A stretch of 62,448 nt of DNA, filler included, from Platydemus manokwari (taxonomy: Eukaryota): NCBI GenBank assembly GCA_037951405.1. It is 5 parts of 5 records of this genome, joined end to end, with 100 filler letters (N's around TTAATTAATTAA, not from the genome) between each part and the next. Parts side by side here need not be neighbours in the genome. Positions count along the whole stretch, not along the records: positions 14,983 to 26,910 come from JBBMOY010387777.1; 4 more parts are not named here. The stretch is one strand, 5' to 3'. A program made the position numbers and the translations under genes. The notes under the pieces are model-generated. The model was not told where the DNA came from. It saw only the letters and a program-made list of their open reading frames with translations, and did not search any database. Each line of letters starts with the position of its first letter. Position 1 is the first letter of the stretch. Positions 1 to 62,448 of the stretch are shown here, one piece after another.

Positions 1-73
<73 letters not shown>
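1..73. repeat. (TAA)n microsatellite
   Basis: 24 perfect TAA units from position 1; may continue beyond the window edge. Confidence 0.98.
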
Positions 74-75
<2 letters not shown>

Positions 76-3000
76 ACGATAGTCTGACACAATTTACTGT
101 AAGGATAATATAATATTTAAATTCACACATTTACATTTCGACTTCTTATTGAGATTTCCTTTGATTGTGTACGAAACACGAGTAATATGAACAGATATAC
201 AAATAATAAAACAGACAAACAACAAATAAATTTAAACTACTTAAATTTATACATTAGTATCTCTACTTACGAAATTCATTCGTTCTGAAAGTCGTTTCGG
301 TACAAACCCCCAAAATTCTTTTATAAATTAAGAAAATACAACAAAACCCGTAATAAATACATGGTGGAATTAGATTTTACTTCACAATAAGCATAGAAAT
401 GAGAGATATACATAATGTAAATAAAGAGCAAAGAATTAGGAATTAAAATTTTATTCTATCATTTTTCTATTATCTCTTGCTCTGTTTGTATGGACAAAAC
501 ATTTCCGTTCTTCTTCTCACCACTTTTCCATCACTTTCTTGGAATCCATCATAGTTCATAAAAGTGTAACAAAATTTGACATATTTAAATATTTATTAAT
601 AAAATCTTAAAACTCAATTATTTAAACAAAATTAAGTACTTAAATGTTTTAAAGTTTTCATATTTCGTAATCCTGAAATTTATTTTGTAACCATTGGTAA
701 TATTTTTCCGATGAGGCGTTTTGTAACCTGAAAAATTCGTGTGTAGAGCCTTTCGTAAGTAGAAGTACCACTGCACATCAAATTTATACATTACAAGAAT
801 TAATTTAAACTAAATAATTTAAATAATAGAAATATTTTCTTTGAATTTTTCGTGTGTTTCAGAATTCAGAATTCCTATTTTTTAAAAAATTCCATATCAA
901 ATTCTCCTAAAAAACAAAAGAATTCTACAGAAAATTAATTAACAACGAATATAAATCAAATTCCATCAATTACAATTCGCCTCTCTATTCTGTAAGAACA
1001 CAACAACATAACATTATGGATTTTAGGTTTTTAATTGATTTGTGTTTTTTTCTATTTCCTTCTTCTCTCGAACTGATCTTTAATCAAATTAAACCATAAT
1101 GTCATGCAAATTAGATTGATAGGAATTCTGATTTTAATGCAAGTAATTTAAGTCTATCAAATTAAAATTAAATTTTGAAATTTTCTAAAAATTAATGAGA
1201 AACTTTTTGGGGGGGAAATCAATATTAATTAAATATATGATCACACCATTAATTAATCTATTAAATAATTGATAGCAATTTATAATAATGTTTAAAAATC
1301 ACATTTTAATTCAATGAAACAAAAGCTAAACTAATCAAGTTTTTATCTGTAAAAATATTAATCAACAGTTCGTTTTTATTTTGGATTCAATTTTTGAATG
1401 AAAGCCATTATTCGATCTGTAAATGACGAGATAATTGACATTTTGAACGAGAAATTAAACGAAATTTACCAGAAATATGTTTGGCAAATATTCTGATTGA
1501 AATCTATCATGTTTCATTGATTTTCTACTGTATTGTTCAGAAAATAGAGGAAAAATTATTAATTTTTTCAGTCGCAATTACATTGATTAGATGCAGAAAT
1601 TTAGTTTGACACATACAAGACGATGTGATCAATTCCATCATAACTAAACCGTATCCGTTTCCAACGATTTTCAAATCATTATCTACGATAAATTTAGGGG
1701 AGATTTGTCACCGTGAAAGTCTTAAGAAAATGAAATTCCAAATGCCAACTATGAAAAAAATAGTTAATTTTAGACCGAAATAAACTTTGTATGTGTAGAG
1801 ATTATTATTACTAATGGCAACCTGTAAAACAAAAATATGCTGTGAATATTTTGTATCAACTTCCCTGTTAGTTAGAATAATTTAATTTAGATGGCTTTTG
1901 TTGACACAAAAAAAATTTAATGTTAATAGGCAGGAATATATTTCATAATCATTTATCTTCATTTTTTTTCAATTTTTTATTAACATTTTAAAGTTTAATC
2001 AAGGGCAAAAATGAACAAAAACCTTTTACAAAATGAACTCCATCTAATTCAAACTGATATTTGCAAGCATTTCCAATAAATATAATTATCAGAATCAGAA
2101 AAAAATTAAAAAATACACCGTATTTCTTCTCAGGTTGGAAGTTGTGAACTTAATCGATATTTATTTAAAGAAATACAGCTGGACAAGCCTCACATAATAT
2201 TGAAGATATGAATTGAAACTGCTACAGTTACTGATATTGAAATATAAACGTGAACAGTAAAGAAGTTTTAAATGGTTCCATTATTATAATCAATTATTAA
2301 ACATTTTCATTGCAGTTTGTCTCTATGTAGTAATCTCGTCATTGGTTACACTTCAAGATTTGGTAAATGCAGCATTTCTTATCACGTAACTCTTCTTACA
2401 ATTATGACGAAAGCTTAATTTTCATTTCTGCGGACTCGGTGATTTTTGTAGAAATAATTTTTAAGATATTAATATTCTTTATCGATAAAATATAAAAGCT
2501 CAATTCCAACTGTTAAGCATAAAAATAAAAAGTTAACTTTCAAAAAATCTATTTACGAGAGTTCATTTTGCAAGTACGACATTTGAGAGTCATTTCATAT
2601 TTGTAAGAATTTGAAAACTGAATTAAATTTATCAAGATTTAATTTTGTATATAATTTAAATATATATAGAATTTAATTTCATACATAAATTTTATTTTTA
2701 TAGGATTTAATTATATATCAAATTATATTAATGTGTTTATATAAGTGTATTTAAATATGTAATTTGGTGTTGTGATTTTTCAGTTCGTTCTCGATGCGTG
2801 TTTTCTAAAATAATAGCGGCTTACAATATTAAAAATTATTTGAGAATCATTCGAGAGATTACTATTCAAAATTATTAATTAATAAAATTCACAGAATTAG
2901 ATCACATAGAGATTATTTCCATTTGAAAATTTTGAAAACATTTTCTAAACTCAAAACTAGTAAATAGTTTTATCAGATGGCGAAATATTAAATGATAACT

Positions 3001-4096
3001 ATTAAGTCATTAATCTTGACATTTACTATCTTGTTTCGGTATATTTTATCGTATCTAAAATTAATTTCATGTGTTTAAAATGACAAACAAACGGATCTGG
3101 AAGATCAATTAAAATTTCATACTGAAATTCGAACTTCAAAATCAAGAACATCATTAATTATTGGGTACCAATGATAATATCAATTTAAATCATTAAATAT
3201 TTTGATATTGTTATTTTAGATGCCATTTGTTTTATTTCAGAAACAACAATGAACATCTTTTTGTGCATCGATTAATTTTCAGAGTTTAATCTGATTTCAT
3301 CCAATTATGTATTTCAAGAAATTTCTACGCAAAAAGATTTTGATTTTCAGGTTGAAATATGTTTCTCGAAAATAACACTAAAGGATATTTCGTTGACACA
3401 GCCATCTGTCTATCTCACCATCTAATTTAATCCACGTCGAGACTTTCACGTAATATCATTAAACAAAACAACGTGGAGATAATGATATTCAAAATTTAAT
3501 TCTCAGATCATTTTCTCAATCTTGTAGGAATATATATATATTAATAATCAACTTCAATTTTTCATGAATTTATTTTCAAAATTGATTATTTAGATACGAT
3601 AATTAATAAAGGAACTTTTAGTTTTATCAAAAGAATTTGGAAAACAACTAAAACCACAAAAAACAAGAATAAGTAGAAAATATTAAATCAAATCATTTAT
3701 AAATCTGGTTATTATACAGCAACAATATGTATTTGAACAAGTTTTAAACAATAGGAGTTTCATGGAGAATTGATTGATGCTCTGCAATCATGATGTCAAT
3801 AACGGGAATTGAAGATAAATAAATGGCATAACGAACGTGGAATTAAATTATCGGACTAGACTAACATGATCAACCTTTTAAATTGGTTGAGGAATGACCG
3901 ATAAATGAGAATACTAGTTAAAGAGGAGTACATAGAAGAAATCTTAACCATCAGCTGAGACACGTGTGATCTTTGGACCAATCCTTCGGACAGGCTTCAG
4001 CATTTTAGCACGCCAAGTTTGGAAATCGTGGCCTACTAATGTTATCTTATAATCCTTTGTTTATGAAATAAATGATTTTTTCATAACATGCATGTA

Positions 4097-4101
<5 letters not shown>

Positions 4102-4139
<38 letters not shown>
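4102..4139. repeat. (AT)n microsatellite
   Basis: 19 perfect AT units followed by a G run. Confidence 0.97.
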
Positions 4140-4141
<2 letters not shown>

Positions 4142-5013
4142 GGGGGTGTCAACCCGAAATAGAAATAAGTAGAACCTCATCTGAGATAAGTGAGTATTGA
4201 TTAGTGTGAATAATGTACTTATATGAAACCAAAAGGCAATTGCATGGTTATGCTGTGGTTTATCAATAAAGGAAGAAGAGGTATAAGCTGAAATTGAATA
4301 GACTAACAGAGTTCGAATCTACTGCTATAAGCTATTGTGGGAGGATCAGATACTAATTGTTATAAAGCATTACGAAAATAATCTATCGATTGATTAGTTG
4401 TTTGAATAGACAAATGTTCAACCAGCAAACCCTCAAAACCCTCTCAGTCACCACGAATATTGAAGTGAATTCATAATTTCATAAAATATTCAGATTCAAA
4501 GTTTGGATTGATCAAGTGAAATACAAATAAAAGTGGAATCAACTGTGCAAACAAAACAGTGGAAAGAAAGTTCAAAAGTACGCAAATAATAGTGATGACA
4601 ATCAAATAAACAGTAATACAATTTTTAATTTCATCATTTATCTTGAAAACCCATTAAAATTCAAAATGTTTGAATTGCATATTTTATGATTTCCTTAAGT
4701 GTGTAGCGCTATAAAACAAATAAATTGTTCGCTTAGAACTTCAACACTCAATGAACATAGAAACAATCAACTGTGAGCCATTGAGAATCGTGACACGAGC
4801 CAAATCGGAATCGATGTCTCTTATTGATAGAGCATTTACGATATACACGATTATGGCCGTGACAACAAAATTCAAAAAAACTGTTCTGGTACTATTTTTA
4901 GGTCCAGGTTTCAATGGAATGACTTGAAAATGTAAATATAAATCGATAATAAGCGGAAACTATCGGGCGATTAATGAAATGAAATCATGAAATTATAAAT
5001 TCATTATCTATAC

Positions 5014-5254
5014 CTAACGTATGCACTGTGCCTGGATTTCAAACTACGTGTTTGACCATTTGTTTTATATTTCGATTTTTCAGTTTTAAAACCAAAATTA
5101 ATCTTTCTGTGAGATGGTTTCGTTGCTGCTGCACTGCCAGATAAACTCCTGCGTCGAGCGGTTTTAAATTGCCTTTTCGGTGTTTTGGTTTCTTCGGATA
5201 CATCGCTGATTTCCAGGGTAATTATATCACAATCGTTTGATAACATGTTCCGTG
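5014..5254 (-). CDS. Candidate first coding exon of an unidentified gene
   Basis: On the minus strand: strong acceptor ATTTTATTATTTTCAG, then ATG at 5246 and an open, GC-richer frame (MLSNDCDIITLEISDVSEETKTPKRQFKTARRRSLSGSAAATKPSHRK...). Donor candidates are AG|GTATAG (5013) or TAC|GTTAGG (5018). No family recognised. Confidence 0.4.
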
Positions 5255-8200
5255 CTGAAAATAATAAAATTCATATCGTAATTTAAAAATGGAGACGAAA
5301 ATTTTTACTTCAAAAAATTTCATTCAAAATATGGGTATTACATATATGTTTAGATATAAAAAAATTAATACACTAACAGTGTGACAAATATAAATTAAAG
5401 TGCAATAGTAGTAAACATCAAAATTAGATAAACATACAAATTAAAAACACTTGTATACAAGATAATGAACAAATTATCAATTTATTTAAATATTGATTTT
5501 ACGTAAATATTATTACATGGAAAATTGTAAATAGTAATTATTGAAAGGAATTTCAAGAAAAATAACCAATTCAAAACTAACCTAATATCAATCAATACTT
5601 ATTTATTCCTTACACAAAATATCCTATCACGAGTTGCGGAGCAATAAATTGATAAATTTGTCACGTGTTGTCTGATAAGGTAGAGACAGAAAAGTAGCGA
5701 ATCGGATTTCAGTTAAATTTAATAAGACCAATTAGAGATTTAGATAATTTAAGAATTCAGTTAGTTCATGTATTTATGTGGTGTTTCTTTATACAACAGT
5801 TATTTTGTACGATTTTATTTTTCTCAATATTTTGTAAATGCGTTGTTGAATTCAAAATGTTTGACATTATTAATTGAAATAAAATTATGTTTAAACTGGC
5901 TTAAAGATTTGTAAGAGATATCCAATACTTTTGATTATAATTTGAAATGCACAGCAGACTTCACGTTACGAAACACTGCTCTACAAAATTTATTAATATA
6001 ATCATCGGATTAAGATACGTATATTGACAATTTTTAAAGATTTGGTTAAGTTATATCATTATTACATGAAACTCTGTACTTTTCAACAAGAACTATATCT
6101 ACCATCTCGTGTTTATTAAGTTGGTTATTTAGAATGATTGAGAATATCATTGCAATATGTGTAACGCAAATGTAAATAAAATTATGTTTCTTAGATAAAT
6201 ATAAAAATCAGATAATATAAATTCACAAAATTGAAGAAACCAGTATTGATTTTATGTAGCTCTGGTCCAGTGATTTTAAAGAACTGTGATGATCTATTTT
6301 ACGTTCACAGAAGTCACTTCGCTCCATATTTAGAGGTCATTAAAGTTCACGTGATGGTGTAACTACATCTTACATATGACAAGCAACTAAAATTCCAAAC
6401 TGTTGAACACGATGGTGCTGTGGTAATGTCTTGAAATGACTTGGAATCTCTTGAATCGACTTTGATGTTCTGTTTGCTTACCCGACTCCGATCACAATTT
6501 ATATTAATTTATTAAGTATTGACAGGATTCTGACTTTCTTGTTGATATGATATTTTTATAAATATTTAATTTCAGCCAGTTCACAAGCTTTGTAAAATAC
6601 TTGAATCTATGTATTTTTTGCAGCAGTTTTTTGATAAGTTTTTGACGTTTTGATTCATCTTAGAAAGTAACAATTTCATGTTTTTAATTTTGTTTTCTAT
6701 TTTAGAATTTATACTTTAGATATTTCTATTCTCAGTATTTATTATTTTAAAATTTATTTCTAATTCTCATTGAATTTTCCATAATTTATTTGGATTTAAT
6801 AATTTTTAATTTAATTCCATAATTTACATTTTAATTAATTTCAAATTGATTTGAAGATTTTGTTTCAATAATGTTCTACCAATGATTTTAAGGGTGACGG
6901 TTTGTTCATCATAGTTCTTACGTTAGTCAAAACGGTACATTACATAAATATTATAACAAGCCAAAAGTAAAAATAATATTAAATTTTTAAAACAGCAGCA
7001 AAACTAAGATAATTAAATTCAAAATAAAATAATAAAAGCTAGTTAAAATACGCATTGAATTAACATTTAAAGATTTGTTGCTCCTGTCACTTGAAACTGG
7101 TTATAGCTACGGACTCATACCAGAAAGATACAATTACAAAAAACGTACTATATATTTCAAAGCCGACGTGAGGGATTTTCGCACCGCGTTGTGAAGAACA
7201 TTTTTATGTGAAATAAATATTAGTTTTACTTTTATACATTAGTAAATTGGCAGAAAATGCGGAACAATTTTGTATAAAAGAAATTGTGGTTACAGTGTTC
7301 AGAATCATTATTCTACTGGAAACTGTTAATTTTGAAAGAAAAATTGTTTACCTAGGTACTAGCGGTGAATTAGTTATTGTGCGATAACTACGGGAGTATT
7401 GATGGAGAATTTGAGCATTAAGAGTTCTATAATATCGCTGGGTTTTGTTATTCTTTTTTTATCATTATTGATAAGAGTTGATCAAAATTAAAATGGTCGG
7501 GTTTCAAAGTTGTAAATTTATTACCAGTGTCGATAAAAACATATATTTATGAAAACTCAAAACTAATTCGTAAATAAAATAATTTATGAAATTTATTGTA
7601 GCCACAAAATATTTATCATAATTTTCATGTAAAACATTAAATTCAAGATTTGTCTTCTTTTGCCAATACGGATACGCTAGATTAGTTTTATCCATTTTGT
7701 TATTGATTATACGAAAGCAGTTTTATTGTAAACAGGCTTAATTTATCGAAAAAAAATAATCTAATCAAATTAACCACCTATAATACAATCAAGTATTTTT
7801 AATCAACCCAACATCTATAATATCAAATCAAACATATAATATTCAATTCCAATCTGATTTCAAATCCAAAATGAACCATTTAAGCCCGATCCCAACATAA
7901 TTCATAATAAAAGATTTGGTTTCAAACTATCAACTTAATCAAATCAAATACATTTCCAATATTAACTAAACTTTCATATTAAACTTTTATAGGTCTTTGT
8001 TTTGCTTATGATTGATGTGATATGATAATATTTTACAAAATATCTTTATTGTATTGTAATAATATTTTATAATTGTTTTTCTTGTTGCTTGAACATATAA
8101 ATTGCAAATCCGAATAACTAAAAGAAATGACAAAGATTAAATAAAGATAATTAAAATCTTGAATAATGTTTAAAGTAAAATAAAATAAATTGGTGAAGTA

Positions 8201-10016
8201 TTAAATCATAAAATCGTAGTAAGGTATCATAATAGAAAAAAGAGAAAATAATTAAAAAATTAAAATAATTAGAGATATGATAAGCGATAACATAAATTAA
8301 AAAATAGTATATACGTGTTATGTAACATTTTGAAATTAAACCTGAAAATTTTATTAAAACTATAGGATACAAGTAAACTCTTATTATAAGTCAATAACAG
8401 ATTATCATATAAGACGGGATCATCACCCAAAAGTCAAACAGAGAATAGAAAACAACCAAAAGGACTGGCTGCTGAAAATAAAGTAAAAGTCTAGAATAGA
8501 ACACAGATTACCGATCAAACAAGACTGGCTATTGTTGTCAAAAATGGCCTCTTATAATATTCCTACACATATTATTACACGGATTAATTTAAACAAATCG
8601 CTCTAGAACATTATACTAATTTTTATTTTTTGATTATAGGAAATTATTAATGATTTTCTTTTAGAATATTTTTGAGTATATTTGTTTAGAATTTTTTAAT
8701 TATTTTTTAAAAGTATACTTTTTACATACTCGACATTCAGACAATGAAATTTATACCATTCACTTAATAAATTGACTGAACCTAAAATAGTTTTGCAGAT
8801 GCGAAGATCTTATGTTAGAGCAACTATTGACGAAGGACATTCTGAAAGTGAATGAATTTTATCCATTTCGTAAATTTTAATTCTATGATAATTAATTAAT
8901 TTAATTAATTATTTATTAATAACAGTTATCGTCTGCATTTGGTTTTCGGATCTCTCGTGCAGATATTTAACAACAATCTATATAAGTAATGCGTCACGCA
9001 GTTTGCCTATTTTTGTTGTTCTTTCTCCTCTTGTTCGATTATCGGTTCCTTAAACAAATCTTATTAACACCTTCAATTATTAATTACTTTGCTGGATCCA
9101 AGGGACTTCATTAGTATGTATGAGAGACCACTATTGGAAATTTATAGACTGAAGTTAAAAAGGTTGACTGATATGAAAATTTAAGTTGGTGATTGTTTAC
9201 TGCTTGTGAGTCATCTAAATTTAATAAAGTTCATTAATAATTTATCTTTGGATGATATCAGAACTCAAGGCTTTGTTTTAAATATTCTTATTTAATAAAA
9301 ACGAAAATAATTGATAAACACAAAAACAAAATAAAATGGTTTTGGTCAAAATACGTAGATCATCCCTTAGGTATGTGAACTTCATAGAACATTGCAGTAA
9401 ATTATTGATTTTCATTAAATAATGTAGTGATATATATTAAATGAAACTTTCAAAAAAGATTTAAGTTATTTTAATCAAATTGCTCAAGGTAAAATTTTGC
9501 ACTTAATTAGTAAATTAATTTCATTAGAAAATCGTAGTACACAAAAATCAATGAGATAATTTTTTTATAAAATTCTGGTTTGTAACAAGGTTTGTAGTTG
9601 TCGTGACTTAAATATTATCTGGGTATTAAGTTTATCTATTGGAGTCCATACAAGTTAAAGATAGAAAAACCTTCTGATACAAATTTCAACAACTTTAACA
9701 ATTATTTTTCAAAATCAATTTAATGTGAAATTTCACACTTTTTTGTGAATTTATAACATCTTATTTTAATTTTAATTGTGGATATTTTTTAACTTATTAC
9801 TATCATCAATTATTATATCATCAATATCTATTATTATTTTTTATAACCATTACCTTATTTTATTTTACTACTATGTTATTTTTATTCGATTATTTGTTGA
9901 ATACAGACGAAATCTTGCAAAAGAAAAATTGGTTTGCACCTTGAAACTCATGTTTTAACATTTTAAGCCTACACAATTATACAGGCATAATAATCAACCA
10001 GCCACAACTAACTTAG

Positions 10017-10235
10017 ATGGTAGCCGATAATTTGAAAAAGGGACATAATAACATCACACAACTACAAGCATCCAGGGATTGGCTAATCCCACATTTACAA
10101 AAACCGACAAGTCTAATAGAACATGAGAAGCTAAAGATCCAATCAAAATGTGATATCAACGTGATCCAAAAAGTGCACTCAGGTCTCGATTATAAACATC
10201 GATGTAAATATGGCCAACAGTCAGTTGGAAGACAA
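10017..10235 (+). mobile_element. Penelope-like element GIY-YIG endonuclease fragment (decayed)
   Basis: Translation HSGLDYKHRCKYGQQSVGRQ resembles the PLE GIY-YIG start (SGVVYxxxCxCGxxYVG). It is preceded by KPxSL...K.D. Confidence 0.4.
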
Positions 10236-13200
10236 GTTTTTGTTGAGTTTCTGAGGTATTGTATTGAGTTTTAGAGTCTTACTGATTAGGATGTGTAATA
10301 AAAAAAAGCTTGTAACCTTCGATTTTTTGTGTCAGCAATTATATGATTATCCAGAATTTAGTACCTTCATATTAATTTATGATTACTTAATTATTGCTTT
10401 ATTATTTTTATTGCCTTTCATTAATCTTTAATTACTTATTAACTGAACACGAAGTTTATTAAATAAAAATTGAATATAAAATCGATAAACACAATGTCTA
10501 TTGAATCAAAGTTGAATTGATAAACATAATCGCTACACAATTTCTAAATAAAAGTAAAATCCACTCAAAAAATGTACACAAAGGGTTGAATTGTTTTTGA
10601 TTCTAATTGTTATAGAATATTTGAATTGCTTTGATTTAACGATTTTGTTGAATTTTGTGCTAAAAATATTTACAGACTTCTTTATTACTGATAAAGGATA
10701 GATGTTTACATGGTAGTTATATGCTTCACCACTCATAGAAAGAAAAGTACCAAAAATCATATATCAAATCACAATAGATTTAGGACCAGAAAAATAGAAA
10801 TAACAACAAAAATTGCCGACCATAAACGACCGGCAGTTGTCCTCGGAATTATAATCATTTCATAAACGTGTTATATGTGTTGACTTTTTACCGCACAGGT
10901 TCGATTTTATTAGTTAAAACCATCGGAAAACTACCCTATTAACAAATTTCTCTCCATCTCTCATGTCATTGGTGTATCTCTGTGTCAGTTGCTTAATATT
11001 GGTGTCCACCAACTGACAATCGGAAACTAATCAAAGATTGATTGTTTAAAGATCTATGGCTGACTACTAGCACATGTATCTATCGTGCAAATGTATTCCT
11101 ATCGTTTGAAGGCTGTTACATGATTTCCATAGGTATTTTTGATTGGCTGAATTACGTACTTCACAGATCGATCGAAACTTTATTGAATCAAGAAGTTATT
11201 GGTTTCAACTCGACCAAGAAGCTTTTCCAACTCTACTTTTCTTCATGAAATGAATTTAGATTCTGTGTTAACAAGATCAATAGACTTTAGACAAGTAATA
11301 TAAATAAGACAATAAAACTTTTAACTTCAAATTAAAATTTTAACTTGATGGAGATGTACATTTGTAAACCTGAAATAAATCGCAATTTGTATTCGTAAAT
11401 TGTTGACTGCTCTAGTTTTTAGAATAACTAATCAATTCCTGTCAGTATCGAATTGTCGAAGAACTCAGCCAAAAACATTTTGTCTAGCCTGAATAAATAC
11501 ATTATCGGAAACCATTGAGATATCGAATTTCACTTCCCAGAAAATATAAAAGGAATTCTTGAACTTCTCAAGAATACCAATAATCAATATCTATTTACTC
11601 CAATAAATAATCACAGATGGGAAGTTAATTCATTGGTGATGAATATATAATTCAATCAATAGTCTATGCATTCAAATCAATCAATTACAATTCCAAAAAG
11701 AAACATTTGTTGGGGATTGGTCCTAGGAATGTTAAAAATCAACAATTAACAGTTTCATGCGAGTAATACTTTTTTATCTTTATGTTTTATCTTCTTTAAT
11801 GAAAGAAAAGTATAGAAAAAGTGTTTATAAATGTATAATAGTATTAATTATAGCTGTATAATTTTAGGATTAATTAATAGTGTAACTAAATTTGTATCAA
11901 TTTTTATGGATTCGGCTCAATTATTAATTTTAATACATTGACATGTATTGATGTATTTTAGGAAACATTGGTTAAATGTGAAGTCAATGTAATAAATCAT
12001 TTTGAATACTTTTGACATGACGTCAAAATGTATCAATTTTTATAAATTCCAGATAGAGTGATTCATGGAATATAATAATTATTATATATTTTTAAAATAT
12101 TGTTAATTTATAAAAAGAAATGATTTGAAATGGCAATGAAATGAAATCAAAATTAAAATATAATAATAAGACTAGGAAAAATAATATTTTAGGAAAGAAC
12201 TTAAAAAATTATGGATAAATAAAATTAATATTATGAAAATTCTATAGTTAAGGGAAATAATAAATTAATATTCGGGAAATCCATGGGTAATTAAAATATC
12301 ATGTAGCGATTTTAACCATTTAAGCATAACGAATAAAAACAGTATAAATAGAAGTTCGGAAAACCAAAAAAGGACCACGACCACAAAACAACCGCCCTCA
12401 TTTTGAGAAACCACTAGAACTCGCCAGAGACTGATCAAGACAACAGTGATCCGTGAGCAAAATCATAATAACATTTATCTAAGACTGATTTAAACAAAAA
12501 ATTCAAATAACAAGCCGGAAACGCATTACATCTATCGAAACGTCGGTTTAAAAATGACTCTCGATTGGATAAATCAAAAAGACGTGGAAGATAAGTCAAA
12601 AACCTTATGAATCAAAATTTAAGTTGCAGCACAAGAAACATTCTTTATTGTACAAGCCTCAAAAAGGAAATTGAGCTCAAACTGCTTGAATCGTCAACAT
12701 TCTATGAAAATATCGTGATTAGTTACCTTGAGAGTTGGGTGGCAAAATTTAGAGCGAAATTATTTCAAATCAGCAAAATTACGGAGAATTTCGTAATTTC
12801 AAACAACAATAGAATTTTATTCAATCGAAATTCAACGACTACATAAATAAAGCCTAGACAATGTTTTAGGTATTCCAGGACAAAATCAAAGAGAAATTAC
12901 TTCAATATGAAAACCGGAATTATTCAGAAGGTACCGCCTATCAATTAGAGAAAGCTCTTATGCTACTTGACAATCCCTATCAATAGAATAATCATGACCA
13001 TCAGTAACCACAAAATTTGACTAAAAAAAGAAAAAATGAGAAGCAAACTTGTGTTAACAGGCAATTGTTGCTGCTAACGCAGTGGAGAGGCTTATAAACA
13101 AAAATTGTTTTTTAAAGTAATTTTTTTATAATTCCAGAAAAATAAGTCACAATCATTATAATAATAAATACTTATTTACAAAACAAGAAATAAAGAACTT

Positions 13201-14882
13201 GCAAGTTACATAAGTGACCTTCGTTTCTTTAGCTGGTATCTTTTGATGCCAATTTACCCAGATATTATAAATTTCAGCATTGATTGTTGCATTTCGGTTT
13301 AACAAAATTATGTTTTCGGGTTTAATAAATTTATTTTTAGTCATATCTAATGGTTTTTCTATTTTTATTGTTCTAGTTTTCGATCTTGTGTTTAATCAAT
13401 AATCTTAATTCAATAGAGGCTGATCTATTTGTCAATCCAATGAAAGCTAAATTGTCGTTTTTATATTAAAGTTTGAAAACAATCATTATCGAATTCATTA
13501 ATCAAATCGACATGTAACAAACCAGAATTCCTGTTATTGCAGTGATAGAGTTTGAATATATAAATCATCAACATTTGGTTTTCATTTTGGAAAACAAATA
13601 TCTGATGAATATTATCCATAATATTAGTCTTCAGACTGTACTAGAAGTCCATTGGGAATGTATAGACCTGTTTTCCAGTATTGATCTATTATGCAGTTTT
13701 AAGTATTTACATAACCTAAAGATATGCGAATACTTAAGCAGGTTTAATAAAATAACCTGATTTAATAAACGTAATGAAGAATATGAAGAAATCCTTTTAG
13801 ATTAATAAAATCGAAAACTTTCTTTGTTGTCGAATTGGAGGTAGAGTAATAGATATTAGAAAGAGAGATATAACAAATATTTCATTGGTTTTTAATGACC
13901 ATTTAAAGAAATATATCAAAGAATATCTTAGAAACTTTATATTCTATATTTTTTATATATTAACTTTTAATATTTATAACCAATTTGTATATACAAAACA
14001 CATTTTCCGGAAGTCCAGACTCACACTAGATCACAATGTCTTAGATTAATGATTTTATCAAAGTTTAGATTCAATTAATAATTATCAATTTTAGATTTTT
14101 GGACCGAATTACAACGTCTGAATTGTTGTTCAACTGAAAAGGAAAATTCAGAGTGATTCAGCATTAACTGAGAGTATATATATATATTAGAATCAAATCA
14201 TAATAATTAGAAGTAATATTAACAATTTTAATAGATAAAGGAAAATCAAGGGGAATATTGCTTTGAAAGGAAATTTTTTATGTTAACAAAATACCAGAGG
14301 CAGAAAATAGCATGTGATATTTATAAGTCACCTAAAAAAATCTATAAAAGATAGTGGCCATTAGGTACTTTGTAAATTTTTGGGAAGAAATGCAAAATCA
14401 AAAGTGACATTAAAAGTCACAAATGTGCAATTTGGCACATTGGAATCAAGGCTATAAATGCGGTCGTTAAAACTAACTTAGCAATTCTACTTACCGTTAA
14501 TTAATCTTGAGTAATTCGAGATATTTGTTAATATACACCAATTATCTTATATCTTTATTAAAAATCAGTAAAAATTTAATAAGCATTTCCCTAATAATTC
14601 TGTCATGAACAAAATCCCATGTTGAAGATCATAATTATTTAATATTTCGATTATTTTTAGCTTTAATTTTCTTTTAATTTTATAAGTTTTTGAGAGACAC
14701 TAAAAATAGTTAATATTCTTAGAAACAAGAATAAGTTTAGATTAAATGTTTTAGTTTGGTTTTTAATTTATGCTTTTAAGTTATCCAATTGTATTTAAGT
14801 TTAATATATGACGAGGTAAGGTTTTCGTATTTTAACTGACTTCATTATTAACTTCTTAACTTCTATTTAGATGAATATAAAA

Positions 14883-14982
14883 NNNNNNNNNNNNNNNNNN
14901 NNNNNNNNNNNNNNNNNNNNNNNNNNTTAATTAATTAANNNNNNNNNNNNNNNNNNNNNNNNNNNNNNNNNNNNNNNNNNNN
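14883..14982. other. Assembly gap linker N44-TTAATTAATTAA-N44
   Basis: Identical 100-nt structure occurs four times; TTAATTAATTAA gives stops in all six frames. Confidence 0.97.
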
Positions 14983-15335
14983 ATTATAAAAATTTAACCT
15001 TGTAGCATTATCAAGTCAGGATGTTCGGTTGTTGTCTTTTATATATATATTTGCATACAGCGTATCGCACTAGTGCTAAGCTCCTTTTTCGGCAATAAAA
15101 CTAATCTTCTTTATGAGATCATTTGTTTTAAAAAGGAAAATATTTAATAATATAAACTGGTCATTAGGCACATATAAATTATATTAAAATGTTTTGTTTT
15201 ATTTTTGCTTTTTCGCATTATAAGAACATCAATTCTATTGAAATTTAAATCTTTTATAAGTTATAGCAAGGGGTCTACCCAAAACCAAAAAACATGGCAA
15301 GAGGTCTCCGAGAGAAAAAAGTTTGAGAACCTCTG
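14983..15335 (+). mobile_element. 3' end of hAT (Buster/Charlie-type) DNA transposon
   Basis: Ends AAAAAGTTTGAGAACCTCTG (reverse complement CAGAGGTTCTCAAAC, a Buster/Charlie-type TIR), followed by 8-bp ATCTAGAC (NNNTANNN target). 14999-15073 reads LVALSSQDVRLLSFIYIFAYSVSH*, like the Buster transposase C-terminus (VALS...SH*). The left part is lost in the gap. Confidence 0.65.
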
Positions 15336-16929
15336 ATCTAGACTAATACAATTACGAAATATATGGATGATTCCTGATCGGCGTATTCTTGTTATCGTAC
15401 ATTTTCTATTTGTATTCCAGCAATATAAACTTTTAAATCACTACTAGCGATAATTATTTATTAACGAGCTTTATTCATATAAGAGATTTTAACAATCAGA
15501 TTAACTCAAACACTGGCTGCCTAAAAATCTGTTAGCAGAGCTGATGTTCAGTAATTTTTTGTCGATTTCCTCTAACTGTCATTGTTCTTATATACTGTTT
15601 TTCGTTACTTTTTCAGCCAATCGTGATTTTTTCTATTTTTATTTTTACGTAATCCCATTTTTGGCAGCTTATATTTTTGTTCTAAATGTGAAATTTTAAA
15701 ATTCAGTTTTTACTTTTTAATCTATTTATAGGATTGCGTCATTATATTTATGGAATTTTGTTATTATTTTCAATGTATAATTATATTTTGTGGACGTTAT
15801 TTGCCAATGCCGGTTTATTGAGGGTTTGGATAAAAGAAGATCAAAAACATATGGTTTATAAGAGTTTAAAGGAATTCCTGAGATTGATATAAGTTATGGA
15901 CAGTGTAAATCAGCGTTAATAATAAGATTAAAATAAAGAAAATTAATAACGTCAAAAAGTAATAATTTTATAAATTTCTACGATTATATACCCAAATTAC
16001 TAGAATTATTCAATTTGCACAATGATGAAGATTCTTTTAAAATACATATTACCAAGACTGTTTAAGGAAAGTTATAAAGACACAGAATATCAAATTATCG
16101 ATATTATAATCAATTAAAGTTACATATTATATACACATCAGGTTGCAATCGAAGTCAAATTTCCTAAAAATTCTTCGTCAGTGGCGGAAAATGAGAACAA
16201 TTTGGCAGTCCTCCCAGCATTTCAAATGGAAACTTTAAACAGTATCTTCCAATAGTATAGTAGGTTTTTTCAAATTATGTTTCAAAACAAAAGAAAAGAA
16301 AAAGAACATTGCAATTGGAAACGAGTGTTGACAAACGAATATATTGTTGAACTCAGTTGGTGATGGAAATATTGAAAGGAAATAACATAAAGATTTTAAT
16401 TATAACAAACAAAAATTACTTTTAAACTTTAAAATGTATAAATGCAATAAATTTGGTTATTTAAGTACCAAAATTTATTCCTTTTATATCTGATCTAATT
16501 ATTATTTTCTTTGTCTAATAAACCCCGATATCTACTATGGCGATTGCTTGTTGCCTGACTATTTTCAAATAACTGGAGTATTATCAACGTCGAAGTTATA
16601 TACAAAAGTGGATTTTTTGAGTGATTAAGTGGTTCATGTTATAGCTGATTTGACGCTTCTATTTTAAAAAAAATTATATGATTAATAATTATGGTAAAAA
16701 GTTATGTTAGTCTTTTGTAAGATTATTTGACAATGCTTATCGTGCTCGATAAGAAAAGAGAGAATTTATCTTTAAAACCATTGAATATGATTTTATAAAA
16801 TTAAATATTTGATTAACTATTTAAAACTGTATTTGAATTTAAGATTTAATCAATATATTATTTAGATTTGTATTTTTTTCTTTATTTGTTGTCATATTGT
16901 TGTGGCAAATCTGATTTTTGACAAATCCT

Positions 16930-18060
16930 ATGTTGGCTCCAAATATAGGCGAAAATCGTTGCTCACCTATTCTGAATTACTGACGTTTTTTCAGCGTCGG
17001 TAGCAATCGTAATTTCTAAAGATAAAGCGATTCATGAGGTTTTTGTCAGGTGAGTAGGCCGGCTGCTTTAATAGAGACACGCAATGTTCTTCAAGCCAAA
17101 GCCGAATTAACTGTGCTGCCTGATGTCTGGAATTGACATGCTGAATGACCATTTTCCAAGCAGGTAGTCTTGTTTGAAATTCAAATCATATTCTGTAGGA
17201 ATCGTAAGGTATCTCTTAGCGTTGATGGATCCACCGTCTTGAAGAATTTCGAAATACGTGAGTGATTTTGCATAGTTGCTATCAACGGTAATCAGAACTC
17301 TGCGATCAGCTATTGTCCGCCCAGCAATAGTTGAACGATCACCTGTGTCATAAACCCAAACACAGTTGCATTCTTTTGAAGGTATGTCGTTAAAGTAAAT
17401 CAATTTTTCATCGTTCACAATGATCTTTTTCTTCTTGCCGAATAAATATTCAACATTTCTTGACAGCAAATGACTCTGATTCTCTTTTTATTACCCGTCA
17501 GAATGTGAGGAACTCATCTGCTGCAAAGTGACTTCTTTCAAAGTTCCTGTTTCAATATGCGGCGAACACTCGTTTCTTTAATGTCAGTGACTCTTGAAAT
17601 GGCTGGACAGCGTAAGTCACAATCTTCTTCTATCATTTTACACATAATAATGACATTCTCGTCTGCAGTACTCGTTCATGGTCTTCCTGAACCTTCTTTT
17701 CGCTTAAAAATTGCTCGCTGTTCTCCTGCAAACTCTTTGGTAATAGGCTGTACTCGCTAAAGGCTGTCAACGTTCTCTGCTCCCTAACTTTCGACAAGAA
17801 ATGGAAGGATTTCGATAGCCGAAAAGTTGTTTCGTGTTAAAGTTGCTAAGAAGAAATTTATGTCGCATTGCTTTGCCTTCATCTTTTAGGCTAAATCATT
17901 TAACCAACTCTAATCGATTTATTTAAATTTAAATCTTGAAATTTCAAGTTTTGTTATTGATCTACCTTATAAAATTTCCTACGAAAGATCTGCCTAGAAT
18001 TTTAACTTAGATCTTCAGATATTTTCTTACTGATAAAAACGAAAAATTTTTTGGCCCCTA
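16930..18060 (-). mobile_element. Decayed mariner (DD34D) transposon, family A
   Basis: Transposase pseudogene from ATG 17882 (MKAKQCDINFFLATLTR...GSGRP...SVRRIL...R*VPHILT...IIVNDEK...QHVNSRH...QPAYSPDKNLMN). 34 residues separate the mutated second and third catalytic positions; there are stops and frameshifts. One terminus TAGGGGCCAAAAAATTTTTCG is flanked by TA at 18061-62; the other TIR was not found. Confidence 0.88.
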
Positions 18061-18304
18061 TACATATTATGTGATACCACGAATCCTATATTTTAGTCGA
18101 CAAACTGGAATTAAGCAATCATATTTTGCTTCTTGCCTTCTTTTGTTTTGACCCATCACGTCTCACTACTTTCGTATTATTTTATCCAGGTATTTAACCA
18201 CTCTAAAGCTTTATTTAATGCTTTTTTTTCATTTTTGAATTTATTATGGAGTCTCTGGCTATACCTTAGATTATTTCATGATTTCTTCTTATCAAACCCA
18301 GTCT

Positions 18305-18410
18305 ATTGTTGCGGTTTGGGTCTTTGATTAACTTAGATATGTGAGTTCTATATACTACCGGTTGAAGCGCAATGTCAATTCTAAAAACAAATATTAATAA
18401 ACAATGATTA
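18305..18410. repeat. Dispersed repeat, copy 1 (copy 2 at about 26522-26630)
   Basis: Shares TAGATAT..GTGAGTTC..CTACCGGTTGAAGCGC(A/G)ATGTCAAT and flanking similarity with 26522-26630. Confidence 0.75.
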
Positions 18411-19299
18411 CAATGATTAATTTTGTCGTTTATCGTATCGCTTTTTCGTATCACTTTTTACAGAGTCCTTTGAATAGTCTAATCCCTTTAGCTCTTTAAA
18501 GATCGTCTGGTAATTTTTGTGAGTAAAAATAGTGGCTTTGCCACTCCTTATATAGTGTTTTCTAAGACGGATTCTGAATAATCGGTTTAAATTATTATTT
18601 TCTTTTTTCTTAATGGATATTGAAATTATTTTCTAAACCCGCTTAGATTAATAATTTTAATTTATTATTCGCTCGAATTATACATAATATTTTTCTTTTT
18701 CTCCTACATTTAAAAGTTCAATTTTCGCCCACAACGCCTACATTTTAATTAATTAATTTTTATCCATATTTATAATTTATATTATTATTATTATTCCACA
18801 TAATAATTTTTCATATTATTATTATCCCATGATAATAATAATTATTATTAATATAATTTGAATTTTATAATGTTTATTTTTCTATGTACAATTTTTTCAC
18901 ATAAATACAGTAATTTTCTCAATAAAAATCGAAATTCAATACAATTTTATCAAGCAAGATAAAGTAAAAATCATAATAATCAGAATAGTCATGACCACAG
19001 ATTATTCATCCATGTCTACCTTCCATTGTAGACTCTGATAGGAGGAGGTTGATTGATGAGGCGATTTGATATTTTGATATAGGGAAGATATGGAGGATGA
19101 GCTCACTGGGCTGGTTGTTGATTGATTTGTTGTTGATCCCATTCTGTAACACTATGAAGAATTAAGTGAATGTTACATTTTTCTGTGTTGCTGTATATTC
19201 CGCATTTTTAATGTTTTGTATTAAATATAAGACATTGTTAGAGCGAATTTTAGTAACTCCTAGTACTTCATTGAGCATATTTCGGCAAACTTTGAATAT

Positions 19300-20790
19300 G
19301 TTATATAGTGATTTCGTTCAAAAAATATTGTTTTGTTGAATAAATGTATTTATTATTTTATTTTATGAATGTGTATGAACCATCATGTTGTTTCATTGCA
19401 GCAAAATACAGCTTTTTAGTTTTATGTAATTGTGACCAAGTCTGCGAACAGGATATCTATCGAGTTATCTTGTTTAATGGGAGAAATTTATCCTATATAG
19501 TGATTTTTCATCTCTATTTCCGGAATTAATTTCTTTTATGACAAAGATTTTCTCTTTTATTTCTTCCTTATTTCCTAATTTTCTCTTTCATGCTTGGCTG
19601 TGTGCATGCATCTCTGATGACGATTTGTAACTTTTCTGCTTTTTTGCAATTTATTCGATGCCATCATCATGTGTTGGTGGATTGTGTCGAGAAGAGTGTT
19701 TATTACCGCATTGAAAGGTACCACGAATATTAGAAATCCTTGTCTTATTCTTTGTGTTATTTTTCATGTTGTTATTTAGCCTCAACGAAAAAATGTTATT
19801 TTGTAGTTGATGTATAATTTGTAGATTAACTTTATTAGATTGCTGAGAGTCCCATTTGTCATAAAAACTTATAAATATATATCCCTGCCGTATTACAAAT
19901 TTGAATTATTATGGTTTGAACTCTTGGGTTTGGATCCGCCTTGAATTTTCAGAGTTCATTTTTTGGAATCCGGTAATAATTGGCAAAATACCTTTTCCTA
20001 CCCTTGAAATATTTGAAGGATAGACAGTCGATGTTTGTTTCCTTAACAAGGAGCAGATCACAAAAAGCTTCGTGGCTAGGATTCTCTACTTCAGAGTATT
20101 TGTAAGTGTTTTCAGTGAAGTAAATACAGTCTTCTACCACCATGTTTCCCTGGCTTGGTCATCCTCTAGTCAACAGTTTGCATTTTTGGGTGAACCATTG
20201 TCCAGTTGTGTCTATATCTATTTATTTGATATGAAATTCTTTTGACTAGTTTGTGTCTATCCATCATAACCGTTTGGCATTCGTTTCTGTTTTCCTGAGT
20301 TTGTCAGTTTTTGTCGATTTGTTTTATAGTATCATTTTCATATTTTTATTTTCTTTTCGATGGCTCTTTTTGTTGATTATTACAATTTTTGAGGTCCATT
20401 TATTGTGGCATCTTTCTGATTGATGATCACCCATTGTTAATTCTTCTAAGTCTCTGAGATTTTTTGTTTTTTGACTTATTAAAACAATTTCATTATTATT
20501 GGTTCCTATTTGTGCTAATAATCAATATGCATGTTATATTAGTAATTATATTATAATCTATTACGATTTTATTTGGTTAAGTAATAATTTAGTTGATAAG
20601 AAAACTTACCATCCAAAAATAAAATAACAAAATTAACACAAATTCAAGAAATAAATCAAGGTTGTATGAACTAATAAATAATAAAACTAGATATAACAAA
20701 TCAGTTATCTAGATAACTAGATAAATTGCGAAATAAAAAACCAAACATAAAAAAACCACAGCAGCCAAATTTTTAATTAAACTTTGTTAA
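19300..20790 (-). mobile_element. Possible decayed Ty3/Gypsy 5' region (PBS-like site, gag, protease remnant)
   Basis: Minus strand shows TTAACA...TGGCTGCTGTGG (PBS-like) near 20760, then broken ORFs from about 20435, and a SIDILFAD protease-like segment near 19450. Heavily degraded. Confidence 0.3.
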
Positions 20791-23102
20791 TAAAAATAAT
20801 AAAGCAATCAGTTACAGAAAAAATATTGCATATAACATTGACTGTGTCCGAATGCACAACAAAGAAGATTAATTTTAATTTAATAACAGTTGTTACTCTT
20901 TTTCCAAAACAAAGGAAAATTTGATGACAAAGCTGGGAACCATAGAGAACATTATCTTATATAAATATAAATGCATCTTAACAACGCGTATAATAATGGT
21001 TGTCATTGCCCTCGGATTACGTTAATTTTATTCTCATTGAATTTGCAATTGAATTATTTTGAATTCAGACTCAGTTAATTTAGTATTTAATTAATTAAGT
21101 AATGTTACAGAAAGAAATTGTTATACTTCTTTACCACATAAAGTAATAGTAATTATTGTACCATTAATTGCCAATAATCAGTGATTTTAGTTTATTTAAT
21201 AAATATTACCTCTCCTAGGCTTTTCCAGAGTCTTTTAAAAAACTAAATCAATAAGAGACTTCCTTTATATCTTTTTTGTTTGAAATATGTCAATTTTTTA
21301 ATAGACAAACTTGATATATTCACCTCGAAGTTCAATTCTACAACATTTACATTATTTTATAGCTATTTAAACTAAACTAAAGTTTATTGCTTCATTGTAT
21401 TGCTCATTTAATTATACTTTTTTAAAATTAAATCGTGTTATTTTTTAAAATATCTACAATTTAAACGATATCTTTATTATCACAATAACTAATTTTGTCA
21501 CCTCCATTATTCCGATTGTAGTTAGATTAAAGATTTGATGATAATAATAATAGGCCTGTCAAACAGTTGTGTTCGCAATTGATAGAACATTTGATTATTA
21601 GCTGATCATTTTTCCCTAAACCTGAAGTAAAACTAATTAAATACAAATCTTATAAATATAGGATAACAATTTTAAAATACTAAAACTAATAATATTTATT
21701 ACTACAAGTAAAATAAGAATCATAATTAATAGAAACGTGACATAAAACAATTAAAAATTCCTTTAATTTTAAAAAAAAACTTACTTGAAAAACTCTGATT
21801 ATCAGTTTGATAGAATATCATGAATATTATTCAAGATATTGCAAATTCAGACATACAAAAAGCAAACTCAAATTACTATCCTTTCGAAAGAATAAATTGA
21901 AATCCAGACAAACCGAAATCATTATTCAGACAAAACTAAGGATGCTATTGTCTATAATTTTCTTTTATAAAAATATTTGTCTATCAATTTCTAACAATTG
22001 CACTACCTTTTCAATATTTATTCTCAAACTCAAACTTTTATAACTATATTCATTTCAGATGACCCATTATGTTATCAAACATAGGATAAAACTAACAAAT
22101 AGCTGAAGCCATAAAATCAGCTAAAAGACACATGTTCGAGGACTTGAAATCAATATTGTGCATACTTTTTTGAGTCTTGTATGTAAATAAAACTGAGATT
22201 AAAGGTTTTGTGTAAATTGTATTATTTTCAATCTAATTTTGTTATTTATTAAATTAATCATTGTTTTCATTTGCTGCATTATAGTGTAAAATACTTATTT
22301 ATTTAATTTGAAACAGATATGATAATCATGATCAATGTCGATAGAAGTGATAAATTGACTGGAATCATCTCATTTTCGAAATGAAATGAGATCTGATTGT
22401 TTTTATTAAGATTAGATATTTCTCCGCGTACGTGTGATAATATGATACAAGAGATTGCTTCATGTAAAGGAGAAAATAATTTGTGATATAGTACAAGTTG
22501 TGATACATCTAAAACAGAAGCAAACACAAAAAGCAATCGAGTCTGTATCTGATTATAAACTTGGGTGCATCGACTGCTCTTATTTTAAATACCATGTTCA
22601 ATTTTTTATAAATGAACATAATTCTTCCACTTTCTTCATTAACTTGATTTTGATAGATAATTTATCTAGAATTTTCTCTAGGGGCTGCAAAAGAACGAGA
22701 TAATTCTCTTCTTAAAACCACTGATTTTTTGAATATTAATAAAATATTTTTCCAATTTGTCTTGTTTCATGAATCTTTTACAAGCTGGAGCAGTATTATC
22801 AGTTGATCAATCATTTTGAATTATGAAATTTCTTTAATAAGTATTGTCCACATAATAGAAAATTAATTTGCGTGAAAGTTTTGAGCTAGACTTTTGTGAT
22901 TCTCTTTATTTTATTTAATTAAAATTTTCTTCATAATAATATCATTTTAGAAAAGATTATTTAAATTTAATATTTTTAATTATAGTATAAATAAAAATTA
23001 GATTAAAAATGTTAATAAATTTGTTTTAATTATTGCTGAATTTAAAAAGTTAGGTTTAATAAATAGCGTGTAAATCTTAAATTTAATTTATAGGTCTTGA
23101 TA

Positions 23103-23561
23103 ATGGAAGAAGAAAAAGAATATGATTTGACTCAAGAAGAGGAAGAATATTACGATAGCCTGACATATGCTCAAAAAGCAGAATTTGCGACCGTTATCAG
23201 TAAACCAATGGCACCAGAAAAGTTAGGCAAAAAAATAATGAAACTTTTATCAAGTGCCAGTAAGCACAAAAAGTTGATTTTAGGTGTTAAATCAGTACCA
23301 AAGGCAATTAAGAAAAAGAAAAACGGAATTGTTGTGATTGCTGGAGATGTAACACCTATTGACGTTGTTATTCATATTCCAAAATTATGTGAAGCTGCAA
23401 ATATTCCTTATTGCTTTTTACCCTGTAGAAGAGATGTAGGAATCGCTTGTGGATCAAAAAAGTCTATTGCGATTGTAATGATTGAATCAGATGAACATTA
23501 CACAGCTAAATTCAATAAATTAAGTAAAAAAGTTATCAACTTACCACTTCCTATTGTATAA
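23103..23561 (+). CDS. NHP2: H/ACA snoRNP subunit NHP2-like protein (L7Ae family), 152 aa
   Basis: ATG at 23103 (the ORF track started at an upstream TTG). NHP2 signature motifs: ISKPMA, GVKxV, GIVVIAGDVTPIDV..HIP.LCE..NIPY, D.G.A.GSK, and C-terminal LPLP. CDS uninterrupted; possible 45-nt 5'UTR intron 23049-23093; AATAAA at 23561-23566. Confidence 0.92.
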   Translation: MEEEKEYDLTQEEEEYYDSLTYAQKAEFATVISKPMAPEKLGKKIMKLLSSASKHKKLILGVKSVPKAIKKKKNGIVVIAGDVTPIDVVIHIPKLCEAANIPYCFLPCRRDVGIACGSKKSIAIVMIESDEHYTAKFNKLSKKVINLPLPIV

Positions 23562-23660
23562 ATAAATATTATAAAAATGTCTTATTTTGAAATTCTTATT
23601 TTGTAAAATAATCAATATTTTTAAATATTCAAATGCGTAGTGATATTTGATTAAATACAA

Positions 23661-24218
23661 ATGTCAATTGTATCCCCTAATGGGAGTAAAATTCTGAATC
23701 CTGTTTTTGACTCCAATTCAAATGAAAATCAGATATCTGTATTTGGTGATTTAAATAATAGTTCGTGTAGAAGAAAGCGTTCCAGAAGTAGACGAAAATC
23801 TAGACGTAGGTCTCGTAGTCGATGTTCTATGAAACGGAGGAAAAGAAGGCGGTCTGTAAAAAGGCGAACTTGTGGTATTAGAAAGCGACGACGAAAGTCA
23901 AGAAAAAGATCTTGTAGATCTGCGAAAAGACGTAAAGTCAGAAGAAGGTCGAGATCATCTTGTAAAAAGCGAGGGTGTACTTGGCGTGAAAGTAATTTTG
24001 CTAAAATTAAGCAAGGTAAATGTTGTAAAAAACGACTGAAGTACAAGCTTTCACCATATGCATTATGGGTGAAACAAAATATGAAAAGTTTAAAAGGAAA
24101 AGGTGATTCTTCACAGATAATGCGAGCCTTGGCGAAAAGCTGGAAATGTTTATCACCGATGGACAAAGCCAAATTTTATCATAAAGCAGCTGCCAACAAA
24201 AAGCGAAAATGCAAATAA
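23661..24218 (+). CDS. Protamine-like Arg/Ser/Cys-rich protein with C-terminal HMG box, 185 aa
   Basis: aa 1-35 is a neutral/acidic leader. aa 36-106 has 32 Arg + 12 Lys of 71 residues, RS dipeptides and regularly spaced Cys. The C-terminus LSPYALWVKQN...QIMRALAKSWKCLSPMDKAKFYHKA matches the HMG-box pattern (S.Y.L....N ... I.K.L...WK.LS..EK..Y...A). Intact intronless ORF. Confidence 0.88.
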   Translation: MSIVSPNGSKILNPVFDSNSNENQISVFGDLNNSSCRRKRSRSRRKSRRRSRSRCSMKRRKRRRSVKRRTCGIRKRRRKSRKRSCRSAKRRKVRRRSRSSCKKRGCTWRESNFAKIKQGKCCKKRLKYKLSPYALWVKQNMKSLKGKGDSSQIMRALAKSWKCLSPMDKAKFYHKAAANKKRKCK

Positions 24219-26521
24219 TATTGTATTCAATTTATTTTTATTTTGATTGAAAAACCAATTATTTTCGTCAATATATAACTTGACTTATTTGGTTGGTTTA
24301 TAAATTTGATGATCGTATTCGCTTCAATCCCGATATACCCTGGTGCTAGATATGCTAGATCTTAGAAATAAAATCTTTTACTTTTCTATCAATGCACACA
24401 GGATTTATCTGGGTAGATGTTATGCGAATCAAGAATTAAAATAAATAAAATATTCAAAATTACCATTTTCCAAAGCATAATATGTGGTAAACTGAATTTA
24501 TAGTTGCTTAGTATTAGCTTGGCTTTTTAACAATGATATTAGAAATTTCCAAAACGTTCTATTGAAATTCTGTTCTTTTCTAACAACACCCAGAAATTTT
24601 TCGTATCCCAATTTTATTGTCATCGTTATTAACAGAAGAATCTGCAGCAAATGAGTAGCTATCTGATGTGTTGTTATGCATAAACTACTATGTGCATACA
24701 TTTGCACACTAACTTAGAGAAAATCCAATTTGTTTCATCGATAGGTAGGAAAATATATCGATATTTTGTAGAAAGAAATCATTTTATTTTTGAGATGTAA
24801 TGAACGGCTTAGTATTTCGTCATAGAGCACAGAATAATCTTAAATTGTAACTAGATTAAATTTTCAATGGCTGATTTGCCAGGAAATAATGTTATTATGT
24901 ATTACCTGAATTATCACATTGATTAACAGTTTCTTTTGTAGAGATAGAACCTTAAGTTTAAAACTGGTTTAAGATGATAATTTAAATACGTTTAATTTTC
25001 TTAATTGGCTAAATCTGTTGAATATTTGTTATGATTTTCGATGAATATTTTATTTCACAATTAATAATGAATATATAAACATTAAATAGCTGGTTGAGAA
25101 TCTAATCGTGCTTGTGTTCAGGTAAATTTATTTAAAATTTTTCCTTAATTACCATTACAGCTTCTAAACAAAACAGATTTTTATAATCACTTTTCACATA
25201 TTCACTGTTGATAAATAATTATATTTAAACTTACTTCTTTGTTTATAAAAGTAAATCATAAAAGTTTATGAATTATAATGAATTGTTCGAATCTTACATA
25301 TTTCTGACTTGATCCTCTTTGATCAAACTAGTCAGGTACAACCCATTTTCTTACTACTCAGCCAGGTTTGGTTATATATTACTAATCTTAAAATTCATAA
25401 ATGAATGATAATAATTGAAAATCGAGTTTTCAATTAATTCCGGATTAATACTGACTTAAAAAAATGCTAGTTGAATTTAGTGCCAGCATATAATTTAAAT
25501 TTGTATACTGAATTAAAAAAAGGGCAACATTCATACATTTTTATTAAACATAATATTATAAATAGAGTGATTGTTTTGTGCAGTATCAAATAAAAGTGAG
25601 GAGAGTTTTAAGAATAATAAAATAAAGAATTTGCTTATAATATTATGGTTTATCAAAAAAAATTTATCAATATAATTATATTGATGGGACAATATTTCTA
25701 TTTAGAACACTAAGGAAGACTAGAATCGGTATTTATTGCAAGAAAAAGAAAACTTAATCGTTAATATCAATGAAGAAGATATTAAAACGCATTTTATTAG
25801 TTCAAAATTTGTCATTTGTAATAATAATCGATCAGGTTGATCAGGAAAATTTCACGCAGAGATAATGAGAATTTTCGTTTTATGATTTGGTACGGCACTT
25901 GATTATTCAATTACAATGAAAAGGAATCGCCACATTTATTTATTTTGTATAATAATCACTAGCAGTGAAATTTAAAATCACTGCTTCGGAAGAACTATGA
26001 ATATAAAGATAAACCAGAGATTTTTATCAAACTTAATCGTTAGCAGTGTTCAACAAATAACTGATCATAGCGAGTGTATTGTTTTAATAAATCAATTTTA
26101 TGACTTTGAATACTAAAAATATCTGAATAATGACTAATTAAACCAAGTTACATGAGAAAATTACTACCAACAACGTGGGTGGGTTTGTGAATTATAATAA
26201 ATCTGCATGATAATAATTAAATAACTTTATAAAAATAGTTTAATTTATCTTCTATAAAATATTATTGTCCAAAGTCGCCAGCACACCATTATCTTTCACA
26301 ATTTGTACCAAAAGGCTTGGAAGGGAGAGCTAAAAATGTGCTGCAGAAGGAATTGTGGATAAATTGTGCAAATAAGTAACTCGATTTCGACAATTTATCA
26401 TCCTTTTAATCTGATAATGAGATTTTGATGTATTATACGATTATATAATAATGATATAATTTTATAATAGAATAAAGCTCCAATATATAGTAGTGGTAAA
26501 ATATTAAAAAAAAATACCAGC

Positions 26522-26630
26522 TGTTGGAGTTTCGTGTCTTGTACTATTTAGATATTATGTGAGTTCGACTACCGGTTGAAGCGCGATGTCAATCCGGTAG
26601 GTGCGTGCTCCTATATTATTATAAACAAAT
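26522..26630. repeat. Dispersed repeat, copy 2, with internal hairpin
   Basis: Homologous to 18305-18410; contains the inverted repeat CTACCGG-TTGA...TCAA-T-CCGGTAG (26569-26600). Confidence 0.75.
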
Positions 26631-26910
26631 GAGAATTCAAAACAAATAACAAACTATAAAATATATTTACCCTTATAACAAGTGTTAAAATACAAGCAAA
26701 TTATTTTCGCAAACAACCCGAAAATCAGTTTACTCACCACACAGATTAAAAAAGATATTCTCAACAAGGGAAGGCTCCGATAGCGAACCTCCTTTGCGTT
26801 GATATATAATTTATAAATATAAATATATATTTTATAATATGGGCGGGCCCTGTTATTACTTCCTTTTTATCAATTATTAATTTGACAGCTCTGTATACCT
26901 TTTAATTTCA

Positions 26911-27010
26911 NNNNNNNNNNNNNNNNNNNNNNNNNNNNNNNNNNNNNNNNNNNNTTAATTAATTAANNNNNNNNNNNNNNNNNNNNNNNNNNNNNNNNNN
27001 NNNNNNNNNN
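26911..27010. other. Assembly gap linker
   Basis: N44-TTAATTAATTAA-N44. Confidence 0.97.
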
Positions 27011-27835
27011 AATTATTCACTATTCTAACCTCTTACTCTTCACAAACATGACCAATAAAAATAATCAATAAAAATAATCATTAATTATTATTCATTATTA
27101 AAATCGTAAAGCAACGAATAAATCAACAAATTGATAATCAATAATACAAAGAATTGCCCATTTCTATTCAATATATCGGCAGCTATTGTTAAAGGTTCTA
27201 AAATCAATAGCAAATTCAAACCTCTTCATCGCCTGGACCGCTCGTGTCTTCCTTCACATCTGTAGTCAGAGATTACAGATTGTGTTGTTTTATGCATATT
27301 ACTGCATTATGTGCTATTGTATTGCATGAAATTATATTTCGAGTGGACACTGTTTACAAGCACGATGGTGAAATGTTGATGGGGGATCCCAACATATATT
27401 TTAGGAATTGTCTAGAATCGGTCACGTTAAAGACAGTTGTTAGGATAACAACCCAAACATTCAAATATCTCAAACGACACCTCAATTCTCTAAACACATA
27501 AAATCTCAATCAATATCTCAATTCTCTCATTTTCGATTAGACTCTACCAAGATGCTCAATCCAAATTAAAAGGCGGACATAGATATGTGACAACTGGCTA
27601 CAATAGTTAGTTCAGGCACTATTTTAAAGCTGACCGTCAAAATAAAAGAATTTTAGGGTTATAACCATATCAGTTTCAGAGTTGTATGTGCCAAATCTGA
27701 TAAATTATAAATTAAAAAAAGTAAAACTAATATATTTTTGATAAAAAATTAATCGATAAAATTAACTGAAGAAATACATGAATGAATTCAAAATCAATAA
27801 ATAATATTAACATGATAAAAAACTAATAATTATTT

Positions 27836-27887
27836 TTTATTTTTCAAATTTAACATAATTATAATTATGTTAAATTTGAAAAATAAA
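27836..27887. repeat. 52-bp perfect spacerless palindrome
   Basis: TTTATTTTTCAAATTTAACATAATTA|TAATTATGTTAAATTTGAAAAATAAA; all 26 pairs checked. Confidence 0.95.
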
Positions 27888-27964
27888 TCAAATAAATCGA
27901 TAAAATTATTAAATTTGATGAAAAAAAGATTACATTAAATCTGAAAAAATTATAATAAATAAAC

Positions 27965-28200
27965 AAAAAAATATGTTGAAACTCTTGCTTTAACCTGTTG
28001 AGAAAATATAGACAGGCTGGTATTCTACTTAGATAGTGAAAATACCTATTACTGTTAGCTCATACGGTGCATGGAAAAGAAAAACGTCGAATAAAAATAG
28101 GCAAAATTTGGAATTACATCAAAGAAGTACGGTTTGATAAACAAAGAATTAAAAATCAAAATCAAGCCCATTATACTTGGTAGCAGTGGTCCTGTCTAAA
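27965..28200 (+). mobile_element. C-terminal restriction-like endonuclease region of an R2/NeSL-type non-LTR retrotransposon (decayed)
   Basis: Frameshifted segments KYVETL..., VKIPITVSSYGAW and GI...KEL...IILGSS resemble the RLE C-terminal pattern K..KY ... PIxVGSxGxW ... LGI ... GS. Confidence 0.45.
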
Positions 28201-28441
28201 ATATGGCTGGGGGAATAGTAGAAAAAGGCATGGGAAGAACTGGAGTATCCATTTGAATGCTTGAAGTCAGCAAATGGTATAGGATCACAATCTTCGAATT
28301 CTTTCGAATTATAATTGCAGTCCAATGAGGCCTCACCAAACATTTGATTAATCCAGACACTTGAGATTTGACTTTTATTATTAGAATATGGATGATTTTA
28401 TTATTTGAATTGTAAAAACAGGAGTAAATCTATGACCCGGT

Positions 28442-28771
28442 AAAAAAATTTCGTTTTTATCAGTAAGAAAATATCTGAAGATCAAAGTTAAAATTTTCTA
28501 GATAGTTCATTAACAAGACTGGAAAGTTCAAAATTAAAATTAAAATAAATCGACTAGAGTTGGTTAAATGATTTAGTCTAAAAGATTTAAATTTAAATAC
28601 ATCGATTAGAATTGGTTAAATGATTTAGCTTGACATATGAAGGCAAAGCAAGGTGACATAAATTTCTTCGTTGCAACTTTAACACGAAACAAATTTTCGA
28701 CTACCGAAATTAATCACTTTCTTGTCGAAAGTTGTTTCATGTTAAAGTTGCAAGGAAGAAATTTATGTCAC
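28442..28771 (+). mobile_element. Mariner family A 5' fragment with tandem duplication and fold-back inversion
   Basis: Matches the reverse complement of about 17790-18050 (CGTTTTTATCAGTAAGAAAATATCTGAAGATC; ATG 28637 MKAKQGDINFFVATLTRN). 28653-28701 is inverted at 28724-28771. Confidence 0.9.
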
Positions 28772-29926
28772 ATTTCTTTAAAAACATTGCTTTAAAACAT
28801 TAAATTTTATTGAGCGATAGTGGGTACAAAGTACCTAACTTTGACGACCATATAAGCCGACGTTAAAAACGATTATTCCGAAATCACAAAGTCTGACAAT
28901 ATCAAATCAGATTAAATTCAATAATCTTACCGACAAGTTAACCATATCGATTTGTTTAAAAATTGATTTAAAAAAATAATTGTTAACCGTGTTGTGACGA
29001 TTTGATAAATTTATATATAATCAATTTCTATAGATATATTGGAACTCACACTACATTTAACATTCACAACTCATCAAACCAATCACATGCCTACATCAAT
29101 TTTTAAGAATTTATGAATAATATGAATAATTATATAAATCAATATTTGAGACGAAACGAATTGCATCTATTGATTGTCAACCAATATTTATAATATCAAC
29201 ACAATATTGATAAATCTATTTTAAATGTATTATAAATATTGTATGACACAAGTTATGAAGGGTATATCTACCCACCTTCGGCTCAAATCAAAAGAAGATC
29301 TGGAGCTTAGAAGAGCTTAGAAATTGTAAATGTTCTGCAGAAAATGACACAATCTGATATTCAAATTCAGATTTTTATTACTAATGTTCTTATTAAGTTA
29401 CCTGAGATCTGGTTTGATTTTAACGGCATAAAATATTTGTCAGAGAAAAATTATATTTTTTTATTCAAATAAATTGTATGATTCCATAAAATATTAACCC
29501 GTCAAATATCAGATATTTAGATCTCAAATGAAACTAGCGGGAGATTATTTTCTAAATTTAAATGAACTTGAAGGCTTTTGTAGAAGACAAATAATCAAAA
29601 GCGGCTTACATTTTGAAAAACTTTAACAACAAATCATTAAACCAGATAATTCTCGTGTATAATGAAGAATTCGTTGTCTTTTAAGATCATAGCTGAAGTA
29701 AACAGTTTTTGAATATTTTTATGCTACTGTTTTACAAACAAAGCGAGGCTCACACCTCATTGCTATTCAATACGAGCAAATGCCATTAAAAAATTTTAAT
29801 TACAATTTTGAAAATGATCAGATATAATAAAACAATAGTTTTTTATACACACATCAGGTCTGGATGTTTTTTTCTTATTAAGCAGCAAAAATATTTCAAA
29901 TTTCATTCTTCGAATTCTTGTTACGA

Positions 29927-30850
29927 ATGAAGATCTCAAATGCTATTTTAAAAATACTTTTCCCCTTAATATTGTTGATCAGAAATTGTGATTTGTTGGA
30001 ATGTTCTGACAGATACTGTTCAATCACAACAGACTTTAAAGGACAAACCATTTTTGACTGTCATTTCGGACAAATCAACAATAATACAGTTCGATGTTTG
30101 TACGACAAATCAAATCATCATTTGATTATCAGCACTCAATCAAATTCATTAGTAAGTATTGATAGAATTGTTCCAGGTGCTTTAAAGAAGCTTATAAGAG
30201 GAATCCGAGTAGAAAAGATTTTTCTCAACAAATTACAATTTCACTCATTGGACAAGAACGACTTTGATGGTCTGTCAGATATTTCGGAAATGAGGATAGA
30301 AAATCCGAAGTTTATCAGTGCTGATGCTTTCAATGATATCACCTCATGGAGGCAGTTTTTTATTCTGATAATCTCGTGTATTGAAGGCAATAAGAAATTG
30401 GCATTCTGTGAGTTGAATTTACAGACAAGATTATGGCGAATTGTGACAGAGAATTGCTACGAAACGTTATCATGTCGATATTCGTCATGTAATATCATGA
30501 GCGATAACACGTTCACAAGAATCATAACTGGCAATCCCCTGACAACATTTAATTTTCAATTGAGTTCAAGATCGTGCAAGGTTGACTCATCATGTCATTA
30601 CGATGAAGAATATTTCAAGTTCAGAGCTAAAATAAAAGGAAAACATTCCTCGAAAGTTATCTCAGTCAACAACAAAAAACGCAACAGCCTCGAAATATCA
30701 AAATATTATGATATCATTATGAATTCATTAGTGATAATTATCGGCATCAATTCTCTTTTTATTGCTCTCATTCTTATATTTGTTTGTGTATGGCTTCGGT
30801 TATTATGTCGGTCAAATAAGAAGAGAAAAGTAGAAGCTAGCCAGCAATAA
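29927..30850 (+). CDS. Type I membrane protein with Cys-rich, degenerate LRR-like ectodomain, 307 aa
   Basis: ATG 29927. Signal peptide MKISNAILKILFPLILLIRNCDL; LRRNT-like C...C...C cap; LRR-like VEKIFLNKLQFHSLDKNDFDGL and FISADAFNDI; TM helix LVIIIGINSLFIALILIFVCVWL; short basic tail. Intronless and convergent with RPL27A. Confidence 0.85.
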   Translation: MKISNAILKILFPLILLIRNCDLLECSDRYCSITTDFKGQTIFDCHFGQINNNTVRCLYDKSNHHLIISTQSNSLVSIDRIVPGALKKLIRGIRVEKIFLNKLQFHSLDKNDFDGLSDISEMRIENPKFISADAFNDITSWRQFFILIISCIEGNKKLAFCELNLQTRLWRIVTENCYETLSCRYSSCNIMSDNTFTRIITGNPLTTFNFQLSSRSCKVDSSCHYDEEYFKFRAKIKGKHSSKVISVNNKKRNSLEISKYYDIIMNSLVIIIGINSLFIALILIFVCVWLRLLCRSNKKRKVEASQQ

Positions 30851-31154
30851 TAATTATTGAAATTTATTTCACCTATTTTTATCGAAATCTTAAAAAAGAA
30901 ATATTTTTTTGTTGCTTTGATTATATTATAATTATCAATAATAATTTATCTGAGTTATTTTTAAATTGCTTAGCAGCAAGTAACAAAATTTATTTAGAAT
31001 TTGAAAATATTTTCGAATAATTTTAAGTATAAATAAAATGGTTACCAAATATAGTTCATACGAAAACAACTTATCGTTTAACTTATAACATCAAACATAT
31101 GTAAATTGAAATATCAAGCAAAATCTTTTTAAAAATCCAAAAAAATATTTTTAT

Positions 31155-31721
31155 TTAAGCTACTAAAACACAAGCTCCACCAACTGCTTTAATTTTTTCT
31201 TCAGCTTGTCGAGAGAAGAACTTAGCTTTCACAATGACTGGGACTTTTGGAAGAACTCCTTTTCCGAGAACTTTAAAATAACCCTAAATGAAATTAAATA
31301 TTGCCAAAAAATAAAATTAACGAACAGCTTTCAAGCAATCAATAACTGGCGCTTTTCCTTCAGCATTGTTTTTATAAGTTTCATAAGTTTTATCAGTAAC
31401 CAAACTCCAAATTTTATCAATATTAACCGAAGGACAGTATGTTCTGTTTTTTCTCAAGTGATAATGTCTCATACCAACTTTTCCAAAATAACCAGGGTGG
31501 AATTTGTCAAAATGAATTCTATGATGATGTTGACCACCAGCATTACCACGACCACCAGGATGTTTCCTGTGCTTGCCTACTCTACCGTGACCGTGACTTA
31601 CATGCCCTCTTAACTTACGGGTCTTCTTAACTTTAATTTTGGACTAAATAATTGAATTAAAATACATTTTTTGAAAAAAGAGTCAAATGAAGCAATTAAA
31701 ATTTTAAACAAAAATTACCAT
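31155..31721 (-). CDS. RPL27A: 60S ribosomal protein L27a (uL15), 149 aa, 3 coding exons
   Basis: join(31719-31721, 31326-31643, 31155-31283) gives [63 protein letters not shown]...[43 protein letters not shown] introns of 75 and 42 nt; first coding exon is the ATG only. Confidence 0.98.
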
Positions 31722-34659
31722 ATTAAGTCAGGTTAAATTTTAATAAATCTTTTTAAAACAAATTTTTGTAAATATGAAATTTTTATAATATATTATGTTA
31801 AAAGTAATATTAACAGTTCTACGATGATAATTTTGTAATCTAAACTATAAGTTTTGTAAAAGTAAAAAAATAAAGGACAATATAAGCTCGAGCAATGTCA
31901 CTGCCATATAGAGTATATATATAATTTAAGTTTTATTTCTTACACAGAATTAGTAACGTCAATGTAAAAATTTCGGTGCTCTCACATAGTTACAATTTAA
32001 TGATGTTCTATTTTTATTCATTTTATTAATAAGAATAGTTAAAAATCAAATAGTTTGATTCTCTTTATTTAGGATTTTATTTTAACTGAAAACTAATATC
32101 AAAAATTAAATTTATTGAAATATATGCATACATATTTATGTTTATATATCTATATGTCATGGAGATTGATGCCAATCTATAATTGCAACTGCTACGTGTA
32201 GCCTCAAAGATTCTGATACCAATGATCTTTAAGTGTCCATTATTGATAACAAACTCTACCTTTGATCCATAGAGATGAGGAGAATAAATTCAATTGATTT
32301 ATAACGTCTTACACCCTAATAAATATAGGCGATCTCACTCGATTAATATAACAATTCCTAACATAATCATATATCGGTGATAAATATTTTCGACGAATAA
32401 TTGACTCTCTTTTGTTTATGTGATTGATAAATCTAAACGAATATTTACCATTTTCAGAATTGAATTGATTAAACCGATTATTTTCTGACATTAATTACTG
32501 GGAGAATTTTGCATTATTTGTTGAGGTAGATATCAACGAATAAAAAACCCAAATAAAATAGTTAAGAATTATTAAAATTTCAAATTATGAATTAATATAT
32601 TGATCCAAGTGATTGAAATAACATCAGAACTGTAGAGTATTTTAAAGATTTATCCAGTTTCTGTTCATTGTCAAAGTTTACATCAAAGTTAATAGAGATA
32701 ACCTTGGATTTCCAAAAGATTTGATTCATTTTTCAAAGGTTTGGATTTTAGATTAATATGCCAATTATAAGATTGAAAAAATTGCAAATCACACGACCAT
32801 TTCATAGATAGATTAAACATAAATCTTAGATTATTATTTTCCGATAATCATTAGAATTTCAAAATAATCTATGGCTGTAAAATAAATCATTTACTTACAA
32901 TATGAAATATGATATACATAATGTGTACAGCACGACAATAATTCATTGCGATTAAAAATAGCCAAAGAACAAACTAAAAGGACACGATTCAGTATAAATA
33001 CGGTTAGAAGTTACAATAGTAAGTACAAAAGTTGTCATAAGAAGCTACAAGAAGACAAATAAGAGGTTATAATTGCTAAAATCAACGATCATGTGGATAA
33101 CTTTATTATATAACAAACTACATGCACGTTTGTTGAGTCTTGTGACACCAAGTCAATCACTACATTTTTTATGGATAAGATTTACTTCAATTAGTCTCGA
33201 TGTATCAGTTTTACTCGAAACTCTTTAGGACAGAACTACCGCGATTCACGCAGTTTATTTTTTACATTTTACCAATTACTTGCAATATTATTAACAATAA
33301 AGGTTAACAATAAAGTGCATCATGCTTTACTTCAGAGATTCTATATATCAAATATGAAAGTAGGGGACGTGGTTAAAAATCGAGACTAATAGAATCTGAA
33401 ATAAAGCATAATACTATATCATATTGTTTATTTTTAATTGCAGTATCAAATTTGCTTCAAATAATTATGTGCAAATAATATAGTCATATTTAACTGGTTA
33501 ATCGTGAAAATATTCATTCTTATTTTTATCCATTTTATTGTTTCTATTTTTTATACTAATATCAATTACTATTTTTGACTCTGTTTTTTCAGGTAATAAA
33601 TCAATATAATTTTGTTTCCTTTGATCTTCCGAGTTATTATGGCTCGTTTATTGCAAGGTTTTATTTTCTAATTTTTGAACAATTTGTCTTGTGTTGTTAT
33701 TATGTTTTATTTTCTTATTTATCAGAATCCTTGCATAACTAAAATCGGCCAAATCCTAGACAATTAAATAATCAAGTTGCTTATTTTCTGCAGTAAATTG
33801 TGGAACACTCCTCATTATTTTACATGAATCTCGTTTCTCATTTGTTATGGATAATTTTCAATTTGTTCTGAAAATAATTTAATCTGATTGGGTTATATTT
33901 GGTTCGCTAACATCGAGTTCAAAGAGAAATTATCAATAATTTTGATCTATGACTCTTTTCGAGTATTATTGGGTGATGATGCTAACAGTCAATATTCGGG
34001 TGATAATCCCCAACAAATATCTAACAGTTATGTGATTGCTTATTTTAATATTCAGTTATTTGATAATGTTTTTAAAAATGTACACTTATGTTAACACTTA
34101 CTCTGACTGTTACTGGCACAAAATATTACTTGAGTTTCTGCTTAAGAAGGCACAAAGCAACCTGAACTTTTATATTCTAAAATGTGACGACCAAGACTTA
34201 AATGAAGATTCTTGTTGGATTTAGAATACAAAAGACTGATTATCGGCAAATGGAAGAATTTCAAGAATGAAGCAAAAGAAGAAGAAGCAATAAAAGAGTC
34301 AATTACAGTCTTAGTAATTAAATCAGCAAGTGTTCAACAAAATCATAATGAACGATTTGTTCCTTTCAAGATTCACAAACGATTGTTAAAAATATTGTTG
34401 ATGCGATAAGGCGAAATAGAAGTCCCAAGTAAGCCAGAAATTGAAATGTCCAAAATTCAGTCCATTTTTGTTAATATAAATATGATAGAGAGACCAACTT
34501 ATTCTGAAGTTACATGAGATAATTTTGCTCACAAGACTTTTGAAAGAGCAAGAGTTTTACAGCATATAGAACATTCGAAAGGAAACAGTGGGAAAATCCC
34601 GAATATAGCGCAAGAGTCTCGAAAAAAACCCAAAAAATAGTAAAAGAGAAACAGAAAAA

Positions 34660-34860
34660 AGAACAAGAACAACTTTTACGATCAATGAAGCAGAAATTTT
34701 ACAATGATAGATACTACATGCCGGAATCCGTTTCTGCTGTGACGAAGAGAGTCAATTTAATGATCAATACCAATTAAGAAACAAGTGCTTAATATGAAGG
34801 CACAGGTGTCAGATTTGCCGTGATTGTCGGCTCTAATTAAAGCACACAAAAGCGAATTTT
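34660..34860 (+). mobile_element. Penelope-like reverse transcriptase N-terminal fragment (decayed)
   Basis: Segments MKQKFYNDRYY and MKAQVSDLP*LSALIKAHK resemble the PLE RT pattern KM...L.D..Y ... P.LY.LPK.HK. Confidence 0.4.
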
Positions 34861-37848
34861 ATGTATTCATTACGAAATTAGGGGCCAATACGATGATAAC
34901 AATGAACACAAAATACACGAGATCAGGACCTCCTCGTTACTTACATTTCGTCAGCAAGATTGGTTATTTTAAAAATTGCACTTCTCTCAGTAACATGGTG
35001 CAACGAAATCTCTTGGAAAATATCTAAGTTTGGTTACATAAATTCGTACTTAAATGAATATTTTTTATTCGTAGCTATTATACTCGATTTATATATCGAT
35101 TCAGGAGTTTTAAACGACTCGTTATTTTGTTTTAAATTATTAATTATTTATATTGACTTTGTGCCTTTCTATTTAAACAAAACGAACTGAATTTGGTGTA
35201 GAAAATAATAACACTAGATCTGAATTGCCAATGTTTTCAGACGTGTAAATATCTGAAATTAAAGTCCTAAGAGACGGCAACTTTTTGAATCTCCTAATGA
35301 ATTTCAAAGTTTTTCAATCTTACTGCAATGAATTAAGTTTCTTTAAAATTTTAATGAAATAAATGAAAGTCATTTGATGTTATCTTTCAAATCAATACAA
35401 AGAAATCTTGATCAATAAACGTACAAAACAATTACTGAAATATTGCGCAATCACCAACATCATCATAACTGCAATCAAAATAAAAACTAAAAGATTAAAA
35501 CAGGAGATTCTTGCTGCGTTGGTCCAAATGACAAAAACCAAATCAAGTTGTAGTACATCATTACACACTGAGAGATACACACAGATCGCGAGTATAAAAA
35601 GCAATGTAACGATGGACAACTGCCAGTTGGAAGCCAGATTTCGGTGAAATCATTGTACTTGTATTTGATTATTGAGGTTTCACGTCAGTTTTTATAGTTG
35701 TATATTGACTAACATACATTATTTGGGAGTCAGGAGTTTGTTATTCATTTACACCTAACAATATCAAAACAACAACTTCAACTTTCTCCAGATCTTCTGA
35801 TAACATCTTTTGATGATTTTGATCATCCTCATGATTTTCTTGTCACTTTGTTTTTAAAATAAATTTATCATGTTTTGGCATGGAGTTATGAAAGTTATTT
35901 ATTGATTTGACGCTGTAATAAGATGATGCTCGAGTAACAATATTGGCACATAATAAATGGTATGGTCAAGCATTGGAATATAAATATTAAATAAACAACT
36001 AATAGTAGATTTATTTAAAATTTGCCAGGTAGTCGAGAACATTAGTGACAAAAAGTTAATCAATATTATAAAATTATTTACAACGCTCAGTTAGATCCAA
36101 TGATTTTACAACATTTAAGAACAATTGTTTTGAATTCATATATTAATAGCAGTGATTAACTGGTAGAAATTGACCACCATAAGTGTCTATTATCGTTCTA
36201 ACTTCCATCCATGTAAATAGATAAGCAACGTGGAAGAAATCCGATCAGTAATTACGATTTATTGATTCTGAAACAAGAAAATGTTAATTTTTACTGATAA
36301 CCTTAACGATTGTGAACCATCATTGATATAATGTTGATAAGATATCAACTTATATGTTGGGTTTATCGAAGATGATATGGGGCCATAAAGATGTAGGAGT
36401 AACCTCATTGATTTGAAGAAAACAATAAATTATTAAAATAAAATTAAGGCTGTTGTTTGTCTGTGAAGCAGGAATAAAATTTACTCATTTCGGATTTGTG
36501 CGAATAAATTCAATAATAATGAGGAAGATATCGATTTCAAAGCTCTAATTCGAGTCTAAAACAACTGGGAACATTAAATAAGAGTTGCTGTGATGTTGTT
36601 AAGCAGTACTCATCAACATTTCATAAAATTAGTATCAGTAGCACCCAATCAATAAGTCATAAACCTCAAATTATTGATCCACTCATTCATATAAAGCCAC
36701 AACTTGTAAATTCGTTAATTACCAATCAATAATTCATACCAACAATTAGGGTTGAGATACGGATGTACAATTAGAATATTATTCATCTATAAGCAGTTCC
36801 GAATTGTATGTTGCGCGTATTAGTTAAACCCGATGTATAACAATAACTGAGAATCAATAAAATTTATTCGTAAATCGATAATACAATCAAATTAGTACAA
36901 TCTTTGATAAATTTTTTATGTAACACTTTGTTGTCCTGAAGATATCAAGTAACGGGTATTGGGAACTCTTGCAATCCGACTTTGGAGGAAAAATAGGTCA
37001 GTAGAGGAGTGGTTTAAAAAGAAGCCAAACGTTCTTTGAGAACTTTGACAAGGCTAATCAATTAATATTTCCATTCCTCTGAATATTATTGCATAAATTA
37101 TCATATAAAAATTACCCATGAGTTTTGTCCCGAAATATGTAAAATTTTCGCTGTAATTTTTTGCACGCTTTCTCATGGTTTAGTGGTCCTTTTCACGTTA
37201 TTTCGTTTTCCGTGTCCTTATCTGCCTTTTCTGGTTTGTTGTTGTTTTCTCTTCACTCACTTTCTTTTCCATACTTTGAAATAATAACCCCTTGAGTTGC
37301 TATGGAAACTTGTGGCTTATCATGTATTTTTTACCTTTTAATTGTTTATTATTTATTTATATTGTCATATCTATCAGACATTAATTTGAATAATGAATTT
37401 AACATTTAATAAAATTATTTTCGCAATAAGCAATAATGGTATAATTACTAATTTTGCCGCTTTATTGATCACAATTACTTGTATGAAAACTACTGAAAAT
37501 TTGAAGCAATTTTTGGGTCCATTGGAATCGCAACTTGATTAAGTAACAACCTTGATCTTTATTTTGATCATAGGTTAAAGTGATTATGATCCTTTAATAA
37601 TTGATTACGAAGCTGACTCTGATCATCATTAGTGATTCTAATTCTGATTATAATTATTTATATAATATAACATGTTGAACTGGAAGGTAATTCAAATGAA
37701 CAGTGGCGATAGAAACCAACCGAATTAACAATATTATTACACATTATACTTATATCGTAATTAAAAGAATAAATAGATGTCAAGAAAAAGAAAAATCAAA
37801 TAGATAGGTGTTAAAATCAACAAAGCATTGAGTGAGGATAATCAATAA

Positions 37849-37927
37849 TCTCTCTCTCTGTACCCGTCAGTGCCCAGGACACATGGGGCTGCTTGTATCA
37901 AGAGATTTCCACATTTGTCGGTCTTTA
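37849..37927 (-). mobile_element. 3' end of RTE-clade LINE with (GA)n tail
   Basis: Minus strand reads KDRQMWKS(fs)LIQAAPCVLGTDG followed by AGAGAGAGAGA. This fits the RTE ORF end (DRxxWRxLxxAxC) plus a microsatellite tail; truncated by the gap. Confidence 0.6.
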
Positions 37928-38027
37928 NNNNNNNNNNNNNNNNNNNNNNNNNNNNNNNNNNNNNNNNNNNNTTAATTAATTAANNNNNNNNNNNNNNNNN
38001 NNNNNNNNNNNNNNNNNNNNNNNNNNN
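37928..38027. other. Assembly gap linker
   Basis: N44-TTAATTAATTAA-N44. Confidence 0.97.
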
Positions 38028-38589
38028 TATTTGTACATGGTAAGTTTCTTTTAAATAAAGACAAGATGGTTTAAAATATTTATTTAGGTATCAAAAAATG
38101 CGATATCATTGTTGGGAAGAAATCCAACGAAACCGACAAGCCATAGGTGGACCGGGAATAGTGGTGGAAATAGATGAGGCGTATTTTGGAGGCTCAAAAT
38201 ACAACCGAGGCCGCAAAAAACCTGGTTTCTGGGTTGTTGGCGGTATAGAAAGGCATAATAAAAAGAAATGTTTCTTCTTTGCCGTCCTAAAAAGAGATGC
38301 TCCAACCTTAGAATCAATTATTAAAGGGTAAATTAATTAATTAAATATATTTTAACTTACTTGACATTCATGTAGAAATGTCCGAGAAGGCTCCATTATT
38401 TACACAGATTGCTGGAAAGCTTACGGCAATCTGTCAAATCTTGGTTACATTCATGGAACAGTCAATTATTCGCATTCATTTGTAAATCCAGCAAATCCGC
38501 TGATTTACACTCAAAACATTGAAGCGGAGTTGAAAGTACTCAAGAGCGGCCTTCCACGATATGGATCTGATATGTGTATGATGAATTAA
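38028..38589 (+). mobile_element. Merlin / ISXO2 (IS1595-family) DDE transposase, spliced, 5'-partial
   Basis: join(38029-38039, 38088-38327, 38376-38589) gives ICTWYQKMR...IGGPGIVVEIDEAYFGGSKYNRGR...WVVGGIER...RDAPTLESII...IYTDCWKAY...GYIH.TVNYS..FVNP...TQNIE... Both introns are 48-nt, phase-2 GT-AG. Confidence 0.92.
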
Positions 38590-39278
38590 GTGATTTGAAA
38601 TTAAATTGTAATTACAACAAATACTCGTTAGTTATTAGTGAGGCTCATTAAGTTGGCGTGGGTTCACAGTATAGATTGGTCGGATTGAAATCTTATCCCT
38701 TACCGATGAGCTAAAAAGAATAAGAAATTATTATATCGATAACCTACCGGTGAGTTTTGCCTATCAGTAAATTTTTTATGGTCATTGTGAGGAAAGCTGG
38801 GAATTTGATACTAAAAATTAATTATAACAACATATAACAGTCAAGTGGCTTGTGGTAATAAATGTGAGTGAAATGCACGTGTATTCGAATCAGCTAAATT
38901 CGGACAAATCAGATTGTTAGATTTGAGGTCTTATCCGATACTGATATAAATTCATCAATACCCGTAGGTCACATAAAGGGATTTTCAATTAATCAATAAC
39001 CAAGCCCGTATTGTATATGTGGCTGATAAGGATTATTTTAGTTAATTATATATTTAATAATAAAATTCAAATAATTTTTTTGAAAACTATTAATAAATAA
39101 ATTATTTTTTATTTCTATTTAAGCTTATAAGCATTTTAATTTTGTCTAAACTTTGAAATTAAAAAAAATATTGTCATTGTGGAAATATATCAGATTTTAA
39201 GTTTTAATTTTTCTAATACGTGTCAAAAATGTAATTTATTTTATAAATGGTTTCAGCAAATTAGAATTTTTAATCTAG

Positions 39279-39849
39279 GAAGCAGCTGCTCGATGTTTGG
39301 AAACTGAATATGATTTATTAGGAACACCGAATTCTTATTTTTCTAATATATGCATAGAATTACTTGCGAAACGAGATCGAATGGTAAAGGAGTTGATTGC
39401 ACTCGGGATGAAACCGATTGTTCCCGATGGTGGCTATTTTATTTTGGCTGATTTTTCCAATATTGGTTAATTTCATTCTGTTACGGGGAGATTTTATTTT
39501 TCTTCGTAGTTTCTGACGCGTTTAGAGCTGAAGCTAAATCAAATGGTGTTACATTGGATGTATATTTCAATGATTGGATGATCAAGAATATGGTTAGACT
39601 TTTCTTTCATTTTACTGACTACCATCTTTTCTTATTTTAGAAGGTTTCTGCTATCCCTAATAGTTGCTTTTATTCAAAGGAACATAAAGACATCGCAGAG
39701 AATTATATTCGGTTCTGTTTTTTCAAAGTACGAATTGTTTTGGGATGTTACTTTGTTTTTATTTTATTTTCCAGACGGACGAACTGCTTGAGAAAGCTTA
39801 TGATGCTTTCAAAATATGGAAATCACAAAACGGACTTAATAAAATTTGA
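39279..39849 (+). CDS. KYAT3: Kynurenine--oxoglutarate aminotransferase (KYAT1/3-like), last four exons, 143 aa; 5' part missing
   Basis: join(39279-39465, 39510-39592, 39641-39727, 39775-39849) gives EAAARCLETE...SYF...ELLAKRDRM...GMKPIVPDGGYFILADFS...WMIKNMKVSAIPNSCFYS...YIRFCFFKTDELLEKAY...*. Introns 44, 48 (TACTGAC branch-like) and 47 nt. KYAT1 versus KYAT3 orthology is not resolvable. Confidence 0.93.
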
Positions 39850-42225
39850 TAATTAGAATTTTGAGTATAGTTTCATTGATCGATAATAAATAACAATAAA
39901 CACTCTTCAATACGGTGTATAATAGACAACTTTGTTTTTTACGATTCTTAGAGAACAAAAACACGAATATTAAAATTAATTTAAAATATAAAATATTATT
40001 ATTTAAAAAATCAGCAATATTTTTTGACAATTTTTTATTGTCAATTTTATTTATTTAAAAAATTATTAATGGTTTTCATTTTTATCTGATTGTTTAAATC
40101 TTTCAAATGAAATTTATAAAGATTACCGAATTCGTTCCATTAAAGTCTATAGTAAAGTAATACACAATTTGATTATTTCTCTTAATATTGATAATTCAAC
40201 TTAGTAAAGGTAATATCTTGATTTCAGTAATTAAACGATTATTTTTATCTAATCTATCAAAACAATTCATTTTTCATATTTAAATGTTTTCTTAAAATTT
40301 AGCTAAATTATATGATTGATTTGTTTATGCACAATAATGTCAAATACTTCATTGCATTTATTTGATTGCTGACACAGACTACCATTAACCTATGAAACAA
40401 TGATTTTTCTCCCATAGTTTGAAATGAATTTTATAAGTATATCAGTGGACTTATTGGATTAAAAACTTTCTAAATATTTTATTTGCTTCTAAATATATGC
40501 TAGATTTACAAGTGTTATAAGTAAAATTTTATAATAGCATGGGCATTTTTGTACTAAGCAACTATAAATAATGAATTTTATCTATTAACCTCCAAATCAA
40601 CACTTCAAGCCAATTTATCTACTTTATTCAAATAGAATTCTTTCAATTAACAAATGACTTATAATTTAAATTGTAGCTTTGTTCTATTTGCGATTTTAAA
40701 TACTCACTTTAGTGCTATAACTTCGAATGAGTGTCAAGAAATAGCTATGGAAGTATGGATGAAATATTATTATTATTAGAGTGTTGAAAGAATACGCCAG
40801 CTTGTTAATTAATATTATGTAACTTAAATTATTGGATATTTTTTGAGTGGAAATGTGCAAATCGACAACAAGAGCGAACCTTACAGCTTAAGTTATATTA
40901 TTCTTTGTTGAAAACTATTCATTTTATTTACTATTAATGTTATCTTTATTATCAATAGTAATAACACGAAACATCTGATTATTCGACACCAGTCTGGTTT
41001 ATTATCCGTTGATTTGTGAAAATGACTCAATTATAGTGAAGATGGTTGCTAATGAACACGCAGATTTTGTCTCTAAGTATCATCTGCCACCCTCATTTAT
41101 TGTCTTTTAAAATTCTCGGGGTTAATATCCCTCTCGTTGTCCTTTCAACATTTATATTAATTAATCTGGAATTTATCAGAGGCACCTCTGTATCGGCACC
41201 TTGAGAGAAGGAACGTGTACGAGTTTTGGACGAGAAAGAGAAAATCCGGAGTTTCGAGAAGAAAGTAGGATAACTGGAAACTGCACACATAAGAACAAAT
41301 TAAAGGATATAGTATATTAAGTATATTATCATCGATATCATTATTATTAATAGTAGTATTTATTATCATCATTGTTAATATTATTGTTGTAAACCGCTAT
41401 TGTTTTTTATAAGACACGCATTGGAAACGAATTGAAAAGTCACGACACAAAATAATATATTTAAATACAATTATAAAAACAAATTAATAAAATTTATATA
41501 TAATTTGAATTAAATCTTTAAAAATTTAATTCATTTAAAAATTCTCGCAATTGTCATCAAAATGACCGAAATAAAGGAGCAAAATTATTAAGCAAAAGGC
41601 TTAATTGGTTATTTGCGATTGATTTTATATTTTACTGGTATGATGACCGAGCTTCTGGAAAATAATTTGATTTTAAATTAATAATTGAGCACAGAGGAGA
41701 CTGAGTTGCTCTGGGCTGCTAAATCTCGAAGAAAAATAAATCCCGGAATAATAGTCCAATAAGGCAATTTCCAATGATTGAATATATATGACCACGTATC
41801 ACTCCGCATTTAAAGAAAAATCACAATAATTGTTTATAATTATTAATGAAGCTGCATTGTTCTCCTCGAGCGTGCTTCTTTTGATCAGTCCATAATCAAG
41901 GTTTTGGTAGAGTTATATGCTATGATATATGTATGTTTTAATTGTAGTGTGCTAAAATATTTAGTCCGGTATGTACAAAAATGTTTGATCGCTATATGTC
42001 AGGGGGTTTATCCAACAAAGTAAATAAAAATAAAATATATCAATTTTAATAAAATAAAAATGCATGAACTTAAAATTTAATTTTAATATAAGAACAGAAA
42101 GAGTATATTCACTTTGATATATAAGAAGGATTCGTTGGTTCTAGGAGATTGCGAAGGAATTTCATGATCGAGTAACTGGTGTTGAGACTATCCGGTGGGT
42201 GTCGAGACTCTTCTTGGTTATATCC

Positions 42226-42283
42226 AATTTAATGAATTCGGTTACGTCAGTGATAATTATATCTGACTCGTCAGTGTTGAATC
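42226..42283 (-). ncRNA. Decayed type I hammerhead-ribozyme-like motif
   Basis: Minus strand: gattcaaca-CTGACGA-GTCAG-atataattatca-CTGAC-GTAA-CCGAATT-cattaaatt. CUGANGA core and a 5-bp stem II are intact; GAAA is changed to GUAA; stems I and III are imperfect. Confidence 0.4.
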
Positions 42284-44665
42284 GCAGTTTGTTTGTATAA
42301 AGATTCGACTTTATAAGTTTCATAATTTATATAATAAAAAATAATCAAACAATAATTAGTCGATGTGTTTCCACTGGGCTATGCTGCAACAGTTCCTCCA
42401 GCTGGAATCGTGTTTGGGTTATTGTATGTATTATTGTGAATACTCGGTTACTTTGGGTTGGGGCTTTGAGTTTATTGGGTATGTCCTCTACTCTTTCATA
42501 TCTCCTAATTCCTATGTTATGGGTAGTTTCCTTGATTATAAACTGTTGCACAGCTCGATAGAAGCGATTGGGATAGCTTGCCTTCTGGGTTTGTTTTAGA
42601 TCCATAATTTATTTATTGTAATTGTTGACTCCCAGGAGCGATTCCTCCTCTGCAGTAGCTGATTTCGCTATAGGGTCATCATCTCAGCTTCAGTTTTTGC
42701 TTTGCCGATTCATTTTATTTTAATTTTATTAATTTCCCCATATTTTTTATTTTATACTTAGAATGATATGTTTTAATTACTGTTACTGTTTATGAATGCC
42801 TTTTGCATTTTATTTTTTCATATTAAGTTTATTATAGATAACATTTATAGCTTTATATATTAAATTAATTTGTTGGTTGCGTGAGTTGATTTTATCTCTG
42901 GTCCTAAGGGGCTTCAATAACGGGTATGATGACCACGCTATTGGAAAAATTAACATTAGTGCTCTCTAAAAGTCAGACACTGACTGAATCCTTTGGGGAT
43001 GACACCGTTGTGGCTCTGTAAAAGTTGATTGATTATTCTCCCGGCGTGGAGTAGTTATAAATAAATTCACTTTCCTTCTCGAAATGTTGTCAGTTAAAAG
43101 TTTTATTGTCGTGTAATTTTGTGTTTTGTCTGTACTGGACTCAGTATTTATATTTTGCTGAGCCAGCCGCCACTTACTATTTTTGGTAACATATTGTTAC
43201 CACCGACGGTAATTTACATATCGTCTACATTTTTAAGATTTTTCTTAATTGTCCATTTTTCATGTTAATTATTAACTTGTACTTTATATTACATAATTGT
43301 TCTACTTGTCATTCTTGTTCTTATTTTATTATAAATTTATATTTATTTATTTTTATATTTATTTTTAAATTTATATTTATTCATTTTATATTTATTGCCA
43401 TTATCTTATAGATTATTATTTTCTTTTATTATTTTATTTTATATTCACTGTCGTTATTCCCCCATCACCCGCATTCTCCCTGGATTCCTTCATTTATACA
43501 TAACCCTCACAATGATAAATAGCACGTTACAATGATATAATAAATTGTCATAACCAACAATAATAAAATTGGACATAATAAATTGTTATAACAAACAATA
43601 ATAAGTCGATGTGATAAGTGAATACACAAAAATTGATCAGTTTCATGTTGTTGAAATTTTGAGTTTGGTTTGGGATGAATTATTGCGTTTTTGAATTTGG
43701 ATTGGGATAAATGATGGATCTGCTTTGGGGTGTCTGCTTCCATAGCTAAAGGCTTATTTGTTATATACATGCGTTGTGTAATGGATTTTCTATTGGGTGT
43801 GTGTGCTATGTATAAAGGTTGAATTAATTATTTGTGATGAGTGAGGATCCCAACATATAAATAACATTTATATTGTTTATAAATACTCATATTCAGACAC
43901 TATCTATTTACACAACCCACATTTTCATTCACAATTCCGTCTCCAAGATCCCATCATACGTGGTGATTGTGGGTCTATATCTTTTCTTTCTTATTCTAAT
44001 ATAATATTGATAAATTCCTGTAGTTTAGCTTCTTTAAATAACAAGGTGACTATTTTCCCGCTACAATCAATATAATTACAATGAATGATAAATCACTACT
44101 GACGCTTGATCGCAATAATAAAATGGTGGTCAACTAAAACTGACCGCAGTATTTATAGGCGCTTACGCCCTTCCCCCATGTCTACGCGATCTGTTATTTG
44201 ATTAATTATGTTAAATTTGGTTTCTTGTTATCAATTAATTAACCTTATTGTAATCTTATTTATTTCATTCTATTACTAATATTTATAATTTTGTTATTTA
44301 ATTTAAAATATTTCCACTATTTATTATTTGCTTATTTATCTTATCTTATTTTGAAAATTTGAAATCTGGAATATTTAAATTAGGTTTATTTTCGTATTCT
44401 TTGCATAAATCACAGAAGTTAAACAAGCTTCAACTTTGTTCATAAATGAAGTATCAAATTGTACTTTATTAAATAATCAATATTTATTTTCAATCTGATG
44501 AATTTAAAATAATAATTATTAACATTTTTAATAAATTTCAAATTAATTTTATAAAAATAATATCAGATTTTTCAACACCATAATTGACTTATATAATAAC
44601 TTATTTTCAGAGATTAAATTGATCCTTCCGAATTATATAAATTATTTCTCAGTCTATTTAATTTA

Positions 44666-45924
44666 TTGGGTTGGTGCATAAGTTCTTGCGATTTTTTACA
44701 ATTATGAAAAATGCATACCGATTGAGACTGAGATATTTGTTTTTTCTAATGATTTCATAAATTCTTTTTATATCTGGAATTTTTTGCATGGTTTTTATTC
44801 TTAATCAGGGAGATATTCTCCGGCACAATCGATCACTTCCTTCCACTGTTCTGACAGTTTGTCAATCCCACGTTTGAAAAAGCTTCGTGACTTTTGATCG
44901 AAAAATTATTCAATCCACGTTGTTATTGCTTTTTCGTTTTTAAATGTGAGACAAGAATAATGGTTCGATTAGGAGTGGAAAAGATGAACAACTGTTGGGT
45001 TTAAGTCGGGAAAATATGGAAGATGGGAAAAACTTCCCAGCAAAGCTCTTCAATAGACAATTTTGTCATTGTGGCGACATGAGGCCGAACATTGTAATGT
45101 AATCTTCTTATTGGTCCTCTTCGCTTTGATTGCAGTGTTTACTTGCTTGAGTTGTTTATAATAAAGTGCGGCATTGGTTGTTTGGTTTCTTGGCAACCAA
45201 CTTGGTCCACCAATTGCACGACATGATTTTGGGTTGGTGAACCTCGGGTTTTACACGTGGTTGTGGTTGTTTTTGAGGACTTACACAAGCTTTTTTGTGT
45301 TTCAAATTTACATACAGGCACAATTTCTTATCACATGTTAAGATCCTCTAAAGGAAAGATTTATATTGCTGCACAGCATATTCATGGTGTACGAGTAAAG
45401 ATGCAGAAATTGAAGCACGTTGATTTCCATTGAGAAGGTGAGGTACCTATTATTCAAGCTTTTGAATTTTCCCATTTTCTTGACATGTTGAGAAATAGTG
45501 GTGTGATCACAATCCATGGCTTGTTCAACTGCTTGTGTCGATTGACGCGGATCATCATGAATCAATTAGTTCAAACCGTCTTCAAAGCCACTAGGTTGGC
45601 TTGACCAAAGTACATCATTTAAATCAAAATTACACTGTTAAATTTCGAATACCACTTCTGTGCTGTTCTTTCACTGACTGCCTTTTCTCCATAAACGTAA
45701 CAAATAATTTTGGTGGCCTCTGCAGCGTTTAATTGTTGATTAAAATAGAAAAGGAGTAGATGCCGGAAATGTTCATTTTTATCTAGCTAACACTTCATTT
45801 AAATAAGAGTAATGAAAGTGAAAGTTAGTCTACAATGATATATATATATATAGATAATTTAGCTAAATGATTATAACTCAAATCAGTTAAAACAGGAAGT
45901 TGGTGTGTTTATGCGCCAACCCAA
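44666..45924 (-). mobile_element. Full-length decayed mariner transposon, family B (1259 bp)
   Basis: TIRs TTGGGTTGGYGCATAA at both ends, each flanked by TA. Transposase pseudogene 45798-44801: MKC*LDKNEHFRHLLLFYFN...VYGEKAVSERTAQKW...DPRQST...ILTCDKK...HYNVRPH...PYFPDLNP...GIDKLSEQWKEVIDCAGEYLPD*. Confidence 0.95.
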
Positions 45925-48900
45925 TATTTACTTAAACTGATTTTTTCGGTATTTAATCGTTCTAATAGTGCGAATATATTGAACTAATCGAAGTTTTCAA
46001 TTGCCATTCTCATATATGGATAGTTATTTGCTTATGAATAATAGGAATTACTTTTTTAAAAAAAAACAGAGCTTTACTTATCAAAAGTAAAGTGAATTTA
46101 TTTTATTTTTACAAAGTTTCAAATAGGTTTCTTCACCGGCTAACTCTATTTAGAAGTTCTGTCGTCAGACTATATAATGACTTCAGTTTGAGATCTTATT
46201 TCTATCTGTGAATTCTAATAACTCTCACATGGTTTATTACTGTTGCTCTAAATCAGAGATATGTGACTGACACGATTCAAGGCCAGTGTACTATTTACTA
46301 GACATGTTTACTTTAATGAATTTTAATCTATTAAAGGTTACATTAATTGGCTAAATCCAATTAGAATTAATTGAAGCAATGATAATGACTTGCATCTAAT
46401 TCATTTTTTTTTAATAATTACCTTACCTTTGCTAATTCAACAATATTACCAACAATTTAACTGTATAAGGAATTTGGTTGTGTAAAGTTCCGATAACTGA
46501 TTAATCCATTCATTTCACTTAATTTATTTCTTCAAAGTGTGTTACTCAGTTTTTATTCAGATTTCGTAACTGGACTATCCTATGTAATAAATATGATTTG
46601 TTAAGTTTCAGATAATCATATTTTAGTTTTATTTTATTATCAGTGGTTTATTGACAGAGGAAATTTGTAGACAGATATTCATACCTTAATTTTAATCCAA
46701 TTATTTATATTATCTTTTTAATTAATAAAGACTTATTTTTTATTTTTAAATTAATTAAAGAATTCATTCCTTTGAGGAAAAAATGTTGTTTTTTTAATTT
46801 TTTTAATTTTATGACTGTGTTGGGGATTATGAAGTTAGTTGAAATTGAATGAAGATTTTGCTGTTATACGATAACAATTGAGACAGCTATAGACAAATTT
46901 TAGAATTATAATTACGATGAAGGTTGCAATTTTATTCCCAACAGAATCTGTTACTCTCAGATACATAGGAAGTACTCTATATTAATAATAATAATTTAAA
47001 TATAAATATTTAGGGTGATTATTAACTATTCTGAAAAATATGATAAAGAAATAATCAATAAAATAATATTATTAAAGAAACTTTATTAAATAAAGTAAAT
47101 CAGATTTTATTTTACTCAAGAGATACAATTCGCTAATGTGGGCATGTAGACCCTTCAGTATAAGGATTCAGGTGTGTACAACTAAGTGGTGAGACATCCA
47201 TCTCATTAAAAAAAGTGGAAAATAAAGTGGTAATCTTAGTAAGTTTAAATCAACCATATGGCTATCGAGATAGCTGTGGGCGCATAATAATAAAAAAAAA
47301 CTTTACTCATCATTGAATCAAAATAATTTTCGTCGGATAAATATTTTGCTTCGTAATATACGTTTCGATTGAAAAATAGTCGTCGATAATTTCGCTTCGT
47401 AGATAAACTGACAGTAAGAAATAATTTAATAAATGTAATAACTTGAGCACGTGAAATAAATTGCGAGCTGATTAAATTTGTTTGCTCGTATATATCGATT
47501 AATTTTGTATGTCTCATGCATCATTTTGGTGTGTAAATTGTTGGTCTCTTTTTGTTGCTAATTTTAACGGCTCCAGTTTTATGTGGAATTTTTTGTAAAT
47601 TTTATTTTATTTTTTTAAATACATTTTATGTTTGTGCCTATTTATAATTCAATGTATAGTGTTGTGATATATGGTTGAATTTTCAGATTTTTATAATTTT
47701 ATTTTCACTTAATGTCTAATATTTTTCTGACTCAAAACGTTTGTCCTACCTACTTTACGGGTATATTCGACTCCACATATGCAATAGTATAAGATGTTTA
47801 AATTTAGACCACTTACTGATATGTCGATTAGAAATAGCATTGAATTATTTCAACTATGATAACTTATAACTATCAGATATTAAATACGATAGAAATAATA
47901 GATTAAAATTTTGGAACACATTTGGAAAATAAAGTTTATTCTTGTTGGTTGGTATACACTGTTGAACATACTAAATTTCTAATTATAATATGATTCGCCA
48001 TGTACATGGCATAGAAATATAAATAATATATTAAAGAATTATCGTGATATGTGAACAAATTATCAAAATAATTTTAATAGATATCCTGGTGAATTTATGA
48101 AAACACATGGTGACTATTATTTATATTAACCACATTGTGAAAATTCTAGAGTATTGTCATGTGATTTGCTTTGTAAATTTTATTTAATTAACTGCATTTA
48201 ATGGGTTTTTAGTAGATTGATAATTATAAAATTGAGTAATAATTTAAATAATGACTTTTCACCAATAATATTGTCTTATCACGGGTTATATTTGTCTCAC
48301 GGCATCTGTTCTTAGTTTGAAATATGTCAGGAATTATTTGTCTTGCGATTACAATCTTTTTATGATATATTTATTGTCCCTTTGCTTAGTGAGTTAATTT
48401 GCATGCAATGATGTCTCTTGACCTTTCTAAATTTAACAACTATTAGTATTGATGGTATCCTACTAGCTTGTGCTGAGTAGTACCTGATGATTACTTATGT
48501 ATGATAATTCAACCGGTGAAAACTCGATGAATTATTTGTATACTCTTTAAATGATTATTAGAACCCGAATGATGATGATTCCACCATTAATCCGACTTTA
48601 ATCAGTAAAAAGAATGCGTGTAATTCGGATAGTATAATAACAATAATAATATAATCGAATAACGAAATGATAAGATTAATGCGTTTATTATAAAAAATTG
48701 AGAAATGTGTTATGCTATATAATTAACAAAAGGAAGTATGCCCTGAAGAGTTTTAAAGCAAACCGACGTAGGGAACTAAGTGCCGCCTTACTTCGGAGGA
48801 GAAACTAGAAAAGATACGATTTTAGTTACTATTATGTTAGTGCTACAAACCCTTGCGGCTTTGCAGCGTAATGATACCGTGATACAAATGTTTTCGCCTT

Positions 48901-49123
48901 TGCACCGAGGATCGCAGTTAATGTAAATGTGGTACCTAGTGCAAACCCTAGCGGCTTTATACTCTAGCACTGATAGACTAATCAAAATTACCGAGTGCAT
49001 CAACAATGATTGCAAATGAAGTTCCTTCTGTATTGGTTAATCTGTTGGGTGTCAAAGAATATAGATGCCGTTGATTGGTGTGATTTCTGTCAGCAGCTCC
49101 AGTAAGCAATAAAATTGAATTCG

Positions 49124-49247
49124 ATTTAAATTCCGCAAGTTATTTGATGACTAGATTTAAATTCTGTGAGTTATCTGACAAGTAGATATAAGTTTCGTAA
49201 GCTAGTTGATGAGTAAATTCAAATGTCGTAGGCAATTTGATGAATCT
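49124..49247. repeat. Diverged 31-bp tandem minisatellite, 4 copies
   Basis: Units start at 49124, 49155, 49186 and 49217; consensus about ATTTAAATTTCGTAAGTTATTTGATGAGTAG. Confidence 0.8.
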
Positions 49248-52200
49248 TTATTGTAAATCTTGTGGGCCAATCTCCTTCTTTGCCTGTTTTTTACACTGTT
49301 TCTCCGGGGTATGTGAGAGTTTTTGATGAATATGATTATTTGAAAAAATTTTAATGCCGTTGTCTTGGCAATTTATTTGATTTTTAGATTTTACCATGGT
49401 GACTTCATAATACCAAGAGCGTTGCCCCTGTAACGTATTAATTCACCATGACGATTTGATTAATTATTATTTTTTTTATTTAAATTCTAAAAATTAAAAA
49501 TTGTGTGTGAAAGTGGGCAGCATATGTGGCTGAATTTGTATTATTGATTAAAAAAATTTCATAAATATAATGCAAATGCGAATCTAAAAGGATTACTTAA
49601 TATCGTTCTAAGTGTTGAATAGATAAGTAGGTTATAATGGGCAATGAAATTAAAATAAAACTGAAAATTTGCTTTTGAATTGATGATATGACAATTGAGA
49701 AAGCCGAACTGAATGAATCGAAGAATTCAAAAAGATCAGTAGGACACAAAGTACTAAATAATCGAAAACCAAACCACTTAGTTGACTAACTGCAAAGGTT
49801 GCTAACCAAAGTTAATGCTATTTAATGTGTAAAAATCAATAGAGATAATATATTTATTTTAATAGTTCAAAAATGAATAGAAGTTATAATTTAAAATATA
49901 AATGACCAAAATTGTAGTAGCGTTTTGCTTCGATAGAATAATCAATTCAATTTTTGTTGTCTACCACAGTTATCTACTCCGTAACCGATGCAGATAATAA
50001 CGTTAAATATACTCAACATATATTCAAAAATTTACAAGCCATTATCTGTAGACAATTTTCATTTTTTATTTAGGATAAATATAATGCCATCATGACTATT
50101 TAATTAATTTTCACTTTTTTCTTTTAGATTATTGCTTGAATGAGAAGAGATTAAAATATCTTGTAGTATTTCTTACTGATATTTGGCTCTGTCGAAGTGG
50201 TTGATATTTTTTCTACGTTGCTTTATTTATAACCAGTGGTCGCAATGAATTAAACAAAAATTAATTATAGCTTCTTATTTTTTATTTCTTCTTGAAATAG
50301 TATTTTGAAAAAATAACGTTTTTCTTCTCATTGCGCATACACCTCTTCGGTGTGTCTAACCTATAGCTATCCAAAAGATTTGATTTTTTTATCATCAATT
50401 CATAATTTACTTTTTAATTGTCGTTATTAAAATTATTTTTCAATCTTTATTTTATAATTTTAATATCTTTATAATTTTAATTTTATTTAATGTTAATATT
50501 TTTCTGTTATAAAATAATTACTAATTTTATTATTGCTTACGGACGCTTATTTCCTTAATTCTTTTAACTGGTTTCTTGTTGCTTATTTCGATTTAATTCA
50601 AAAGCGTTTTCTGTTAGAAAAAGATAGGTTATTATTAATTATGACATTATTTTTATAATTGCTTTTATTTCTTCATTATATTAGTTTAATATTTTTCTGT
50701 ATTTAAATCCACGGTAATAATTAAAAGAATATTTTATATTTATACGAGTGCTAATATAAATAATATGAGTACTAATATAATCACGACATAAACAAAATAA
50801 ATATGTTCAATTAATTAAAATAATTTAAATACACTAAGGATAATCTAAATTATAATATTGTAAAATTCAAGAACTCTCGAAACATAAGTATAAGGAACCA
50901 CCTAAGTGACCGGCTAAGCTTCTCAGTAAAAAAAATCAAATAACACGACACAATTGGATTAATTTATAAATTTAGATGAAATCAAAAGCTCGTTTTAGAG
51001 AAACTAACTTAAACTACAAATTTATAATCATAGAAATGTTATCTTGCCAAAAACGCAAAAACTAATTTTATAACTTTGTTTTGTTTATATTTTGATCGAT
51101 TCCAAAATAGAAGATCCTTTAACATGTTTTAGAGTAAGATTTTTTTAAAATATTATTATATGAAGTCTTTGTTTTTCCATTAATTTGTTTTATCGCTTTT
51201 ATTACAGATTGTAATGATTACCAGGTAAATATTATCAAGAGTTTTAAAAATTTTTAATGAGATTTTCTAATTTTCTCTTGTATTTTTGTAATTATTCGAT
51301 TTAGATAATTTGCATCCGATAATTAATTTAAATACTACAAAATTTTATTCATATTTGGTGCATTATACCATTAACCGTATTGTACTCATTTATCATATTT
51401 AATTTGTATCAACAATACTGCGATTTGAAACTGTTTAAGCCTACCTTTAATCAGCGATACATTCATTTAACAATAATGCCGCGGGTGTTTTATTTATTAT
51501 TTGCCTATATAATGATAAAACCAAAACTGTTTTTAAAGATCATATTCAAGTACAAAATACATATACAAAATACTACAATTATACACAAATATAATTGATG
51601 AATAAACTTCGCTGTATTTTAAATTCAATTTGATAAAGATTGTGATCAACTGCTCTTGCGTTATAAAGCAATTTTATGGAATAGCAAGGCAATTGTTTTA
51701 TGAAAGATATTTTTAAAGGGGTTTACAAATTAAAACTAAAATTATCATCTTTTTTCCAATAATGTGATTTGATTATCCACGACTTCCAGGGCATATAATT
51801 ATTTGCAAAAATTATTTTAACGATGATCGTAGATAACTTGACTGAGAGAATAATTTTCCTTGTGGTTTCGATTTGTTATAATGGGGGTACTGTCACTTTA
51901 GATTTCCTTATATACTAGTTTTGACCTGGTGTTAAAATCCCCAATATTACTTGGGTATTGAGTAGGACAAAATTTTTGATTGTCAGATAAAATTATAGCA
52001 GTAATTTTTTCTTGTTTTTTGAGTTCATGCATGATTTTAATTGCAAGATTTATTTGAGGAATTAAATTTTACTTATATAAGTAGAATATTTTAAATGGAT
52101 GGGTTTTATAATGTTTGATTTATTGTGGTGTATTTTTTCATATAGTTGCATTAAATTAAAAAGTAAATGTTAATCATAAAAACCACATTCAATTTAATTG

Positions 52201-53335
52201 CCACTAATTATTTGGATTGAAACGCAGGATTAGATTTGCTGACTTGACGAATTCGGATCTGAAGATTTAAACTTAAAGATCGACATTGAAATCTTTTATG
52301 TCTTATTTTTAGATTATTGTCAATTTTCCATTGGGTTTATCAGAAGACAGTTCTCTTAATTTTATTGGGACATTCATAACTGACGAGTTTTCATCAAATA
52401 AATTTTGCTCCTCTCAACATGTGACTAGACCCTTTATGCTATCTTATTCGAAATTTTAACGGTAGATCGTGGACTGTTTGTTTATGGGATTTAAATATCT
52501 AGATCTTCTTGAATACCATCTAGGTTAATGCCTGATTGGCTCTTTGACTTTTTTGGGTTGAATATCTCTATTATTCTTTTTAAATCCTTTCGATTCAATC
52601 GTTATGCTATTGTATCGTCTCTACTACTTTTATTAATTCTGGTGGAATTTTTAGTTGGTGATGATAATAATAAAAATTAGTCATAATAAATTGTTGATAA
52701 TTTGAATGTTAATTTAATACTTCATATATATAACTTGATATTTGGTCGAGGTTATTCCATCACTATCTGACTCTCAGCAGTGATTAAATCGTTTGTTGTG
52801 TGATACTTATAGTTAAGTATATGATAAATAATAAAAAGACTGATCATATATATTAAATAATTACAATAGTGCAACAATTATAAATAAAAATGTGTAATGT
52901 TGATGAATTTTTATGTTAAGCAATTATGCCTTGAAGATGCTGAACAACCATTGTTTGGAACTAATGCTACCCAACTCTGGATGAAAAAGAAAGTCAGAGG
53001 AATTTAAATTTAGAAAGATATAAAGTATTCTGTTTGAACCTTGGCATTGTAATTGGTCACGGATATTGTCACACTACTGTTCTTACAGTCGCTATCCGGC
53101 CCGGAACCTTATTTATATAATTTTTATTTCCCTTGTTGCAATACTATTTTTAATTATTTTTTTCATATGATTTTATTTATAATTTTTTGTTATTTTTTTT
53201 CATTTTTCACTTCAATTCTCAATTTACTTCGGTTGTCATGCCTGGATTTTATATCATAAGAGGTATTTGGAAATTTTTTATAATTATTTTATATTGTTAA
53301 TATTGTTGGGTTTACAGTGTTTTATGGTTCATATC

Positions 53336-53435
53336 NNNNNNNNNNNNNNNNNNNNNNNNNNNNNNNNNNNNNNNNNNNNTTAATTAATTAANNNNNNNNN
53401 NNNNNNNNNNNNNNNNNNNNNNNNNNNNNNNNNNN
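53336..53435. other. Assembly gap linker
   Basis: N44-TTAATTAATTAA-N44. Confidence 0.97.
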
Positions 53436-54132
53436 AATAAAATTAAAAATAAAATTAATTAACTTTTATTATCCACCAATAGAATAAAATGTAATGTTAT
53501 AAAACAAAAAAATCAAAATAAAACATTATTTAGCTTATGATAATTTATGTAAAGAGTTTGGTAACAAACCATAAATGGCAATGTTCGATTTTCAAAAGTT
53601 AAATTCAATATTTTGTTTTTAATGACCAGAATGGAATCCATAAATGTAACTTATAAATAAAAATTGAAAAATATTCGAATTTTGAATGTAAAGCTTATTT
53701 TGTGTAGTGAAAGAATAAGTGTTGAAATATTTATAGCCAATACTGACTCTCAGAATAGCCTTCAGAATTTAATATTTTTAAAATTTTGAAATTATTTAAA
53801 TTTCATGTTTTACAAATGAATAATGAGAAAACAATTATTTTTAAAACAATTAAATAAAAACAAAAATTTTAAAATCATTTATTTATAATCAAGAAAATTT
53901 AATATAAATAAATAGATTAATAATGAACTAAAAAAGATCATTGAAAATAAAAGAATATTATAAAAAGCTAAAAGATGGGGATCTTCAACTTTGTTAGTGG
54001 CTTTTCTGGGTATGATGGAATGTTTCAAATGGATCTGCGATAGGAGGAATGACAACTAAAGTAAATCAAGCATAACAAACTAAGAAATCAAACCCAAAAG
54101 CCAATAATATAAAAGAATGAAAACACGAAACA

Positions 54133-54800
54133 ATGGTAGATATCCGTAGCCAGAGCTGCCACAACTCAACATATTGTTGTCTTTATCCCTGGAATCGACG
54201 AACCGATCTTTCTCGAAGCAAGTACATCTCTCGAAATCCTAATGTGCGACAAAAGATTCCTTTTATGCTAGACATCGCCAAGACACCCACCAAGATAGTC
54301 ATGGAATATGGCAGAAATGAGGAAGAAGAAAGACCTCAACTATTAGAAATAATCTTCAAAACTGCTGTACCATACGGAATTGAGCATTATCTATCTTTCG
54401 TCAGACGTTAACGGGCAGATCACTCTGCTCAAATGACATTCATAGCAGCTCAATTCAAAGGGGTTGTCACTCATTCCGGAGCCAAGGAATCTCAAAAAAC
54501 AATGCAACCGATCATTGTTCAAGATTACTTTGTGGAGCCAATTCTCTGCTCCAAAGTTACTTCACGACATTTCGTACGATACTATCACAATGAAGGAGAA
54601 GACCAAGTCATGGAAGAAAACTTAGTTGGGCAGTTGGGTGAACAATAATTTCGAAATGAAATCCGACGCATATTCAACTTAAACGTTGTCATAGGACACC
54701 CAGTCTACCATATCGTCAAAGCTTTCGGCATTCCCCAAGAGATAATACTTGGCATAAAAGACCAACGCAAATGCTTGAATACACCTGCCGTAGTTCCGTG
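54133..54800 (+). pseudogene. Intronless GC-richer disrupted ORF of unknown family
   Basis: ORFs 54133-54411 and 54433-54648 are in the same frame, and the frame continues past 54648, interrupted only by two TAA codons. A probable frameshift lies near 54260. Confidence 0.55.
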
Positions 54801-56299
54801 ATAAAATCTAATTGTAACTTGATTCCAAAGATTTTTTACGAGAAAATTTTAATGAATTTAAAAATAGTTTTTTTAATTATTTTCTTAAAGATTAATAAAT
54901 CATTTTCTCAAAACAACGTATATAAGAAATGCAAAATGTATCTAATTTAATTACCATTTTCAGGAGAATTGTAGAAACACTTATTGATTAGATAACTATT
55001 CAATTGAAAAAATTATATTTATTTATAGATTTTAATAATAAACCTTATTGATCCAAATTTTTTTGTGTTGCATAAACTATAAATATTTCTTATTTTGATC
55101 ATTAAACTAATAAATCATCAATAAATTATTCTTTCTATCAATTGTGCTCCATCAATGAATCAATATTTTACATTTAATTATTCAATAAATAATCAATAAA
55201 ATTTTATTGAAAATATTTGATGAATGCCTTCTGGAAAACTTTCAATTTTATTAAGTAAAATATTGATTCAAATCAAGAATTGCAAGCTATTTACATTGGC
55301 ATCGATTATATTGTTATTTTCATCGATATTATTAATACGGCGCAAGTAATTCCGAATAAAATTCTTGATAATTTCGAATAAATGTTGATATAAATAGAAA
55401 TGAATGGACATTTGAAAATTGCTGAGAAGAAAAGAGTGATAAATTGTTTTATAATATTGATTATTTATAGTATCACGATGATGTAATGGACTTGAAGTGA
55501 TTTCCTGATTAATTATTTTATAAGATGAGAACACATCGAATATTTCCGCATAAGTTTTTTTGGATAAAATAATTGCATAAATTGTCGAAAATTTTATGGA
55601 AATTGATCTTGAAATTTTTTTGAAATTTTAGTTATTCACAATATTTGATTTTTTTCTAAAATATAAATCAATATTTAGTAAACAAAAGTTAAAATATTTT
55701 CAAGGAATCTTGTTTCGTAATTGCAACAATGAAATACCAATCTTTCGTTGCAATACGATTGACGAAAAGCAAAAGAAAAACAATCAATAGATCATTTTAA
55801 TGAAACTTTATTTATAAAGTTTTTTCAACACGAATCTAAGAAGATTCTGACCAGATATAAATTAATTATAAATGAGAATAACTTATATCACAATTATTCA
55901 ATATTAAATTGCCAGAAAGTTCAAATATAAATTTTTCGGTATTTCGATAGAAACCTCGTAAGATTATTCTTATCTACAAGATTCACTTTATCATCTGAGT
56001 TATGTTCAATGTTTTTCAATATTTTATCTAGTCCACTTTCTCTCTTTTTGGTACATAAATTATACAACCTAACTGAATTCTAAATGCTGTCCTCAGTTAT
56101 TTCATTTATCACTTCTGCTCAACTTGAATTCATTCCAGTATAAATTCTTTAGTGTCATTCTCAATTTGCTTCAACTTTATTAATAAAGATCCGTTATTTG
56201 CTTTAAGCAACGAATCGGATATTATTCAATCAGTCTTAACTATAAATAACTTATCTACTTTTGTTCTATTTCTGTCAACAGCTATAGCTTTTACAAAGT

Positions 56300-56710
56300 A
56301 ATCACTATCTCCTAACAGCTCATCATTCGCTAATATCACTTGTTTTTTATTCTGAATCTCCGCTTCTACTTCCGTCGCATTCTGACCTCAAAACCCGACT
56401 TAGGACAATAAGAGGAATCTATTGGAGTTTTAAAAACAAAAGCTATCTCAATCTCTTTTACCTTGAAGCAATTCTTACTTGGTACGTCCGAAATTCTAAC
56501 CTTCATCGTATAACGATTTCCAATGAAACATTCTAGGAATTGTCTTGGAACTACATAAAATGTTGAAATAATTCTTCTGCGCCAATTACAACTTTTAAAT
56601 AAATCTATTTTGAAGTTTATATTATTGATCCATTTGCATATGTAATTCTGTTAGGAGATTTCCTTTCTTTAAAATCTTTTATTTTGTTAATTGTCTCTCT
56701 ATTGACAACT
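56300..56710 (-). mobile_element. Ty3/Gypsy aspartic protease region remnant
   Basis: Minus strand reads ITYANGS...LKVVIG...(fs)TFYVVP...CFIG, the C-terminal half pattern of a retropepsin; contains stops and frameshifts. Confidence 0.5.
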
Positions 56711-57149
56711 TATCATATTACATCACACGATAAATCTAATTTTTCAATCTTTTAATATCTTCTTTTACATCTCCATTTTATCTACTTATATATCTCCATT
56801 ATATCTTCTTTTATATCTTAATTCATATTCTCTTTTAATATCTTTTACGAATTTACGTTTTCTTTGAACCTTCTTTATATGTTCTCAATATAGTATCGAT
56901 ATCGTCCTTCTTTTCTATAACTTTCTGTCGTTGATCTTTTCAGAATCAAACCAATTGCGTGACCGTCATGTTAGCCGCTACTATTTTAAAAACAGCATAT
57001 TAAAAACGAATTGAAACACCACAAATCTATTTCAAATACAAATATGATCTCATTTTAAATCAGAATTAAATTAGAATTAAAATTTCAATTCATATAAAAT
57101 TCAATTAACAATGTCCTTCTTGTTTACATTTGAAAAAAGTATGTCGTCC

Positions 57150-57540
57150 ATTCATTTTTCTAGTAATCGAAGAGTTCCGGCGCTTTTCTAATTTGGCTAT
57201 GTATTGTTTGAGTCTTAAATTCTAAGCTTTTAATCTTTGTTGTCTGATTTGATGTTTCAGATCCCACAGTATATTCAAATCTAACACCAGTTTCTTCCTT
57301 GATAATTCTGACGGCTTCATCTATATTTCTAGAGTTTAAATACTTTAGTCAAAATTTGTAGCTTACATTAGGAATTCCTTTAATAAATATTTTCTTAGAT
57401 ACCTTTTCCTTATTCTCAGTATTAATTACATCAAAGGAGATGTTTATTCTTTCTGAAAATTCATTGATTGACTCTGACGGCCGTTGATAAAGTCTCTTAC
57501 CATCATATATGACATCTTCTTGTATATATTGACAAGAATT
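57150..57540 (-). mobile_element. Ty3/Gypsy gag remnant
   Basis: LYQRPSESINEFSERI...IFIKGIP...NIDEAVRI matches the gag major-homology-region pattern QxxxESxxEFxxR...FIxG...LDEA. Confidence 0.65.
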
Positions 57541-58100
57541 TTCCTAATCTAAGATAACCCTCCTGTGTAACCTAAATCAGATTTTATTTTCTAACTTACT
57601 CTAGGATCTACATAATTTAATAAGATTTTGCTTCTTAAATTTACCGGAATTTGCATTGCTTTGCATATTCGTGAACTGGAGAAAGGCATATATATAAATT
57701 GAATCGGCATTGATAAATTTCTAAATAACTGTTGATTGGACTAAGCAAATAATCGATAAAATAATAGAAACACTTTGTGAATGAAATATTATTATTATTT
57801 ATTATTTTCAATTTAAAATTCAATATCTTGTTATATCATGAAATATTTGCATACCTGTCCAGGTATGGAAACTATCGTTCTGAACTTCATAATTCAGCAG
57901 CATAAATATTCAAAACTCGGAAAAAATCTACTAAATAATCCATCTTTTAAACAAAAAATCTAAGTTGAAAATGAATATAAATCAAGATTATCAAAGAAAT
58001 AATTAAACACTTTAGCGACGAAATATGTAAGTCAATCTGTTTAATCTAAAAATATTTTTTTTAATTTTATACATCTACTATCAGTATAAATGTAAGCATT

Positions 58101-58268
58101 TTAGCTTTACCAATACAGAGCTGTTCTATATCGAAGACACGGTTTGCTTTAGCAATTAATCCAGTAATTGAAGCCATCGAAATTTTATTAGTTCCTAGTT
58201 TCTCAATAGGAATTAGCTCTATTAATATTCTAGTCTATGAGGATGATATTGCTTTGATTGGTAATTAG
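58101..58268 (+). mobile_element. Non-LTR retrotransposon RT fragment
   Basis: PIQSCSISKTRFALAINPVIEAI...INILVYEDDIALIG corresponds to decayed QGCPxS and YADD RT motifs. Confidence 0.7.
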
Positions 58269-58559
58269 ATTTATCACACGAAAACACTGATTATGTAGTA
58301 TATATTAATAATATGAATATTAAAAGATTGTAGACTAAAGAATTTTACATGATTCTAGATATCCCCACGCAAAGTTGTAACGGTTGTACCTCTACTGCAC
58401 CGATGACTTCATGAATCAAAACTTTCAGACCCAAGCATGTCACACACAATCTAATAAAGCAAACGTATTTGTATTTAAATAAATCTTGTTAGACATATCT
58501 TTCGAGACATTGAATATTTAAATACCATATAATATTTCAGTGGAATATCAAAGAATGAA

Positions 58560-58900
58560 TATCAATTGATCTCAAGAATTTTGGTATAACTTTAACAGCA
58601 AAACATTATGGAATTACACAATCTTATATTTAAGACAAAATGCAAATATTTTATCTGGTAAAATAAAATCTGTCAGAACTAATTACATTAAAGTAAGGAG
58701 TCCAAATCATTATGTTTCCTTGCCATGTTTCACATGGAAATCCAGATTAAAAGTAACAAATATATATTTGGAATTATTTATAGACCAAACGGTGTTTAAA
58801 AAATATGAATTAGAGAAGGAATTTTATCGGTGATTGGGAAATGATGTGATAAAGCTGATAAATAATAAACTAGTGATAACATGGAACTTCATTATTATCT
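58560..58900 (+). mobile_element. LINE apurinic endonuclease remnant (CR1/L2-like)
   Basis: Segments YGITQS, EIQIKSNKYIFGIIYRPN and NNKLVITWNF resemble the APE motifs GITE, IGxIYRPP and IxGDFN. Confidence 0.5.
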
Positions 58901-61900
58901 TTAAAAATGAATTTAATAATGTTGTGATAGAATATGAAAAACATTTTTCACTAAGTTGGATGTCAGCGTTGCTAGATAGCTTCCGTCTTTTAGCTTCGTT
59001 GAAATCCTGAAAATAGATTAATATTTTGAAAAAAATTAGTTGTTATATATTGATACTAATAATTTATATGGTATGGCAATATGGTTATCTTTAGAAAGAA
59101 CATCGGTTCAATAAGATATTTTGAAAGGACCGAAACTTTAATATTTCATAAATTGAAGTCAAAACTTATTAAACAAAATTAATCGAGAAATCGATAAAAA
59201 TCAAATTTTATACCCAATGTCGGTGCAACTGTGATAAATTAAAACAATTTAAAACCAAAAGATATCACTTTAATTGAACGACATTTACAAGTAATCATCA
59301 GATAATAATAATTTTGAAATAATTTCAGAAAAATATTTAATATATGAAATATATTTCAATTTCTCGTGACGAGACTATTTAATTTAAACATTGAAAAATA
59401 TGTCTTAGATTGGGTGAAATATGTTCGTATAATTTGAGCTTAATGTTTTTAATATTGAACACTTTATCGAAGCATTTTTAATTATTTCGAAATTACTAAT
59501 ATCTAACTAATAAGTAAATAACATAATATATTTATAAATACATGTACATGACATTCAATTGCATTGAAATTAATTTGTTTTTCGAACAATATCTTGTTAA
59601 TCTTAATTTTTACAACATAACTCTTCAGGGACCATAAATAAAGAACTGTCCTTCTATTTCTCTATAATTTCAGTCAGAGACGATTCTTATGGAATCAAAA
59701 TTATACCTTTTGTTTTTGATCATATTATTTATTTAATCATTCTTTTTTTTATTTGTTTTTCTTTTAAAAAACTTTGAAAATGCTAATGAAATCAGGAACC
59801 AATCAGATTTTACTTAAAATTGTGTTTTATTTAGATTTATTTTTGTGTTTTATTTTATTAATAATTAACGCTCAAGAATTTTCTGAGAAATGAATTATCA
59901 AAACTGAAACTTTTATTTATCATATATCAAACTTCACCGATGAAAATCTATGCAGAAACTAATATATTTTAAATACTAAAATTTATTTCGGGTTAAATAA
60001 ATTTTTATTCGTTTAACTTCAATGCAAGGATTTTTATATATCATGTATAAAATTAATTTAACATAGATATATAAAACAACAGTTATCATCACCCAATGTT
60101 TTCATTTCATTAATTCATTTCCTTTATTTCAAAATTTAATGAAGTTCAGGTGATTGCAAACCGATGTAAAACAAATTGAAGGAAATGACAATTATTCTAA
60201 TTATGGTTGATAAAAATTTCATTTATTTTCTAAGTTTAGTAAAATAAAAATTGTTTTAAAATTTTGAAATTATTATTTTATTTTAAGGATCAAAATTAAG
60301 ATATGAAATTCAATTTTATCATGAAAATTATTATTATATGCTCAATGAAAAAAAGTTAAAAAATTTTAATTTAATTATAATAAAAATTAAATAAGAAAGT
60401 GAAAATTATTTAAAAATAAAATGATAATGTTAAATAAAATTACAAAAGGTAAAATTTCGAGCGTCAAAGTAGAAAACTATAAAATAATTACAAAAATGTA
60501 CTAAATCCGATAGATTTTTAGAAAATATAAAAATAAATGATTTTCAGTATATTAATTAATTTATGCAAAAATTATATTTGTATATCTTTTAACTTCAATG
60601 AATTTGTTTGGTTTGCAGATATTTAGTCTCATATTTAAAAATTTATGATTCAATTACAATAAATATTTAAATTAAACTTTTTATGTTATTACAATAACAT
60701 GGGTTAAAAAGTTTCTATTAGCTTTGAATTAGCTTTGATCGCTAATTTAAAACTATAAGTAACAAAATTGGTATGTTATATCATGTTGTTGGTCTGGAGT
60801 GTCAGTTGATTATTTTTATAATTAATTTTTTTAAAATTCCTTTTCTTTTCTTTGTAACATTAACTTTGATTAATTTTCAGCTTGATATTAATTTTATTCA
60901 TAAAGCTGATGTTACTTGAAAAGGCCTGTGAAATCAGCAGGTAATCAATAAATAATCACCATATATGCAGCATTAAAATTAAAACAAAAGAAAATCTAAA
61001 AGTCAATATTTAAATCTCAGTGATGACACTCTTTTATTTTTCATATCATTTTGAAAAATTTAAAGTTAAAGATTAAATTTTTATGCAAATATATTAATAA
61101 TAAGAACTATGTTTATTATGTTTAAAAATATTTAAAAAATATTTTCACAAATTGTGTTTATATTTTAATAAATGGGAGTCATATGAAACATCACAAAATA
61201 ACCCAAATGAAAAATATTTACAATTTTTAGTTGCAATTGTTGAGGCACATCAAGATGCATTTATAAACGCAAATCTAAATAATAATCGAATATTGTTCTA
61301 GTAATGATTTCATGTGGTATCATAAGATTTTATTTATTAATTATATTAATTTTAGTAACATAGGTTTACAAAGACAAACTGTCGAAAAAATACTGAATAT
61401 GCTATTGGATTGAGTGCTGTCAGAATTGCAATAGTAAAGTAATAGTAAGAAAAGTTGCTGTTCTACATTATTGATTTGGGATCCACGTTTAATCTTTCTA
61501 CGTTTAGGTTAACATTGATGTTTGTGTAATTTTACCTATATCATAATAAATTTTTTAATAGTTTAAGCAATATCTTATTGAGCCTTGGTAAAGAAATTAA
61601 AAATTAATAAATTCAAGTGTAACTTCGATTTTCAGCAGGACGAAATAACCAAACAATTTGGGGTCATAACTCTGATTTATTTTGATAACAAATCGATAAT
61701 TTTTTACGGGCAAAAACAATTGTTTTACTGATTTTCATTTTCAATAAAATTTAAATTATTATTTGGTCATTGTAAGCCTCTACAGAAAAGATACGACATA
61801 AAATCTTATTTAAAAAATTAATATCATTTGATAAAATTTATAAAAAATTTTAAATTTAAGCTTTTGAATCCTTGCATCAATTTCGTATTAAATTAAAAAA

Positions 61901-62448
61901 CATTGTATTTATATTTTAGAGGTCAATTTTGTAATATTAACAATACCGTCAGATTAAGCAAATGTATGATAAATAATGCTTAAATATAATGGGTCAGATT
62001 GACCTAAATTCAAAACAAAATTTAAGGTAAAGCATATTTTCTGGAAAAATAAAGTCGCGTAGAATACAAAACAAATCAACCAGTATTTATTTAATATTTG
62101 TTGTCATAAATATTTAGATATACTATTCTAAGCGTGGAACAATAAGTACTTAGGGGAAAATTTATTATAAATTTTGTTTAATTAAAATAAATAATCCTTG
62201 GAAATGAAAATAATGCCACATTTGAATTTTGAAAATAGAAATAAAAATAATGAAAATGTATATAAATATTAATATATTAATTTTTAAAATAATATGTTTG
62301 ATTAATTTGAACTCCATTGATAAGGATACTAACACTGGTTCCATTAATTTCAAGAAAATAAATCGGTTAATTTACGTAACCCTATTAAAACAAAGTAAAA
62401 ATATTCAAATCATTGCTTATTTATGTTTCATAAACCCGCAAAATATAA

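Follow-up and report, generated by a model that had tools for sequence, protein, structure and literature searches.

Drosophila is the only genus in which HMG-box sperm nuclear basic proteins (SNBPs) have been characterised as a family, and one testis-specific candidate has come from Nasonia (PMC13148410); SNBP sequences in general are available for very few arthropods (PMC12216123, PMC11607694). The fly proteins are shorter than 200 aa, have a pI above 10 and usually contain one HMG box (PMC9917458), and they have a truncated box and an enrichment in Cys in common (PMC5133442). Arg and Lys are about equally frequent in these proteins, which lack a protamine-grade Arg block (PMC5133442). Arg clusters with Ser and SRPK-type sites are found in the protamines of mammals (P1/P2), in galline and in cephalopod and bee protamines (PMC12216123, PMC5133442, PMC13327716). 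Mst77F and protamine P2 lose a Cys-free N-terminus (PMC5133442), and N-terminal precursor cleavage is common among invertebrate protamines (PMC12216123). In Nasonia vitripennis, LOC103316943, a non-dipteran arthropod gene that we compared by its description only, codes for a testis-specific protein whose C-terminal part is an HMG box. This protein has been regarded as a possible SNBP or transition protein of low abundance; its basicity is given as lower than that of PL proteins, and the description mentions no block rich in Arg (PMC13148410).

We analyzed an uninterrupted 185-codon ORF located at 23661..24218 on the plus strand of the window (the whole stretch of DNA studied, 62,448 nucleotides including filler), within the piece from JBBMOY010387777.1. 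In this piece, whose A+T content is 72%, 0.003 open frames of 185 codons are expected by chance on both strands. The predicted protein has three parts, namely a 35-aa non-basic leader, a 71-aa Arg/Lys/Ser block and a C-terminal HMG box. The lengths of the leader and block and the Arg and Arg+Lys shares of the block (45% and 62%) given by a first-pass annotation were all reproduced on recount, as were its total of 10 Cys and its six block Cys at residues 36, 55, 71, 85, 101 and 106. The features of the gene and its immediate surroundings are as follows.

23103..23561, plus strand: NHP2-like gene (H/ACA RNP subunit, L7Ae family); uninterrupted ORF, Pfam Ribosomal_L7Ae 73.7 bits
23557..23577, plus strand: TATAAA motifs (at 23557 and 23570), putative core promoter of the target gene, suggested by motif scan
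23661..23765, plus strand: leader, codons 1-35; Asn/Ser-rich, non-basic, predicted disordered (pLDDT 37-45)
23766..23978, plus strand: basic block, codons 36-106; Arg/Lys/Ser polycation, predicted disordered
23979..24035, plus strand: conserved linker TWRES.FAKIKQ..CCK.R, codons 107-125, from the alignment with the orthologue on contig L001 (see below); contains the Cys pair C121/C122
24036..24218, plus strand: HMG box, codons 126-185 plus stop; helices 132-144, 150-163 and 166-183
24299..24372, plus strand: candidate polyadenylation signals (TATAAA at 24299, AATAAA at 24367), 80-150 nt past the stop, suggested by motif scan

The whole protein has a mass of 22 kDa, a pI of 11.9, a net charge of +63 and about 20% Arg, and its Cys are at positions 36, 55, 71, 85, 101, 106, 121, 122, 163 and 184. 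An in-frame TAA is located two codons 5΄ of the ATG, and the frame contains no further ATG before M57, which lies within the basic block; under a single-exon model without splicing, the leader is therefore part of the protein. Residues 1-127 are predicted to be disordered in the full-length model (pLDDT below 50). The leader contains no Arg, one Lys and no Cys (pI 4.05, net charge –2), and thus 10 of the 10 Cys of the protein fall outside it, as is the case for the 10 Cys of Mst77F, all of which lie outside the N-terminal segment (PMC5133442). The leader may be a pro-segment, whose cleavage we infer purely by analogy with the N-terminal pro-segments of protamine P2, squid protamine and bee P2 (PMC12216123, PMC5133442, PMC13327716). 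A mitochondrial TFAM/Abf2-like role was set aside because the leader, being acidic and without Arg, does not appear presequence-like.

The basic block (residues 36-106) consists of 45.1% Arg, 17% Lys, 18% Ser and 8.5% Cys, with 62.0% Arg+Lys and 0% Asp/Glu, and carries a net charge of +44 over 71 aa. Its Cys are evenly spaced, about every 16 residues (gaps of 19, 16, 14 and 16); spacing this even was obtained in approximately 0.3-0.5% of shuffles, in a test that was chosen post hoc. The first-pass annotation had regarded the block as a series of imperfect RRKSRxxSxSxC repeats. The motif fits residues 44-55 exactly, but no other stretch fits it and no tandem repeat exists at the DNA level. An origin of the block from a recent microsatellite or tandem repeat was likewise rejected, since five different Arg codons are used and TRF finds no tandem repeat in the DNA. 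When an RS domain is defined as at least 50 aa with an RS content above 40%, the window block, at 34%, is below the limit; together with its 17% Lys and 8.5% Cys, this composition places it nearer to protamines than to RS domains.

The HMG box was examined with the Pfam profiles of the superfamily (PF00505 and PF09011). The first-pass annotation had claimed a single HMG box and had suggested a check by HMMER profiles, in which HMG_box and HMG_box_2 were indeed matched, both below threshold, whereas Protamine_like was not matched at E ≤ 10. For HMG_box, the score was 24.9 bits (cutoff 25.4), with residues 130-182 aligned to profile positions 5-60 of 69, and HMG_box_2 scored 19.3 against a curated cutoff of 22.4; the corresponding scores of the L001 orthologue were 19.8 and 20.0. 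The score falls marginally under the cutoff because the box is short. An AlphaFold2 model, for which an alignment of 32 HMG stretches from the exhaustive search (alignment A3) was used as input, contains the three helices listed above with a core pLDDT above 90, and thus the box is real by its predicted fold. All 50 of the 50 best Foldseek rows against PDB were HMG boxes, and VIA-align superposed the model on HMG boxes with Z values of 8-9.2 and an rmsd of 1.3-1.8 Å over 58-63 residues. According to this model, the C-terminal 60 residues fold as an L-shaped three-helix HMG box.

The core of the family is present, as Y133, L135/W136, W161 and F172/Y173 align with conserved aromatic or hydrophobic positions, and W161 occupies the sole nearly invariant column of alignment A3. 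Ser131 is aligned to a Ser of yeast NHP6A, the top single-sequence match in PDB (E 0.02), and to the base-contacting Asn of SOX17. A Ser at this SOX/SRY/LEF Asn position, which is also found in HMGB1 box A and HMG-D, is what we take to mark the non-sequence-specific HMGB class, and on the basis of this residue the box is assigned to the HMGB type. Among the structural matches, identity was highest with the HMGB1 A box (27-30%). NHP6A also uses a basic N-terminal arm, of about 16 residues, compared with 71 residues and a charge of +44 here. Unlike HMGB-type boxes, however, the window protein has no acidic tail and five conserved Cys, the Pro residues of its N-terminal strand are replaced, and its helix 3 lacks at least 6 profile positions. 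This truncation results from the early end of the protein, three residues beyond profile position 60 (of 69), and the L001 protein has the same end. Cys accounts for 7.0% of the C-terminal 86 aa compared with 0.27% of the 32 other HMG stretches, which is a 26-fold enrichment.

HMMER, with the C-terminal 86 residues as the query, detected one close relative, P0007 (80% identical, 60 aa), which is located on L001, a 960-bp JGI metagenome contig. Frame 1 of L001:1-459 is an orthologue whose 5΄ end is cut off; 71 block residues are visible and the leader lies outside the contig. The Arg/Ser block, linker, HMG box and C-terminus are the same in kind and order, and the stop is at the same position. 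Over the last 81 codons, the two proteins are 79% identical, and the 71 nucleotide differences are distributed over codon positions 1, 2 and 3 as 14, 6 and 51 (dN 0.12, synonymous sites saturated). Since these substitutions follow the plus frame, the coding strand and frame are settled and a chance ORF is ruled out. An open frame of 147 aa on the opposite strand was rejected for the same reason, and it can be regarded as a by-product of purine-rich codons. Based on this comparison, we consider the gene to be a functional, single-exon, lineage-restricted animal gene under purifying selection.

Constraint is unevenly distributed between the two parts, as the HMG box is constrained and the basic block is fast-evolving. 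The composition of the block is kept in L001 but its sequence is not (39% identity, with an unreliable alignment). The 71 visible residues of the L001 block contain 44% Arg, 34% Ser, 10% Lys and 24 RS/SR dipeptides, with an RS content of 49%, and are free of Cys. Thus, nothing corresponds to Cys 55, 71, 85 and 101 in the L001 block, which is cut off at its 5΄ end near C36. The three-part fusion put forward at first pass was therefore upheld in its architecture, with the block, linker and box retained in the orthologue, but not in the periodic block Cys, which are absent there. By this alignment, the evenly spaced block Cys appear to be species-specific, in the sense that the orthologue does not share them. 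Conversely, C106, C121, C122, C163 and C184, together with H174, are invariant between the two proteins; C106 is the final residue of the block, just before the linker. These invariant residues could form a metal site, or a clamp from the N-strand to helix 3 that offsets the truncation of helix 3, and either would be an alternative to intermolecular disulfides.

No significant similarity was found between the 3΄ flanks of the window gene and of L001. A convergent ORF of 135 aa is present on the minus strand of L001 (537-944), 77 nt from the orthologue's stop codon, for which neither a Pfam family nor a homologue was found. This ORF is absent from the window piece, and downstream synteny is therefore not kept between the two organisms.

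Beyond this pair, the exhaustive HMMER search returned 38 matches at E ≤ 1e-3, and those inspected were HMG-box proteins. Among approximately 15 billion predicted proteins, there was no relative other than the one sister sequence and generic HMG boxes, and a full-length word-index search of 5.8 billion clusters gave no match at E ≤ 0.01. Scans with the orthologue alignment (two of metagenome contigs and one of viral contigs) detected no relatives. In hmmscan at E ≤ 10, only HMG_box and HMG_box_2 were matched, and no protamine family was, although very weak matches may be lost in the HMMER filters. The target protein, the window NHP2 and its relative P0001 had no record when looked up by exact sequence, and in the literature searched we found no fusion of an HMG box to an RS or protamine-like block described. 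Thus, the parts of the protein are of known kinds, but the combination of an Arg block with an HMG box is new.

The neighbouring NHP2-like gene is on the same strand and ends 99 nt before the ATG of the target gene. Its protein matches NHP2 entries in PDB at E values from 2e-30 to 2e-25, is 84% identical to P0001, and has its best named match in the spider mite Panonychus citri (42%); it belongs to the metazoan type, its nearest clusters being from arthropods and chordates. The match to the spider mite points weakly to an acariform mite as the host, and the G+C content of 28% would agree with such mites. AATAAA overlaps the stop codon of the NHP2-like gene. This signal and the TATAAA motifs suggest separate NHP2 and target transcripts, although TATAAA motifs are common in DNA of 72% A+T. 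The 99-nt gap also contains a 14-nt tandem duplication (23575-23603) and an upstream ORF of 5 codons (23634-23651). The pair forms an operon-like or very compact tandem arrangement in an otherwise gene-poor 12 kb.

We tentatively propose that the protein most likely packages male-germ-line DNA, as an SNBP or a transition-type protein; from its sequence, this reading comes close to even likelihood without reaching it. All of the features by which SNBPs of flies and wasps are nominated from sequence were found, namely a length below 200 aa, a pI above 10, one truncated HMG box, richness in Cys, an N-terminal segment free of Cys, a basic region that evolves fast and restriction to a lineage. By their published descriptions, the MST-HMG-box SNBPs of Drosophila (Mst35Ba/Bb, that is, ProtA/B, Mst77F, Prtl99C and Tpl94D) are similarly short and very basic with one truncated box, and the remainder of the protein is similarly disordered and fast-evolving (PMC5133442, PMC9917458). 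However, the window protein differs from them in its block of 45% Arg over 71 aa, in matching generic HMG_box only and not Protamine_like, and in having a box that is conserved and not fast-evolving. With protamines it shares Arg clusters with Ser and SRPK-type sites and, in the window species only, Cys within the Arg block. Unlike protamines, which are without a folded domain, it has a folded and conserved HMG box, its Arg content is about 20% over the whole protein and, at 45%, at the low end for protamines within the block, and its block Cys 55, 71, 85 and 101 are not conserved in the orthologue. A protamine is Arg-dominated and has no folded domain, a description that would apply to the window protein only after cleavage had set the block free.

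If the protein acts in this way, the HMG box would dock into the minor groove and bend DNA, and the tethered Arg-rich block would neutralise phosphate charge and bridge duplexes in the manner of protamines. SRPK-type phosphorylation at R-S/S-R sites might keep the block inactive until deposition, and disulfides between Cys might lock the DNA condensate. The leader, acidic and without Cys, might shield the block and be cleaved off by a protease, as happens in bee P2, Mst77F and protamine P2. Slightly less probable than germ-line packaging itself, and likewise tentative, is a more specific form of the proposal, in which a one-chain sperm protein composed of a protamine and an HMG box was recruited independently of MST-HMG in a non-dipteran and possibly non-insect, mite-like animal, with the even block Cys arising recently in one lineage. 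Such a protein would unite in a single polypeptide both known ways of packaging sperm DNA, namely a polycation of Arg clusters and a truncated HMG box. A parallel can be drawn with the protamines of eutherians and Planigale, in which Cys were gained convergently.

Several observations stand against a role in sperm. The block of the L001 orthologue is a classical RS domain free of Cys, as would also be expected of an SR-related nuclear protein. Provided that P0001 and L001 belong to the same organism, the HMG box is approximately as conserved as NHP2 (80% compared with 84%), and most fly SNBPs evolve faster than this (PMC9917458). Moreover, no sequence link to the fly MST-HMG/Protamine_like or protamine families was found in Pfam at E ≤ 10.

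A possible explanation, which we hold more doubtful than a role in sperm, is that the gene encodes a general nuclear SR-related HMG factor not specific to sperm. The RS block would then be a module for phospho-regulated nuclear import, speckle targeting or protein-RNA interaction, joined to an architectural chromatin-binding HMG box. The 49% RS content and 24 RS/SR dipeptides of the L001 block, above the 40% criterion, would suit such a role, and the constraint on the HMG box resembles that of a housekeeping gene. Together with the position of the gene 99 nt downstream of NHP2, itself a housekeeping gene, these features are about equally compatible with an SR-related HMG protein of somatic cells. 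RS-domain proteins such as the lamin B receptor are similarly disordered, with RS/SR dipeptides of the kind phosphorylated by SRPK1 (PMC4841541). On the other hand, Pfam scans revealed no RRM or other RNA-binding domain, and, unlike in SR/RS-domain proteins, the partner of the block is an HMG box that binds DNA. The window block also has no acidic residues and, as noted above, is enriched in Lys and Cys at an RS content of only 34%, which is the more protamine-like composition. Broad nuclear factors are usually widely conserved, whereas this family has two known members, and this reading would leave unexplained why Cys is enriched 26-fold in the box region. In the papers searched, the terms RS domain, HMG-box, SRPK1 and protamine were not found together; among the matches listed, HMG-box was missing where three of them co-occurred.

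It is improbable that the gene encodes a basic HMG protein of the nucleolus or of rDNA that is functionally coupled to NHP2, or transcribed together with it, and uses the Arg block as its nucleolar signal. Arg-rich stretches commonly direct proteins to nucleoli, and the two genes share a strand and are separated by a 99-nt gap only. However, separate transcripts are suggested by the promoter-like motifs and by the AATAAA that overlaps the NHP2 stop, no similarity to UBF or other nucleolar HMG proteins was found beyond the generic HMG fold, and the piece contains no snoRNA or other RNA family. A non-functional origin, as a chance ORF, a pseudogene or an ORF derived from a virus or transposon, is scarcely credible: biased purine-rich sequence also holds open the antisense frame and the piece contains transposon debris and a high-copy repeat, but the orthologue comparison (14/6/51 differences, dN 0.12, saturated dS and a conserved stop position) effectively refutes it, and viral contigs contain no relative and the gene has single-copy depth without variants.

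If the proposed sperm protein is confirmed as such, HMG boxes would have been recruited to sperm chromatin more than once, and the gene would represent a case in nature in which an HMG box and an Arg block of protamine grade are fused. As one orthologue has periodic Cys and the other does not, the contribution of disulfides to condensation could then be tested on the two. Should the protein prove to be a somatic HMG protein with an RS domain, the interest is more modest, as that of a domain combination not found described in the literature.

In a search for RNA runs, the stretch was found in one run alone (X1, of unrecorded type), with a depth that is flat (11-23) across genes and spacers; from this flatness X1 is taken to be genomic DNA, and it is probably the source sample. 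Within X1, the target gene shows no variants and has a depth equal to that of the flanking single-copy DNA. In the remainder of the 12-kb piece, no other recognisable gene was found, and Rfam at E ≤ 0.1 over the piece yielded neither an RNA family nor a snoRNA; a decayed DDE transposase and a high-copy repeat are present. At 16991-17469 on the minus strand, two adjacent ORF fragments lie in a G+C peak (0.39-0.42 compared with 0.25-0.30 around it), and one has a weak match to DDE_3 transposase (E 0.038). This region is probably a decayed Tc1/mariner-type element. A second X1 contig joins position 24451 to 25749 with 7 other letters between them, and the depths of the short and full forms are 5.8 and 12.6, respectively. 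The segment 24452-25748 thus looks like a 1.3-kb insertion/deletion allele, approximately 230 nt past the target stop; no clear terminal inverted repeats were found for it. Finally, the word depth in X1 climbs from approximately 13 to as much as 8555 over 26387-26900, and this high-copy repeat at the edge of the piece is probably the reason that the contig ends there.
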